Shown here: positions 1-64,000 of the stretch, piece after piece | How positions within the stretch are numbered: position 1 is the stretch's first letter | Layout of the letters: every line of letters begins with the position of its first letter | Origin: Bdellovibrionales bacterium | GTDB lineage: Bacteria; Bdellovibrionota; Bdellovibrionia; Bdellovibrionales; UBA1609 | DNA: 64,000 nt | Reading direction: 5' to 3' | Assembly (NCBI GenBank): GCA_041690295.1 | Contig: JAWLHR010000003.1 | Span: 128,001 to 192,000 of the forward strand | Notes under the pieces: generated by a model | Told to the model about the DNA's origin: nothing | The model's database searches: none | Seen by the model: the letters and a program-made list of their open reading frames with translations, nothing else | Position numbers and translations under genes: made by a program

Positions 1-165
1 GAGCTCCTTGTTTTCAAATTTCAAACGGTCCTGGGGATCAGTGCCGCCGGCGAAGGTAAAACCTTTTTCGCGAAGCGCAAGGCAGACCCCAATGTGAAAA
101 GCGGCCGCCTTGACGCCTCCGCCGCTCAGAACCAATGCGATCCGTTTACGGTCAGATAACTTCAC
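1..165 (-). CDS. Patatin-like phospholipase, N-terminal part (runs off window start)
   Basis: Not in ORF track. Manual translation from GTG at 165 gives MKLSDRKRIALVLSGGGVKAAAFHIGVCLAL..., the patatin glycine-rich ALVLSGGG motif. Confidence 0.8.
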   Translation of the reverse strand, partial: MKLSDRKRIALVLSGGGVKAAAFHIGVCLALREKGFTFAGGTDPQDRLKFENKEL

Positions 166-184
166 TTGGTCAACTCTACGTGGA

Positions 185-390
185 TGAGTATTCAAAATCC
201 AGAAAAAGGCGACTACTCAGAATGACCAATCCTCTGAACTGGCCTTTGGGCCTTGTTTTCAGGGCATAGGCCCAGTTTTGGACCGTGACTACTCACATTG
301 CTTTACATGCCTAAATGCTATGCTAAGTTTTGAATATCCATAGGAGGAGTGTTGAGCACTCAGGCTTGGTTAACCTTAATTGAGTATTCA
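185..390. promoter_or_regulatory. Cluster of five 10-bp palindromic boxes (consensus TGAnTAnTCA)
   Basis: TGAGTATTCA 185-194, CGACTACTCA 210-219, TGACTACTCA 286-295, TGAGCACTCA 353-362, TGAGTATTCA 381-390. Confidence 0.6.
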
Positions 391-789
391 AACAAGTATC
401 GGGTGAGCTTGTCCACTCTGCGCCGGCGGATCAAAGGCGGCGAAATCGAGTACAAGTTTTCCGATGGGAAATATTTGATCAAGGATGGCCCGTTGCAAGT
501 CAGTTCGGAAGCGGAGGCAGTCGCCCCCCCACCCTCGGTGAAGCCTCAGCCGCGAAATGACGAATCGGCGGACAAAGACCAATTTTGGCGAACCACTCAA
601 GGCCTTTTGAATGAAATCAAAAAGGCCTACTCCCTCATCCTTCAGGAGAAGGAGGAGCAAATATTACAACTCAAGGAGGAGGTCGCGGACCTAAAGACAT
701 TGGTCCGCGTCCTTGAAGAAGACAACACGCGGATGAAATCCGCGGTTGCCCCACCTGACTTGGATCTCGACTTCGGATTGGAAGCTTAA
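349..789 (+). CDS. HTH (excisionase/MerR-like) DNA-binding protein with C-terminal coiled coil
   Basis: N-terminal WLTLIEYSNKYRVSLSTLRRRIK HTH; heptad coil KEEQILQLKEEVADLKTLVRVLEEDN; SD AGGAGG at 342-347 (start may be TTG 352). Confidence 0.75.
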   Translation: MLSTQAWLTLIEYSNKYRVSLSTLRRRIKGGEIEYKFSDGKYLIKDGPLQVSSEAEAVAPPPSVKPQPRNDESADKDQFWRTTQGLLNEIKKAYSLILQEKEEQILQLKEEVADLKTLVRVLEEDNTRMKSAVAPPDLDLDFGLEA

Positions 790-3194
790 GCCGCCGCCGC
801 CGGAGATTTGGGCTTCTTCGGCGCCTTGTCCTTGGTTTTTTGCTTGGCCGCTTTTTTATCGAAAGCCATCGCGAAAACCTCATCGAGATTTTCCACGAAC
901 ACGAAGCTCAGTTTCTTTTTGAACTCCTCGGGAATGTCGGCGAGGTCTTTCTGATTGGCGAGCGGCAGAATTATATTGGTGATGCCATGAGTGAGGGCCG
1001 CGAGTGATTTTTCGCGAATTCCTCCCACGGGCAGGACGCGGCCGGAAAGCGTAATTTCACCGGTCATCGCGATGTCCGTTCGAACCGGCACTCCGGTCAT
1101 CAAGCTGGTCAACGCGGTGGCCATCGTCACGCCCGCCGATGGACCATCTTTGGGAATGGCGCCCGCGGGCAAGTGAATGTGAACTTCGTTCGTTTCGAAA
1201 AATTCAGGGTCAATACCAAGTTCTTCACAATGGGCATGGGCGTAGGACCAAGCGGCACGAGCGGACTCTTTCATCACGTCGCCCAGCTGTCCCGTAAGTA
1301 CCAGGCCGCCTTTGCCTTTCATTTTCAAAGCTTCAACGTAGAGCACTTCACCGCCAGCCTGGGTCCAGGCGAGACCCGTGCTGATTCCCACTTGATTCTC
1401 TTTGAGGCGCTCCTCACGTAAAAAGCGGGGCGGACCCAAAAGCTCGGGAATGTTTTGCGGCGTGATCACCACTTTCTCGTTATGGCCGAAGACGAATTTC
1501 TTGGCCACTTTACGGCAAAGCGAGCCGATTTCGCGCTCGAGGTTCCGTAATCCAGCTTCACGGGTGTAATGGGAAATCAGATAAGACAAACCGTCATCGG
1601 TGAATTCAATTTGATCCTTGGTAATTCCGTTCGCCTCGATCTGGCGGGAAATCAGGTGTTCCTTCGCGATCAGAAGCTTGTCTGAATCCGTATAGCCGCT
1701 GATATTGATGGTTTCCATACGATCGCGAAGCGCCGGCGGGATGTTCTCGTAGACGTTCGCGGTGGCGATGAACAAAACATTGCTCAGATCGAAATCCACG
1801 TTGAGGTAGTTGTCGCGGAATGAATGGTTTTGTTCAGGATCGAGCACTTCGAGCATGGCGGCGCTCGGATCGCCACGGAAATCCGAACCAAGCTTGTCGA
1901 TTTCGTCGAGAACCATCACTGGATTATTGGTTTTCACTTGTTTCAAAGCTTGAATGATTTTGCCCGGCATGGCGCCCACATAGGTGCGGCGGTGACCGCG
2001 GATTTCCGCTTCGTCTTTGACACCGCCAAGGGCGATACGGAAATATTCGCGGCCCATCGATCGCGCGATGCTCTTACCGAGAGAGGTCTTTCCAACTCCC
2101 GGAGGGCCGACGAAGCAAAGGATTGGGCCCTTCATGTTTTTCTCTTTTAATTTACGGACAGCGAGAAATTCGAGAATGCGGTCTTTGGCTTTATGGAGGT
2201 CGTAGTGGTCTTCATCCAATATACGTTGCGCCCGGTGAAGGTCGAGATTGTCCACGGTGGATTTACTCCAGGGGAGATCCACCATCCAATCCAGATAAGT
2301 CCTCACCATACTGGCTTCGGAAGCATCCGGGTGCATGCGTTCCAAACGGCCGAGCTGTTTCAAAGCCTCGGCTTGAACATTTTCAGGCATTCCGGCCTTG
2401 ATAATGCGCTCCCGCAGCTCTTCCATTTCCTCGGTTTTCGAATCATTTTCACCGAGCTCGTTCTTTATGGCGCGCATTTGTTCGCGCAGGAAGTACTCAC
2501 GTTGGCTCTTGGACATTTCGTCCTTGGCCTGTGAGCGGATTCGGGCCTGCATTTGCAGGACTTCGAGTTCGTTGGCGAGAATCTCGTTCACCAGCAACAA
2601 ACGCTCTTTGGGATGGAAAGTTTCGAGAACGCGTTGGGCGTCGGCCACTTTCAATCCAAGATTGCTGGCGATCAAATCAGCCAGGCGGCCCGGATCGGAA
2701 ACATCATCAAGAACCAAAAGAATGTCCGGCGAGAGCATGCGTCCAAGAGCGATGATCTTTTCCAGATGCTCTTTGGCGTTTCGGATCATGGCTTCGAACT
2801 CAACGTTCGAGCCGGCCGCCACTGGAGTTTCTTCGATTTTTTCAACGGACACTTCGAAACAGGGATCGGATTTTACAAAACGCTTGATGCGACCTTTGGA
2901 AACACCTTGGATCAGAATTTTCACGCGGCCGTCGGAGAGTTTGCGCATGCGCATGATCATGGCGATCGTGCCCACGCGGTAAATGGTATTCTCGGAGGGA
3001 TTTTCTTCGGTGATTTCTTTTTGCGAGGCGAGGAAGATCAGACGATTCTTGCTCAGTGATTCCTCAACCGCCCGAATCGATGATTCGCGACCCACATACA
3101 GCGGAAGAATCATGTACGGAAACACGACAATGTCGCGAACCGGAAGCATGGGCAGGGTTTCGGGAATTTCTAAGGATCGTTCATCAAAGCTCAT
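786..3194 (-). CDS. lon: ATP-dependent Lon protease
   Basis: LON N domain, Walker [10 protein letters not shown], Walker [15 protein letters not shown] catalytic Ser. Start placed at ATG 3194 (GGAGG 6 nt upstream). Confidence 0.97.
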
Positions 3195-3200
3195 TTGCAT

Positions 3201-3251
3201 CCTCCGCGTCTCGCGGCAAAGGTGTTCATGTAAAAACCTTGTCGGCGGAGG
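3201..3251 (-). promoter_or_regulatory. Hairpin in lon 5' leader that pairs with the Shine-Dalgarno
   Basis: mRNA CCUCCGC...AAGGU...ACCUU...GCGGAGG: 7-bp outer stem containing GGAGG plus an inner stem. Confidence 0.5.
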
Positions 3252-3369
3252 TTTAAAATGGCTTTAAGCGCTAAAGCCCTGCAGATAGTCTGGAAATTGG
3301 AATTTCCCGTGGTCTGTAAGACTTTATTTAGCCATCAGTCCGGAGTATGAAATTTTCCTATTTCTCCCA

Positions 3370-3729
3370 TTAGGCGCGCTTGGAGCCCCCCGATTCGCGG
3401 ATTTCAGCGCCTTCGATACTGAGTCTTGTCCAGGGGATAGCTAACAGACGTTCAAGTGAGATGGGCTCACCGGTTTCCTCACAAATGCCGTAGGTGCCCC
3501 TCTCAATCCGGGAAAGCGCGGCTTCGATCTCGAAAATTTGCTTTCTTAACCTTTGTTGAGCCGCGAAAAGCTGATTCTCCGTCAAAATGGATACAGTTTG
3601 ATCAACTTCGTCGCCACGATGATCCCTCTCGCGGAAATCCGCGACGTAGTTGCTGAAGCGGTTCAGAAGCTCCTCTTTCGCACGTATGAGTTTCTGCTTG
3701 CATTGGGCGATTGTTTCTTTGTCGATCAT
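3370..3729 (-). CDS. TraR/DksA family transcription factor
   Basis: DEVD coiled-coil tip, ALSRIERGTYGICEETGEPISLERLLAIPW; start MIDKE with GGAGGGG SD. Confidence 0.88.
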   Translation of the reverse strand: MIDKETIAQCKQKLIRAKEELLNRFSNYVADFRERDHRGDEVDQTVSILTENQLFAAQQRLRKQIFEIEAALSRIERGTYGICEETGEPISLERLLAIPWTRLSIEGAEIRESGGSKRA

Positions 3730-3785
3730 GTCCCCTCCCGTCCAGGTCGACTTAAACCTAAAGACAAAAGGGGGAGCCTGGCCGG

Positions 3786-5789
3786 TTATCGCCGGACAGG
3801 CTTTTTCTGAGAGGGCTCGGCGGAATCGTTCTCGAGCTCGGGTGACCAAGCCGTGATGCTGTTTTGCTTCACGACGAAAGGCGTAAGCGGCCGCACAAGT
3901 TCACGGTTCGCGTTCATGGTCATTGGTCCAGTGATACCTTTGAATTCACGAATATTGTTGAGAGCCGAAGCCAAACCCACGCGGGAACGCTCGCCATTTT
4001 CAATCAGGCGTCTGAGGAGCAATCCGGTTTCATATCCTTGGGATTCGAAGATGCCCGGCTCTTCCCCGTAGGCTTCTTTGAAATCTTTAAAAAATTTCGA
4101 GCTGCGGAAAGCCGGGTCATTGATCAGATTACTGTCGACGAAGACCGCGTTTTCCACGTTTTGTTGTCCCCGGCGGATCAGTTCCGAAGAATTCCAGACA
4201 TTCGTGCCCAGCATTCGAATGTTGGTGACACCCTGATACGCCAGCATGGGCGCGATTTGCCCCACCGCACGGGGAGTGTCGGGAATGAAGATCGCATCGA
4301 AATCAACGATGGGAGGCAAGAGATCATCGGGAGGACTTCGCCGTGCCGAAACCCGTTTTTGTTTTTTAAACCACTCGGTCACGCGACTTCTATATTCCGT
4401 ACGACGATCTTCAACATAAAAAGTTCCGACCAAACGCTTAACCGGTCCGCGAAAGTCCGTTTCTTTGGGATTGTACACCTGGGCTCCGGCGATCACGCCG
4501 CCACGGGCGAGAACTTCGTCCCAGAATAAATTAGCGTACTCCACGCCGTAGGGATCATTGGGATAGAGAATGGCGAACCTTTTCAGCTTCAGATCTTCCA
4601 TCGCCAGGCGAACCAATTCTTTGACCTGCATTTCACTGGTGACGGCGTTACGAAATATGTACGGCCCGATCTCGGTCAGTCCGGCTTTTTGCGAAAGGGC
4701 GATTGAAGGCACTCCGAGTTCATCGGCTTTGGCGGCGACCGTGGCCGCGGTCCGGCTTAAAAGACTGCCGACAATGGCAATCGCGCTATCTTCAAGAACC
4801 AACCGTTCCACCGACTGGCGCGCCTGATCCGGTGAGCCTTCACTATCGACAACCGCGAGACGGAAGGAACTTCGATCCGGTCCGGTGATGCCAAGCCCTA
4901 GGCGCAAACCATTCAATGTCTTATACGCGACGGTCGAGTACCGGCCGGTGAGAGGTAAGACCGCCCCGATCGTGTCGGCGTCCACGCGCCGGCGTGAATC
5001 GATCTGTTGAACATAACTTTCGGCCCGGCTTTGGTAAGGTGTTCCCTGTCCCCATTCCGCCGCTCGCGCGAAAAAACTTCGGGCATCGTCGTATTTTTTC
5101 TTCTGCAAGCGGAACATTCCCAAGCGGAACGCGGCTTGCGCGCGGACGAAACCGAACTCCTCATCACCCACGATTTTTTCCAGATCCGATTCCGTCAGAT
5201 ATTGCGTGACGACTTCCGAAGCGCGGGCCTGCGCCGAAGACTTGGCTTCGGGGTTTGGATCCTTCGCGTAGATAAAGGCCAAAGCTCTTAAAGCGTCCAA
5301 ACGATCGCCGGTGGTGACGAGCACGGCGTAACGATGGCGGTACAATTCGAGCTTAAACGCATCGGACAGCCCCGGGATTTTTAATCCGCGGGCGCTCAGG
5401 GCGAGCGATTCATCCAAGCGACCCATTTTATGAAGACAGCGGGATGCACCAAGCAGGGCTTCGGCTTCATTGGCGGTGAAAACATCGGATTCCACCAGAC
5501 TCATATAGGTGGTGTAAGCCAAATCGAATTTTTGATGTTTGAAATAGATTCGCGCCAATTGAATGGTCGCATCATCGGCCGCATCGGAATTGGGGAATTT
5601 ATTAATCACCCATTTAAAACGGCGAACGGCTTTCGCCTCCGCTCCGGCTGCAAGTTCAACCTGGGCTTTGGCCACTTGCTGTTTAGCATCGGAGGGCGCT
5701 TCCGCCCGGGGTTTTTTCTTCGGCGCCAAAGAACAAGATGCAATCAATAATGTCAAAGCGGTAACTGCCAGCCAGCGTAGCCAATTCAT
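3786..5789 (-). CDS. Penicillin-binding protein activator LpoA/LppC-like lipoprotein (TPR + periplasmic-binding-fold domain)
   Basis: Lipobox LIASC, TPR-like helices, IGAVLPLTG and AIVGSL motifs. Confidence 0.82.
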   Translation of the reverse strand: MNWLRWLAVTALTLLIASCSLAPKKKPRAEAPSDAKQQVAKAQVELAAGAEAKAVRRFKWVINKFPNSDAADDATIQLARIYFKHQKFDLAYTTYMSLVESDVFTANEAEALLGASRCLHKMGRLDESLALSARGLKIPGLSDAFKLELYRHRYAVLVTTGDRLDALRALAFIYAKDPNPEAKSSAQARASEVVTQYLTESDLEKIVGDEEFGFVRAQAAFRLGMFRLQKKKYDDARSFFARAAEWGQGTPYQSRAESYVQQIDSRRRVDADTIGAVLPLTGRYSTVAYKTLNGLRLGLGITGPDRSSFRLAVVDSEGSPDQARQSVERLVLEDSAIAIVGSLLSRTAATVAAKADELGVPSIALSQKAGLTEIGPYIFRNAVTSEMQVKELVRLAMEDLKLKRFAILYPNDPYGVEYANLFWDEVLARGGVIAGAQVYNPKETDFRGPVKRLVGTFYVEDRRTEYRSRVTEWFKKQKRVSARRSPPDDLLPPIVDFDAIFIPDTPRAVGQIAPMLAYQGVTNIRMLGTNVWNSSELIRRGQQNVENAVFVDSNLINDPAFRSSKFFKDFKEAYGEEPGIFESQGYETGLLLRRLIENGERSRVGLASALNNIREFKGITGPMTMNANRELVRPLTPFVVKQNSITAWSPELENDSAEPSQKKPVRR

Positions 5790-6784
5790 TATGAAGACCT
5801 CTGTTGCATTAAACGTCTCATCTTATCCCGAAACTCATTAACTAAGGGAGAATTGCCCGCGGTTTTTCGCAGCTTTTCAAGCGATTCCCGGTCTTCCGGC
5901 GAAATGGTACTCGGAACATCTACAATGACTTTCACCAGCATATCGCCCGGTGCATAGCCACCGATATCGGGAAACCCTTTCCCCTTCAATCGGAAGATCT
6001 GGCCGGGATGAGTGCCCGGGGGGATATTCAGAATCGCCTTCCCCGTGAGTGTGGGGACTTCAATCTGCGTTCCCAACAACGCATCCACGAACGAGATGGG
6101 AAGCTCCATGAGGACATCGTTATCTTTGCGTTTGAACAGGGGATGGTCCTGGAAATTGATGATCACATACAAATCGCCCGGTTTACCGGCTCCGGGCGGA
6201 CTGTCACCTTCACCGCGCAATTTCAAGCGCTGCCCGGTTTTAACGCCGGCCGGGACTGTGATTGAAAGTTTGGCGTGGTCTTCGCGACCGCCACGATGGC
6301 GTACGAAATGGATTCGTTTCTCCGTGCCCGTGGCCGCTTCTTCGAGCGTGATGTTCAGTGTGTAACGGAGATCGGCGCCCCGCTCTTCCCGGCGAAATCC
6401 GCGCCGTCCCGCCTCGCCCGTGAAAATCTCGCCAAAAAAATCGCTGAACAAATCTTGAAAATCCGCGCTCTGCCGGGGATCGAATCCTTGGAAGCCGCCG
6501 AATCCCTCGAATCCGCGGAAGGGGCCCGCGCCCGGACCGCCGGCTCCCGGCCCACCCGCTTGAAAGGCGGCATGGCCGAACTGATCATACATTTTTTTCT
6601 TTTTCGGATCGCTGAGGACGTCGTACGCCTCATTCACTTCTTTGAATCGCTCTTCCGCCACCTTGTCGCCGGGATTTTTGTCGGGGTGATATTTGAGCGC
6701 GAGTTTTCGGAAAGCTTTTTTAAGCTCATCGGCAGAGGCTTGGCGGGAAACACCCAAAATGCTGTAGTAATCTTTTTTGGCCAA
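5789..6784 (-). CDS. dnaJ: DnaJ-family chaperone, type II (no zinc finger)
   Basis: J domain with HPD, G/F-rich linker, C-terminal domain; no CxxCxGxG repeats; TTG start. Confidence 0.88.
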
Positions 6785-6793
6785 TAAACCCTC

Positions 6794-7312
6794 TTACTCT
6801 TTCGCTTCTATCGCCACGATGACCTGGGCGGGCCTTAAAAGTTTATCATGCATTTTGTAGGCTTTTTTGAGTACCCGAATGATTTGTCCCGCGGGCACGT
6901 CGGCGCGTGGTTCACTTCCCAGGGCATCATGAACGTTGGGATCGAAGGGCACGCCCTCCGCTTTCACCTCTTCCACTCCGAATTTTTGCAAAAGCTGGCG
7001 CAATGATTTGGCGATCATTTCGACACCTTGGCGGAACGAACCCGGGTCAGCATCGGCCGGAGCTTCCAAGGCGCGCTCAAAATCATCGATGATTCCCAAC
7101 ATTTCGCGGATGAATTTTTCGGAACCGTATTTGACCAACTCGGAACGCTCTTTAATGGCGTTTTTGCGGTAATTGTCGAATTCCGCGAGAAGGTACAGGT
7201 AATCGTTTTTGGCTTTATCCAATTCCGCTTGGATTTTTTTGAGATCGGGAGCGGAGGTCTCTTCCGCTCCTTCCGCCGGCTTTTCGGGAGTGTTATCAGG
7301 CTTTTCAGTCAT
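6794..7312 (-). CDS. grpE: Nucleotide exchange factor GrpE
   Basis: AEFDNYRK, FDPNVHDA, LLRPAQVIV. Confidence 0.95.
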   Translation of the reverse strand: MTEKPDNTPEKPAEGAEETSAPDLKKIQAELDKAKNDYLYLLAEFDNYRKNAIKERSELVKYGSEKFIREMLGIIDDFERALEAPADADPGSFRQGVEMIAKSLRQLLQKFGVEEVKAEGVPFDPNVHDALGSEPRADVPAGQIIRVLKKAYKMHDKLLRPAQVIVAIEAKE

Positions 7313-7350
7313 AGACCTAAGTATGGGTCCGGCATTTCACCTGTCAATGC

Positions 7351-8520
7351 TCACAGAGCTACATCTTCCGGCAGAAAACAGAGTTCTTCGAAGACCTTAT
7401 TGCTCACCATTTGACCCTGTGATGTGAGCCGCCAACCACGATCATTTTTGGTGACAAGACCCTGTGATTCGAGCCGGTCCAATCGTGGTTGCAATCGCCT
7501 TATGATGGTTTCCGGAAACTTTTCATGCAGCGCGTCTTTTGGCATTCCAAACCCGGTTCGCAAATGGGTGTGTGTGAAGTCTGTCAGAGCTTCGTGGACG
7601 TTGAGTGATTCCCGTTGATTCTCGACAATCACGTCAGCGAATTTCTCACCTGACCGAAAGACCTGTTTTTCATATTCGGCCAATGATTTTGGATTCCAGA
7701 AACGCGTTCCGAAATTTCCCCAGGAACGCTGATAAGAATGGCTGCTCAGACCGATGCCCCAATAATCTTTATCCGTCCAGTACGCGATATTGTGACGCGA
7801 TTCAAAGCCCGGTTTGGCGAAGTTGGAGATTTCGTATTTAACCAGACCAAGGCGGCGCAAATGGGATTCGATTTCATCAAACATCGCCACTTGCTCCGCT
7901 TCCGGAGCCCGGCCGCGATTCATGGGATGGCCCTCCGGCACCGTCAAACAGTAAGCGCTCAAGTGGGGCGGCGAGTACTCGGAAACTATTTCAAGGTCTT
8001 TTCGTAAATCTTCGAGAGACTGACCGGGCAAAGCAAAAAGGAGATCGAAGGAATAATTTAAATTATGTTTGTGTAATAATCTGAGCGTTTCGTGGGTGTC
8101 TTGCGAATTGTGCTTGCGCCCACATTTCTTAAGCAAAGAATCATTAAATGTCTGCGCGCCCACGCTGAACCGGTTGATTCCCGCGGCCAGATAAGCTTGC
8201 AGTTTGTTTTCATCCATTGTGGCGGGATTGATTTCAATGGTGGCTTCCGCGTCGTCGGCCAGCGGCAATCCATTGTTTGCAAGTTCGCGCACAATCATTA
8301 CAATAAGATCTGACGAAATCAGGCTCGGAGTTCCACCGCCGAAATACAGGGATCCAATCTTGGATTGTGACCAAAACTTCCGGCGTTGCCGGATTTCCTG
8401 TAGGACCCATTGGACGTATCGCTCAGGCGGAAGAATTTCGGTCCACTCGAACGTGGTGAAGTCGCAGTAGCGGCACCGTTGCAGGCAATAGGGAATGTGG
8501 ACATAGACGGCGAGCGCCAT
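7351..8520 (-). CDS. hemW: Radical SAM heme chaperone HemW (HemN-like)
   Basis: YVHIPYCLQRCRYCDF, YFGGGTPS, YEISNFA, HNIAYW. Confidence 0.9.
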   Translation of the reverse strand: MALAVYVHIPYCLQRCRYCDFTTFEWTEILPPERYVQWVLQEIRQRRKFWSQSKIGSLYFGGGTPSLISSDLIVMIVRELANNGLPLADDAEATIEINPATMDENKLQAYLAAGINRFSVGAQTFNDSLLKKCGRKHNSQDTHETLRLLHKHNLNYSFDLLFALPGQSLEDLRKDLEIVSEYSPPHLSAYCLTVPEGHPMNRGRAPEAEQVAMFDEIESHLRRLGLVKYEISNFAKPGFESRHNIAYWTDKDYWGIGLSSHSYQRSWGNFGTRFWNPKSLAEYEKQVFRSGEKFADVIVENQRESLNVHEALTDFTHTHLRTGFGMPKDALHEKFPETIIRRLQPRLDRLESQGLVTKNDRGWRLTSQGQMVSNKVFEELCFLPEDVAL

Positions 8521-8537
8521 GGATAGGGTCTAAGTTT

Positions 8538-11135
8538 ATGTACAAGAAATATCAACTCAAAAACGGCATGAAAGTGATTCTGGTGGAAAGCCACAAGAGC
8601 CCGGTGCTCTCCATCCAAATGTGGGTCAAGACCGGAAGTGCCGACGAAAAGAAGGGCGAAGAAGGCATCAGCCATTTTATTGAACACCTGGTGTTTAAAG
8701 GCTCCCGCCGCTTCAAGGTGGGTGAAATCGCCGCCACCGTCGAGGCCGCCGGCGGCGAATTGAACGCCTATACCTCCTTTGATCAGACGGTGTTCCACGT
8801 GACCATTTCCCGGGAATATCAGCATGTGGGACTGGAAGTGATTTCTGAAATGATGGGCCACCCGCTCTTTGACGAAAATGAAATCAACAATGAACGTGAA
8901 GTCGTCATTGAGGAGATCAAACGATCGGCGGATAGTCCCCACCGGCAGGCGAGCCGGCTTTTGTTTTCCACGGTTTATAAGAAACATCCTTATGGCACGC
9001 CGGTGATCGGTTACAGTGAGAACATCAAGACCGTCACCAGGGAAAAACTCACGAAATACTACCGGTCACGATACACGCCCAAGAACATGACATTGGTCGT
9101 GGCGGGTGATTTCAACGCCAAGGAACTGCGAAAAGATATCGATCGGCTGTTCGGGGGTTTTCCGAAAACCGATCTTCGCGTCGTGAAACGAGTCACCGTC
9201 CGTCCCGCCAAAACCGGATCGGTCGTGGTGGAAAAAGCCCCGTTCGCTGAGACCATCGTACACCTCGCGTTTCCCATCCCACCCGCCGTTCACAAAGACA
9301 TCGCGGCCATCGAGGTCTTCGCGCTGATTTTGGGTCAGGGAGACAGCTCCCGCCTGAACGTCAAACTGCGCTTGCAAGAGCACCTCGTGAATTATGTCGG
9401 CGCCAGCGTGTTCACCGCCCGCGACCCGGGTTTTTTGGCGATTTCAATGTCCTTGAGCGAGGAGAACATCAAGCCCGCGCTCGAGGCATTGGGTAAAGAA
9501 CTCGTGCGGGCCGTCACTGAACCATCCACTCAGGACGAAGTCAAAAAGGCGCTGACCAATCTAGCCTCTGAACAATTTTATCATCAGGAAACTGTCGACG
9601 GATTGGCGCGAACGTACGGCCACTTCCAGGATCTCTTCAATAACCCCGGACATTTTACGAAGTTCATCAATCAGGCGTCGAAGTTGACGGGGCGGGATAT
9701 TCTGCGGATCGGCCGCAAGTATCTGGACACTTCGGGATTTTCCATCGTCATGATGACACCCGCCGACCGGGATAAAATCGAACCCTTGGTTCAGAAGTGG
9801 AGCAAAGAGTTCCGCGCCGAAATTAAAAAAAGCAAACCAATGAGGTCCGCCAAATCGGGCCGCTCACGCAAACCGGTGTCTTTCTTAATCAAACGCCCAT
9901 CTCGCGAGGCACCGCAGGTGGAAAAATGGGATTTGCCCAATGGGATCACATTGATCACGCGGCCGAATTTCGACACGCCGGTGATCAGTCTTCGTTGCGC
10001 TTCGCTGGGAGGATCGCGCCTGGAAACTCGCGAAACCCAGGGAGCGACGGAACTTCTCTCGCGAGTATGGATCGCCGGCTGCGGCGATTTGAGCGAACGG
10101 GAAGTGAATCAGCGAATTGATGAATACGCCGCGAGTTTGAACGCTTTCGGCGGCCGCAATTCACTTGGGCTTTCGATGACATGCCTGAAGCCGTTCTTCG
10201 ATGACATGGCTCAGTTGTACTTTTTGGCGCTGACAGATCCGCAGTTCGAAATCAGCGCGGTCAATCGCGAGATTAAGGCCATGCAGGAGCACGTCAAACT
10301 AAGGCAGGACAATCCCGCCCAGCTTTGCATTCTGGAATTCATGAAGGGAATGTTTCCCGGCCATCCCTACGGACGCGACCCTTATGGCGACATGAAATCC
10401 ATCGGCCGGTTGAATCAAACCAGTGTGCGCCACATGTTCCGCAACAAGAGCGGATTATGTTTGGTGGCCTCGGGCGCCTTTGACCCCAAGAAACTGGTTA
10501 AAACCGTTGAAGAGCGGTTGGGTGATTTAAACCCGGGCCCGTTGGAGTTGCGTAAGATTCCGTTTCAATATCCCCACGAGGAGACACGGCTTTTTCAGCA
10601 GTCTGAAAAACAGCAAAGCCATATCGTGATCGGCCACCCGGGTTTAAGTATCACCGATCCGGACCGGTACACCTTGACGGTGATGCAGGCGATTTTGGCC
10701 GGGCAGGGCGGCCGACTGTTCATTGAGCTGCGGGATAAGGCCTCATTGGCGTATACGGTCGCGCCGCTCAGAATGGAGGGCCTGGAGGGCGGCTACTTTG
10801 GCGCCTATATCGGGTGCTCACCGGAAAAAAGTGAAACCGCCTTTCGCATGTTAAGAGAGGAATTCGATAAACTTCGGCAAACGCCCGTGCGCGATGAGGA
10901 AGTCACGCGGGCGCAACGGTACTTGATTGGAAAGCACGACATCGAACTTCAGCGCAATTCCAATCTGACATCGGGAATTTTGTTCGACTTCATCTACGGC
11001 TTGGACCATACCGAAACCTTCCGCTTCGCCGAGAAAGTTCGCGCGGTCACTCCCGAGTCCATTCGGGACCTCGCTTCGCGGATTTTCGCGACACCGCCGG
11101 TGATCTCACTGGTGGGCCCGAGCGCGCCCTGGTGA
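8538..11135 (+). CDS. M16 (pitrilysin/insulinase) zinc protease, two-lobed
   Basis: HFIEH zinc motif, NAYTS; second lobe lacks HxxEH and has RLFIELRDKASLAY. Confidence 0.92.
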   Translation: MYKKYQLKNGMKVILVESHKSPVLSIQMWVKTGSADEKKGEEGISHFIEHLVFKGSRRFKVGEIAATVEAAGGELNAYTSFDQTVFHVTISREYQHVGLEVISEMMGHPLFDENEINNEREVVIEEIKRSADSPHRQASRLLFSTVYKKHPYGTPVIGYSENIKTVTREKLTKYYRSRYTPKNMTLVVAGDFNAKELRKDIDRLFGGFPKTDLRVVKRVTVRPAKTGSVVVEKAPFAETIVHLAFPIPPAVHKDIAAIEVFALILGQGDSSRLNVKLRLQEHLVNYVGASVFTARDPGFLAISMSLSEENIKPALEALGKELVRAVTEPSTQDEVKKALTNLASEQFYHQETVDGLARTYGHFQDLFNNPGHFTKFINQASKLTGRDILRIGRKYLDTSGFSIVMMTPADRDKIEPLVQKWSKEFRAEIKKSKPMRSAKSGRSRKPVSFLIKRPSREAPQVEKWDLPNGITLITRPNFDTPVISLRCASLGGSRLETRETQGATELLSRVWIAGCGDLSEREVNQRIDEYAASLNAFGGRNSLGLSMTCLKPFFDDMAQLYFLALTDPQFEISAVNREIKAMQEHVKLRQDNPAQLCILEFMKGMFPGHPYGRDPYGDMKSIGRLNQTSVRHMFRNKSGLCLVASGAFDPKKLVKTVEERLGDLNPGPLELRKIPFQYPHEETRLFQQSEKQQSHIVIGHPGLSITDPDRYTLTVMQAILAGQGGRLFIELRDKASLAYTVAPLRMEGLEGGYFGAYIGCSPEKSETAFRMLREEFDKLRQTPVRDEEVTRAQRYLIGKHDIELQRNSNLTSGILFDFIYGLDHTETFRFAEKVRAVTPESIRDLASRIFATPPVISLVGPSAPW

Positions 11136-11336
11136 AACAACTTTTATAAGCCTTGCTTATTTTTTGCATAATTTAAGGCCGTAAATTTTGAGACAGTCGG
11201 GTGTTAAATGCTCGTAGTTTATGGACCTTGGATGAAAAAAAAGCCTTCCCGGCGGGGAAATCCGTATTCTGCGCTAAAATGAAGGAAACAACCTCCGAAG
11301 TTTATAGAAGGAGTTTAATAGGAGGAGCGACTCAAA

Positions 11337-11960
11337 ATGAGTCAGGGTCTGAAGGATCAACAACCTATTTTATTCGCTTCACCCAGGGACTTCTTCCAGG
11401 ACCGCGTTGAGACAGCCATCAAACGCGTTAAATTTCGACCCATGCCGCTGTCGCGGGCTTATCTCGTCGATCTGCTCGAGCACTTCATGTTCGCGAAGAA
11501 TCTTTTTGTCGAGGACGCCGACGGAAAACTCCGCCGTGAAACATTGGCTGAAATCTATCTTCGGGCGCAAAATTCACCGTTGGGTGTACGCTTGGACCTT
11601 TTGAAGCGATTGGGAGACAGCAGTCTTTATATCTGCGGTTTCTTCGGTGACTCTCTGAGCCGATCGTTGGTGGACATGGATTATTACGTTGGTATGGGTG
11701 GAACCGCTTATGGGGCCTTATCATCCACCGCGGCGGATGAAGACACCTCTCAAATGTACAAGGAATTCTCCAGCCACTTCGCCGAATTCGTGGACGTCTT
11801 GACCTACATCAGCCAGGACGCCCAGGTGCAAACCAATTCCGACCTTCTTAAACTCTATGACCGTTACATCGCCACGGGCTCACGACTGGCTGAGGAGCAG
11901 TTGGCCGAACGCGGTCTTTTGAACCCGGATCTGCAAAAAACCAAGAACCGCAAGATGTGA
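11337..11960 (+). CDS. Conserved-looking hypothetical protein
   Basis: SD AGGAGG; LKRLGDSSLYICGFFGDSL...DYYVGMGGTAY; upstream of tatBC. Confidence 0.75.
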   Translation: MSQGLKDQQPILFASPRDFFQDRVETAIKRVKFRPMPLSRAYLVDLLEHFMFAKNLFVEDADGKLRRETLAEIYLRAQNSPLGVRLDLLKRLGDSSLYICGFFGDSLSRSLVDMDYYVGMGGTAYGALSSTAADEDTSQMYKEFSSHFAEFVDVLTYISQDAQVQTNSDLLKLYDRYIATGSRLAEEQLAERGLLNPDLQKTKNRKM

Positions 11961-12003
11961 GACCTGGATGGACAGACTCTGAGTCCGGGTGTACTTTTGA
12001 GTC

Positions 12004-12354
12004 ATGTTCAATCTTGGCTTTACCGAGCTCCTCGTATTGGGTGCGATCGCGTTGATATTCATCGGGCCTAAACAATTGCCTGAATTGGCGCGAACCGTGG
12101 GTCGCCTCTTAAATGAATTCAAACGCGCGACCGCCGACTTCCAATCGTCGATCACGGGTGAGTTCACCGATGATTTGAGGAATAGGATCGAAACTTCCCG
12201 CCGGCCCCCTGAACCCGTCGAGCTGGCGGCGGTGGAGGAGGAGGAAGAGCCGGTCACACCTCATCATGAATTTGGACCGGAAGCGATCACCACACCAATG
12301 GATCAACCCAAAGACGAAGCGAAAGATGACGGAGAAGGAACGAATGAATCCTGA
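12004..12354 (+). CDS. tatB: Twin-arginine translocase TatB/TatA subunit
   Basis: MFNLGFTELLVLGAIALIFIGPKQLPELARTVG, acidic tail. Confidence 0.85.
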   Translation: MFNLGFTELLVLGAIALIFIGPKQLPELARTVGRLLNEFKRATADFQSSITGEFTDDLRNRIETSRRPPEPVELAAVEEEEEPVTPHHEFGPEAITTPMDQPKDEAKDDGEGTNES

Positions 12355-13093
12355 AGATTCGAACATGTCCTTGATCGATCATCTCACGGAGCTTCGCTAT
12401 CGTTTGGTCAAAGCGTTGCAAGGGATCGTCTTGGGAATGGCGGTCTGCATCTATTATTCAACGGAACTGTTCGCCATCATCCGTAAACCCATTCTTCCTT
12501 ACCTCGGTGAAACCGGAGGTTTGGTCTTCACCGGAGTCATGGATAAATTCATGGCTCACTTGAAGGTGGGAGCTTTGGGCGGGCTCATTTTGACTTGTCC
12601 CTATTGGCTTTATCACCTGTGGCAATTCATCTCACCCGGACTCTATAAAAACGAGCGCCGCTATGCCGCCGCCTTTATCGTGTGCGGCACGATTTTATTT
12701 TTAAGCGGCGTGGCCTTTGTCTATTACTTCGTCTACCCGACCGCGTTTGAATACTTGCTGAATTTCGGCGGAGATGTCGATAAACCGATGATCACAATCG
12801 GTGATTACTTGGGCTTTTTCGCCATGACCACGATCTTATTCGGAGTTTCTTTTGAACTTCCGCTGGTCTTGATCGTATTGGCGTTGATGGGAATTATCGA
12901 TGCCGGTTTTTTGAAGAAAAACCGTCGCTACGCCGTGGTTTTTCTCGCCTTTGTGTCAGCTTTACTCACACCGCCGGACGTAATCAGCATGGTGATGATG
13001 TTGGGGCCGATGATGCTATTGTACGAAGGCTCGATCTGGATCATTCAATTCCTTGTGCGTAAACGGCAGCAGAATTTGCCGACCATCAGGTAG
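12344..13093 (+). CDS. tatC: Twin-arginine translocase TatC
   Basis: HLTELRYRL, FISPGLYKNE, FELP, LTPPD. Confidence 0.95.
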   Translation: MNPEDSNMSLIDHLTELRYRLVKALQGIVLGMAVCIYYSTELFAIIRKPILPYLGETGGLVFTGVMDKFMAHLKVGALGGLILTCPYWLYHLWQFISPGLYKNERRYAAAFIVCGTILFLSGVAFVYYFVYPTAFEYLLNFGGDVDKPMITIGDYLGFFAMTTILFGVSFELPLVLIVLALMGIIDAGFLKKNRRYAVVFLAFVSALLTPPDVISMVMMLGPMMLLYEGSIWIIQFLVRKRQQNLPTIR

Positions 13094-13142
13094 GCCGTTC
13101 CTTTTCAGGATGCCGTGCATCCTGAAAAGGAACGGCCTACCT
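13088..13142. repeat. Perfect 26-bp inverted repeat with 3-nt loop between convergent genes (REP-like element or bidirectional terminator)
   Basis: AGGTAGGCCGTTCCTTTTCAGGATGC-cgt-GCATCCTGAAAAGGAACGGCCTACCT. Confidence 0.85.
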
Positions 13143-13143
13143 T

Positions 13144-14724
13144 TTACAGGGTGATGGATTCTTTGTGGAGTCCGAACACTTTGCGGAGTTCTTCGGCGAT
13201 TTCGCCCAAGGTGACATGATTCTCAACGGCTTCGATGAACACCGGCATCAGGTTTTCGGTACCTGAGGCGGCATTGCGGATTTTTTCTAATTGCGCGGCG
13301 ATTTTAGCCGGATCCCTTTTGGCTTTGAATTTCTTTAATCGCTCGATTTGTTCGAGCGCAATGTCCTCGGAAATTTTTAAGCCGCCGCCGTTTTGCGCTT
13401 CATCTTCATTGATGAACTCATTCACGCCGACCACGATTTCCCGTTTGCTTTCGAGGTCTTTTTGAAACTGATAAGCGGCGTTTTGAATTTCGTTCTGGAT
13501 CCAACCCGACTCGATGCAGGCGATAACACCGCCGAGGCCTTCGATGCGCTCGATGTATTCGAGCGCCCGTTTTTCGATTTCATCGGTGAGTTCTTCAAGC
13601 AGGAAAGATCCCCCGACCGGATCCACGACATCGGCGACACCGGTCTCATGAGCGATGATCTGTTGCGTGCGAAGAGCGATCGTCGCCGACTTCTCGGTGG
13701 GCAAGCCCAGAGCTTCATCCATGGAATTAGTGTGCAAACTTTGTGTTCCCCCGAGAACCGCGGCAAGTGCCTGAAGCGCCACCCGCACGATATTGTTCTC
13801 GGGCTGTTGCGCGGTCAGCGTCGAACCCGCTGTTTGCGAGTGAAAGCGAAGTTTCATCGCGCTGGGATCAGTGGCGCCGAAGCGCTCTTTCATAAAGCGC
13901 GCCCACATGCGGCGGGCGGCGCGGAACTTGGCGATCTCTTCAAAGAAGTTGTTGTGCACGTTGAAAAAGAAACTAAGCCGTCGACCGAATTCGTCCACAT
14001 TCAATCCGCGATCCACGGCCGCTTGCACATAGGTCAAGCCGTTCGCCAGCGTAAACGCCACTTCCTGAACCGCCGTCGATCCGGCTTCGCGGATGTGGTA
14101 ACCGGAAATGGAAATCGTGTTCCAGCCGGGAACGTTCTCCGTACAGAACTTGAAAATGTCGGTAATGATGCGAAGACTGGGCTTGGGCGGATAAATGTAA
14201 GTGCCGCGCGCGATGTACTCTTTCAGCAAATCGTTTTGCACGGTTCCCTTGAGGCTCGCAATGGGTACGCCGCGCTTTTTTGCCACCGCAATATAAAGAG
14301 CGAGCAAAATGCCGGCGGTGGAATTGATGGTCATCGAAGTTGAGATGGTTTCCAAAGGAAGGCCATCGAGCAGAATTTCCATGTCTTCCAATGATGAAAT
14401 GGCCACGCCGACTTTACCCACTTCGCCGGTGGCCATGATGTGATCGGAGTCGTAGCCCATTTGGGTGGGCAAATCGAACGCCACGCTGAGGCCGGTCGTC
14501 CCGCGCTCCAACAGCATCTTGTAGCGCGCGTTGCTCTCACGGGCGGAGCCGAAGCCGGCATATTGCCGCATGGTCCACAAGCGGCCGCGATACATTGTTT
14601 CCTGAACGCCGCGCAGGAACGGATAAACGCCGGGCTCACCGAGCTTTTCCGCCCCGTAAACCCGTTTCAGTTCGATGTTCGATGAAGTTTTAAATTGCGG
14701 TTTTCGTTCTTTTAACGGCTTCAT
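13144..14724 (-). CDS. Methylmalonyl-CoA mutase, catalytic (large) subunit without B12-binding domain
   Basis: [39 protein letters not shown]; no DxHxxG. Confidence 0.92.
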
Positions 14725-15251
14725 TACGATTGCGCGAAGGTCACCAGTGTCGCGCCGGACTCCACGTTTTCACCTTCCTTAACTAGAACCTCTTTGATTT
14801 TCACATCCGAAGCGGCGCGCATTTCATTTTCCATCTTCATGGCTTCCATAATCAAAATGGGATCGCCGGCCTTCAATTCATCTCCCGGTTTAACAAGAAT
14901 CTTAACGATTTTGCCAGGCATTCCGGATGTGAGGTTCGAGCCTCCGCCCATTCCACCGCCGGATTTGAGGCTTTCGTGTAATAACGCTTCCTCGTTGTAA
15001 ATTTTGAACACCCGATGGGCGCCGCGTGTATAAACCGTGTATTCGGTGCCCCGGTTCAACACGTCCACGAGGTAGGAGCTGTCTTTGTACAAAAAGCTGA
15101 TGGTTTCATCGAGGTAACGGTAATCCTCTTTTCGGATGTCGTGGTAAACCCAGTCCTTGTCGCCCTCACGCGTGCCAACACGCCAATGGGTTTTGGATTC
15201 CGTCACAGAGACCTGATAATGAACGCCTTCGGATTCAGCTTCGAAAAACAT
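14724..15251 (-). CDS. Biotin carboxyl carrier subunit of acyl-CoA carboxylase
   Basis: MPGKI...EAMKMENE biotinylation motif; start MFFEAE overlaps the upstream stop. Confidence 0.9.
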
Positions 15252-16756
15252 TACAAGTTCCTCATTGCTTTCTGCCGGCCGTAATTTTTCCACTTACTGG
15301 CCAGATTGTAATCGCTGACATCCCGCGATTTCGCCTGGTTGTACGCTTCAATCGCGGCGGAAATTAAGAAAACATCGTCATCCACGAACATGAAAAGCTC
15401 GCGATGTTTTTTGCCCGCGATCTGCTGGTCAATAAATTGTGTGGTGTAAGAGCCGTCCAGGAACGAAGGATGAACAAGGATGTTTTTATGGAGCACGATA
15501 TTGCTTTTGATACCGGTCAACATGTATTCGGCCAGCGCCCGTTGGGCCCGCTGAATACATTCTTCCCGGTTGGATCCCCAAACGATCAGCTTGGCGATCA
15601 TGGGGTCGTAATAAATCGGCACTTCGTAACCCGGATAAGCGCAATTATCGAGCCGTACGAACGGTCCTTGCGGTGTTCGGTGCTTAAGAATTTTTCCCGG
15701 ACTGGGCGTGAACGACACCGGATCCTCGGCGCAGATACGGAGCTCAATGGAGTGTCCGCGCAGTTTGATGTCCGACTGTTTGAACGAAAGCGGATGGCCC
15801 GCGGCCACCATAATCTGTTCTTTGACCAAATCCAGGCCGGTCACCTGCTCGGTCACCGGATGTTCCACCTGCAACCGAGTGTTCATTTCCATAAAGAAAA
15901 ATTCTTTGGTCTTGTTGTCGAAAATGAACTCGATGGTTCCCGCGCCGACATACTGGATCGACTTGGCGGCGCGAACCGCGACTTCGCCCAGTTTTTCCCG
16001 AACTTCCGGCGGCACCGAAATCGATGGTGATTCTTCAATCAGTTTTTGATGCCGGCGCTGCATGGAGCATTCGCGCTCGTACAAGTGAACCACGTTGCCA
16101 TGAGTGTCGCCGAACACTTGAACCTCAATGTGTTTCGGGTTCTGCACGAAGCGTTCAATGAACACGCGATCGTCTTTGAAGTAGTTTTTGCCTTCGGACT
16201 GACAAGCGCGGAACGCGCTGGGCAAATCGGCGGGATCATGCACCACCCGGATCCCTTTGCCTCCGCCGCCGGCCGAAGCTTTTAAGATCACCGGATAGCC
16301 GATGCGCTGCGCTTCTTTAACCGCTTGATCCGCGTCGGCCACCGCGCCGTCGCTTCCCGGAACCGTGGGGACTCCGGCTTTCTTCATCAATTCCCGCGAG
16401 GCGAGCTTATCACCCATCGCGAGGATGTTTTCGACCGTAGGTCCGATGAAAGTTAAACCAGCCTCTTTGACCGCTTTAGCGAAGGCCGGCGATTCACTCA
16501 AAAACCCGTATCCAGGGTGAATGGCATCCGCGCCGGATTTTTTGGCGATCTCAAGAATCTTTTCGATGTTCAAATAGGACTGAGCACTGGGTGAAGGACC
16601 GATATGGTAGGCTTCGTCGGCCAACATAACATGCATTCCGTTTCGGTCCGCATCGGAATAGACCGCGACCGAAGTGATCCCAAGTTCACGCAATGTGCGT
16701 GTCACCCGGATCGCGATTTCGCCACGATTGGCGATGAGAATTTTTTTAAACATCAT
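15251..16756 (-). CDS. Acetyl/propionyl-CoA carboxylase biotin carboxylase subunit
   Basis: ILIANRGEIA, HPGYGFLSE, GGGGKG, EMNTRLQVEH. Confidence 0.93.
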   Translation of the reverse strand: MMFKKILIANRGEIAIRVTRTLRELGITSVAVYSDADRNGMHVMLADEAYHIGPSPSAQSYLNIEKILEIAKKSGADAIHPGYGFLSESPAFAKAVKEAGLTFIGPTVENILAMGDKLASRELMKKAGVPTVPGSDGAVADADQAVKEAQRIGYPVILKASAGGGGKGIRVVHDPADLPSAFRACQSEGKNYFKDDRVFIERFVQNPKHIEVQVFGDTHGNVVHLYERECSMQRRHQKLIEESPSISVPPEVREKLGEVAVRAAKSIQYVGAGTIEFIFDNKTKEFFFMEMNTRLQVEHPVTEQVTGLDLVKEQIMVAAGHPLSFKQSDIKLRGHSIELRICAEDPVSFTPSPGKILKHRTPQGPFVRLDNCAYPGYEVPIYYDPMIAKLIVWGSNREECIQRAQRALAEYMLTGIKSNIVLHKNILVHPSFLDGSYTTQFIDQQIAGKKHRELFMFVDDDVFLISAAIEAYNQAKSRDVSDYNLASKWKNYGRQKAMRNL

Positions 16757-16763
16757 CCGTCCT

Positions 16764-18332
16764 TTATAGCGGGATGTTCCCGTGTTTCTTGGGTGGGTTC
16801 GTGTCCCGTTTGTTCTTCAACATTTCCAACGAATCAATCAGGCGCTTGCGCGTGGTCGCGGGCTCGATGATTTCATCGATGTAACCGACCTCCGCCGCGA
16901 CGTACGGATTGGCGAACTTGGCTTCGTAATCACGAGTCAGCCGCGCCCGTTCGGCCGCGGGATCCTTCGCGTTGGCGATGGCTGAGCGGAATATAATGTT
17001 CACCGCTCCCTCCGCGCCCATGACCGCGATTTCCGCCGTGGGGTAAGCCAAGTTGATGTCACCGCGCAGGTGTTTTGACGACATCACGTCATAAGCGCCG
17101 CCATAGGCCTTACGGGTAATGATGGTGATCTTCGGTACGGTGGCCTCGGCATAGGCATACATTAATTTGGCGCCGTGAGTGATGATGCCGTTCCATTCCT
17201 GATCCGTTCCCGGCAAGAATCCCGGAACGTCCACGAAAGTCACGATCGGAATATTGAACGCATCACAGAATCGGATGAACCGGGCCGCTTTAATGCTGGC
17301 CTCGATATTCAAGCAACCGGCCAAAACTTGCGGCTGATTGGCCACGATGCCGACCGGCCGGCCGTTCAAGCGGGCAAAGCCCACGACGATATTTTGCGCG
17401 TACGCCTTGTGAACTTCGAGAAAATAACCCTCATCGACGACTTTCGTGATGAGTTGGACCATGTCGTAAGGCTTTTTCGAACTGTCAGGAATAAATGTAT
17501 TCAGTGATTCCTCGATGCGGTCCGGGCGGTCCTTGGTGGGAAGAATCGGCGGATCGTCGAGATTGTTGGACGGCAGAAAATTCAACAGTTCGCGAATCAT
17601 CAACAGACAGTGGCGATCATCTTCGGTGGCGAAATGAGCCACACCGGATTTGGTGGCGTGAGTGACGGCGCCGCCCAGTTCTTCCTTCGTCACTTCTTCG
17701 TGAGTCACGGCCTTGATCACGTCGGGTCCGGTGACGAACATGTAGGACGTGTTTTTCACCATGAATATGAAGTCGGTGAGCGATGGGCTGTAAACCGCGC
17801 CGCCCGCGCACGGACCCATGATGGCCGAAATTTGCGGGACCACCCCGGAACTCGTGACGTTCCGAAGGAAGATATCAGCATAACCGCCAAGCGCTTCCAC
17901 GCCTTCTTGAATGCGGGCGCCACCCGAGTCATTCAATCCGATGATCGGCGCGCCGTTTTTCACGGCCAGATCCATGATTTTGATGATTTTGTTGGCCTGC
18001 GTGCGCGACATGGAGCCGCCGAAAACGGTGAAATCCTGCGAGTAGACGTAAACAATTTTACCGTTCACCCGGCCGTAGCCCGTGATCACGCCGTCGCCGG
18101 CGATCTTCTGTTCACCCATTCCGAAATTACTGCAGCGGTGGGTGACGAAACGGTCGATTTCAACAAAGCTTCCGGGATCAAGAAGCACGTCCAACCTTTC
18201 CCGCGCGGTCAAACGGCCGCCTTGTTTGTGTTTTGCGATCCGGTCCGGACCGCCGCCGACAAACGCGGCTTCGTTGCGACGCTCGAAATCTTGCAATTTC
18301 TCTTCGGTCGTATGTGGAATTTCAACGTCCAT
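16764..18332 (-). CDS. pccB: Propionyl-CoA carboxylase carboxyltransferase beta subunit
   Basis: [30 protein letters not shown]-terminal KKHGNIPL. Confidence 0.9.
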
Positions 18333-18353
18333 CGTGTCTCCTCGCATACCCGC

Positions 18354-19643
18354 TCACGGATAATTGCGGCCATAGAGCCGCGGAAATGGAATGGTCTCAC
18401 GGACATGCTGAATGCCGCAGATCCACGCTACGGTTCTTTCCACGCCAAGCCCGAAGCCCGCGTGTTTAAAAGTGCCGTACTTACGCAGATCCAAATACCA
18501 TTCAAAGTCTTTCAGATTGAGATTGTGCTCCTTAATCTTGCGCACCAAAGTGTCGTAGTCGTCTTCACGTTGTCCGCCGCCGATGATCTCACCGTATCCT
18601 TCGGTGGCCAAAAGATCGCAGCTCATGCTTGAGCCGGGCTCGTCGGGGTCTTCTTTCATGTAGAACGCTTTGACCGCCGCCGGATAGTGATGAACGAACA
18701 CCGGTTTATCGAATTTGGAGCTGACGATGGTTTCATCCGTACCGCCGAAGTCGTCACCGACTTTGAACGACGGATTTTCCTTAAGAATCAATTCAACGGC
18801 TTCCTTATAGTGCAAGCGGGGGAACGGCGCTTTGATTTTCTGAAGCGGTTCAACGTTGCGCTCAAGCGCTTTCAGCTCTTCCGCGCGGTTGGTGATCGTT
18901 CGCTGGACAATGTACTCAACGAACTGCTCGGCCAATTCCATATTGTCGTAAAGGTCATTGAACGCCACTTCGGGCTCAACCATCCAAAACTCGATCAAAT
19001 GCCGCCGTGTCTTGGATTTTTCCGCCCGGAACGTGGGGCCGAAACAATAAACTTTGCCGAAGGCGGCCGCCGTGGCTTCCATGTAAAGTTGGCCGCTTTG
19101 AGAGAGGTACGCCTTCTCATCAAAATACTGGGTTTGAAAGAGGGTTGAAGTTCCCTCACAGGCGTTCGGCGTAAAAATCGGAGCGTCGGTTAAAGTGAAT
19201 CCACGGCCGTCAAAGAAGTCACGGATGGCCTTAACCACTTCCGAACGAATACGGATGATCGCGTGTTGGCGCTTTGATCGCAGCCAGAGATGACGGTGGT
19301 TCAACAGGAAGTCCGGGCCATGTTCCTTGGGCGTGATGGGGTAATCCACGCTTCCCGACAAAATCGCCAGTTCGCGCGCGCTGATTTCAAACCCGCCGGG
19401 ACTTCGCGGCTCCGCTTTAACCACGCCGGTGACTTGAACACAGGACTCTTGAGTGAGTTTCTCAAACTCTTCAAAGGCTTTGTCTTCGCATTCACCACGA
19501 AAATAAACGCATTGGGTTATTCCGGTTCCATCTCTTAGAAGTAGGAATTTGATTTTTCCTGAAGAGCGGTGGTTATAAACCCAACCGTTCAATTGAACAG
19601 TTTGGCCAACGTGATCTTTCAGATCGGCAATGGTTACCCGCAT
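18354..19643 (-). CDS. asnS: Asparagine--tRNA ligase
   Basis: [28 protein letters not shown]; start at MRVTI. Confidence 0.93.
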
Positions 19644-19734
19644 AAAGCTCCGCAAATCGCCATTCAATATATGGAGAGAAATGGTCTAGCATGTCCCGGC
19701 GGGCCTTGGGAACTGGTGCAGGTAGCGCGCCGTG

Positions 19735-20976
19735 TTACTTGCCCATGATTTGCCGCAGGCGATCCAGTGCCGTGCGCAGGTCTAAACGCCCCGAGGAGGC
19801 ACTGATGAGAGCGGGCGTGCGATAGGCGGACTGATAAAGGGCCGTCCGAAGTTGGGGAATAGTCGCTTCGGGTTCCGCGCTCAACAGAAGCGCGAGGGCT
19901 CCGGAGACGAACGGGGCCGACATACTGGTGCCGGTGGCGACCGCGAACCCGTTCGGAACGGTGGAGACAATGGAGCTTCCGGGAGCGAAGATGTGCACAT
20001 TTATGGCGCCGAAATTGGACATTTCATGCATGTAATCGTTCGTGCCCGTATTTCCAACCGTGAACTGGGCGGCAAGATTGAGCGAGGCGGGATATTGTTT
20101 TCTCTTATCGATATCCACGCCTTCATTACCGGCGGCGGCCACGAACACGACCCCTTGAGCCTCAAGGGACATAATGGTTTCGCGAAGTGTGCGCGAACAG
20201 TGAGGCCCACCCCAGCTGGCATTGATGACCTTAGCTCCCTGGGCGACCGCGTACTTGATCGCGGTCACGCCATCGGAGACGTTGCCATCACCATATTTAT
20301 TTAAAAACGCCAGCGGTAGAAGCCGGGCTTCGGGCGCCACTCCTTGAACATAGGGACGTGCTCCCGCGGTGGTGTCGCCATGATCGGCCACGATAATTCC
20401 ACTCACATGCGTACCGTGCATCTGGTGATCGCCAAGCAGAGTTCGATCCTCGACGAAGTCATAGCCCGAAACATCATCGACGTAGCCATTGCCGTCATCA
20501 TCCACGTTGTTATTTGGGATTTCGCCGGCATTGATGGCCAGTCGATCACGCAGTTGGGGATGGGTGATGTCGGCGCCTGAATCCACGACGGCCACGATCA
20601 CACCTTGCCCGCGAATTCCCGCGCTCCACAGGGTGTCGGCCCCCACACGCACCACGCCCCAATTATCAATGGCGGGAGCGTCCTGCCGCACGAAGGCGCC
20701 CTGGCGCGCGTGAACTCTGTAATCCGGTTCGGCGTACTCGATCCGGTGAGCGTTCTCCGCCAAATACCCGTTGAGAAATTTGTCCTCGTTTTCCTCTTCA
20801 CGGACCGCGACGGTTCCATCGGAATAGCGGACAATGAACCTTCCGGGCACGACCCGGCCCAGACATGTATCATCATCAGATTTGGTGTATAGACCTGAGC
20901 TGGTTTTTTGTTCTCCGCAGGCGACAAGTGTGAATGCGGTGAATATGGCAATGACCTTGATCAAACGAGGTTCCAT
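19735..20976 (-). CDS. Subtilisin-like S8 serine protease, lipoprotein
   Basis: Lipobox LVAC; triad VVDSG, HGTHVSG, GTSMSAP. Confidence 0.93.
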   Translation of the reverse strand: MEPRLIKVIAIFTAFTLVACGEQKTSSGLYTKSDDDTCLGRVVPGRFIVRYSDGTVAVREEENEDKFLNGYLAENAHRIEYAEPDYRVHARQGAFVRQDAPAIDNWGVVRVGADTLWSAGIRGQGVIVAVVDSGADITHPQLRDRLAINAGEIPNNNVDDDGNGYVDDVSGYDFVEDRTLLGDHQMHGTHVSGIIVADHGDTTAGARPYVQGVAPEARLLPLAFLNKYGDGNVSDGVTAIKYAVAQGAKVINASWGGPHCSRTLRETIMSLEAQGVVFVAAAGNEGVDIDKRKQYPASLNLAAQFTVGNTGTNDYMHEMSNFGAINVHIFAPGSSIVSTVPNGFAVATGTSMSAPFVSGALALLLSAEPEATIPQLRTALYQSAYRTPALISASSGRLDLRTALDRLRQIMGK

Positions 20977-21124
20977 CCTGGAGCTCCCCCTAAGAGATCA
21001 TTGTCGCTCGCGTGGGTTGAGTGGGAGAGTCCAATAATCGGCCATGTGGCTTAAGGCTTACTCAACTGGTCGAAATCTGGACCGGCAACTGGACCTTCCG
21101 CGAAGGGGCCATTAATCTCCCGTA

Positions 21125-23233
21125 ATGGCCCGGAAAACAGTTTTTAAGATCAGCGTTCTGTTGGCTGTTGTCGCTGCATGCTATTGGATACTTTTGCCCG
21201 AGATGTCCCATTGGAATGTGGACCGCTTCAGGGAGATCGCCGGTGAGTCTCCGTTCAAGGCCGCGATTGTCTATTTCATAATATATTTGGTTGCGGCGTC
21301 GTTTGCCGTGCCTGGCTTGGCCGTGCTGACAATGGTTGGCGGCGCGATATTAGGTTTTTGGAAAGCCGTGCTTTTAGTCTCTTTTGCCAGCACCATCGGG
21401 GCGACGTTTTCATTTTTACTTTCCCGCTGGCTTTTTCGTGACTGGGTTTCACGCCGATTCGATTCGATTTATGAAAAAGTGAGAGGTGTCGAAACCGATG
21501 GTTCATCATTCCTGTTTTCACTTCGTTTGATTCCCCTCATCCCTTTCTCCGCGGTGAACCTTGTCTTCGGGATTACGCCCATGAAGACGCTTTCGTTTTA
21601 TTGGATTTCCCAATTGGGAATGCTCCCCGCGACGTTGGTTTATGTGAACGCGGGGGTTCAAGTCGGGCAGGCGCGAAGTTTCGAAGATGTGATGTCACCT
21701 TCGGTTCTCATTTCGCTGTCTTTGTTGGCCGCCGTTCCTTGGCTGGGACGACTTCTCCTTCATCAAATCAACTTACATAGGATTTACCGAAATTATCGCC
21801 GCCCGCCGCGGTTCGATTACGATTTGCTCATCATCGGCGCCGGGGCCGCCGGATTGGTTTCGGCTTATTTGGGATCGGCATTAAAGGCGAAAGTGGGATT
21901 GATCGAAAGAGATCGGATGGGCGGTGAATGCCTGCATACGGGATGCGTACCGAGCAAGTCTTTGATTCAAAGCGCGCGGCTGGCTCATCTTATTCACCGC
22001 GCCGGCGAATTTGGCTTGAAGGTGCGGGAATCTTCCGTGGACTTTCCTTCCGTCTTCGAACGGATTCAGTCGATCATTAGTAAGATCACGCCGAAGGACT
22101 CCGCTGATCGCTATCGAAGTTTGGGAGTCGATTGCCTGCGCGGTGAAGCGCGAATCGAAGATCCGTTCCGTGTCCGTATCGAGGATCGTGTGCTGACCAC
22201 AAGGAACATTATAATCGCCACGGGAAGCGCGCCATTCATACCCAACATCGAGGGTTTGGATTCCATTCCGTATTTGACCACGGATAATTTGTGGGATTTG
22301 CGAAAATCTCCCGGACGGCTTTTGGTTTTGGGCGGAGGTCCGGTCGGATGTGAGATGGCGCAAGCCTTCGCGCGATTGGGCGTCAAAGTCACTCTCGTCG
22401 AAAAAGAAAACAGATTGTTAAACCGGGAAGATGAAGAGGTTTCTCGATTGATCTCCGAAGTTTTCGTGCGCGAAGGAATCGAGCTCCTTCTTGGGAGCCG
22501 AGTGGCCCGGTTTTCACGGGCCGGGAATGATTTTTCGGCTCACCTGGACGGCGGGCGTTCCATCCCGTTTGACACTTTGCTATTGGCCTTAGGCCGGCGG
22601 GCACGGGTGAAAGGATTTGACGAATTGAATCTTGAGTTGAGTGACGATGGAACTTTGCGGGTCGATGAATGTCTGCGCACACGTTTTCCCAACATTTACG
22701 CCTGTGGTGATGTGACGGGTCCCTTTCAATACACGCACGCGGCTTCACATCAGGCGTCCACGGCCGTGTTGAACGCGCTTTTCTCACCTTTCAAAAAATT
22801 CAAAATCGATTATTCCTCCATGCCTCGGTGCACGTACACCGACCCGGAAATCGCAAGCTTGGGGCTGAGCGAGTTCGAGGCGCGTGGGCTCGCGGTCGAT
22901 TACGATGTTTATAAGCACGACTTTGCTGATGTGGATCGGGCGGTGACTGAGGGAAACACGGCCGGTTTCATTAAAGTGCTGACACGTAAAAACAGCGGAA
23001 AGATCCTTGGCGTGACCATCGCCGGCCCGCGTGCGGGGGACCTCATGGCGGAATTCACTTTGGCGAAACGTAAAAATCTCTCTCTGAATGAAATTCTAAA
23101 GACGATCCATGCCTATCCGACTTATGGGGAGATTAATCGCCTCGTGGCCGGCGATTGGAAGCGATCAACCGCGGGGGCGACCGCCCTTCGGTTTTTATCA
23201 GGTTTTCACGCCTGGCGCCGAGGGTCCGTCTGA
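21125..23233 (+). CDS. DedA/VTT membrane domain fused to FAD-dependent pyridine nucleotide-disulfide oxidoreductase
   Basis: LRLIPLIPF DedA motif; GAGAAG, GGECLHTGCVPSK, GGGPVGCE, HAYPTYGE. Confidence 0.9.
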   Translation: MARKTVFKISVLLAVVAACYWILLPEMSHWNVDRFREIAGESPFKAAIVYFIIYLVAASFAVPGLAVLTMVGGAILGFWKAVLLVSFASTIGATFSFLLSRWLFRDWVSRRFDSIYEKVRGVETDGSSFLFSLRLIPLIPFSAVNLVFGITPMKTLSFYWISQLGMLPATLVYVNAGVQVGQARSFEDVMSPSVLISLSLLAAVPWLGRLLLHQINLHRIYRNYRRPPRFDYDLLIIGAGAAGLVSAYLGSALKAKVGLIERDRMGGECLHTGCVPSKSLIQSARLAHLIHRAGEFGLKVRESSVDFPSVFERIQSIISKITPKDSADRYRSLGVDCLRGEARIEDPFRVRIEDRVLTTRNIIIATGSAPFIPNIEGLDSIPYLTTDNLWDLRKSPGRLLVLGGGPVGCEMAQAFARLGVKVTLVEKENRLLNREDEEVSRLISEVFVREGIELLLGSRVARFSRAGNDFSAHLDGGRSIPFDTLLLALGRRARVKGFDELNLELSDDGTLRVDECLRTRFPNIYACGDVTGPFQYTHAASHQASTAVLNALFSPFKKFKIDYSSMPRCTYTDPEIASLGLSEFEARGLAVDYDVYKHDFADVDRAVTEGNTAGFIKVLTRKNSGKILGVTIAGPRAGDLMAEFTLAKRKNLSLNEILKTIHAYPTYGEINRLVAGDWKRSTAGATALRFLSGFHAWRRGSV

Positions 23234-23275
23234 TCGGGCTGGACAAGAACGATTTGAAATGCCACAAACAATCCA

Positions 23276-24238
23276 ATGCGCAAGGTTCTCGTGACCGGAA
23301 TGGCCGGTTTCATCGCTGCGGAGACGGCACGCCAATTGTTACAGCAAGGCGTGGAAGTTGTCGGTTGCGACAACATGAATGATTTTTATGATCCGAGGTT
23401 GAAAGAACATCGGCTCGAATCATTGCGCGATTGTGAATTTCATCTCCTGGACATCGAAGATCGCGCCGCGCTTGAACGTCTGTTCAAACAACATAAATTT
23501 GATGCGGTTTACAATTTGGCGGGCCGGGCGGGAGTACGTCACAGCTTGGTCGATCCCCATGTTTATTTCGCGACCAACGCGGTGGGCACTTTGAATTTGC
23601 TCGATTTGATGCGGCGATATGACTGCGGAAAAATCATATTATCTTCCACCTCGTCTCTTTATGCCGGTGAAAAGATGCCGTTCGTTGAAACGGCGGAAGT
23701 CAACAGACCCATTTCGCCTTACGCCGCCTCAAAAAAGGCGGCGGAAACGCTTTGCTATACCTTCCACTATCAATTTGGCATTGATTGCTCGATCTTGCGC
23801 TATTTCACGGTTTATGGACCCGCGGGCCGGCCTGACATGAGCGTGCTGAAGTTCATTTGGTCCATCGATCAGGAACGTGAGTTTGAACTTTATGGCGATG
23901 GGGAGCAGACACGGGATTTCAGTTTCGTCGACGATATCGCCAGCGGCACGATTCGCTCGGAGCGGAAGCTTGGTTACGAGGTGATCAACCTCGGTGGCGG
24001 CAAGACGCCGGTCACGATCAATCAAATGATCTCATGGATGGAAGAAGGATTGGGCAAGAAAGCCAAAATCAAACGCATGCCCGCGCAAAAGGCGGATATG
24101 CAGGACACGCAAGCGGATATCCGCAAAGCGCAAAAATTATTGGAGTGGACGCCACAAACCGCCTTCCCCGACGGCCTGGCGCGCACGATCGAGTGGTATC
24201 TCGCCAACCGCGAGTTTTTGTCGAAGTTGAAAATTTAA
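23276..24238 (+). CDS. NAD-dependent epimerase (UDP-glucuronate 4-epimerase-like)
   Basis: TGMAGFIA, AGVRHSL, YAASK, FTVYGPAGRPDM. Confidence 0.88.
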   Translation: MRKVLVTGMAGFIAAETARQLLQQGVEVVGCDNMNDFYDPRLKEHRLESLRDCEFHLLDIEDRAALERLFKQHKFDAVYNLAGRAGVRHSLVDPHVYFATNAVGTLNLLDLMRRYDCGKIILSSTSSLYAGEKMPFVETAEVNRPISPYAASKKAAETLCYTFHYQFGIDCSILRYFTVYGPAGRPDMSVLKFIWSIDQEREFELYGDGEQTRDFSFVDDIASGTIRSERKLGYEVINLGGGKTPVTINQMISWMEEGLGKKAKIKRMPAQKADMQDTQADIRKAQKLLEWTPQTAFPDGLARTIEWYLANREFLSKLKI

Positions 24239-25206
24239 GAACTGCCCCACTAGCCTGCAGAAAATCCTGGCGAGAATTTTGCCCTTAACCACAGGGCATG
24301 CGACCAAGCTGCCCCTATTGTCATTCATCCTCAGAGATGTCCGATCGCCGGATGCGTATTCTAAAAGCCGGATTTTTTCGCCGAACCTCCGACGGAAAAA
24401 GAGTGCGAAGATTTTATTGCGTTAGCTGCTCTAGATACTTTTCTTATGCCACCTTTCACCCCTGCTTTAGGCAAAAAAAGCGCCACCTCAATCACCGCAT
24501 CAACAAACTTTTAGCTTCAAGCGTTTCCCAGCGCCGAATCGCAAAATTACTCCATATCTCCCGAACCACAGTTGAACGAAAGTTTCTCTTCCTTGGCCAA
24601 AAAGCAGTGCATGAGCTTGAACATCAAAACAAATCCAGTCCCCTGGCCACTGTTGTTGAATTTGATGAGCTTGAAACCTTCGAGCACACAAAATGTAAGC
24701 CGCTTTCCGTTCCACTAGCCGTTGAATCAAAGACCAGAAGGATTTTAAGTTTTCAAGTGGCCCAGATGCCGGCCAAAGGAAAGCTCGCCCGTATCTCACG
24801 AAAAAAATATGGAAGGAGACCGGATTTCAGGCCGAAAGCATTGAGTGAACTTTGTGAACGTTTAAAGCCACTCACCGCACCTGATGTACAATTCAAATCC
24901 GATCAAAATCCAATGTATCCGGAAATCTTAAGGCGTCACTTTCCTTTAAATTCGCATGAGCGGTTTAAGGGGCAAAGGGGTTCGATTGTCGGACAGGGAG
25001 AATTGAAGAAGATCCGATTTGATCCGCTTTTTAGCTTGAATCACACCTGTGCGATGCTTCGAGCCAATATCAATAGGCTAGTGAGAAAGACCTGGTGCAC
25101 AACGAAAATTCCTAATAGATTGCGCCTTCATCTCGCCATCTATGCGGTTTATCACAACAATATGATTCGCGCGGGACCATTGGCTGCAGGCTAGTGGGGC
25201 AGTTTT
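24238..25206 (+). mobile_element. IS1/IS1595-like insertion sequence, copy 1 (969 bp)
   Basis: 21-bp perfect terminal IR AACTGCCCCACTAGCCTGCAG (24240-24260 / 25184-25204), 23 bp with one mismatch; second copy at 58933-59901. Confidence 0.88.
24298..25194 (+). CDS. Transposase (Zn ribbon-HTH-DDE-like), copy 1
   Basis: CPYC...CVSC, HTH SQRRIAKLLHISRTTV, EFDELET, KSD, LRANINRLVRKTWCTTK resembling the IS1 C-terminus; stop lies inside the right IR. Confidence 0.85.
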   Translation: MRPSCPYCHSSSEMSDRRMRILKAGFFRRTSDGKRVRRFYCVSCSRYFSYATFHPCFRQKKRHLNHRINKLLASSVSQRRIAKLLHISRTTVERKFLFLGQKAVHELEHQNKSSPLATVVEFDELETFEHTKCKPLSVPLAVESKTRRILSFQVAQMPAKGKLARISRKKYGRRPDFRPKALSELCERLKPLTAPDVQFKSDQNPMYPEILRRHFPLNSHERFKGQRGSIVGQGELKKIRFDPLFSLNHTCAMLRANINRLVRKTWCTTKIPNRLRLHLAIYAVYHNNMIRAGPLAAG

Positions 25207-25238
25207 AAAAATCCCAACATGGGGAGCATGTTGGGATT
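25207..25238 (-). terminator. Rho-independent terminator of the lipoprotein gene
   Basis: 12-bp stem AATCCCAACATG/CATGTTGGGATT followed by a T-run on the minus strand. Confidence 0.7.
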
Positions 25239-25268
25239 CAATGTCAGGATACGTACCGTAAGTCGAAT

Positions 25269-26864
25269 TTACTTAACTCGTTTGAAATAGTACGTGCGCT
25301 TGCCCGTGTCCTCATCGTATTTGAGAACGTTTTGGACGTAGTCGATTTCATCCGCGTCGACGGTGTCGGTAAGAACCGCGTGTAAATAAGTGTTCTTATC
25401 CTTGGCCCAGCAATAGTTGTACTCATCGGAGCAGCGGGGGCCGTCTCGGACGGTGAAACTGCCGGTATCGCCGACGTTCGCCTTGGGAACGAAACCTTCG
25501 GCAATGTAACCCGCCATCGTTTTGTCGTTGTTGTAATAGAGACCACCATCGTTCACGCCACTGGCGTTATGCACGCCGTAATCCATGTAGAAGGTGTATT
25601 CACCGTTGTTTTCTTCGAAGAGCCGCGCCGCCGAACCCAGGATCGGACTCGTACCGCCCTCATAAACGGGAGGGTTGAGCTTGATACCGTTATCTTCGAA
25701 CTTCCAGGAGGCCACGTGTTGGCTGGTGATCATCCCCAATTGAGGAACGTTGTTTTGCATCACCAATGTCATCGTCGCCGTGGAATAGTGATTGAACACG
25801 GGATCGCCATTGCCATCCAGTTGGGTGGTGATCAGGTAGGTGTGCAATTCCAGTCCTTCGGTGTCCAAGAAAGCGAAGGCGGGCAGGTAACCTACTCGAA
25901 AAGCCGGCGTGTCTTGCGGGAAGAAATCGCAGTCGTTGAGACCCCAATTATTCTCACCGTCCGAGCAATCGCCGGAAAGTGGAAAACCGACCGGACCCAG
26001 CTTGGTGGAGTTATCTCCGATGAGAAAGGTATCGAACGGGCTTTTGATCGTATAGCCATAATCGTTCGGAGGATCAAGCGGACGAGTGCCATCTCCCGTC
26101 CATGCGAAAACATTCTTAAAGCCGGAAATGAGAATGTTAATCGTGGGCGAGGATTTTTCGGCGATCGTCACCGGCGCCGGAAGAACGGAGTGGGTTCCGC
26201 AAGTCATGGCGGAGGCGGTGCTGTTCGTCGTGCTGTTGGAGCAGTATGTGTACAAGAAGCCGTACTCATACTCATCATAGCCATTGGCTTCGAGATCGTT
26301 CGGCGCGATCACATTGTTTTCGACTTGGACGCCGTTGGCCGTCGTGAAAACGGTTGTATCAATGTCGTCGTCGTTGTCCCTGTCGAAATAGGCGTAGGCT
26401 TTAATTTTGAATTTGGGTGAGAAAGTCAAACCCACGGTCAGGTACGTCCCCGCTTCGATTTCTCCGCTGCCTGTGACGGACATGTTCACACCGTCGGCCA
26501 CGTCCAATTCTTGGTTAACAGGCACGGAAGTCATTGATCCGCCGCCACCCGGGCCGGACATGAAGGCCACGGACAGCAAATGAACTTTCAAAGAATCAAC
26601 GACGGCGTCGGAAGTGACGACACCCATTCCTTCATATTCGCCCGCGGCCGTGTTCGGGTCGGAAACCAATTTGATTCCAACTTTGCCCTTCGAGGCGAGA
26701 AAATTCGCGGCAATGGCGTTGGCGTCGAGAGCGCTGGCGCCTTTGGCGACGACGCGAACATTGGCTTTCTTCTTCTTCTTTTTCTCACATCCGGCGATTG
26801 TTCCCGCCGAAATCGCCGCCATCATGGCGACCATTGTGATGGATGATATCCATCTCAATTTCAT
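25269..26864 (-). CDS. Large uncharacterised lipoprotein (531 aa)
   Basis: SD AGGAGGAG; signal peptide ending IAGC then EKKKKKK; D/N/G/T-rich beta-type sequence with several Cys and DRDNDDDID. Confidence 0.8.
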   Translation of the reverse strand: MKLRWISSITMVAMMAAISAGTIAGCEKKKKKKANVRVVAKGASALDANAIAANFLASKGKVGIKLVSDPNTAAGEYEGMGVVTSDAVVDSLKVHLLSVAFMSGPGGGGSMTSVPVNQELDVADGVNMSVTGSGEIEAGTYLTVGLTFSPKFKIKAYAYFDRDNDDDIDTTVFTTANGVQVENNVIAPNDLEANGYDEYEYGFLYTYCSNSTTNSTASAMTCGTHSVLPAPVTIAEKSSPTINILISGFKNVFAWTGDGTRPLDPPNDYGYTIKSPFDTFLIGDNSTKLGPVGFPLSGDCSDGENNWGLNDCDFFPQDTPAFRVGYLPAFAFLDTEGLELHTYLITTQLDGNGDPVFNHYSTATMTLVMQNNVPQLGMITSQHVASWKFEDNGIKLNPPVYEGGTSPILGSAARLFEENNGEYTFYMDYGVHNASGVNDGGLYYNNDKTMAGYIAEGFVPKANVGDTGSFTVRDGPRCSDEYNYCWAKDKNTYLHAVLTDTVDADEIDYVQNVLKYDEDTGKRTYYFKRVK

Positions 26865-27004
26865 GACTCCTCCTTGTTGCAACGAACGTGGTTGGTTGTG
26901 GACGCTGGATTCCAATTCGAACGGTCGGTTCAATTAGAGTTTACGTCCATGAATGATATAAAAATGTTAGGGAGGGAATCCGGTTTTCACAAATCGGCCA
27001 AATC

Positions 27005-27021
27005 CGCTCACAGAGTGAGCG
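27005..27021. promoter_or_regulatory. Palindromic operator-like site (7-3-7)
   Basis: CGCTCAC-aga-GTGAGCG in the divergent promoter region. Confidence 0.55.
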
Positions 27022-27052
27022 CATGTTGCATGTTGCCGACCTTCGTCTCTAG

Positions 27053-27072
27053 GTTCTATCATTCGATAGAAC
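27053..27072. promoter_or_regulatory. Palindrome (8-4-8) overlapping a putative -10 just before the ATG
   Basis: GTTCTATC-attc-GATAGAAC; TTGCCG (27033-38) N18 TATCAT (27057-62). Confidence 0.5.
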
Positions 27073-27073
27073 A

Positions 27074-28585
27074 ATGGCAAAAGCGGAACCTGGTGCTCGC
27101 CTGCAGCGGCTGCGACAATTACTCGGACTTTCCCAAAGGCAAATGGCGACCGAACTGGGCGTTACGCCCGGTGCGCTGGCCATGTGGGAGCGAAAGACCA
27201 GGCCTGTTCCGGCACCGATTCTGAAAATCATCGAGATCTACGAAGAGGCGTTGGACGAAGAACTTGCCCGGCGCAAGCATCAGGCCATGATCCGAAAGCT
27301 GAGCACGACTTGGGCCAACCGACTTTTGGTCATGTTCGGTAAGGGCGCATACGGCGTAAAAAGGGCGGAAATCAAAAGCCGGCTGCAACGTGCGCTCAAT
27401 GTAATCTTCACCCATGAGCTCTCCATTGACCGGATCAAACGAAGCATCCAGCTGGCGATTTTCAATCGCATTGTGAATGCCGCGTCCCAGACCAAAGGCT
27501 TGCCGATGAAGGTGGTCCAGATCCTGACCTACTTGAATCCCGGCATGTCCCGTGAAGCGCGGGAGGCCGTGGAGGAGATCCATTGCCTGCAATATCCTTT
27601 GGCACCGACAGTGGTTTCGCGGATCATCACGGAAAGCCTTGGTGCTTCCCCGAATCGAATATTCGCCGAGTGGTCTCCGCACCCGTTCGCCGCCGCCAGC
27701 ATCGGCCAGGTTCACCTGGCCAAATTGAAAACCGGCGAGCGCGTGGCGGTCAAAGTTCAATATCCCGACATTCAGAAATCTTTAAGTCGCGATTTAAAAG
27801 CCTTGCAATTCGTCATGGACATTTCACGCCTCTTCAGTACGGATGTCAGAGGCGTCATAGAAGACGTCAAAAGAACCGTATTGGACGAGACGGACTATTA
27901 CAAGGAAATGGAAAGTCTCGAATCCTTCGCGCGACTTTTCAAAGACGATCCCCAAATAATAACTCCCAAGGTCTATCGTGAATATTCTCATGCCAATATC
28001 ATCACGATGGATTTCATCGACGGGAAATCCATCAAGGAATTCAAATCGGCTGACTACGAGGAGCGGCGGATGGCGGCGGAGACCCTGGCTCGGTTCACCA
28101 CGCTTTCGTCATTTAAAAGCGGTCTGGTCAATACCGATGCGCACGCGGGAAACTTCATTTTTTGCGGTGGCGGAAAAGTGGGATTCATCGATTTCGGCCG
28201 GTCGGCGCCGGGCGACTTGAACGGCTCTTATGCTTTCAAGGAGTTAATGAAGGCCGTAATTCTTAAGAATCCCGACCTGGCCAAAAAGGTGATCGATCAT
28301 TTCCCCTTTATCCGCGATCCTAAAACTTTTCCATTCGAGCAGTTTTGGGAATTTTTCGTGCGACAGCAAGCACACTTGAATTCGGGAAAATTCCGTTTCA
28401 CCCACGATTACATCGCGCGAACCTTCGCCGAGATGAAAGCTTGTCCTTTTCGCGATGAGTTGAAGGTCACCATCGAGACCGTGTGGTCGACGGCGGTTAT
28501 GGCCGGTATCTGGCGGATCCTTGCGGATTTGGACGTTGAAGTGGATTACGGACGAGTCAGTCTAGAGGCGCTGGGGGAACAATAG
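27074..28585 (+). CDS. XRE-family HTH fused to UbiB/ABC1 (AarF) atypical kinase
   Basis: RLQRLRQLLGLSQRQMATELGVTPGALAMWER (XRE HTH); FAAASIGQVH, VAVKVQYP, ETDYYKE, DAHAGN, IDFG. Confidence 0.88.
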   Translation: MAKAEPGARLQRLRQLLGLSQRQMATELGVTPGALAMWERKTRPVPAPILKIIEIYEEALDEELARRKHQAMIRKLSTTWANRLLVMFGKGAYGVKRAEIKSRLQRALNVIFTHELSIDRIKRSIQLAIFNRIVNAASQTKGLPMKVVQILTYLNPGMSREAREAVEEIHCLQYPLAPTVVSRIITESLGASPNRIFAEWSPHPFAAASIGQVHLAKLKTGERVAVKVQYPDIQKSLSRDLKALQFVMDISRLFSTDVRGVIEDVKRTVLDETDYYKEMESLESFARLFKDDPQIITPKVYREYSHANIITMDFIDGKSIKEFKSADYEERRMAAETLARFTTLSSFKSGLVNTDAHAGNFIFCGGGKVGFIDFGRSAPGDLNGSYAFKELMKAVILKNPDLAKKVIDHFPFIRDPKTFPFEQFWEFFVRQQAHLNSGKFRFTHDYIARTFAEMKACPFRDELKVTIETVWSTAVMAGIWRILADLDVEVDYGRVSLEALGEQ

Positions 28586-28588
28586 CAC

Positions 28589-29170
28589 TTACCAAGGTGA
28601 CGGGTGACGATCTTCGCTGGCGGGAGCGGGCCAAATCGCCAGCGTGATCACCATGGCGCCAAGAAGAAGTCCGAAGGCCAAAGGTGATCCTAATTTCAGG
28701 ATCAACATGTGCGCGCGGGTCACGGCCACCAAAGCGCCGGCAATAACCGAGCAAATGATCAATGCGATGGACCGGGAATGAGTTTTCGCCACGACTTGAA
28801 AGAACCAACCGAATGCCAGCCCAGCTGTCACGGCCGGTGGTGTGAGTAAAAGAGCGCCCAACCAGGTACCGGTCAATGAAGTGAACGCGCGACTCTCAAT
28901 CCATCGCAAAAGAAAGTAAGCCAAACCATGGGCGACCAGAACGCCCAATCCCGCGGCCCGTAACCAATGTTCAGCGCTGGTCGCCGGACGCGAGTCTATG
29001 ATGTAAACCGCGATCAGAATCGTAATCAAAAGCAAATAAAGATGAACAAAAAGCGCGGTTTGCGGGTGAGCGCAAATCAATACCATTTTACCGAGGAAAA
29101 GCGTTTGCATCCCCAGATATCCAAGTCCCACCAGAAAGGCGCCGCACATTGGACGAAGTGTCATAAACAC
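28589..29170 (-). CDS. Polytopic membrane protein (about 6 TM)
   Basis: Hydrophobic throughout; LGLGY...HP..ALF and P....G.AF patterns recall the C-terminal membrane half of MFS/spermidine-synthase-like fusions. Confidence 0.6.
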   Translation of the reverse strand: MFMTLRPMCGAFLVGLGYLGMQTLFLGKMVLICAHPQTALFVHLYLLLITILIAVYIIDSRPATSAEHWLRAAGLGVLVAHGLAYFLLRWIESRAFTSLTGTWLGALLLTPPAVTAGLAFGWFFQVVAKTHSRSIALIICSVIAGALVAVTRAHMLILKLGSPLAFGLLLGAMVITLAIWPAPASEDRHPSPW

Positions 29171-29209
29171 ATCTCATAGACTTCAGCGAACACTGTCAAT
29201 TGGACCGGA

Positions 29210-30535
29210 CTAAGGTCGGAGTTTGGCGCGCCGACGGACGCGATCCAATTGAAGGCGAGCTTCTTCCATTACGGCGGCATGATCATAAATTAAATGGCGG
29301 CCATCGGCGACGATCGGACGACCGTTTATCCAGACGTGGCTCACATCCCGTCCGGTGCTCGAATAAACCAGAGCGGAATAGGGATTCTCCACCGGGCAGT
29401 GCGCGGGATGTTTTCGACTCACGATGACCACATCCGCCCGTTTGCCGGGTTCAAGTGAACCAATTCGGTCTTCCGCGCCAAGCGCTTTGGCGCCAGCCAA
29501 AGTGGCCATTTCAAAAGCGTCCCTTGCGGGCAGGGCTTTCCCGCCGAACAAAGGTTTTTGCAGAAGAGCGGCCAAGCGCATTTCCATGAAGGGATCCATC
29601 ATATTGTTGCAAGGGGCGCCGTCCGCTCCGAGAGCCACGGTGATTTTTTTTCGCCGGTACTCGGCCACTTTCGCGATCCCGCTCGCGAGCTTTAAGTTGG
29701 AGCTGGGACAGTGAACGATCGCCGTGCGCGCCCGCGCGATGTCGGAAATCTCCCGCGATGTCAGATGGATCCCATGGGCGAGAACGGTGTGCCTTCCCAA
29801 GGCGCCGATCTTTCTTAAATAACGAACGTTATCAAGGCCGGTGCGCTTTTTGACCAGCGCCACTTCATCTTTATTTTCCGAGGCGTGGGTGTGGAACAAG
29901 AGTTGGTGTTCCCGCTGGAGCCGCAATGATTCCAAAAGAAGCTTTTCCGTGCACGAAATCACAAAGCGGGGACTGACCGCATAGTGAATTAAGGGGTTGC
30001 GGCCATGCCATTCGTCGATCAACTTTCGCGAGTAAGCCAGTGTGTCTTCCGTGGAGCGAAAGAGAGGGCCCGAGGAGCCCTTTCGGTCCATCAGGCAATT
30101 TCCGCCCCAGTAGCGCATGCCGGATTTTTCCGCCTCTTCGAAAACCGCTTCATGTAAATCGACCGTGCCCATGTCGAGGATTGAAGTTGTTCCCGCAAGT
30201 TGCATTTCCAGCAAACCCAGCCTGGCGGACGCGCGCAGACTGGCTTCATCATGGGCCTTTTCCAACGGCCAAATGCGAAGACGCAGCCATTGTAGAAGTT
30301 CAAGATCGTCCGCCCAACCACGGAATAATGTTTGGCAGAGATGAGTGTGGGCCTGAATCAAACCGGGTATGACAAAACCGTTTTGAGCATCGACGATCGT
30401 TTCGCCGGCCCGCGGTTGCAGATGCGGCGCGATCTCCGCGATCGTCCCGTCCTTCAGGCGGATATCGCCGTGAACGATTTCCCGCTTTTTGTTCATGGTG
30501 ACGATCACGCCACCTTGGATCAAAACCGAACTCAT
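29210..30535 (-). CDS. Amidohydrolase (5'-deoxyadenosine/MTA-SAH deaminase family)
   Basis: PGLIQAHTHL, HTHASE, HCPSSNLKLASG, LGADG. Confidence 0.85.
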   Translation of the reverse strand: MSSVLIQGGVIVTMNKKREIVHGDIRLKDGTIAEIAPHLQPRAGETIVDAQNGFVIPGLIQAHTHLCQTLFRGWADDLELLQWLRLRIWPLEKAHDEASLRASARLGLLEMQLAGTTSILDMGTVDLHEAVFEEAEKSGMRYWGGNCLMDRKGSSGPLFRSTEDTLAYSRKLIDEWHGRNPLIHYAVSPRFVISCTEKLLLESLRLQREHQLLFHTHASENKDEVALVKKRTGLDNVRYLRKIGALGRHTVLAHGIHLTSREISDIARARTAIVHCPSSNLKLASGIAKVAEYRRKKITVALGADGAPCNNMMDPFMEMRLAALLQKPLFGGKALPARDAFEMATLAGAKALGAEDRIGSLEPGKRADVVIVSRKHPAHCPVENPYSALVYSSTGRDVSHVWINGRPIVADGRHLIYDHAAVMEEARLQLDRVRRRAKLRP

Positions 30536-31356
30536 AAAACGGACTTCAACTTTTTAACAAAATTCACAAGTGCGCGCGCGAAAACTTTTTCAACCTTTTG
30601 CGCGACCTCTTTCACTTCCTCGTGATTTAACTTGTGGCGGGTCAATCCGGTGCCCAGATTGGTGATGCAGCTCAGACCCGCCACGCGAAGACCCGCGTGT
30701 CGCGCGGCGATCACTTCCGCTACCGTGGACATGCCCACGGCCCCACCGCCGATTTTACTGTAGAATTGAATTTCGGCGGCGGTTTCATAGGTCGGACCCA
30801 TCACGCCCACATAAACTCCTTCGAAGACCCGGGCTTTCTCGGAACGAAAAGAATCCTTCAGCATTTTCCGCAAATTTTTGTCATAAGGATCGGTCATGTC
30901 CACGAACCGAGGACCCCGCTCCCAATTGGGCCCGCGCAACGGGTTGCATCCGGTGAGGTTGATATGGTCTTTGATCACCATGAAATCGCCCGGTTTCATC
31001 ACCCGCTTCAAACCGCCGGCGGCGTTGGTGACGACCAGGTTTTCGATCCCCAGCTTGGCCAAAGCTCGCACGGGATAAATCACATCACTGTAATCATGTC
31101 CTTCATAGGCATGTAAGCGGCCTTGCATGACCGCCACTTCAATTCCAGCAAGGCGACCAAGAACCAATCGCCCGGGATGACCAGACACGGACGTTTTGGC
31201 GAAATGCGGGAGGTCGTTGAATGGAATGGAAACTGGATTTTCAATTTGGTCGGCGAAGTTGGCGAGCCCCGAACCCAATATAAATCCCAGGCGCGGTGAA
31301 TGGTCGGACTTCTGGCGAATGTGACGAACGGTTTCTTCGAGCTTTTGGTCGATCAT
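30532..31356 (-). CDS. punA: Purine nucleoside phosphorylase
   Basis: ILGSGL, GRLHAYEG, GPTYETAAE, VGMSTV. Confidence 0.93.
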   Translation of the reverse strand: MIDQKLEETVRHIRQKSDHSPRLGFILGSGLANFADQIENPVSIPFNDLPHFAKTSVSGHPGRLVLGRLAGIEVAVMQGRLHAYEGHDYSDVIYPVRALAKLGIENLVVTNAAGGLKRVMKPGDFMVIKDHINLTGCNPLRGPNWERGPRFVDMTDPYDKNLRKMLKDSFRSEKARVFEGVYVGVMGPTYETAAEIQFYSKIGGGAVGMSTVAEVIAARHAGLRVAGLSCITNLGTGLTRHKLNHEEVKEVAQKVEKVFARALVNFVKKLKSVL

Positions 31357-32666
31357 GTGATTACCTTCGCGATGAGCGGTGCGGCGGCGCTCGGTTGATG
31401 CTCGATCACATAACTATTTTCAATTTCGTTAAGCGCGAGATTCAATCCGTGATCCAGATTGTAATGAATATCCATGAGCCGATCACCCGTCTTCACCGGA
31501 GCTCCATTCTGGCAGTACACTTCAATTCCCGCCGCGTGATCGATGGGATCTCCCTTTAAGCGGCGACCGGCGCCCAGATGAATACAGGCGTTCCCAACTC
31601 GTTCAAGATCGGTAAAGCGGAAATAACCATCGCGCTTCGCGGTGATCGTGTGGACTTTTTTGGCCACGGGAAATGATTCTGGAAGGCGTCCGTTTTGGGC
31701 CTGACAAAGCTCTTCGAATTTGCGCAACGCCGATCCGTTATTCACCAGATCGCGCGCCAGTAAGCGGGCTTCTTCCAAATTCTGGGATTTTCCGCCGAGG
31801 TGGATCATGTGAGCGGACAATTCCAAACTCAGTTCCAGCGTGTCGGAGTAATCCTTGCCGGGCGCGGAACTTTTATGGCCCTTTAAGATGTCCAGACATT
31901 CGCGCACTTCCAATACGTTGCCGACAAAGCGGCCGAGCGGTTCATCCATGCGGGTCAGGAACACGGCGATTTTTTTGCCAAAGCCTTCGCCGACCTCTTT
32001 CAAGCTTCGCGCGAGCGCCTCGGCCTCGGGCAGAGTTTTCATGAAGGCGCCGGATCCGAATTTCACGTCGAGAACCAGAGCGGAGATGCCTTCCGCCAGT
32101 TTTTTAGAGAGAATGCTCCCGCAGATCAGAGGGATGGACTCCACAGTGCCGGTCACATCGCGAAGCGCGTAGAGTTTGCGGTCCGCCGGACAAATTTCTT
32201 CACTCTGTCCGATGATGGCTGTTCCCACGGTCTCCAACTGCTTAATAAATCTCTCCGTCGACAATTGAACTTGAAAACCGGGAATGCTTTCGAGTTTGTC
32301 CAAGGTGCCGCCGGTGAAAGCCAGGGCGCGACCCGCCATCATCGGCACCGGAACGCCCGCCGCCGCGACCAAAGGGGCGATGATTAAACTGGTTTTATCG
32401 CCGATGCCCCCGGTGCTGTGTTTGTCAACCGGTGATGGAAACCGGCTCAAATCCAGCACCACGCCGGAGTCACGCATCTCCTGAGTCAGCCAGACTGTTT
32501 CTTCCATTGAAAGTCCGCGCCAGCAAACCGCCATCAACCAGGCGGCCATCTGATAATCCGGAATGCGGTTCTGCGTGAATTCACGGATCAAAAATTGAAC
32601 TTCTTTTTGATCGTGGCGGCCGCCATCGCGTTTTTTGCGAATCAGCGCGGCGGGAATAAAGGTCAT
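31353..32666 (-). CDS. pdp: Thymidine/pyrimidine-nucleoside phosphorylase
   Basis: DKHSTGGIGDK, GGTLDKLESIPG, LDVKFGSGAFMK. Confidence 0.9.
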   Translation of the reverse strand: MTFIPAALIRKKRDGGRHDQKEVQFLIREFTQNRIPDYQMAAWLMAVCWRGLSMEETVWLTQEMRDSGVVLDLSRFPSPVDKHSTGGIGDKTSLIIAPLVAAAGVPVPMMAGRALAFTGGTLDKLESIPGFQVQLSTERFIKQLETVGTAIIGQSEEICPADRKLYALRDVTGTVESIPLICGSILSKKLAEGISALVLDVKFGSGAFMKTLPEAEALARSLKEVGEGFGKKIAVFLTRMDEPLGRFVGNVLEVRECLDILKGHKSSAPGKDYSDTLELSLELSAHMIHLGGKSQNLEEARLLARDLVNNGSALRKFEELCQAQNGRLPESFPVAKKVHTITAKRDGYFRFTDLERVGNACIHLGAGRRLKGDPIDHAAGIEVYCQNGAPVKTGDRLMDIHYNLDHGLNLALNEIENSYVIEHQPSAAAPLIAKVIT

Positions 32667-33346
32667 CGATGCAAACCCTCCTGAACGGCTTGATTCATGA
32701 TGTGAACACCCGAGCTGGTGCCGATGCGAGTGGCGCCGGCGTCAACCATCTTCATTAACGTGGCCAGATCGCGAACGCCTCCGCTGGCCTTCACGCCGAT
32801 GCGCTCGCTGACCGATTTCCGCATCAAACTCACCCACTCCGTTGTCGCGCCATCCGGACCGAACCCCGTTGAGGTTTTAACGAAATCCGCGCCCGCGTCC
32901 TCACAGATCTTGCAGCCTTCGATGATCTCCTGGCGGGTGAGGAAACAAGTTTCCAATATGACTTTCATTACGCGGTCGCGCGCGGCCTTACGAACATTAG
33001 TCAGTTCGTCCGCGATCAATCGCCAGTTTCCGTCGCGGGCGGCGCCGATATTAATCACCACGTCGATCTCATGCGCCCCATCGGCGAGCGCGCGGACCGT
33101 CTCAAGCGTTTTGATTTCCATTCGATTGGCGCCAAGTGGAAAGCCGATCACGGTGCCGACTTTCACCGGCGTGTCCTTGAGATGCTGAGCCGCCTGGGCC
33201 ACGCGATAGGGTTCCACGCAAACCGAGGCGAAGTTAAATTGCGCGGCCTCCAGGCAGAGTTTTTCAATTTCTTCTTGTTTGGCGTCCGGTTTGAGTAAGG
33301 TGTGATCAATCAGAGCGGCGAGCGCGCTTTGCGTTAGGCGGAGCAT
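32663..33346 (-). CDS. deoC: Deoxyribose-phosphate aldolase
   Basis: IDHTLLKP, GFPLG, FVKTSTGF, VKASGG, RIGTS. Confidence 0.96.
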   Translation of the reverse strand: MLRLTQSALAALIDHTLLKPDAKQEEIEKLCLEAAQFNFASVCVEPYRVAQAAQHLKDTPVKVGTVIGFPLGANRMEIKTLETVRALADGAHEIDVVINIGAARDGNWRLIADELTNVRKAARDRVMKVILETCFLTRQEIIEGCKICEDAGADFVKTSTGFGPDGATTEWVSLMRKSVSERIGVKASGGVRDLATLMKMVDAGATRIGTSSGVHIMNQAVQEGLHR

Positions 33347-33388
33347 AAAGTCCTTTCCAAACTACCTTGGTCATCCTACCTTTGTAAA

Positions 33389-33688
33389 ATGGAGGATCAA
33401 ACCAAACACTACTTGATTTCAGGAAGAGTGCAAGGTGTGGGATTTCGAATGTTTGTTCACTCCAGAGCACGGGAGCTTGGCCTGAAGGGGTGGGTCCGCA
33501 ATTTGGCTGACGGACGAGTCGAAGCCGTCGCCCGCGGTTCCGCTGATCAATTGAAGCCATTTGAAAACGCCATCAGGACAGGTCCCTCGCGCGCCATCGT
33601 CGAAAGCGTGGTGACCGCCGATTGGAATCAATCATCCGAGTTCGCGGATTTCACCGTGGAGAGAGACGGAGCCGAACCATGTTCATAA
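33389..33688 (+). CDS. acyP: Acylphosphatase
   Basis: GRVQGVGFR, GWVRNLADGRVE. Confidence 0.93.
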   Translation: MEDQTKHYLISGRVQGVGFRMFVHSRARELGLKGWVRNLADGRVEAVARGSADQLKPFENAIRTGPSRAIVESVVTADWNQSSEFADFTVERDGAEPCS

Positions 33689-34062
33689 GAAGTTTTTTAA
33701 TTATTCTGGCAATCACTGTGGCGATCGGTTCCGTTCCGGCGTTCGCGCAGCGGACCGACAAAGCCAACCAATCCGTCTCGCAAGGGCCCCGCCGCCACTT
33801 GGCGAATATCGTTTTCGCGGGTCTTGCCGGCGCGGTGCTGGGACTATCCACATTGAGCTTTTACGGACGTCCGCAGGATCGCTTGTCGAATATCGCGGTG
33901 GGTTTCGCCGTGGGCGTGATCGCGGGAACGCTTTATTCCACCTACAAAGCGGCGGCAGAACCGAGGGAATTTTACGGGCTCTCGCAGCTGAACATGACTC
34001 ATCCGCTCTTATTCACCGATCAAAACCCGGTTCCGCAAGCGCGGTTCACATTCGAGTTCTAA
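33679..34062 (+). CDS. Exported/membrane hypothetical protein with glycine-zipper-like helices
   Basis: Signal peptide (AFA), GLAGAVLG and GFAVGVIAG. Confidence 0.65.
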   Translation: MFIRSFLIILAITVAIGSVPAFAQRTDKANQSVSQGPRRHLANIVFAGLAGAVLGLSTLSFYGRPQDRLSNIAVGFAVGVIAGTLYSTYKAAAEPREFYGLSQLNMTHPLLFTDQNPVPQARFTFEF

Positions 34063-34064
34063 GA

Positions 34065-35264
34065 TTATTTGATTTTTCTAATCAGATTGCCGGCGATGCC
34101 ACCGCCCGCCGCCGGTTTGGCCGATGATTTATCATCGACGCCGTGGATGACCAAACCGCTGTCTTTAGCGATGCCCGCCACCTTCACGGTATTGGCTGGA
34201 GTCTGGTTGGCGTTGAAGGTCGCCTCTTTCTTTTGTTTTTTCCCCAGGAAAGTATCGGCGACGAGTTTGTCGATTTTGCCTTCTTGCACCAATTTGTTCA
34301 GGTGAAATTCGAAGGTCATCATTCCCATATCCATTTGCGTTTGCATGATGGACGGAATCTGGTGGGTCTTCGACTCGCGAATCAAGTTGGCGACGGCGTG
34401 GGTGTTGGTCAACACTTCATAAGCCGCGACCCGACCCGGTTTGTCGACGCGGGGAAAGAGTGATTGCGCGATCACGCCGCGCAAACTTTCCGACAGCATG
34501 GTTCGGACCTGAGCTTGTTGTGACTGCGGGAAAACGTCGATGATACGATCCACGGTTTTGGGAGCGTTGTTGGTGTGAAGAGTTCCAAACACCAAGTGTC
34601 CGGTTTCAGCGGCGGTCATCGCGAGCTGAATCGTCTCCAAGTCACGCAACTCACCCACAAGGATGATGTCGGGGTCTTCACGAAGCGCGGCTTTCAGCGC
34701 GTTCGCGAAGGATTTGGTGTGGCTGCTGACCTCACGCTGATTGATGAGCGACATTTTGTTTTCGTGAACGAACTCGATCGGATCTTCAATGGTGATGATG
34801 TGTTCTTTTCTCGAAGTATTGATCTCGTGGATCAAGGCCGCGAGTGTGGTCGATTTACCGGATCCGGTGGGGCCGGTCACCAGCACCAAGCCTCGGGGCG
34901 TGTCAATCATGTCCAGAATCATCGAGGGAAGGTTCAATTCCTTGGCGCTTTTGATGTTCTCGGGAATCACCCGAAAGACGCCGCCCATACCTCGTCGTTG
35001 CATGAACACGTTCACCCTGAAGCGTCCCAACCCTTTGACATGGTAGGAAGTATCGAGCTCCCACTGCTCCATGAACGAGCGTTTTTGTTTTTCGGTGATG
35101 ATTTCAAATATCAATGCTTGGATGGCTTCGTTTTCCAGTGCCGGCATATTCAAGGCCACCATTTCGCCGTGAATACGGAAATAGGGTTGGCTTCCGGCGG
35201 AGAGGTGCATGTCAGAAGCGCTTTTCTCGATCATCAGCTTGAACAATTTATCAATCTCAGCCAT
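34065..35264 (-). CDS. pilT: Type IV pilus retraction ATPase PilT
   Basis: GPTGSGKSTT, TIEDPIE, LREDPD, TLHTN, AVANLIRE. Confidence 0.92.
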   Translation of the reverse strand: MAEIDKLFKLMIEKSASDMHLSAGSQPYFRIHGEMVALNMPALENEAIQALIFEIITEKQKRSFMEQWELDTSYHVKGLGRFRVNVFMQRRGMGGVFRVIPENIKSAKELNLPSMILDMIDTPRGLVLVTGPTGSGKSTTLAALIHEINTSRKEHIITIEDPIEFVHENKMSLINQREVSSHTKSFANALKAALREDPDIILVGELRDLETIQLAMTAAETGHLVFGTLHTNNAPKTVDRIIDVFPQSQQAQVRTMLSESLRGVIAQSLFPRVDKPGRVAAYEVLTNTHAVANLIRESKTHQIPSIMQTQMDMGMMTFEFHLNKLVQEGKIDKLVADTFLGKKQKKEATFNANQTPANTVKVAGIAKDSGLVIHGVDDKSSAKPAAGGGIAGNLIRKIK

Positions 35265-35343
35265 GTCAATTTATTCGGATTATTGGCCTGTGCCCTTGAA
35301 CGCGGAGCTTGTGGCTGGACCTAAGTTTGGATAAACTTGGGCG

Positions 35344-36867
35344 ATGGCCGCAGAAATCTTAATCAATGCCCGCCCCAATCTCACCCGCGTGGCCTACATC
35401 CAAGATGGCGAGCTGAACGACCTTAAAATCGAACGCAAAGGGTCTCCGACCTTGGTCGGGTCCATTTATCGAGGGCGCGTGGTTCGCGTACTGCCGGGAA
35501 TGCAGGCGGCTTTCGTGGATATCGGTCTGGATCGTGCGGCGTTCCTCTATGTCGCCGACGTGCGCACCGACCTTGAGTCGGGACCACGTCTGTATCTGGA
35601 TCACGACGAAGACGAAAACTCCACCTTGAACGAAAAAGAGGAAACCCATCAGGCCCATATCCAGGATCTGCTGCATGAGGGCCAGATCATCATGGTGCAG
35701 GTCGCGAAAGACCCGTTGGGCACCAAAGGCGCCAGGATCACCACGCACATCTCGCTTGCGGGCCGTCATCTCGTTTACATGCCCACCATCGACCATCTTG
35801 GAATTTCACGCCGGATCGAAAACGAACAGGAGCGTGAGCGATTGAAGAAACTGGTCGAGCAATTGAAGCCGAAGGGCGGTGTGATCATTCGCACGGCCTG
35901 CGAGGGCGCGAGTCTCGAGGACTTGAGCAATGACCTCGATTATCTCAACCGGATGTGGACCGAGATCGAAAAATCATTCGAAAAGAAAAAATCACCGGGT
36001 TTAATTCACGCCGAGATCGACGTGGAGTTGCGGGCGCTCCGTGATCTTCTCAATGAGAAGGTGACCCGGGTGATCGTGGATGATCAAAAGGTTCATAAGA
36101 AAGTGCTGAACTTCATCAATCAGTTCATGCCCAAGCACAGCAAAGCCGTGATCCTGCACACCGGACCGGAGCCGCTGTTTGATCTTTATGACCTTGATTT
36201 GGAGATTTCCCGATCACTGGACCGGAAAATCTGGCTGAAATCCGGTGGCTATATCGTGATTGATGAAGCCGAAGCGTTGGTGGTTATCGACGTCAACACG
36301 GGTCGATTCGTCGGCAAAAAGGACCTTGAGGACACCATTCTCAAGACGAATCTTGAGGCCGTGAAAGAGATCGCCCACCAGCTGAAAATCCGAAATTGCG
36401 GCGGCATCATCATCATTGATTTCATCGATATGGAAAAAGCCGTGCATCGGGAGAAGGTTTTGTCCCAGCTTCAGCAGGAGCTGGCCAACGACATCGCCAA
36501 GACCACGGTGGTTTCGATGTCCGAGCTGGGGCTGGTGGAGATGACCCGGAAGCGGATTAGACCCAGCCTTGTTTCCTCGCTTTGCGAGCCTTGCACCTAT
36601 TGTGAGGGCAAGGGTTATATCAAGCGAAGAAGTACGGTTGCGCAGGAAATATTCGTGGCCCTCGAGCGCGAAGTTTTAAGGGGTAACGGCAAGGACGGCG
36701 CGAGCGCGATCGTGCGCTGCCATAGCGCGGTCGCGGATTGGATTTACGAGGAAGAGCAGGAGTCACTGGAAGCCATCGAAGCGAAAATCCAAAGGCGCGT
36801 CGTCTTCAAAGTCGAGCCCAACTACCACATTGAACAGTTCGAAATTGATCGAACGATCTCTTCTTAG
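35344..36867 (+). CDS. rng: Ribonuclease G (Rne/Rng family)
   Basis: S1 domain, IDVNTG, GGIIIIDFIDM, EMTRKR, CxxC. Confidence 0.9.
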   Translation: MAAEILINARPNLTRVAYIQDGELNDLKIERKGSPTLVGSIYRGRVVRVLPGMQAAFVDIGLDRAAFLYVADVRTDLESGPRLYLDHDEDENSTLNEKEETHQAHIQDLLHEGQIIMVQVAKDPLGTKGARITTHISLAGRHLVYMPTIDHLGISRRIENEQERERLKKLVEQLKPKGGVIIRTACEGASLEDLSNDLDYLNRMWTEIEKSFEKKKSPGLIHAEIDVELRALRDLLNEKVTRVIVDDQKVHKKVLNFINQFMPKHSKAVILHTGPEPLFDLYDLDLEISRSLDRKIWLKSGGYIVIDEAEALVVIDVNTGRFVGKKDLEDTILKTNLEAVKEIAHQLKIRNCGGIIIIDFIDMEKAVHREKVLSQLQQELANDIAKTTVVSMSELGLVEMTRKRIRPSLVSSLCEPCTYCEGKGYIKRRSTVAQEIFVALEREVLRGNGKDGASAIVRCHSAVADWIYEEEQESLEAIEAKIQRRVVFKVEPNYHIEQFEIDRTISS

Positions 36868-37352
36868 TAAGCCCGCTCCAGCGGTTCCGGCTGTCCTTCG
36901 AGCTTCAATTGATCCTCGTGTAAACTGTATTTGAGCGCGTGAATCTCCTCACCTAACGAAGCCTCGCATTCGACTTGATTTTGCTCATTGGTGATGGATT
37001 GGGGTTCAAGAAACGAAATCTTGCCGGAGGTCACCTCAACCTTGGTTTCGACGAAGGCGGAAGCCCGGCGCTGACCGTCCTTGGAGGTGCACTCGGTTAA
37101 GAGCCCGGCCTTATCTTTGCCGAAAAAGAAGGTGTAGCGGACGCTTTCTTCTCCGGACACCTGAACCGGGACACGCCAGGCTCCAAAGACCGATTTGGCC
37201 GATTTGGGGTAGGCATTTTTATAGTCGTCGACGGTCGCGACGGGCTCTGGGGGCGGCGTCGGGGCGGCTTTGGCGGAATCCCCTGATTTTTTGCACCCCG
37301 CCAGCAGGCCTACGGCTAAGGTCAAACCAACGATCAAAATGCGATTTGTCAT
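36864..37352 (-). CDS. Hypothetical lipoprotein
   Basis: Lipobox LLAGC, Pro-rich linker. Confidence 0.72.
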   Translation of the reverse strand: MTNRILIVGLTLAVGLLAGCKKSGDSAKAAPTPPPEPVATVDDYKNAYPKSAKSVFGAWRVPVQVSGEESVRYTFFFGKDKAGLLTECTSKDGQRRASAFVETKVEVTSGKISFLEPQSITNEQNQVECEASLGEEIHALKYSLHEDQLKLEGQPEPLERAY

Positions 37353-37583
37353 ATATCTATCCCCCTTCGGGCATACCCCTAACCAGCGAAAATCATTCCA
37401 TACCGCTCTCAGCTTAAAATGGCCTAAAATGGGGGTTCAGCGGCTTAATTTGTCACCTTGTCAGTGGGCGTTGCCGTTTTACGTAAGCCGCTAAAGCCAA
37501 GGGTTTAGAGGCTTGACACCCTAAGGCGTAGCATGGCAATCAGGTCTATTCCATTTTACGACAAGGCTCTGGAGGTATCCCAA

Positions 37584-38156
37584 ATGTACGCCATCATCAA
37601 AACGGGCGGTAAACAATACACCGTCAAACCCGGCGATATCGTTCGCGTTGAGAAATTAGATGCCGAGTTGGGGGCGGAATTAAACCTCAAGGACGTCTTG
37701 TTGGTCGGCGGTGAAAAAACTTATGTCGGCGAGAACATGGGAAATGCGGTGGTCACGGTGGTCGTCACCAATCAAGCCCGCGGACCCAAGGTTGTGATCT
37801 TCAAAAAGAAGCGCCGTCAAGGGTATCGCCGCACGGGTGGACATCGCCAGCCGTACACTGAGCTTTTCGTGAAGTCGATCACGACCCCGGAAGGTCAGAC
37901 GGAAAAAGCGGACTCCACGCCGGTGGTTTTCGATCCGGAAAAGAAAGCCGCGAAGAAAGCCAAGGCACAAGAAGTTCGCATGGCGAAAAAGGAGCGAAAG
38001 AACAAAGGTGAAACGGTGGAAGCCGCCGAACCCAAGGCGAAAAAAGCTTCCCCCAAAGCCAAAAAAGCGGCTGGCAAAAAAGCGGCGAGCGCCAAGCGCA
38101 AGACCGCGAAGAAGCCGGCGGCGAAAAAGGCCGGAGCCAAGAAGGCCAAAAAGTAA
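37584..38156 (+). CDS. rplU: 50S ribosomal protein L21 with Lys/Ala-rich C-terminal extension
   Basis: MYAIIKTGGKQY...GHRQPYT; SD GGAGG. Confidence 0.96.
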   Translation: MYAIIKTGGKQYTVKPGDIVRVEKLDAELGAELNLKDVLLVGGEKTYVGENMGNAVVTVVVTNQARGPKVVIFKKKRRQGYRRTGGHRQPYTELFVKSITTPEGQTEKADSTPVVFDPEKKAAKKAKAQEVRMAKKERKNKGETVEAAEPKAKKASPKAKKAAGKKAASAKRKTAKKPAAKKAGAKKAKK

Positions 38157-38173
38157 TCGGTAAGAGGTGAAGA

Positions 38174-38434
38174 ATGGCATCAAAAAAAGCAGCAGGTAGT
38201 ACAAAGAACGGACGGGACTCACAGAGTAAACGCCTCGGCGTTAAGCGATTCGGCGGACAGTTGGTTCGTCCCGGCACGATTTTGGTTCGCCAGCGCGGCA
38301 CCAAATTTTATGTCGGCCGCAATGTTCGCATGGGACGGGATCACACGATTTATTCGGTGATTGAAGGTCAGGTTAAATTCGAGCGCCTTAACAAAAGTAA
38401 GTTTAAGGTAAGTGTTTATCCGAAAGCCTCGTAA
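38174..38434 (+). CDS. rpmA: 50S ribosomal protein L27
   Basis: [23 protein letters not shown]. Confidence 0.97.
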
Positions 38435-38467
38435 TTTTGAATTCTTCAGCAGGTTCAGGTTTCGCGC

Positions 38468-38500
38468 AAAGCCCAGTCCGTCCGATTGGGCTTTTCTTTT
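38468..38500 (+). terminator. Intrinsic terminator/attenuator between rpmA and obgE
   Basis: AAAGCCCAGTC-cgtcc-GATTGGGCTTT followed by TCTTTT. Confidence 0.65.
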
Positions 38501-38509
38501 ATTAAGCCT

Positions 38510-39535
38510 ATGAAGTTCATAGATGAAGTCACCATCACAGTGAGTTCGGGAAAAGGTGGGCCGGGAGCGGTGAGCTTTCGTCGCGAGGCACTCGTTCCGC
38601 GTGGCGGACCCGATGGTGGCGACGGCGGTAAAGGCGGCGATGTCATAGTCAAAGTGGATCCGCGACTTCATTCCCTGCTTGATCTTCGATTCAAAAAGGA
38701 ATATCGCGCCGGCGATGGTGAGCCCGGGCAGGGTCGTAACCGATCGGGCAAGGATGGCGATGATCTTGTGCTGAATGTGCCGCCGGGAACCGTCATCAAA
38801 ACCAAAGACGGTCAGATCTTGCATGATCTGGCTGAAGGCCAAACTGTCGTTCTTTTGGAAGGGGGATTGGGCGGCAAGGGAAACACCTTTTATAAGTCAA
38901 GTGTGAATCAGGCGCCGACCATCGCGCAAAAGGGCCTGCCCGGCAAGGAAATGGAAATCCGCCTTGAACTCAAGCTTCTAGCGGATGTGGGACTCATCGG
39001 ACTGCCCAATGCCGGCAAGAGCACCCTTATTTCGCGCATGTCATCGGCCCGACCCAAAATCGCTGACTATCCGTTCACCACGCTTGTGCCGAATCTCGGG
39101 GTGGTTCGATTCGCCGATAATCTTTCCTTTGTGGTGGCCGATATTCCCGGATTGATTGAAGGTGCGCACGCGGGCGCCGGACTGGGCATACAATTTCTTA
39201 AGCACGTCGAGCGTTGTCGGGTGCTGGTCCACCTGGTTGACGCCAGTTCGATGGCGACCAAAGATCCGATCGAGGCTTATCACGAGATCCGCCGCGAATT
39301 GGAACTCTATGATGAATCCAAAAAGGACGAAGAAGGATATCAACCGTTATCCACACGGCCCGAAATTATCGTCTTGAACAAGATTGACGCGAACTCCGAA
39401 GAGAACCTCACTGTCATTCGAAAGCAGTTTAAATCCAAGGGACTTCAGTTTTTTGAAATATCAGCCGCCACTGGCAAGAATGTTAAACAATTAATCGATG
39501 AGCTCGGTCGGAGAATATTCAATGAAAAAGCTTAA
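38510..39535 (+). CDS. obgE: GTPase ObgE/CgtA
   Basis: MKFIDEV, GGPDGGDGG, GLPNAGKST, YPFTT, DIPG, NKID. Confidence 0.96.
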   Translation: MKFIDEVTITVSSGKGGPGAVSFRREALVPRGGPDGGDGGKGGDVIVKVDPRLHSLLDLRFKKEYRAGDGEPGQGRNRSGKDGDDLVLNVPPGTVIKTKDGQILHDLAEGQTVVLLEGGLGGKGNTFYKSSVNQAPTIAQKGLPGKEMEIRLELKLLADVGLIGLPNAGKSTLISRMSSARPKIADYPFTTLVPNLGVVRFADNLSFVVADIPGLIEGAHAGAGLGIQFLKHVERCRVLVHLVDASSMATKDPIEAYHEIRRELELYDESKKDEEGYQPLSTRPEIIVLNKIDANSEENLTVIRKQFKSKGLQFFEISAATGKNVKQLIDELGRRIFNEKA

Positions 39536-40520
39536 GCTCGGTTTGTTCGGAGGGACCTTCGATCCGTTGCATTTCGGACATTTGAACAGCATGCTCACTG
39601 TGGCCGAAAAATTCCGCCTCGATAAAGTCATGGCGATTCCGGCCAATATCAGTCCGCTGAGAGTGCAAACCCAGGGTTCCACTCCTGAACAGCGGCTCAA
39701 GATGCTGGAACTCGGGATCAAAGGGCACGAAGACTTGATCACCATCGACACCCAGGAAATGGAGCGCGGTGGGATCAGTTTCACCATCGACACCGTTCGC
39801 AACTACTTATCCCGTGATGACATCGCCGAATTGTATCTGATTATCGGAATGGATCAGTTTCTTAAGTTCGACCAGTGGAAGGAGTTCGACCAGATACTGG
39901 CCAATGTCGATCTCGTCGTCACTTCGCGACCGGGTCTTGAATTACCGCAAACTATGGATGACTGGCCGGTCGCGGTTCGCGCCCTGGTGGCGGATGTGGA
40001 TCGCAACCAAGCCATGCTGAAGAATGGGAAGAGCATTCACTTTGTCCAACTTAATGATGTCGATGTCTCAGCCAGTGAAGTGCGAAGAAAGGTGCGGCTC
40101 GGACAAAGTATCCAAACGGATGTTCCTCCGGCGGTGGCCGAATACATCCGCGAACAAAAACTTTATGAGTCCGTGCAACAAAGTATCGGCGACTTTGAAA
40201 AGTTCACGCAGTATTGCGCTCAGCTTTTGACTGAAAAAGGCGGCGTGAACGTCCAGTCTTTTGATTTGCGTGACCGCTCGGCACCGTCCGAATTCACCCT
40301 TATCGCTTCGGGCACCAGTACCCGTCATGCCACCGCTTTGGCCGAACATGTGATTAAGGAAGTTAAGAAAGACTACGGCGTGTGGCCTGAAAGTTTGGAA
40401 GGGCAAAACGAAGGCCGCTGGGTGGTGATTGATTACGGCGCTCTGATCATTCATGTGTTTTACGATTATGTTCGCAGTGAGTACCGCCTTGAGGAACTTT
40501 GGAGTTACCGGAGGCAATGA
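39522..40520 (+). CDS. nadD: Fusion of nicotinate-nucleotide adenylyltransferase NadD and ribosome silencing factor RsfS
   Basis: GGTFDPLHFGH and SASEVR (NadD), then in frame ASGTSTRHATALA...WVVIDYGALIIHVF...RSEYRLEELW (RsfS). Confidence 0.9.
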   Translation: MKKLKLGLFGGTFDPLHFGHLNSMLTVAEKFRLDKVMAIPANISPLRVQTQGSTPEQRLKMLELGIKGHEDLITIDTQEMERGGISFTIDTVRNYLSRDDIAELYLIIGMDQFLKFDQWKEFDQILANVDLVVTSRPGLELPQTMDDWPVAVRALVADVDRNQAMLKNGKSIHFVQLNDVDVSASEVRRKVRLGQSIQTDVPPAVAEYIREQKLYESVQQSIGDFEKFTQYCAQLLTEKGGVNVQSFDLRDRSAPSEFTLIASGTSTRHATALAEHVIKEVKKDYGVWPESLEGQNEGRWVVIDYGALIIHVFYDYVRSEYRLEELWSYRRQ

Positions 40521-40990
40521 AGTTCAAATTCGTTTTCCTTGAAACCAAGGCGCCCTCCTGGGTGAATGAAGCGCGTTCCGAATACCAAAAGAAAATTTCT
40601 CCTTTTGTGCCTCTTGAACTGCGAACCCTTAAAAGCCCATCCGCCGAGCGTGATGAGCGAGCCATCAAACGGACGAAAGAGGGGCGCCTCTTATTGAAGG
40701 AATTCGAACCGAAAGATCTGGTCATTTTGTTCGATGAAAAGGGAAAGCTGGCCCGCTCTTCAGAGGAATTTTCCGAAAAGTTAAACCGGGTCATCCAATC
40801 CGCGAAAAGCCAGGCCGTTTTTTGTATCGGTGGCGCCTACGGATTTTCGGACGAAGTCCTGGCCCGCGCCGATGAGCGTTGGTCGCTTTCGCCGTTGACG
40901 CTCAATCATTGGCTCGCGCAATTGGCGGCACTGGAGCAGATCTACCGGGGGCTCACCATTCTGCGCGGAATTCCCTATCATAATCGCTGA
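40517..40990 (+). CDS. rlmH: 23S rRNA pseudouridine-1915 N3-methyltransferase
   Basis: IGGAYG, SLSPLTLNH, EQIYRG...PYH. Confidence 0.92.
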   Translation: MKFKFVFLETKAPSWVNEARSEYQKKISPFVPLELRTLKSPSAERDERAIKRTKEGRLLLKEFEPKDLVILFDEKGKLARSSEEFSEKLNRVIQSAKSQAVFCIGGAYGFSDEVLARADERWSLSPLTLNHWLAQLAALEQIYRGLTILRGIPYHNR

Positions 40991-41029
40991 TTCCGTTTAC
41001 CGGATGTCGCGGACGTCCTGGGTTAACGA

Positions 41030-41686
41030 ATGAGTTCTTGGACGGGATTGAGTCTTGCCTTGTCTTTCCGCGTGGCTTTTTCCTTCTTGATTTGTCCCAT
41101 TTGTAAGCTTCCGGGTTTTCGTGAGTTCCAACTTTGCCGGTTCTGCGCCGTCGAGCTGATGGCGAAACGAAGTCCAATCGTGCGTGGAGGTGATTTTCCC
41201 ATCCGGAGTCTCTTTCGTTGGCGTCCAGGGGACATAAGCTTAATCCCCCGGCTCGCCTACGCGTATAAAGCCTGTGAGTCGACCGGGCCATGGCTGGAGT
41301 TCGCGACGTGGATGGTTGAATCTCATCCCTCTCCGCCTCCCAAGTCCGCCGTATTGATTCCGATCCCAGGACCGCGCCCGAATCACGCCCTTGGCTTTGC
41401 CCGCGCCCTCAGCCGCATTCTCGGGTGTCCCGTTGAGGATGTTCTGCTTCCGGTGCTCGGCCGCTCACAAAAGAATTTGAACCGGGAGAAGCGCTTGGCC
41501 ATTCGCTTTCAGCTCCGCTCATCTGATTTGTGCATGAAATACAGGAGTGTCGTGGTGATTGACGATATCGTGACCACGGGCGCGACCGCGAGGGCGGCTT
41601 ATGAGGCATTGGACAGGCCTGCTTTTTGCGAGCATTGGTGTTTAATCGACCGGCGACCTTGCGGTGACTTCCGGCCGCTGCTATAA
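41030..41686 (+). CDS. ComF-family phosphoribosyltransferase-like protein (start uncertain)
   Basis: CPIC/CRFC zinc ribbon, VIDDIVTTGAT. Confidence 0.78.
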   Translation: MSSWTGLSLALSFRVAFSFLICPICKLPGFREFQLCRFCAVELMAKRSPIVRGGDFPIRSLFRWRPGDISLIPRLAYAYKACESTGPWLEFATWMVESHPSPPPKSAVLIPIPGPRPNHALGFARALSRILGCPVEDVLLPVLGRSQKNLNREKRLAIRFQLRSSDLCMKYRSVVVIDDIVTTGATARAAYEALDRPAFCEHWCLIDRRPCGDFRPLL

Positions 41687-41693
41687 AAACCGA

Positions 41694-42329
41694 ATGTTTA
41701 AATCTATCCTCCTTTGTTTATTTATCTTTTCGCCCTTTTCTTTCGCCGACGCGAAGTCGTCCGTGCGCGAAGTGAACGCTGTATTAACCAAATACCGCTC
41801 GGCCGAGGCCTTTCGCGCGAAAGTCAAAAAAACGGTTGTTCAGGAAGTCATGGAGACGGAAACGGTCGCGGAAGGCCGGTTTTATTTCTCAAAAGGCAAG
41901 CTTCGCATGGAAATGGGTGAGCCGGATTTCACCACCCTGGTCTATGACGGGCGCGTGATTTGGATGGAGTCGAAGATCGACGACGAACGGATCCAGGTTA
42001 TCAAAGTCGTCTCTCGCAGCTTGAAACGCAGTGATTCGGTTTTGGCTTCGCTTTTCGGACGTGCCAGTGTTCTTGAGTCGTTCGATTTGATCAAAGAAGA
42101 GAAATCCGGCGATATGAAGGTCTATTCGTTTAAACCGCGCCGAAGCACGAAAACCGAAGTTCGCTATTTGGAAATCGCGCTCCGGGATAAAGAGTTGCAA
42201 CGGGTGACTTATAAAGATGATCGCGACAACCGGATCAGCATTGAGTTCGATGATGTCGTGCGCGAGCGGATCGATGCCGCGAAATTCGCTTACAAACCTC
42301 CAAAAGGCTCCGAGCTTACGGAATTGTGA
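41694..42329 (+). CDS. LolA-family outer-membrane lipoprotein carrier
   Basis: Signal peptide, GRFYFSKGKLRME, VYDGRVIW, FAYKPPKG. Confidence 0.8.
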   Translation: MFKSILLCLFIFSPFSFADAKSSVREVNAVLTKYRSAEAFRAKVKKTVVQEVMETETVAEGRFYFSKGKLRMEMGEPDFTTLVYDGRVIWMESKIDDERIQVIKVVSRSLKRSDSVLASLFGRASVLESFDLIKEEKSGDMKVYSFKPRRSTKTEVRYLEIALRDKELQRVTYKDDRDNRISIEFDDVVRERIDAAKFAYKPPKGSELTEL

Positions 42330-43693
42330 TGGAAGAAACAGAGGTTTCAAAGAAAGTTCATTTCGTCAGTCTGGGTTGCCCCAAGAACCTGGTGGACACC
42401 GAAATCATGCTGGGCTCGCTGATGCGCGATGGATATCAGGTCGTGGAAAATCCCGAGCAAGCGGATACGGTGGTGGTTAACACCTGCGGCTTCATCGAAG
42501 CTTCCAAACAGGAATCAATCGATAAGATTCTGGAGATGGCCGAGCTTAAAAAATCCGCGGGCGTTAAAAAAGTGGTGGTCGCGGGATGTCTGACCCAAAG
42601 GTACAAAGATGAGTTGGTCGAGGGGTTGCCGGAAGCGGATTTGTTCATCGGTTCAGGTCAGTTTCAAAATATCGCAAAAATTTTAAAGGACTCCCGCGCC
42701 GGCGTTAAAGAGAAGAGATATTTTAATCTTCCGACCTATCTGCAAGAGGACCATTCGCCCCGGGTGAACTCCCAACCCCGCCATCGCGCTTATTTAAAGA
42801 TTTCCGAAGGGTGCAAGAAACGTTGTTCGTTTTGCGCCATTCCTTTGATTCGTGGCAATTTGCAGTCGCGCAAGCTGAGTTCGATTTTAAGTGAAGCGAA
42901 GCTGCTGGTCGCGGGCGGAGTGAAGGAACTCATCATTGTCAGTCACGATTTCACGGACTTCGGCTGGGACTTACGTAAGCAAAATTCGCAATCGCGCGAA
43001 ACGCCGGATGAACTCTTGCGTGTTTTGGCCGACGAGTCCGGCGCGGAATGGATACGGGTTCTTTACCTTTATCCCGACGGCGTATCGGACACCACGCTGG
43101 AGTTGATGCGTGCCCGGCCGAACTTGGTCAAATATTTCGATATGCCCCTGCAGCACATCAACAACGAGATGTTGAAGAGCATGAACCGGCGGATGACTCG
43201 GGAAAAGATCGAGCGCACGATCCATGACATTCGCGAACGTATTCCCGAAGCCGTGATTCGCACGCAGTTCATCGTGGGCTTTCCGGGAGAGACGGAAGCG
43301 CATTTTGAAGAGCTGCTTCGGTTCGTCGAAGATATGCGCTTTGATCGAGTCGGCTGCTTTACTTACTCCGCGGAAGAAAACACCAAGGCCGCTGGATTGC
43401 CGAACCAAGTGGACCAGAAGACTAAACAAAAAAGACATGATCTTTTGATGGAGTTGCAGCAAGGCATCTCACGGCAAAAACATCAGGAATGGATCGGCCG
43501 AACGATCGATGTTTTGGTGGAAGGCTATAGCGAAGAAACCGATTTACTTTTGGTCGGCCGTCATGCCCAACAAGCGCCGGAGATCGACGGTGTCACATAC
43601 ATTAATGAGGGCCAAGCCAACGTGGGGGATATGGTGAAGGTGCGGGTCACGGACGCGATGGATTACGATCTCGTCGGTGGCATCTTGAGTTAA
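42329..43693 (+). CDS. rimO: Ribosomal protein S12 methylthiotransferase
   Basis: SLGCPKNLVD, YLKISEGCKKRCSFC, APEIDG TRAM domain. Confidence 0.95.
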   Translation: MEETEVSKKVHFVSLGCPKNLVDTEIMLGSLMRDGYQVVENPEQADTVVVNTCGFIEASKQESIDKILEMAELKKSAGVKKVVVAGCLTQRYKDELVEGLPEADLFIGSGQFQNIAKILKDSRAGVKEKRYFNLPTYLQEDHSPRVNSQPRHRAYLKISEGCKKRCSFCAIPLIRGNLQSRKLSSILSEAKLLVAGGVKELIIVSHDFTDFGWDLRKQNSQSRETPDELLRVLADESGAEWIRVLYLYPDGVSDTTLELMRARPNLVKYFDMPLQHINNEMLKSMNRRMTREKIERTIHDIRERIPEAVIRTQFIVGFPGETEAHFEELLRFVEDMRFDRVGCFTYSAEENTKAAGLPNQVDQKTKQKRHDLLMELQQGISRQKHQEWIGRTIDVLVEGYSEETDLLLVGRHAQQAPEIDGVTYINEGQANVGDMVKVRVTDAMDYDLVGGILS

Positions 43694-43719
43694 GATTTGG
43701 AAATTCCACAAGTATATTA

Positions 43720-43748
43720 TTGACATTGCGCCTCAAAGGACGTGCAAT
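43720..43748 (+). promoter_or_regulatory. Sigma70-type promoter
   Basis: TTGACA-N17-TGCAAT. Confidence 0.65.
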
Positions 43749-43793
43749 AGAAATATAGCTGCGGGGGCTGCAGCCGGAAATGGGGAGGGTAAC

Positions 43794-43871
43794 GTGATCA
43801 CCGGTCAATTTGTCATGATGATCGTCTATTCCGTTGTGATCTTTTTCGTCGTGAATATGCTGGTCAGCTGA
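43794..43871 (+). CDS. Putative 25-aa single-pass membrane microprotein
   Basis: GGAGG SD then GTG; MITGQFVMMIVYSVVIFFVVNMLVS*; below the ORF-track cutoff. Confidence 0.55.
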   Translation: MITGQFVMMIVYSVVIFFVVNMLVS

Positions 43872-43974
43872 GTTCCTAAAAAAACCCCAATCCCCCCTTG
43901 ACCATTTTTATTCAATGCGTTAAATAGCCATTTTAATTAAACTTTTAGTGCTAATCGGCGTGTTGGAGTAGTCC

Positions 43975-45207
43975 GTGATCGGTGGCCGGCTCTTCCAGAG
44001 AGTTTTTTGGATAGGTGTCTTGTTCGCCTGTCCTTTTGTCAAGGCCGAGGTGCAGTTTCAGGACATTCGAATTTGGACACGGGCTCGCAACATTGAGCCG
44101 GGTCAGCAGATTTGGTCATTTCAAACGTCCTATCAAAAGATCACTGATCGTTTTTCCAACCAAGGTGAATTACAGCCTCTGGGCCAGGCCTATAACCGGG
44201 CGGTGACCTGGCGAGAGATCCTCGAAAGTGAATCCAGTGTTCGCGCCGAGATGGAAGAATACATGCGTGAGCACGGCGCGGTTGAAACCGATTTGGCGGC
44301 TCTCGCCGAGTACGAAGTCGAGCGGGAAGAAATTGGCTTTCGATTGGCGTGGGCCTACGGACTCTTGCGGCGCTGGATGATCGGATTTGAAGTGCCGCTC
44401 ACTCGCCGTGAAACCTTTGTTCGTTCGAAAGTTTCTCTTTCGCCACAGCTCAACGATTTCTCGCGACGGATCCAAGCCAGCGGCGGTGATGTTAAGCAAA
44501 AGATCAAAGAGATCTCCGAACGGCAATTGGCCAACTCCGGTTACGACGAAATCCCGGACCGCCGATCCAGCTGGGATTGGGGCGACATCACTTTGCTCTC
44601 ACAATTCGGCGTGGTTCAAACCTATTCGTGGCACTGGTCCTTGCAGCAGATGTTACGGTTTCCCACCGCCCGCAATCAGGATATTGATGAATACATCCAA
44701 ACTTCGGACGACACCGGGCAAGTCGATATCGGATTGGTTTCCTTATTGGATTATCAGGGCCGGGCTTGGACGACGGGATTTCGCACGGGCTATATCGCGC
44801 AACTTCCGGATACGACTCGTTGGCGGATATCCGACGCGGACGAAAACCGGAGAATTGATCCCCAAATGAAACGTGATCTTGGTGATTGGTGGTTCGCCTC
44901 TCTCGATTTCGATTATCGCTATTCTTCGCGCTTGCACTTGAACTTGGAATCTTCGTACCTGATGAAGGCATCGGACCGCTTCAGCAGCACCGAAATCAGT
45001 CCCGGCGAAAGCACCCGGTTCGAACGCAACACCGAGCAAGAGATCGTGCAGACCCGCTTCGGCGCCCAATACGAAATTCATTCGGGCGGAACCCGCGCGG
45101 GCATCTCCAAAAAATGGATCGCGAGCGTGGGATACAATTATCCATGGATCGGACGTAACAGCCTGAACGCCAGTCGCGCCAGTATCGACCTGATCACCTA
45201 TTACTGA
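43975..45207 (+). CDS. Putative outer-membrane beta-barrel protein
   Basis: Signal peptide, alternating aromatic beta strands, C-terminal aromatic IDLITYY. Confidence 0.65.
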   Translation: MIGGRLFQRVFWIGVLFACPFVKAEVQFQDIRIWTRARNIEPGQQIWSFQTSYQKITDRFSNQGELQPLGQAYNRAVTWREILESESSVRAEMEEYMREHGAVETDLAALAEYEVEREEIGFRLAWAYGLLRRWMIGFEVPLTRRETFVRSKVSLSPQLNDFSRRIQASGGDVKQKIKEISERQLANSGYDEIPDRRSSWDWGDITLLSQFGVVQTYSWHWSLQQMLRFPTARNQDIDEYIQTSDDTGQVDIGLVSLLDYQGRAWTTGFRTGYIAQLPDTTRWRISDADENRRIDPQMKRDLGDWWFASLDFDYRYSSRLHLNLESSYLMKASDRFSSTEISPGESTRFERNTEQEIVQTRFGAQYEIHSGGTRAGISKKWIASVGYNYPWIGRNSLNASRASIDLITYY

Positions 45208-45713
45208 GCGAAATTGTAAATATCGTTATAGTTTCGGCCGATCTCTTCGGAATCCATTCCGTAACCGATGACAAAGCGGTCCTCGATCGTGCGTCCGACA
45301 TAATCGGGCGTGATGGGAAGCTCACGCAACGCGGGTTTATCGAGGAGGGCCACCACTTTGAGAGAGGCCGGATGCGAGGCGAGCAGGCGCGCTTTCAAGA
45401 AGCTCAGGGTGCGGCCGGCGTCGATGATTTCCTCGACGATGATCACGTGTTTGCCTTGAATATCTACCGTGATGTCTTTGATGATGCGACAACTTTGGCC
45501 TTTGGGTGAAGTCACGTAAACAAAATCGATGATCTGGGGCAGTTTGATTTTTCGCGCCAGATCCGCCACGAAAAGCACTGATCCTTTTAGCGGGCAAATC
45601 AGAACGATTTCCTTGTTTTCATAATCGCGCTCGATCTCGCGGGCGATTTCAGATACCATCTCGTCGATTTCAGCTTTGGTGATGGATGGCACCATTCCTT
45701 CACGCATCTGCAT
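45201..45713 (-). CDS. hpt: Hypoxanthine phosphoribosyltransferase
   Basis: LKGSVLF, IVEEIIDAGRTL, FVIGYGMD. Confidence 0.88.
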   Translation of the reverse strand: MQMREGMVPSITKAEIDEMVSEIAREIERDYENKEIVLICPLKGSVLFVADLARKIKLPQIIDFVYVTSPKGQSCRIIKDITVDIQGKHVIIVEEIIDAGRTLSFLKARLLASHPASLKVVALLDKPALRELPITPDYVGRTIEDRFVIGYGMDSEEIGRNYNDIYNFAQ

Positions 45714-46431
45714 GTGGACCTCTTTGTGTCAGAGCCTGCGCTTGCCGCAAAAGGCGATGGGCTTCACTGTGATTGGGATCGCGTTGGACCGTGGCTTCCC
45801 ATTGTTCGACGGCGCCGGGAATATCTCCGGTTTCGTACAGAATTCGACCTAAACGAACCCGCGCACTCAGGAATCCCGGATATTCCCGGATCAGGTTTCG
45901 CAATTCGCGCAAGGCCTTGTCGGTTTCTTGCAGGCGAAGATAACACTCCACCACTTTCATGGTCAGTTCCGGCTTACGGTTCGAAAGAGTCAGCGCCTTG
46001 TAATACTGATCAAGCGCGTCCTTGAACCGGCTGTGATGAAAATACATCTCGCCGAGTTCATCGTGTTTGATGCTGAACTTTTCGTTGATGTACGGATCGT
46101 CCTGCGAGTTTTGCCGGGCGAGCAGCTCACGAGCTTCTTCAAAAACCTTGCGGCCTTCTTCGTATTTGCCGATGTCATTGAGAATGATGCTCAGACCGAC
46201 GCTGGCGTCCGTGAAGGTGGGCTCAAGTTCCAAAGCCCTGCGAAACGCCCTGATGGCTTTATTGAATTTGCCCTGGTCGTAATAAATCGTGCCCAGCATG
46301 TGAAAGACTTCGGGCGATTTGGCGTTTTTCAAAATCAACTGGTTCAAAATCGGCTCAGCCAAAGCGTACTTGTTTTCGCGAAAATAATCGCGAGCGCTGG
46401 TTAACATGTCGTCGTTAGATGCGGTCTCCAA
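45700..46431 (-). CDS. Tetratricopeptide repeat protein
   Basis: Multiple TPR consensus repeats (LGTIYYDQGKFNKAIRAFRRAL). Confidence 0.85.
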   Translation of the reverse strand: METASNDDMLTSARDYFRENKYALAEPILNQLILKNAKSPEVFHMLGTIYYDQGKFNKAIRAFRRALELEPTFTDASVGLSIILNDIGKYEEGRKVFEEARELLARQNSQDDPYINEKFSIKHDELGEMYFHHSRFKDALDQYYKALTLSNRKPELTMKVVECYLRLQETDKALRELRNLIREYPGFLSARVRLGRILYETGDIPGAVEQWEATVQRDPNHSEAHRLLRQAQALTQRGPHADA

Positions 46432-47149
46432 TTTCGCGCCTCGCTTTCTCGGCCTCAGCGGTGTTTTTATGGTTTGCCATCAGCCGCTGATAATAGATTT
46501 TGGCCTTGCCCATTTCTTTGATTTTAAACGCGCTCACAGCCGCGCCGTAAAGCGCGCGCGCGTCGAACCCCAGTTTGGGATACTTCTGCAAAAGACCTTC
46601 AAACCGGGCCAGAGCGCTCTCGTAATGATCGCGAATGAAATAAAAGTGACCGACATAGTATTCTTTTTCGGCCAGCATCTTCAGAGCTTTTAATTTATGT
46701 TCTTTCGCCTCTTTGGCGTAGGTGCTGTTCGGATAGGACTGAATGACCTCGTCAAAATACAAAATCGCGCGCTCCGCGCCGGCCAGGTCGCGATCGATAG
46801 TGGAAGGAAGTTGTTTAAAGAAACTGAGCCCCAACCGCCAGGTGACGTAGTCGATTTTCGGGTGAGAGGGGTGCATTTCCTTGAACACTTGATAAGCGTT
46901 TTGAGCTTCAATGTATTCTTCGCGCTTAAAGTGAATATCGGCGATTCGCAGTTCAGCTTCCGTCGCCAGTTTTGAGTACGGATGTTTGTTTTTTACCGTC
47001 GAGAACTGCTGGATCGCTTCCTCATAACGTTCGTCTTTTTCGTACTTTTCCCCGAGTTTGAATCCACCCTCGGCCGTGCTCGTGTCGATCTCGGGAGTGG
47101 AGGAACAGCCGAATAAAATGAGGGCTAACAAAATAGCTAAGGCGCGCAT
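46415..47149 (-). CDS. bamD: Outer membrane protein assembly factor BamD
   Basis: Lipobox LFGC, HPYS, DRDL, LAEKEYYVGHFY. Confidence 0.88.
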   Translation of the reverse strand: MRALAILLALILFGCSSTPEIDTSTAEGGFKLGEKYEKDERYEEAIQQFSTVKNKHPYSKLATEAELRIADIHFKREEYIEAQNAYQVFKEMHPSHPKIDYVTWRLGLSFFKQLPSTIDRDLAGAERAILYFDEVIQSYPNSTYAKEAKEHKLKALKMLAEKEYYVGHFYFIRDHYESALARFEGLLQKYPKLGFDARALYGAAVSAFKIKEMGKAKIYYQRLMANHKNTAEAEKARREIGDRI

Positions 47150-47204
47150 CTGGGAGCCATAGTACAGAAGCCCGTCGCGCAAAGTCAATTGAGCACTGGG
47201 ACGC

Positions 47205-48260
47205 TCAGGATCGGGTGTCGATCAGCTGACGATAAATCGTGCTGACGGTGACCTTTAGCGTGCTGGCGACCGGAATGGAGATGATCATGCCAAGAATTCC
47301 GAGCACCTGCGCGCCGGCGATCATAACCACGATCACCGTGACCGGGTGCAGGTCCACGATTTTGGCGACCATCCAAGGAATCAGAAGTCCCGCGTCGATC
47401 AATTGCGCGATAATATAAACCGTCGCAAGGAGAGCGATATCCAGGGAACTGTACCCGTTGACCGTGGCGATCACGAAAGCCGGGACAGCGCCCAAAATCG
47501 GTCCAAGATAGGGAATGATGTTCATCAGACCGGCGACAAACCCCAAAAGTATCGCGTAGGGGAAGGAAATAATTAAAAGCCCCAGGGAAGTGACCAGCCC
47601 CACGATAAAGCTTTCGAGCAACCGGGCACGCACGAACTGACCGATCTGCAGGTTGATTTGGTGGAGCAGGCTCAGCGCGGTTTCAAAAAGATGATTGGGC
47701 ACGAGTCCCAAAGCGCCGCGCAGGACGACCCGGCCGTCTTTAACCATGAAAAAGGCCAAGAACGGGCCAAGAAGCATGACGGTGATGAAAGTCCGCAAAA
47801 ATTTTGGGACGGATTCGAAAAACTGGTGAGTTCCGGCGGTGAGAAAGGTCTCCACTCTGGAGGTCAGGTCGAAGGTGGCCAGCGGCCCCGCCAGTGAGTG
47901 CACCCGGGCTTCGAGTTCGGCGATGAAATGACTCACACCCAAAATAAAGCGCGGAGCATCTTCTTTGAGTCGGGCCAAGGTTTCGCCCAGATAAGGGGCC
48001 ACCCAAACTCCGGTGAGAATCAAAGCGCAGCCGATAACCAGAAAAACGAACGTGGTCGCGAACGCGCGCGAAATCCCCTGGCGTTCCATGAAATTGACCG
48101 CCGGGCCGAGTGTGTAGGAGACGACAAACGCGATCAACGCCGAAACCAGAAGATTCTCCACCCATAGCAAGGCGAGAAATCCGCCCACCAGCACGACCAG
48201 TAGACTCAGCAGCTTCCAGCGATTGATACGCCTGAGCGTTTGTTGTGAAACCGATCTCAT
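47205..48260 (-). CDS. AI-2E family transporter
   Basis: NIIPYLGP, LHPV, GILGMIISIP. Confidence 0.88.
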   Translation of the reverse strand: MRSVSQQTLRRINRWKLLSLLVVLVGGFLALLWVENLLVSALIAFVVSYTLGPAVNFMERQGISRAFATTFVFLVIGCALILTGVWVAPYLGETLARLKEDAPRFILGVSHFIAELEARVHSLAGPLATFDLTSRVETFLTAGTHQFFESVPKFLRTFITVMLLGPFLAFFMVKDGRVVLRGALGLVPNHLFETALSLLHQINLQIGQFVRARLLESFIVGLVTSLGLLIISFPYAILLGFVAGLMNIIPYLGPILGAVPAFVIATVNGYSSLDIALLATVYIIAQLIDAGLLIPWMVAKIVDLHPVTVIVVMIAGAQVLGILGMIISIPVASTLKVTVSTIYRQLIDTRS

Positions 48261-48796
48261 ACCTTTTCACTCATCCGTCGAATGTCTTCTTTGAGTTCGG
48301 TGACCTTCATTGTGGTTTCTTTGAGGCGCCGGCCGAGAACTTCACTCAGCCGTATAAGAATCTTCACTCCCGTGGCGGGCTGTCTTTCGAGAATTTCGAG
48401 AAGGTCCGGTTTGAAGAATCCGATCAACACACTTTCCTCGGCGGCGATGGCCGTCGCCGTCCGGCGCGAGTTGCTTTCGACCAATGAAAGTTCACCCAGA
48501 AAGTCACCGCCTTTCAGGCGCGTGACCATATGGCTGCGGGGTGGAAGGTCATCTTCAATGGAATGATCCACGTAGATGTCGAGTGATCCGCGCAGAATGA
48601 TATACATTCCGACACCGATTTCACCCTGCCTGAAAACGGCTTCTCCGGCTTTGAACGTTCGCACGTGAACCGTGTCCTGAACGAAGCGCAGCTCCTTCTT
48701 GGAAAGGGACTGAAACACGTACGCCTGGCGCAAGGCTTCGAAAACGTCCTGATCCTGATCACTTTTTCGAAATAAGTTTTCCCAGATGAAGCTCAC
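48257..48796 (-). CDS. Cyclic nucleotide-binding domain protein
   Basis: VFRQGE, FLGELSL, RRTATAIA; no HTH. Confidence 0.88.
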   Translation of the reverse strand: MSFIWENLFRKSDQDQDVFEALRQAYVFQSLSKKELRFVQDTVHVRTFKAGEAVFRQGEIGVGMYIILRGSLDIYVDHSIEDDLPPRSHMVTRLKGGDFLGELSLVESNSRRTATAIAAEESVLIGFFKPDLLEILERQPATGVKILIRLSEVLGRRLKETTMKVTELKEDIRRMSEKV

Positions 48797-49563
48797 AACT
48801 TTTTCCCCTCGTTGGTGATCAAAACCTCGTCCTTCTTAACCCAACCCCTCGCGCCGTCCGAGTTTTGCACTTGCAGCCACTCATCTTGATCGCGGCGGAT
48901 TAAAACTTCATTCCCACCGCGCAATTCAAACAGGCTGACGCCTTCTTCGGCGGGCAAGCTTCGCGCGGCGACGTTGGCTTTCACCACGGTCGCCCGAACT
49001 GTTCCGAGAAATTGCATTTTAACCGTGAACACGCTCAAAACGCCTAACAAAATCAGGCTCAGTACGGCGGCGGTGAAGGGAAACGGGGGCTTGGGTTGTT
49101 CCAGCTCCAGAGCGGTCTTGCGTGCGGCGATGTATCGGATCCAAATCCAACCCGTGATGGCTAGGACCAGGGCCAACAGCCACGCGATTTCATGAATCGA
49201 GATCGATTCCAGTGTGCGTCGAATACCCAAACTGAGAGAGTCGCGCTCGAACGGAGTCATGGCGAACTTGGATTCCATGAAAGTTCGGCCCGCCAGAGCT
49301 GGACGAAAGCGCGGATCGACTGCTAATGCCTTGCGCCAAAAAGCCATCGCGTAGGCTTTTTCATCGAGTTGAAAATAGGTGAGGGCCAAATTGTGAAATA
49401 AAGCGGGACTTGTGCGCCCCTGTGACACCAGGTTTTGAAAATGATCACGCGCTTCCTCGAACTGCTTGTTCTGGTAGGCAGCCAATCCCTTTTGGAATAA
49501 ATCATCAGCAAAGAGTGCAGGGGAAGCCGTAAGCGTTACCCAAAGGCAAAGCCATCGCCACAT
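48793..49563 (-). CDS. TPR + TM + SH3 protein (BatE-like)
   Basis: True start MWRWLC at 49563; signal peptide, TPR, two TM helices, C-terminal WLQV...GWV SH3b. Confidence 0.78.
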   Translation of the reverse strand: MWRWLCLWVTLTASPALFADDLFQKGLAAYQNKQFEEARDHFQNLVSQGRTSPALFHNLALTYFQLDEKAYAMAFWRKALAVDPRFRPALAGRTFMESKFAMTPFERDSLSLGIRRTLESISIHEIAWLLALVLAITGWIWIRYIAARKTALELEQPKPPFPFTAAVLSLILLGVLSVFTVKMQFLGTVRATVVKANVAARSLPAEEGVSLFELRGGNEVLIRRDQDEWLQVQNSDGARGWVKKDEVLITNEGKKL

Positions 49564-49623
49564 TTGTAGAAGTTTACGGACTCTCTTCGCAGGAGTAAAC
49601 TGAAAATCCCGAAAGGAATTCAC

Positions 49624-50994
49624 ATGGCAAAAACACTTGGGCAGGAATTGAAAGACGCGAACGAAGTCCGTTCGTTGCTGGATCAATTGGTTGAGCAGGC
49701 TCTGGTGTATAGCCAGCGCATTAAAGGGGTTAAGCCGGCGGATCCCGAATTGTCGGCGGGCTATCAAGACACCGTGCGTGCGATTGGAGAGGTTCGCAGC
49801 CGCCCCCTTTATTACGATTACGTCGGATCGGGCGTCGGGCGCGGTCCCTACGTTGAACTCGCCGACGGCAGCGTGAAACTGGATCTCATTAACGGAATCG
49901 GAATTCACCTTTTTGGGCATTCTCATCCGCGGTTGATAAGAGCGACTTTGAAAGGCGCGCTCGCCGACATTGTTTACCAGGGAAATCTCCAACCCAATCA
50001 GGAATATCTTGAATATAGCCGCAAGCTCAAAGAACTGGCATCGCGCAACAGCCGCCTGAAGTACGTTTGGCTTTCCACCTGCGGCACGATGTCCAATGAA
50101 AACGCCTTGAAAATGTCCCGTCAAAAAACCAAGGGGCGGATGATCCTTACCTTCCGGAACGCGTTCGCCGGCCGATCCACGATGATGACGGAGATCACCG
50201 ACAACCCCGCGTTCAAAGTGGACATGCCGGATTACAACGAGGTGTTGCGGTTGCCGTTTTATGATCCCAAAGCGCCGGCCGACCACACCTTGAACGCCTT
50301 GAAGGAACATGTGGCCAAACACGGAAAAAACATTTGCTGCTTTGTTTTTGAACCGATGTTGGGAGAAGGCGGTTACCGCGCGGCGAACCGGGAGTTTTTC
50401 ATTCCCCTTTTGGAATTTTGCCGCGAACACAAAATCCCCGTGTGGGCGGATGAAATTCAGACCTTCACGCGAACCGGACAATTCTTCGCCTTTGAAACTT
50501 ACGGCATCGGTGAATACATCGATCTTTGCACGATCGCGAAAGTTGGGCAGAACGGCGCGACCCTTTTCACTGAGGAAATGAAACCGGACCCCGGTCTTCT
50601 CGGTGGAACTTTCTCTGGATCCACTCCGGCGCTGAGCGCGGGTCTCGAAATTTTCAAGATGCTCGAAGAAGACGGATACATGGGCCCCAATGGAAAGATC
50701 ATGGGCATCCATCGCGAATTCGTGGGCATGCTCAACGAGCTGAACGAAACGACTTGTAAAGGTCTGTTGCGAGAAGCCGGGGGGCTCGGGCTCATGGTGG
50801 CGGTGACCCCCCTTGATGGTTCCAAAGAAAAGCAGGGCGCGCTGCTGAAAACCTTGTTTAAAAACGGTCTGATTTGCTTCGGCTGCGGCAGTAATCCCTG
50901 GCGCATCCGGTTCTTGCTTCCGGCGGTGATGACTTCCGCTGATATCGCGGTCGCCCGCGGGATCATCGAGAAGTCGGTTTTGGAGCTGGCTTGA
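49624..50994 (+). CDS. Class III aminotransferase (succinylornithine/acetylornithine transaminase-like)
   Basis: GHSHP, NENALK, EPMLGEGG, DEIQT, PLP Lys in TIAK. Confidence 0.85.
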   Translation: MAKTLGQELKDANEVRSLLDQLVEQALVYSQRIKGVKPADPELSAGYQDTVRAIGEVRSRPLYYDYVGSGVGRGPYVELADGSVKLDLINGIGIHLFGHSHPRLIRATLKGALADIVYQGNLQPNQEYLEYSRKLKELASRNSRLKYVWLSTCGTMSNENALKMSRQKTKGRMILTFRNAFAGRSTMMTEITDNPAFKVDMPDYNEVLRLPFYDPKAPADHTLNALKEHVAKHGKNICCFVFEPMLGEGGYRAANREFFIPLLEFCREHKIPVWADEIQTFTRTGQFFAFETYGIGEYIDLCTIAKVGQNGATLFTEEMKPDPGLLGGTFSGSTPALSAGLEIFKMLEEDGYMGPNGKIMGIHREFVGMLNELNETTCKGLLREAGGLGLMVAVTPLDGSKEKQGALLKTLFKNGLICFGCGSNPWRIRFLLPAVMTSADIAVARGIIEKSVLELA

Positions 50995-52337
50995 AGTTTC
51001 TCGACCATTGCCGCCAGTTTGTCGGGCTGGATTCGACGCCCGGCCATGGGAATTTGGCGGTGGCCGAATTCGCGGCGGATCTCTGTCGCGAAGCCGGTCT
51101 GCATGTGGAGCTGCAACAGGAAGCGGTCGCGGGGATTGATGAATGTAATCTCATCGCCCGTCCCGCGCCCGCGCGTCCCGAGAGGGAATTGCTTTTGCAA
51201 ACCCATCTCGACACTGTGGACGCCGGCCATTTCAGTCAATGGACGAAAACCCAATTCAATCCTTTCAACGCCAGCATTTACAACGACGTGATTTACGGTT
51301 TGGGAACCGCGGACGTTAAGCTGGACTTTCTCTGCAAGCTGGAAGCGGTTAAAGCCCTCGCTGGTAAGAATTTGAAACTTCCGTTTGTTCTCGTGGGGAC
51401 GTTCGGCGGCTCCCAGAGCGCGATGAGCGGCGCCATTAAACTCATTCGCAAAAAGAAGATCAGCGCGGTTTACGCTATGATCGGAGAGCCGACCGCGATG
51501 CGAATGGCGACGGCGGGCACCGGTTTGGCCGTCGTGGAAATTTCCATTCCGTTTTCGCCCGAAGAACAAGCTTACCGGCGCGATCACGATCTTCTTGAGT
51601 CCACCACCACACAAAGCCGGATATTCCGCGGAAAAGCGGCGCACTCGTCGAACCCCGTAATGGGTGAAAACGCGATCATGAAAATGCTCGAGTATTTGGC
51701 GCAATTGCCCGAAGGCATCGCGGTCATGGATTTAAACGGCGGCGTCAGTTTGAACTCGGTTCCTTCGGACGCGGTTTTGGAAATCGATTTGGTGGCGGGC
51801 TTCAGGGATCCGATCTTGCCTAAAATCTCGCGCATCTACTCCGCGCTTCTTGAATTGCAGCGCGATCTGCAAGAGGTGAAAGAGGAAGGGTTTTCACCGC
51901 CTTACTCCACGATCAACATCGGTCGTATTCGCACCGATCAGGATGGAGTGGTGTTAAGCGGAAGTTGTCGGCTGTTGCCTCGGGTGACCGATGAAATCTA
52001 CGAGGAATGGATTCAGAAGCTGGCCCGTGCGATTCAAAACGAAGGCGCAACATTTCGCGTCAAAGATTATCGCCGTGGCTTCAGCGCGGCCGTTGACACA
52101 CAGTTCGTGAAAACCACACAGGCGGTATTGGCGGAGATGGGTTTGAACCCAGAGCCGTGTAAATTGGCGCAATCGACGGAAGCGAACGTTTTCAGCCGTT
52201 TGGGCATTGAATGTTTGGTCTGGGGCCCGGGGCAAAGTGTCGGCAATTCACACGCACCCAATGAATGTATAAAATTATCTGATTTACGAATGGCGATCGA
52301 TTTCTATACGCGATTGCTTGAAAGGCTTTGCTTGTGA
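50991..52337 (+). CDS. M20-family deacylase (ArgE/DapE-like) with degenerate EE motif
   Basis: HLDTV, GTADVK, GEPT, AAHSS, SHAPNE; GTFGGSQS where EE is expected. Confidence 0.8.
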   Translation: MKFLDHCRQFVGLDSTPGHGNLAVAEFAADLCREAGLHVELQQEAVAGIDECNLIARPAPARPERELLLQTHLDTVDAGHFSQWTKTQFNPFNASIYNDVIYGLGTADVKLDFLCKLEAVKALAGKNLKLPFVLVGTFGGSQSAMSGAIKLIRKKKISAVYAMIGEPTAMRMATAGTGLAVVEISIPFSPEEQAYRRDHDLLESTTTQSRIFRGKAAHSSNPVMGENAIMKMLEYLAQLPEGIAVMDLNGGVSLNSVPSDAVLEIDLVAGFRDPILPKISRIYSALLELQRDLQEVKEEGFSPPYSTINIGRIRTDQDGVVLSGSCRLLPRVTDEIYEEWIQKLARAIQNEGATFRVKDYRRGFSAAVDTQFVKTTQAVLAEMGLNPEPCKLAQSTEANVFSRLGIECLVWGPGQSVGNSHAPNECIKLSDLRMAIDFYTRLLERLCL

Positions 52338-53365
52338 GTTTCATAGTTCGCGCGGTTCAGCGTGAAGATGCCCAGCAGCTTCTTGAGTTAGCCCGGCAGT
52401 TCACGCTGCTCAATCTGCCCGCCGAAAAAAGAGTGATCGAGAACAAGATCGAAAAGAGCCTTGCGGCCTTCGCCGGTGAGCTGAGCAAAGCGGACGCCGA
52501 ATACATGTTCGTGGTGGAAGACGTCGAAGCCAACATGGTGGTCGGCAGCTCCCTGATTCTGGCGAAGAACGGCAGCCCGAATTCTCCCAATTTCAGTTAC
52601 AAGATTTTGAAAAAAGAACGATTCAGCCGCGAATTGGGAATCGGCTTCATTCATCAGGTGTTAAGACTGAACGCCAATATCGACGGTCCGACGGAAGTGG
52701 GCGGACTCGTCGTGGATCGCGCCTATCGCCGGCGGCCCGAAAAAATCGGCCGCCTCATCAGTTTAAGCCGATTCCTTTACATCGGCATGGAACCCGAGCG
52801 CTTCGAAGATGAGTTGCACGCGGAAATGGCGCCGCCTCTGACGGAAGAAGGTCGCAGTGAATTTTGGGAGGCGCTCGGCCGGCGCTTCACGGGCATGCCT
52901 TACACCGAGGCCGATCAAATCAGCAGTCAGAACAACGGCTTCATCCAAAGTTTATTTCCCGAAGAAGACATTTATCTCACATTATTGGATTCGCGCGCCC
53001 GGCTTGTCCTGGGACGAGTGGCGGACGAAACCCAACCCGCGCTGCATCTGTTGAACCGGATCGGCTTTCGCTACAAAGACGAGGTGGATCCGTTCGACGG
53101 TGGTCCGCATTTGGGCTGCGCCACCAAAGATTGTCTTTTGATTAAAAATTTAAAGAAGTACGTTTTGAAGCCGCATAGCTCAGGCCAATTCACGCATACA
53201 GGTTTGATCGGACTCTTGCGCGATGGCAGCTATTTAGGCGCGTCCAGTTCGTATCGGCTTGAAGATGACGGCGTCGTTTTACCTGAAAAAACGTGGGCGC
53301 TGTTGAATTTAAGTGCCGGCGAAGAAATCTACATTTCACCGATCATGGGAGCGAATGACCTATGA
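52334..53365 (+). CDS. astA: Arginine/ornithine N-succinyltransferase
   Basis: LSRFLYI, SEFWEALGRRF, DPFDGGP. Confidence 0.87.
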   Translation: MSFIVRAVQREDAQQLLELARQFTLLNLPAEKRVIENKIEKSLAAFAGELSKADAEYMFVVEDVEANMVVGSSLILAKNGSPNSPNFSYKILKKERFSRELGIGFIHQVLRLNANIDGPTEVGGLVVDRAYRRRPEKIGRLISLSRFLYIGMEPERFEDELHAEMAPPLTEEGRSEFWEALGRRFTGMPYTEADQISSQNNGFIQSLFPEEDIYLTLLDSRARLVLGRVADETQPALHLLNRIGFRYKDEVDPFDGGPHLGCATKDCLLIKNLKKYVLKPHSSGQFTHTGLIGLLRDGSYLGASSSYRLEDDGVVLPEKTWALLNLSAGEEIYISPIMGANDL

Positions 53366-54879
53366 GCAAAGAAAAACAGTTACAGTATGCCGGCGATTTT
53401 ATTGGGGGCAAATTCGTCGTGCCGGAGAGCCCGGACGAATCCTGGGAAATCGCTTCGCCCGCCAATTTGAAGGACATCGTGTTTCGGGCCCAGGGAAAAT
53501 ATGATCACGTAGACCGCGCGGTGCAAGCGGCGCGCGCGGCCTATTTGCCGTGGGCGCACTTGGGATTGGAAAAGCGAAAAGAACATTTGCTGCGGCTCAA
53601 GGAAGTTTTCCTGGCCGGTGCCGCGGAAGTCACGGAAATCATCGCTCGCGAAACCGGAAAACCGTTGTGGGAAGCGAAAACCGAGGCGGCGGCACTGGCG
53701 AGCAAAATCGACATAACACTCAACTTCTCAATGAAACTCGTCGACGAAGAGGTGGTTCCCAACGCGCTCCCCGGGGTGAACGGATATATCCGTTACAAGC
53801 CCCGAGGCGTGATGAGCGTGATCGGCCCATTCAACTTTCCCGCTCATTTGCCGAACGGACACATCATTCCGGCGCTGGCCACTGGGAATACGGTCGTCTT
53901 CAAGCCTTCGGATAAAACACCCGCGACCGGCCAGTGGATGGCGGAAGCCTTCGCCAAGGCCCAGTTCCCGCCTGGAGTGTTCAATTTGGTGCAGGGTCAG
54001 GCCGAAGTGGGTAAACGATTGGTCAACCATGAGTCCGTGGATGCCGTGTTATTCACGGGTTCTTATGAAGTCGGACTGAAAATCAAGCAGGACACGGTTT
54101 CCCAATACTGGAAACTTTTGGCGCTGGAAATGGGCGGCAAGAACGCCACTGTTGTGTGGGAAGATGCCGACATCAAGAAAGCCGTGTACGAAACACTGAT
54201 CGGTGCGTTCATGACCGCCGGCCAGCGATGCTCCTGCACCAGCCGGGTTATTTTACATCGCAAAATCCGCGATCAATTCGTTGATGAATTTTACGCCAAC
54301 GCGAAGAAAATCAAAATTGGGCACTTTCGCGACGACGTGTTCATGGGGCCGCTGATCAGCTCGGATTCACTTGAGAAATTTCTGCGTTATCAGGAAATCG
54401 CCAAACGTGAAGGCGCCGAAAGCCTCATGCGAGGAAAAGCTCTGAGTCTTGATTATGACGGCTACTACGTCACCCCGAGCATTAACTTGGTCCACAAATT
54501 CGATCCCACGTCGGTTTATCAAAAAAGTGAAATCTTCGGGCCCAACGTGGCGATCTTCACGGTGGATGACTTTGACGAGGCTTTGACCATCAATAACGCT
54601 TCGAACTTTGGTCTGGTTATGTCGCTCTTCACGAAGAATCGCGCGCTGTACGAAAAAGCGTTGATCGAAGCCCAGGTGGGAGTGTTGAATTTAAATCGGA
54701 CCACCAACGGCGCCAGTTCGAAACTGCCGTTCGGCGGAATGAACAAGTCGGGTAATGATCGCCCGTCAGGTCATTTCGCGGTGAAGTACACGACGGTGCC
54801 GGTGGCCAGCCTGGAAGATGAACCCACGTTCCAGAACGTGCAGATGCCTCCGGGCTTGAACTTCGAATATAAGGGTTGA
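53362..54879 (+). CDS. astD: Succinylglutamate-semialdehyde dehydrogenase
   Basis: GPFNFPAHLPNGHIIPAL, LEMGG, AGQRC, SGNDRPS. Confidence 0.88.
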   Translation: MSKEKQLQYAGDFIGGKFVVPESPDESWEIASPANLKDIVFRAQGKYDHVDRAVQAARAAYLPWAHLGLEKRKEHLLRLKEVFLAGAAEVTEIIARETGKPLWEAKTEAAALASKIDITLNFSMKLVDEEVVPNALPGVNGYIRYKPRGVMSVIGPFNFPAHLPNGHIIPALATGNTVVFKPSDKTPATGQWMAEAFAKAQFPPGVFNLVQGQAEVGKRLVNHESVDAVLFTGSYEVGLKIKQDTVSQYWKLLALEMGGKNATVVWEDADIKKAVYETLIGAFMTAGQRCSCTSRVILHRKIRDQFVDEFYANAKKIKIGHFRDDVFMGPLISSDSLEKFLRYQEIAKREGAESLMRGKALSLDYDGYYVTPSINLVHKFDPTSVYQKSEIFGPNVAIFTVDDFDEALTINNASNFGLVMSLFTKNRALYEKALIEAQVGVLNLNRTTNGASSKLPFGGMNKSGNDRPSGHFAVKYTTVPVASLEDEPTFQNVQMPPGLNFEYKG

Positions 54880-54882
54880 GAT

Positions 54883-55950
54883 TTGACTCGTATCATTACC
54901 CTTCTTTTGGCGCTCTTGGTTGGCTACCTGGGTTTTGAAGTTTTTCGATTCACTTCGGCGGGTCCCGGTAGCGCTGAAGAAAAAATCGTATTTGAGATTC
55001 CCGCGGGACGCTCATTTCGCCAGGTGGCTGAGGACCTTCAGAACAAAGGCGTTATCTTAAGCGCCTTCAAAATGCGAGTGATCGCGCGGTTGACCGGATT
55101 GGATGCCAAAGTCAAACGGGGCGAATACGCTTTACACCGAGCCATGACACCGCAAGAGGTGTTGAGCGTGCTGATTTCCGGAAAAAGCATTCAGTATCCG
55201 ATCACTTTTCCCGAGGGCAGCAACATTTTTGAAATGGCCGCATTGCTAGAGTCCAAGGGCTTCTTCAAGGCGGACGACTTTATCAAAGCTTGCAAAAACA
55301 AAGAGATCATCCGTGAGCTTTTGGGCGTGGAGGTTTCATCGCTTGAAGGTTACCTCTTTCCCGAAACCTACCAACTCACCAAGTTCACGACCATCAAGGA
55401 GTTGCTCACCAGTATGGTGAACAATTTTAAAACCGTTTATTCCATGGTGGAGAATCAGTTTCCGCCCCAAGGTCAAAACCGGTTGGCCCGTCATGAACTT
55501 GTTACCCTGGCGAGCATTGTTGAAAAAGAAACGGGCGCGCCTGAAGAGCGCTCAATGATCGCTTCGGTGTTCTACAATCGCCTGCAAAAGAACATGCGTT
55601 TGCAAAGTGATCCCACGATTATCTACGGCATCTGGGACGAGACCGGCAGATATATAAAGAACATCACCAAAGAGGATATCGAGCGGCCGACCCGCTATAA
55701 TACCTATACGGTTCCCAGGCTCCCGTTTGGACCAATCGCGAACCCCGGGCGAGAGGCGTTTGAAGCGGTCATGAACCCCGCCCAGACGGATTACCTCTAT
55801 TTTGTCAGTCGCAATGACGGAACCCATGTCTTTTCGCGGACTTATGAAGACCATCTAAAAGCGGTCAGGACCTTTCAGCTGGACCCTCGCGCCCGCGCCG
55901 GCAAAAGTTGGCGGGATCTTCACCAGCGCAAGGAAGCCTCTCAGCGATAA
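54883..55950 (+). CDS. mltG: Endolytic transglycosylase MltG
   Basis: LEGYLFPETY, LASIVEKE, LQSDPT, YLYFV. Confidence 0.94.
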   Translation: MTRIITLLLALLVGYLGFEVFRFTSAGPGSAEEKIVFEIPAGRSFRQVAEDLQNKGVILSAFKMRVIARLTGLDAKVKRGEYALHRAMTPQEVLSVLISGKSIQYPITFPEGSNIFEMAALLESKGFFKADDFIKACKNKEIIRELLGVEVSSLEGYLFPETYQLTKFTTIKELLTSMVNNFKTVYSMVENQFPPQGQNRLARHELVTLASIVEKETGAPEERSMIASVFYNRLQKNMRLQSDPTIIYGIWDETGRYIKNITKEDIERPTRYNTYTVPRLPFGPIANPGREAFEAVMNPAQTDYLYFVSRNDGTHVFSRTYEDHLKAVRTFQLDPRARAGKSWRDLHQRKEASQR

Positions 55951-56063
55951 CTCAGTGCATTAATTCGCTAAATTACACGGTGCATAAAATTCTTATGGAA
56001 TAAACAAAAGAAATATGATCTTTTGCGGCTTTCGTTCACTGCGGTAAAGAGGCGGAGGCTGGG

Positions 56064-57212
56064 TTGATTTTTTTCTGGTTAGCACTCTCATTAAATCTAT
56101 TTGCTTCTCAGAGTCACGTCTCGGTTCAACCCCAAACCTGCGAACAATTCCTCGAGCTTAATGAATGGGTTCTCAATCGCCGGAAGATTATCAACGGCTT
56201 TGATAATTTTCAGATCCTGCCTGAAGTCGGGGCTCGGGGTGTGAGGTTGTATCGAGGAGGCAAGGAATCCGCCTGGCGGTATTCGTGGCGGCGAATCCCA
56301 CTCCGGGACAACTTCCGCGCCAAAGCCGGTGTCGAGGTTTGGTATGCGAACGGGCAATCCTTTCAGTTCATTGATGTCGGTTTTAAAAATTTTGAGCCCG
56401 ACTGGTTCGTGCAAAATGCGATCGTCGCCGATCACATGATCCTCAATCCTAACGAAAATCTGTACATAAAATATGGGCCTCATCGGCGAGATGCCGAGTT
56501 GACTTTTCGCCATTATCGATGGGCTTTTCACGGTCATGTGGTCGAAAGATACGCCAACGTCAAAAAATATCTGACACCTCAAGATCTTTATATGCTCCAG
56601 TTCAGCAACATCGGATCAACCAACATCGATGTCTTTGGTTTGATTGCCCACGATGAAACTCTGCCGCCGGGCACGTTGCTAACAAAGGACGAAATCCGGG
56701 ACCGACTGAAGGTCACCATCCAGATCAGCTATTACGGGGAGTTCAATTTTTTTCATCCGACAATGATTGGAGCCTTGATCGCGAAAGGAATTAAAGTTCG
56801 GCAGCGCGTGTTTCGATTGCCGTTTGAAAAGCGCCTGGATCCCGATGTGGCGCTGGCCTACCGCCGCCGTTTTTACCAGAGTTTCAAGCCTGAAACGACA
56901 TGTGAGTTCACCCGACTCGCAAAATTCGCGAATGACGTGCCTCGGCCGGTATTCGATCGTTTTATCTTGCGGGCAATGACCACCGCTGATCGTCGCGGCA
57001 TGAAAACGATTGTCGCCTCGGGTGATGAGTACACGACCCGGTTGTTTCATCGTTACGGGTTTAAAACTTACGCGCCCCTGCCAACGAACTCAGGTGTGAA
57101 TGAGTATTTGAGTTATCTGGAAATCGGCAGTCCTGAGTACTGGGAAGTTTATGAACGACTGTTGGATTCCGCATTGAAAGTGATCGTGAGGACGAATTGG
57201 AAGAGAAAATGA
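56064..57212 (+). CDS. Hypothetical protein with possible signal peptide and C-terminal acyltransferase (LuxI/GNAT-like) fold
   Basis: TCEFTRLA...RAMTTADRRGMKTIVASGDEYTTRLFHRYGF; SD GGAGG before TTG. Confidence 0.6.
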   Translation: MIFFWLALSLNLFASQSHVSVQPQTCEQFLELNEWVLNRRKIINGFDNFQILPEVGARGVRLYRGGKESAWRYSWRRIPLRDNFRAKAGVEVWYANGQSFQFIDVGFKNFEPDWFVQNAIVADHMILNPNENLYIKYGPHRRDAELTFRHYRWAFHGHVVERYANVKKYLTPQDLYMLQFSNIGSTNIDVFGLIAHDETLPPGTLLTKDEIRDRLKVTIQISYYGEFNFFHPTMIGALIAKGIKVRQRVFRLPFEKRLDPDVALAYRRRFYQSFKPETTCEFTRLAKFANDVPRPVFDRFILRAMTTADRRGMKTIVASGDEYTTRLFHRYGFKTYAPLPTNSGVNEYLSYLEIGSPEYWEVYERLLDSALKVIVRTNWKRK

Positions 57213-58948
57213 AGTGGTTAAGCCGTTTACGGGAATATTTTTGTGGTTCAGTTCACAATGAGCTCATCCGCTATCAACATCGGGCTGAACAATTGCAGCG
57301 GATCGCCCGGGCGCTCGCCGAATCAGTCTCCTTGGAGAAAATGGCTGAAATCGTGGCCAATGAATGTAAACTCGCGCTCAATGCGGACGCCGTTTGCGTT
57401 TACATGCTTCGCAAGGACGGCGTTTACGAGATGATCTCCGAATTGAACTGCACCGATGAGTTCAAGACCAAGTGGCGCCTTGTTCCCAAATCCATGGTTC
57501 CGCTGCCGAATCCCACGCAAGATCCGGAGTCTTACTTTTATGGCTCGACCGAGCAATTCAAGTCTGAAATTCCCAATGTGGGCGAGGTTGTGGAAAAGTC
57601 CAAGCGACAGACCGTCGGCTATGCGCCTTTGATCGTCAGCCGGGAAGTTTTGGGCCTTATTGGGTATTCGTACAATTCCGTTCCCAAGGAATCGACCGAC
57701 AAAACATTTTTAATCACGCTGGTGAATCTTTGCGCCCAGGCCCTTGAACGGGCCCGTTTGAGTGAGCAGGAGAAGCGCGCGCAGGAAGCCGCTGATAACG
57801 CGAATCAGGCCAAGTCGAAGTTTCTCGCCTCCATTTCCCATGAAATCCGAACGCCGTTGGCGGTGATTCAGGGGTTCGCCGATCTGCTCGCGGACTCCTA
57901 CGGCCTCACTTCACAACAGCGTAGTTGGGCGAGCATCATACGCAAAAACTCGGCGCAGTTGGGTGGGATCGTCGGCAATGTTCTCGACATTTCACGGATT
58001 GAGGCGGGAAAGGTCGACGTCGAGAAAATCGCCTTTTCGCCCCGGGATCTTTTTGAAGATGTGAAAGCCACGGCCGAGTTCAAAGTGAAGACGAAGAAAC
58101 AATCCCTTGCCGTTGAGTTCACTTGGCGGAACTTGCCCGAAATGATTGAATCCGATCCCACGCGACTGAAACAAATCCTGAATAATTTGGTTGGTAACGC
58201 GATCAAATTCACGCAATACGGTATGGTCAAGGTGGAGGCTGAATTCCGGGAACCGGACTTATTGGAATGCACTGTGACCGATACGGGGCTCGGCATCCCG
58301 CCAGAGAACCGCGAGCGGATATTTGATCCCTTCGAGCAGGGAGAAAGTTCCGGACATCGACGGTTCGGCGGCGCGGGATTGGGATTGGCGATTTCAAAAC
58401 GTTTGGCCCAGGCTCTCGGTGGTGATCTGGTTCTTGTGGAGTCCGAACTGGGACGAGGATCGAAATTTCGCTTCTCCGTCAAATGCCAGCCTGTGACGGC
58501 TCGTGAGTTGATGCCCAACGTGCATTCCATTTTTCCCAAGAATGTGGCGACATCCCGGGAGCTAAGCGGTTTTAACGTGTTGGTGGTCGAGGACAATCCC
58601 GATAACCAACAGCTCGTTTACCATCTTTTGGATCGGGCCGGAGCCCGCGTGGATCTGGCTTCGGACGGAGCCGAAGGCGTTAAAATGGCGCTCGCGGGGG
58701 ATTACGATGTCATCCTGATGGATATTCAAATGCCCGAAGTCGACGGCTTTCAAGCCGTGTCTTTCCTGCGGACGCAAGGCTATCGCAAAGCCATCGCCGC
58801 GTTGACGGCGCATGCGCTTCAAAGCGAGAGGGATCAGGCCATGATTTTCGGCTTTGACGAGTATCTTACGAAACCCATCGACCGATTAACCTTGATTGAT
58901 GTGATTCAAAGGCTAAGAAACCAGAAAGAGCTAAAACTGCCCCACTAG
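57209..58948 (+). CDS. Cytoplasmic hybrid sensor histidine kinase (GAF-HisKA-HATPase-REC)
   Basis: SHEIRTPL, NLVGNAIKFT, DTGLGI, GAGLGL, LMDIQMPEVDG; ATGA overlap with the upstream gene; stop codon lies inside the IS IR. Confidence 0.92.
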   Translation: MKWLSRLREYFCGSVHNELIRYQHRAEQLQRIARALAESVSLEKMAEIVANECKLALNADAVCVYMLRKDGVYEMISELNCTDEFKTKWRLVPKSMVPLPNPTQDPESYFYGSTEQFKSEIPNVGEVVEKSKRQTVGYAPLIVSREVLGLIGYSYNSVPKESTDKTFLITLVNLCAQALERARLSEQEKRAQEAADNANQAKSKFLASISHEIRTPLAVIQGFADLLADSYGLTSQQRSWASIIRKNSAQLGGIVGNVLDISRIEAGKVDVEKIAFSPRDLFEDVKATAEFKVKTKKQSLAVEFTWRNLPEMIESDPTRLKQILNNLVGNAIKFTQYGMVKVEAEFREPDLLECTVTDTGLGIPPENRERIFDPFEQGESSGHRRFGGAGLGLAISKRLAQALGGDLVLVESELGRGSKFRFSVKCQPVTARELMPNVHSIFPKNVATSRELSGFNVLVVEDNPDNQQLVYHLLDRAGARVDLASDGAEGVKMALAGDYDVILMDIQMPEVDGFQAVSFLRTQGYRKAIAALTAHALQSERDQAMIFGFDEYLTKPIDRLTLIDVIQRLRNQKELKLPH

Positions 58949-59901
58949 CCTGCAGCCAATGGTCCCGCGCGAATCATATTGTTGTGATAAACCGCATAGA
59001 TGGCGAGATGAAGGCGCAATCTATGAGGAATTTTCGTTGTGCACCAGGTCTTCCTCACTAGCCTATTGATATTGGCTCGAAGCATCGCACACGTGTGATT
59101 CAAGCTAAAAAGTGGATCAAATCGGATCTTCTTCAATTCCCCCTGTCCGACAATCGAACCCCTTTGCCCCTTAAACCGCTCATGCGAATTTAAAGGAAAG
59201 TGACGTCTTAAGATTTCCGGATACATTGGATTCTGATCGGATTTGAATTGCACATCAGGTGTGGTGAGTGACTTTAAACTTTCACAAAGTTCACTCAATG
59301 CTTTCGGCCTGAAGTCTGGTCTTGGGCCATATTTTTTACGTGAGATACGGGCGAGCTTTCCTTTGGCCGGCATCTGGGCCACTTGAAAACTTAAAATCCT
59401 TCTGGTCTTTGATTCAACGGCTAGTGGAACGGAGAGCGGTTTACATTTCGTATGTTCAAATGTCTCTAGTTCGTCGAATTCAACGACGGTAGCCGGCGGA
59501 CAACTATGATTTTGATGTTCAAGCTCATGTACGGCTTTTTGGCCAAGGAAAAGAAATTTTCGTTCAACCGTGGTTCGGGAAATGTGAAGCAGTTTTGCGA
59601 TTCGCCGCTGGGAGACGCTTGAAGCTAAAAGTTTGTTGATGCGGTGATTGAGGTGACGCTTTTTTTGCCTAAAGCAGGGGTGAAAGGTGGCATAAGAAAA
59701 GTATCTAGAGCAGCTAACGCAATAAAATCTTCGCACTCTTTTTCCGTCGGAGGTTCGGCGAAAAAATCCGGCTTTTTGAATACGCATCTGGCGATCGGAC
59801 AATTCTTGTGATGAATGACAATAGGGGCAACTTGGTCGCATGCCCTGTGGTTAAGGGCAAAATTCTCGCCAGGATTTTCTGCAGGCTAGTGGGGCAGTTC
59901 T
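58933..59901 (-). mobile_element. IS1/IS1595-like insertion sequence, copy 2 (969 bp)
   Basis: Same terminal IRs (58935-58955 / 59879-59899) and same length as copy 1. Confidence 0.88.
58945..59841 (-). CDS. Transposase, copy 2
   Basis: 298 aa; about 12 substitutions versus copy 1 by manual comparison. Confidence 0.85.
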   Translation of the reverse strand: MRPSCPYCHSSQELSDRQMRIQKAGFFRRTSDGKRVRRFYCVSCSRYFSYATFHPCFRQKKRHLNHRINKLLASSVSQRRIAKLLHISRTTVERKFLFLGQKAVHELEHQNHSCPPATVVEFDELETFEHTKCKPLSVPLAVESKTRRILSFQVAQMPAKGKLARISRKKYGPRPDFRPKALSELCESLKSLTTPDVQFKSDQNPMYPEILRRHFPLNSHERFKGQRGSIVGQGELKKIRFDPLFSLNHTCAMLRANINRLVRKTWCTTKIPHRLRLHLAIYAVYHNNMIRAGPLAAG

Positions 59902-60573
59902 TTAATTTTTAGTTGCGGGATCCTTCCATCGGAGCCGAATGGAAAGAAAGTATTTCTCCGCATCGTTTTCGTCGATCGAGCGGATTTCGTAATCGTTCGC
60001 GTTCTTTTTTATGAAAAGAATCTGAAATTTTTCCGAGACATCCTGGTACACATCTTTGGGCGATTCAAATTTCTTGTCCGTGGCTGAAACCACAGGCTCG
60101 ATTTTCCCATGGCGAACCACGAACCCGAACCGTCGCACATCCGAGATCGATTGGTCTTTGAGCGAATTGGACATCTCAAACAACTCGAGCGGGTTGACTT
60201 TTTGAACAACCAAGCGGCCGATGCCTTCCACGGAAAAATCAATATCCAGTCCGCCATTGGCGTTTCGCACGCAGCTTGTCTTGGCGACCAACTTTCCCGT
60301 GCGCTTGTCTGGCGCGTCCGTCACTTCGACCCGAAAATTAGTGGATTTATTTACGTAATAAAGCGTGGAGCTTTGGTATTCGTATTCACCACCGGCCAGT
60401 TCGCTGGCGAGGTTTTCAAGCGGCACGCTGGCTTCATTGGCCGCCAAATTCATGGTGAATGGAACGTAATTAGCCGGACATTGTTTTCCCGCCACTCGCC
60501 GGGAACCGCCACCCCCGCATGAGGCTATAAAAGCGACGCAAGCAACTCCGCTAACTATTTGAAATAATTTCAT
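59902..60573 (-). CDS. Hypothetical lipoprotein
   Basis: Lipobox IASC, SD GAGGTGGG. Confidence 0.72.
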   Translation of the reverse strand: MKLFQIVSGVACVAFIASCGGGGSRRVAGKQCPANYVPFTMNLAANEASVPLENLASELAGGEYEYQSSTLYYVNKSTNFRVEVTDAPDKRTGKLVAKTSCVRNANGGLDIDFSVEGIGRLVVQKVNPLELFEMSNSLKDQSISDVRRFGFVVRHGKIEPVVSATDKKFESPKDVYQDVSEKFQILFIKKNANDYEIRSIDENDAEKYFLSIRLRWKDPATKN

Positions 60574-60628
60574 AATGACCCCACCTCGGATTCAAACCGG
60601 TTGGTTATAACACAAAGCGTCAAGAAGC

Positions 60629-61093
60629 TCAATTGGAATTGTTAGGCTGATAGGGCTCAAGCTTCTTTATATGCGGGTTATAGCGAAAAACGTTCAGGTG
60701 GGGAACCAAATGCTGGTCGAAAGTGGGCGCTAGAAGTTCCATGGTGCCATCATCATCAATATCCGCGATGGCCAGGCGGGTGACATGACCCTGATAGTTG
60801 AACAGACCGTCGTGTTTATCAGGCAACAGGGCTCGATCAATGACCTCGCTTTTGCCGTCCGGGGTGAGTTTCACAACTTCAACCCAAATGCCTTCATTGT
60901 CGCGGTACTTGATAACTTTGGCTTTGCTGGAGTCGTTCAACACATCGCCCTCAGCGGTGGCGAGAATTTCCCTCCCCACTCCGCTCACGTAATCTTGCGC
61001 CGCTTGACGTACTGAAGGTGTGAGAACCGCGGCGACAAGGGCCGCGGCCATGAGCATGAAGATGCTGAATAAAAGCCATCGTTGTGCCGACAT
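60629..61093 (-). CDS. Membrane-anchored hypothetical protein with DxDxDG (FG-GAP/VCBS-like) motif
   Basis: N-terminal TM; LAIADIDDDGTMELL. Confidence 0.7.
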   Translation of the reverse strand: MSAQRWLLFSIFMLMAAALVAAVLTPSVRQAAQDYVSGVGREILATAEGDVLNDSSKAKVIKYRDNEGIWVEVVKLTPDGKSEVIDRALLPDKHDGLFNYQGHVTRLAIADIDDDGTMELLAPTFDQHLVPHLNVFRYNPHIKKLEPYQPNNSN

Positions 61094-61114
61094 TCGATTT
61101 ATTCAAACAAATTT

Positions 61115-61789
61115 TTACCGCTTCAGCACCACAAAACTGTATTGCCGTCCGGCTTGGTCCTTATCACGCCTATGCGAGTGAAAATGGGGATTAGTTATCG
61201 TGTCCGCATCAATATCGACGATTTGTATACCTGGATAATGATGCAGCAATTGGTATTTGATCAGCTGGGCCAAATCGAAGAAGCATTTGTCCGGTGTTTG
61301 GTGCGGTCGGACGAGAGCGCCACTGTCATAACCTTTGGGAGTCGCGGCAAGAAGCTGATCACGCACATCCAATCCGATTTCAAAATTATCGAAGCGGATA
61401 TGGGGACCGATGACGGCGAGATGAGGCGTTTGCCTGAAAAGTTCGCGTGATCGTCCCACGATATTGGCGGCCACTCCTCGCCAACCCGCGTGCAGGGCGC
61501 CCACTTGATCTTGCGAGGCCAACAAAACAGGTGCGCAATCCGCGGTTTTAATCGCCAAGGCTCGGTGTTTCTGGTCTGTCACATGACCATCCGCCCGGTC
61601 GCCTTCTCCAGGTGTGCCTTCGACGATGTCGCGGCCATGGACCTGATGAAGGAAACAAAACTGATATGGGGAAAAACTTTGCTGAAGCCTTTCGCGGTCC
61701 AGAAGTTTTCCGCCGCAAACAAAGAGAACGTGATCACTCTCAACCTTATATCCAAGCCACTGGCCGTCGACTTCCAAATCTTCAATCAT
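61115..61789 (-). CDS. pgeF: YfiH/PgeF laccase-domain protein
   Basis: QVHG, TADCAPV, HAGWRG, FHSHRRD; follows rluD. Confidence 0.9.
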   Translation of the reverse strand: MIEDLEVDGQWLGYKVESDHVLFVCGGKLLDRERLQQSFSPYQFCFLHQVHGRDIVEGTPGEGDRADGHVTDQKHRALAIKTADCAPVLLASQDQVGALHAGWRGVAANIVGRSRELFRQTPHLAVIGPHIRFDNFEIGLDVRDQLLAATPKGYDSGALVRPHQTPDKCFFDLAQLIKYQLLHHYPGIQIVDIDADTITNPHFHSHRRDKDQAGRQYSFVVLKR

Positions 61790-62718
61790 ATTTTGAATCC
61801 TAATTTCTTTATGAACGATTCCAGGTCTGGTGGCCATGGGGTTTGAAAATGTAATTCCGTATGAGTTCGGGGATGCGTGAATCCCAGCTCCGTTGCGTGA
61901 AGCATCAGCCGGGGAGCGGACTTTTTGAATCGTCCGCCGTAAATCGGATCACCGAGAATGGGATGTCCGGACTCCGACATGTGCACTCGGATTTGATGCG
62001 TGCGGCCGGTTTCAAGCCGACATTCGATCCACGAATAATCACGGGTGCGCTGAAGAGTCTTATAGTGAGTGATGGCCAGTTTGCCGCCCGCACTCTTGGC
62101 GGAGGCGAAGCGCTTGCGATCCGTGGGATGCCGGGCGAGGTGACTGTGAAAAGTGCCTGATGGTTGGGCAAAGGCTCCCGCCACGATCGCCCAATACACG
62201 CGCTTGGCCGTTTTGCTTTTAAACTGGGCCGCGAGGGCGTGATGAGCGGAATCGTTTTTGGCGACAACGAGTAATCCGCTGGTGTCGCGATCCAGTCGAT
62301 GGACAATGCCCGGTCTTCTTTCGGCGAATCCCATCGAAAGATTCGGAATATGATGAAGCAGAATATTGACGAGAGTGTCTTGGGCATGACCGGCCGCCGG
62401 GTGAACCACAAGTCCCGCGGGTTTATTGATCACCACCACATCCTCATCCTGGTAAACGATTTCAAGCGGGGCGGCCAAGGGCTCAAGCGGTCCTTCCGCC
62501 GGCGTTCGCGGTATTTCGATTTGGATTTTCTCGCCGGGCGAAACACGAAACGAGGCCTTCAGTTTTCGGCCGTCAATGGTGACTAATCCTTCGCTGATCA
62601 ACCAACTCGCGCGCGAACGGGAGGAAATGTACTCCAGCTTGGCCAGCCATCGATCAAGCCTTTCACCGGCGGAATTTTCGTCAACCTCGGCGATGAAGGT
62701 TTCGCGATCAGGGCGCAC
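61786..62718 (-). CDS. rluD: RluA-family 23S rRNA pseudouridine synthase RluD
   Basis: S4 domain, HRLDRDTSG, TGRTHQIRVH. Confidence 0.92.
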   Translation of the reverse strand: MRPDRETFIAEVDENSAGERLDRWLAKLEYISSRSRASWLISEGLVTIDGRKLKASFRVSPGEKIQIEIPRTPAEGPLEPLAAPLEIVYQDEDVVVINKPAGLVVHPAAGHAQDTLVNILLHHIPNLSMGFAERRPGIVHRLDRDTSGLLVVAKNDSAHHALAAQFKSKTAKRVYWAIVAGAFAQPSGTFHSHLARHPTDRKRFASAKSAGGKLAITHYKTLQRTRDYSWIECRLETGRTHQIRVHMSESGHPILGDPIYGGRFKKSAPRLMLHATELGFTHPRTHTELHFQTPWPPDLESFIKKLGFKI

Positions 62719-63418
62719 GTTTCTTAGGTTTGAAATATTTCATGTAGGCGTCGGCGATTTTCTTTTCATCAAGCCCCAGCGTTTTCGCCACGCCGACCAC
62801 GAATCCACGGGTGAAAACGGGAACGGGTAAAGAATCAATGTCGTTTGATTCCAAAGCCACTAAAGTGGATTTGCTAACGCGAATTTCATCGGCCATTTGT
62901 TCGATTGAAACACCTTTGTAAAGGCGAATCTTCTGAAGGAACTCGCCATCACATTCCTGGACATTGGCGATTTCAGCTTCGATTTCAGGATTGATTTCAT
63001 AAACACTGAACCTCGTGCGCGCGAAACCATTCGGCAGGTCTTCGCTCTTCGCCACGGATCGAACCACCTTCACCGGGCCAACCCAGTTTTCGTCGACCTT
63101 TTTCTTGGCTTCTTCGGCCGAGTATTTTGTGACGGGTTGGTCTTTCGTGCTTCGTAAGGGCGCTTGGGGTTGAACCAATCCCAGCTTGACGTCATATTCG
63201 CGGCGTCGCGCTTGATGGGAAAGTGTTTGATACGCTTCCTCGATCAGCTGCAAGAGCTGTTGCGCTTCCTCGGGCGAAAACATGCTGTAGAGGGCCGGGC
63301 TCGACGGAGAATAAGTGTTTCTCGCCCTCTGATAAGCATTATAGATTTCCGTCGGTCCCGCCGTCGGCGGAACTTCCAGAATTTCGTAATAAGTTTGATG
63401 GTTCTGTCGATCACTCAT
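62708..63418 (-). CDS. J-like domain + RodZ-type HTH protein
   Basis: YYEILEV...IEEAYQTLS without HPD; C-terminal LQKIRLYKGVSIEQMADEIRVS...FTRGFV. Confidence 0.78.
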   Translation of the reverse strand: MSDRQNHQTYYEILEVPPTAGPTEIYNAYQRARNTYSPSSPALYSMFSPEEAQQLLQLIEEAYQTLSHQARRREYDVKLGLVQPQAPLRSTKDQPVTKYSAEEAKKKVDENWVGPVKVVRSVAKSEDLPNGFARTRFSVYEINPEIEAEIANVQECDGEFLQKIRLYKGVSIEQMADEIRVSKSTLVALESNDIDSLPVPVFTRGFVVGVAKTLGLDEKKIADAYMKYFKPKKRAP

Positions 63419-63428
63419 GGATGTAAAA

Positions 63429-64000
63429 TTATACCACAGCTTTCAGCTGATGGGATTTGACTAGCTTGCGCGCCAAGCCCATCAATTGAGCGTACAAGTG
63501 ACTCTGTCGGTTCGCCATCAAAAGATGATTTCTTTGGCGGAGTGACTGCCATACCGCATTATCATATTCAAGTCCGACCAGGAAATCACAGGGGAAGCCG
63601 AAATACTTGTTACAAACCGATTGCAGTGAGTAACCCATTTCAATTTCCTGTCGTGTGCGGGCCTGATTCAGAACGATTTCGAAATTCAGATCATTAAGTA
63701 TATTTTTAAGCTTTACTCCCAAAACCGGTTCGCGCTCGACGATGACGCGCATAAAGTCCGCCGGATTTTTGATATTGTGCTTTGCTTTGTTGTTCAGCAA
63801 CTCATCAATCTGGTTTTTCAACTGAAGCTGGTGTTCGTAACGGCGAAGTTTGCGGAAAAAGCTGGCTTTCAAAAATCTATAGGCGTTCTCAATGCTCGAG
63901 GGATCCGGCGTGATCACGACGATTTTGTGTTTGGCCATTAAAAAGAAATCCAGTGTCGAATGGTGGGTTCCGGCACTCAAATCCAAAACGGTGAAATCGG
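63429..64000 (-). CDS. MinD/ParA (FlhG-like) ATPase, C-terminal part (runs off window end)
   Basis: DFTVLDLSAG, ITPDPSSIENAY, IVLNQ. Confidence 0.8.
   Translation of the reverse strand, partial: DFTVLDLSAGTHHSTLDFFLMAKHKIVVITPDPSSIENAYRFLKASFFRKLRRYEHQLQLKNQIDELLNNKAKHNIKNPADFMRVIVEREPVLGVKLKNILNDLNFEIVLNQARTRQEIEMGYSLQSVCNKYFGFPCDFLVGLEYDNAVWQSLRQRNHLLMANRQSHLYAQLMGLARKLVKSHQLKAVV

Follow-up and report, generated by a model that had tools for sequence, protein, structure and literature searches.

The window, the stretch of 64,000 nucleotides that was analysed, holds a gene joining an XRE helix-turn-helix (HTH) to an ABC1 atypical kinase-like domain, and this fusion is a genuine conserved architecture. 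The preferred reading, with a probability of roughly 0.55, is that the protein acts as a one-component regulator, in which a palindrome-binding XRE domain and a nucleotide-gated small-molecule sensor switch one to three lipoprotein genes. The features concerned are the following.

24298-25194: IS1-like transposase (NF033558, E 5.9e-14, below its cut-off)
25269-26864, minus strand: predicted lipoprotein, 531 aa from ATG, with a lipobox-like TIAGC (Cys26), divergent from the fusion (from the sequence)
27006-27020, no strand: candidate operator GCTCAC-AGA-GTGAGC (unbiased palindrome scan, matrix scans, strict pattern over 384 genomes, distances)
27053-27072, no strand: second palindrome (arms of 8 bases), which overlaps the fusion gene's weak predicted -10 box (27057-27062)
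27074-28585, plus strand: XRE-HTH/ABC1 fusion of COQ8/MABP-1 type, 503 aa (sequence, Pfam, AlphaFold2, Foldseek), with the HTH at aa ~6-60, a helical linker and KxGQ-type extension at aa ~62-190, and kinase-like lobes at aa ~190-500
27101-27235, plus strand: XRE helix-turn-helix (HTH_3, aa 10-54; Pfam)
27611-28282, plus strand: ABC1 atypical kinase-like domain (aa 180-403; Pfam)
28589-29170: hydrophobic membrane protein, 193 aa, convergent with the fusion

The fusion is a single open frame, and both domains that an earlier note on this DNA had placed in it score above their Pfam cut-offs: HTH_3 with 35.1 bits (cut-off 23) and ABC1 (PF03109) with 186.4 bits (cut-off 22.9). The motifs listed in that note, AAASIGQV, VAVK, D-x-H-x-GN (DAHAGN), DFG, and KVVQ at the KxGQ position, are all present. 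As for its label of a UbiB/ABC1 kinase, ABC1 is right and UbiB proper is not, as the cut-offs of TIGR01982 (142 vs 488 bits) and PRK04750 (101 vs 667 bits) are not reached and the type is that of soluble COQ8/MABP-1 proteins. UbiB proper carries C-terminal membrane helices, whereas the 19-residue hydropathy maximum is 1.17 for the window protein and at most 1.55 across 30 fusions, so no helices of this type are predicted. According to the AlphaFold2 model (pLDDT 86), the HTH helices span residues 6-17, 21-28, 32-39, and 47-60, and the top Foldseek matches are MSMEG_1954 (closed form), Rv3197, and COQ8A (E 5e-19 to 5e-16). Polar side chains are few in the recognition helix (TPGALAM). The homodimer prediction, 0.27 with a mark of 0.42, was counted neither for nor against.

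An assembly or frameshift artefact is excluded by about 30 full-length HTH+ABC1 relatives (29-62% identity) and by at least 66 full-length fusions at 50% identity clustering among the best 150 matches of a 50%-identity library. The distribution is patchy: 17 of 384 Bdellovibrionales genomes carry the fusion (23 genes), including 2 of the 18 in the genus of the window genome, and a phylum sample (n = 351) adds 6 further genomes. The kinase parts of the fusions cluster together, with 5 label changes vs 40 when shuffled. Tandem paralogues occur as three fusions in genome G144 and as a divergent pair in G145, two fusion loci adjoin a transposase, and a related-locus search of genome contigs returned one locus only. 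Residues K227, E272, D355, and N360 are conserved in 60/60 and DFG-Asp373 in 59/59 of all fusions covering them, and HTH residues Q21, R22, A25, W38, E39, and R43 are near-invariant across 60 fusions.

The KxGQ motif departs from the family pattern. In the window fusion the Lys, the Gln, and the helical insert are kept and the Gly is lost; this Gly is present in 17/60 fusions vs 54/59 non-fused ABC1 proteins, and the main clade of fusions has lost it in 40/40. The Ala-rich loop reads AAAS in the window fusion and ATAS, AVTS, etc. elsewhere in the clade, and the drift of both elements could alternatively mean a changed catalytic activity. One explanation built on this is that loss of the Gly opened the cleft, so that the domain controls the HTH through autophosphorylation or phosphorylation of a partner protein. 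The catalytic residues are indeed intact; in the literature KxGQ is said to block the cleft, and protein kinase activity is reported for one plant ABC1 protein (PMC8956952). However, the KxGQ Lys (59/60) and Gln (56/60) are kept, the loci seen contain no recurrent substrate or phosphatase gene, and 37 of the 66 wider fusions (among the best 150 library matches) retain the Gly; therefore, the fusion works without its loss. In the Ala triad, human COQ8A became active as a kinase when one position, which we take to be the third Ala, was replaced by Gly; this position is Ala or Thr in 56/60 fusions. A phosphorylation switch is improbable. By analogy with the COQ8/MABP-1 proteins, conformational gating driven by ATPase action is favoured over phosphorylation of a protein.

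The intergenic stretch named earlier for EMSA (26865-27073) does hold a candidate operator according to palindrome and matrix scans, 141 bases before the lipoprotein ATG and 53 before the fusion ATG; together with the flanking C/G its arms have 7 bases (27005-27021). The consensus is a 15-base palindrome, GCTYAC-N3-GTRAGC. A score of at least 16 is found at 16/28 fusion loci (9/21 loci outside the training set), compared with 6 sites in 2.88 Mb of the window genome and 1/12 non-HTH ABC1 loci, while a strong site is missing at 12/28 fusion loci. Of the fusion-bearing genomes, 7/17 contain the strict pattern vs 2/367 of those without the fusion, a comparison among kin in which association p-values overstate. 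The training site L067, inside a coding gene, and the site G000:C4:139949 are probably spurious.

The palindrome tracks the lipoprotein gene regardless of gene order. In G089, G071, and G103, ~1.8 kb separate it from the fusion, but the lipoprotein follows after 141-222 bases; on contig C22 of the window genome it marks a second lipoprotein of 456 aa. Such trans sites stand ahead of lipoproteins in G000:C22 and G273:C20, which are homologous to each other (E 4e-105), and ahead of a secreted pair in G022. In 14/17 measured cases the site is 94-277 bases upstream of the nearest target start, and in six cases a shared TCTRRTTTNA-like element follows after 50-51 bases; a sigma-54 reading of this element was dropped as a poor fit by eye. 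Where the recognition helix varies (G643/G426/G595, G503, and G541), the outer bases differ and the AC-N3-GT core is kept, as judged by eye. A large regulon was rejected: across 38 genomes the loose pattern does not exceed chance, with roughly one occurrence per genome whether or not the fusion is present, the same as its control. The second palindrome is absent from the other fusion loci compared, and the promoter search at the fusion gene gave 1 promoter-like site vs 0.4 expected by chance.

The divergent lipoprotein named in the earlier note is present, and it has a lipobox-like motif. It has 12 relatives, and a homologue in L079 (49% identity) likewise faces a fusion divergently across the same site; Pfam and NCBIfam searches gave no match. 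Its model (pLDDT 64.5) is mostly beta, comprising a sandwich part at the N-terminus and a small barrel at the C-terminus, and yields no Foldseek match at E <= 0.001 and VIA Z below 8. In a comparison with TbpB-like surface lipoproteins, in which a beta-handle precedes a small barrel, Foldseek matches TbpB with E 0.009 and probability 0.12, and the barrel matches have Z <= 7.5 (rmsd 3.5, 98 aligned). All Atlas matches are below 0.9; DUF4382 is a weak lead among them (0.77).

Large lipoproteins flank 12/27 fusion loci vs 8.9% background, so the suggested co-occurrence stands for lipoproteins as a class; the strictly adjacent loci number 9/27, because a short secreted ORF intervenes in 3 of the 12 positives, and 15/27 loci have no large lipoprotein alongside. 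A single fixed divergent partner is not what was found: several families supply the lipoproteins, the gene order varies freely, and some are in trans. One family for all loci did not emerge, as only three groups could be linked (window/G004a/L079; G004b/G144/G145 with G089/G071/G103; and G000-C22/G273/G098), and hhalign gives 0.4% between the family of the window protein and the G106/G022 family. In Pfam, none of the locus-neighbour lipoproteins has a match above cut-off, nor do other fusion-locus neighbours except a hydrolase two genes off in G273. Since the lipoproteins are several families without such a match, nothing names the signal, and the envelope or prey sensing proposed in the earlier note is neither supported nor contradicted by these results.

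The block does lie between the IS and the nucleoside operon. The IS was rejected as a part of the module; its transposase has 7 full-length copies in the window genome. The convergent membrane protein, which the earlier note had counted in, goes with the nucleoside operon: an orthologue of it (53%) stands directly behind the amidohydrolase in G007 and is absent from the other fusion loci fetched.

Alternatively, the ABC1 domain may modify or sequester a toxic small molecule, with the HTH mainly autoregulating and the lipoprotein as a co-induced helper. Parallels are the role proposed for MABP-1 and the APH-type kinases. The closest solved relatives of the fusion are macrolide-binding ATPases (PMC6208485), sites lie 9-30 bases before the fusion's own start in G300, G318, and G629, and the patchy spread and adjoining transposases also fit. 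The fusion, however, scores 133.8 bits against the MABP-1 family cut-off of 800 (NF050082), the three genomes with a distant fusion have their strong site at the lipoprotein, and the tandem paralogues resemble a sensor expansion, not a single detoxifying enzyme. This explanation is also unlikely.

Stand-alone HTHs of the same subfamily (E down to 3e-28; 74-90 aa, without sensor domain) provide a further comparison. For 8/9 of them the palindrome or an AT-richer variant, often doubled, immediately precedes their own start; the matrix identified 4 of these cases and reading by eye the other 4. A matrix trained solely on these sites recovers 9/28 fusion loci vs 1/12 controls and misses the window's own site. 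Among the operons that stand-alone copies head are NsnABC operons, of which one was scanned and three others resemble it in their ORF starts; further copies head an IetA ATPase, a TIR-type effector model match, and, in three cases, efflux operons. The fusion HTH is likely derived from such autoregulators of anti-phage and efflux operons. This company, together with the diverse targets and patchy spread, agrees with a defence cassette, in which phage or envelope damage would be sensed via nucleotide or lipid changes and answered with surface lipoproteins that block adsorption or entry. Neither the fusion nor the window lipoprotein, however, has a PADLOC match, housekeeping genes surround most fusion loci, and three of the stand-alone copies head efflux operons instead, which leaves a defence role very doubtful. 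It is highly improbable that another factor reads the palindrome, or that it is a structural repeat, with the fusion hitch-hiking with lipoprotein genes: the pattern does occur without the fusion in G094 and within a repeated element of G332, and many fusion loci lack it, but it is concentrated in fusion-bearing genomes, also precedes stand-alone HTHs having no other gene in common, and varies along with the helix.

According to the one-component reading, the sensed molecule would be small and probably lipophilic. The HTH would very probably read the consensus, with two subunits in view of the twofold symmetry of the site. Its likely targets are the divergent lipoprotein and, on contig C22, the lipoprotein of 456 aa; the fusion gene itself is probably a further one. 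By analogy with COQ8 and MSMEG_1954, the ATP/ADP state and the bound ligand may well move the N-terminal extension; because a long helix joins the HTH to it, this movement would alter DNA binding or RNA polymerase contact. In this sense we infer ATP or lipid control of DNA binding. The upstream position of the sites and their spacing to the shared element tip the balance slightly towards an activator.

The candidate operator is new. No published description of the HTH+ABC1 architecture was found in a search outside subscription journals, and the part of PMC1262709 that lists ABC1 architectures does not mention an HTH. The ligands and the role of the ATP cycle in bacterial UbiB/COQ8-like proteins are a long-standing question that has so far lacked a simple readout; an ABC1 domain tied to a DNA-binding module with a nameable candidate site makes nucleotide and ligand effects testable. 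If true, the proposed mechanism would bring a further sensor fold into the one-component regulators of enzyme origin and group uncharacterised lipoproteins of predatory bacteria into a small regulon. More tentatively, the fusions might form a new class of transcription factors with a UbiB/COQ8 ATPase as sensor: Bdellovibrionota would have joined a defence-autoregulator HTH to a lipid-binding switch gated by nucleotide, and duplication and diversification of the product would have followed. Each of various lipids from prey or the environment (quinones, prenyl-phenols, antibiotics) would then induce an exchangeable surface lipoprotein via one common operator. Such a class would offer a natural reporter for ligands of bacterial UbiB-family proteins.

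Among known systems, MABP-1 (Rv3197) and MSMEG_1954 are the best matches in both sequence and fold (profile E 1.5e-79, TM-score 0.77 to 7cyr). They are likewise soluble, have a D-A-H-x-G-N loop, and their N-terminal helices align to the linker behind the HTH of the fusion. In contrast to the fusion, they have no DNA-binding domain and an intact KxGQ, share 23-26% identity with it, and are described as resistance proteins, whereas the fusion is a predicted regulator. MABP-1 forms a domain-swapped dimer via its N-terminal helices (PMC6208485), and for MSMEG_1954 ADP is reported to move the N-terminal accessory domain, which opens the ligand pocket (PMC8696161).

COQ8A/COQ8B (ADCK3/4) and UbiB have in common with the fusion the ABC1 fold, the Ala-rich loop, and the invariant K, E, D, N, and DFG. 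The ATPase of COQ8 is reported to be modulated by phenols and cardiolipin (10.1101/149823) and its lipid pocket to be gated by ATP hydrolysis (10.64898/2026.02.03.703536). These proteins, however, lack HTH and operator, are membrane-associated, and serve quinone synthesis, whereas the fusion has no predicted membrane helix and lacks the KxGQ Gly. Ubiquinone genes were not recognised next to it, and the window genome has a separate ABC1 gene (589-aa frame).

As for layout, BzdR-type regulators are built in the same way, from a DNA-binding domain at the N-terminus, a linker, and an enzyme-derived sensor domain; the HTH of BzdR is XRE-type, and NadR is a parallel case. The sensor of BzdR has a P-loop fold and has lost catalysis, and its target is a catabolic operon; the sensor of the fusion is protein-kinase-like (ABC1), has no shikimate-kinase-like domain, and keeps invariant catalytic residues, and its predicted targets are lipoproteins. 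The effector domain of BzdR is described as shikimate-kinase-like (PMC3602430). With the stand-alone XRE autoregulators of defence operons the fusion has both the HTH subfamily and the palindrome in common. These autoregulators are controller-protein-like.

The gene that joins an XRE helix-turn-helix (HTH) to an ABC1 domain has both parts above their Pfam cut-offs, and every motif that the earlier note had listed for its product is found in the protein. The features concerned are as follows (window positions).

24298-25194: IS1-like transposase, 7 full-length copies with 95-100% identity in the window genome
25269-26864, minus strand: divergent lipoprotein gene, 531 aa, lipobox-like Cys26, no family match
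27074-28585, plus strand: XRE-HTH/ABC1 fusion gene, 503 aa, single frame, HTH_3 at aa 10-54, ABC1 at aa 180-403

About 30 full-length HTH+ABC1 proteins were retrieved from the 90% library, a few of them carrying an automatic two-domain label from JGI, and at least 66 full-length fusions are present among the best 150 matches in the 50% library. Judged by these sequences, the HTH-ABC1 fusion is a family. Within the order it is represented by 23 genes in 17 of 384 genomes (2 of 18 in the window's genus), one relative belonging to G273, and 6 further genomes from other orders carry it in a phylum sample of 351. Genomes G144 and G145 have three copies apiece, arranged as three tandem paralogues in the former and including a divergent pair in the latter (L064:6503-11676, L060:7138-10269); each cluster is followed by a small secreted ORF and by a lipoprotein of 650 aa that contains 17 cysteines. 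In a quick tree built from the kinase parts of 119 proteins, 60 of them fusions, the fusion label changes 5 times versus 40 in shuffles, and 40 of the 60 fusions form a single branch with support of 100 (main clade). The window protein branches with those of G273 and G137, both from other families, and away from its own genus, which suggests transfer or patchy loss (the tree is unrooted).

According to profile and fold searches (model pLDDT 86), the nearest solved proteins of the ABC1 part are Rv3197/MABP-1, MSMEG_1954, and COQ8A/B, while the window protein scores below both the UbiB and the MABP-1 family cut-offs and no membrane helix is predicted in the fusion. Residues K227, E272, D355, and N360 are conserved in 60/60 fusions and the DFG Asp in 59/59, so nucleotide and metal binding are under selection. 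The Gly of the KxGQ motif (KVVQ in the window protein), in contrast, is kept in 17/60 fusions versus 54/59 non-fused proteins, and in 0/40 of the main clade; Lys and Gln remain in the fusions. As for other ABC1 proteins, those of 1050-1067 aa have an N-terminal AMP-binding (acyl-CoA synthetase-like) domain (L073:2469-5621, L074:5203-8406), those of 760-840 aa have a long N-terminal region (L072:5706-8195, L161:4577-7033, L162:6152-8650, L075, L160) with no Pfam match in the two scanned, and one non-fused gene lies directly behind two fatty-acid desaturase genes (L163:3657-6669).

An unbiased scan around the 23 fusion genes revealed related palindromes (GCTYAC-N3-GTRAGC) in seven loci, including window 27006-27020, from which a matrix for the candidate operator was built. 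Strong sites (score ≥16) occur in 14/20 fusion loci and 2/8 further loci (16/28 in total, absent from 12/28), in 9/21 loci outside the training set, and in 1/12 non-HTH ABC1 control loci, the background being 6 sites in 2.88 Mb. The strict pattern is found in 7/17 fusion-bearing genomes versus 2/367 without a fusion; since the genomes are kin, p-values computed for these associations are inflated. The loose pattern stays at chance level genome-wide, and two sites fall in coding genes, namely that of L067 (training) and the top-scoring site of the window genome (C4:139949). In G089, G071, and G103 the site lies ~1.8 kb from the fusion and 141-222 bases before a lipoprotein. Fusions with a changed recognition helix show, by eye, changes in the outer bases of the site, with the core retained. 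Six sites, from five genomes of two families, have a common element 50-51 bases downstream, possibly a piece of a promoter, and this spacing slightly favours activation. In G332, a genome without a fusion, the palindrome is inside a repeated intergenic element of ~150 bases, in pairs (L087, L093).

The same HTH without ABC1 is encoded in nine genomes, and G287 carries it as a truncated fusion.

L030:7128-7373, L168:3826-4050, L169:3780-4037, L170:3815-4045, L172:4022-4246: stand-alone XRE genes
L167, L171, L173, L031: further stand-alone XRE loci

These genes encode 74-90 aa of the same subfamily, and for 8/9 the region ahead of the gene's own start contains one or two palindromes or an AT-richer variant (4 identified by matrix, 4 by eye). 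They head operons for NsnABC (Menshen), IetA, a TIR-type effector, or efflux, and are likely an undescribed controller of defence operons. A matrix from their sites alone recovers 9/28 fusion loci versus 1/12 controls and misses the window operator.

The earlier note proposed checking whether the lipoprotein co-occurs with the fusion. A large predicted lipoprotein adjoins 12 of 27 loci not picked for it (3 of the 12 with a short secreted ORF in between), compared with 8.9% of ORFs in the window genome, a background that rests on a rough regular-expression lipobox. The orientation varies (divergent, upstream, downstream, or convergent), and the lipoproteins fall in several families. That of the window has 12 relatives. 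Two metagenome loci were found with these: at L079 the homologue (49%) is transcribed divergently to a fusion gene, and at L080 the available DNA shows no fusion. Distant homologues occur in two other genomes of the order, beside the fusion in G004 and not in G124. Its model has a middling pLDDT of 64.5, and fold searches with it gave no clear match. Away from the fusion, a 456-aa lipoprotein of another family (C22:7250-8620, window genome) is a likely trans target, with an operator 149 bases upstream that is among the top three sites of that genome, and 160 bases upstream in its G273 homologue; a further half site is present (G000:C22:7250-8784, L088). Two genomes have, behind the operator, a 43-52-aa lipopeptide ORF with a strand-like end and, next to come, a homologous secreted protein that has a signal peptide of its own (L063:8870-9990, L165:3376-4640), possibly a naturally split lipoprotein. 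In G007 the convergent 193-aa membrane gene, earlier counted in the block, accompanies the nucleoside operon. The transposase is a multicopy element, so both are placed outside the module. The transposase scores under the IS1 and ISL3 cut-offs and has a further copy at about 58948-59841.

We favour, with a probability of roughly 55%, a one-component regulator in which the HTH would bind the candidate palindrome and the ABC1 domain would sense a small and probably lipophilic ligand under nucleotide gating; between one and three lipoprotein genes would be controlled, and the fusion gene probably too. ABC1 domains of this type are described as ATPases in which the nucleotide state shifts the extension at the N terminus and gives access to a ligand pocket (PMC8696161, 10.64898/2026.02.03.703536). 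MABP-1 dimerizes through a swap of N-terminal helices (PMC6208485), and the HTH is attached to the equivalent helices of the fusion (profile alignment; helix 62-88 in the model). COQ8 biochemistry (10.1101/149823) points to lipid ligands; together with the ABC1 relatives that have AMP-binding domains or lie near desaturases, it suggests by analogy such ligands here. That the conserved nucleotide site serves a phosphorylation switch seems improbable, and a detoxifying trigger enzyme equally so. A defence cassette of fusion and lipoprotein, akin to the operons behind the stand-alone HTH, is more doubtful still. Reading of the palindrome by another factor, G094 having a site without a fusion, is the least credible.

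The fusion is real; as a one-component regulator it would bring an apparently undescribed sensor fold, and its candidate site is named and testable. No description of an XRE-ABC1 regulator or its operator turned up in literature listings outside the subscription journals or in the consulted passages of PMC1262709. The fusion belongs to neither UbiB nor MABP-1. In its proposed working it resembles BzdR-type regulators, where a domain of enzyme origin follows the DNA-binding one (PMC3602430); the fusion is not a member of that group.
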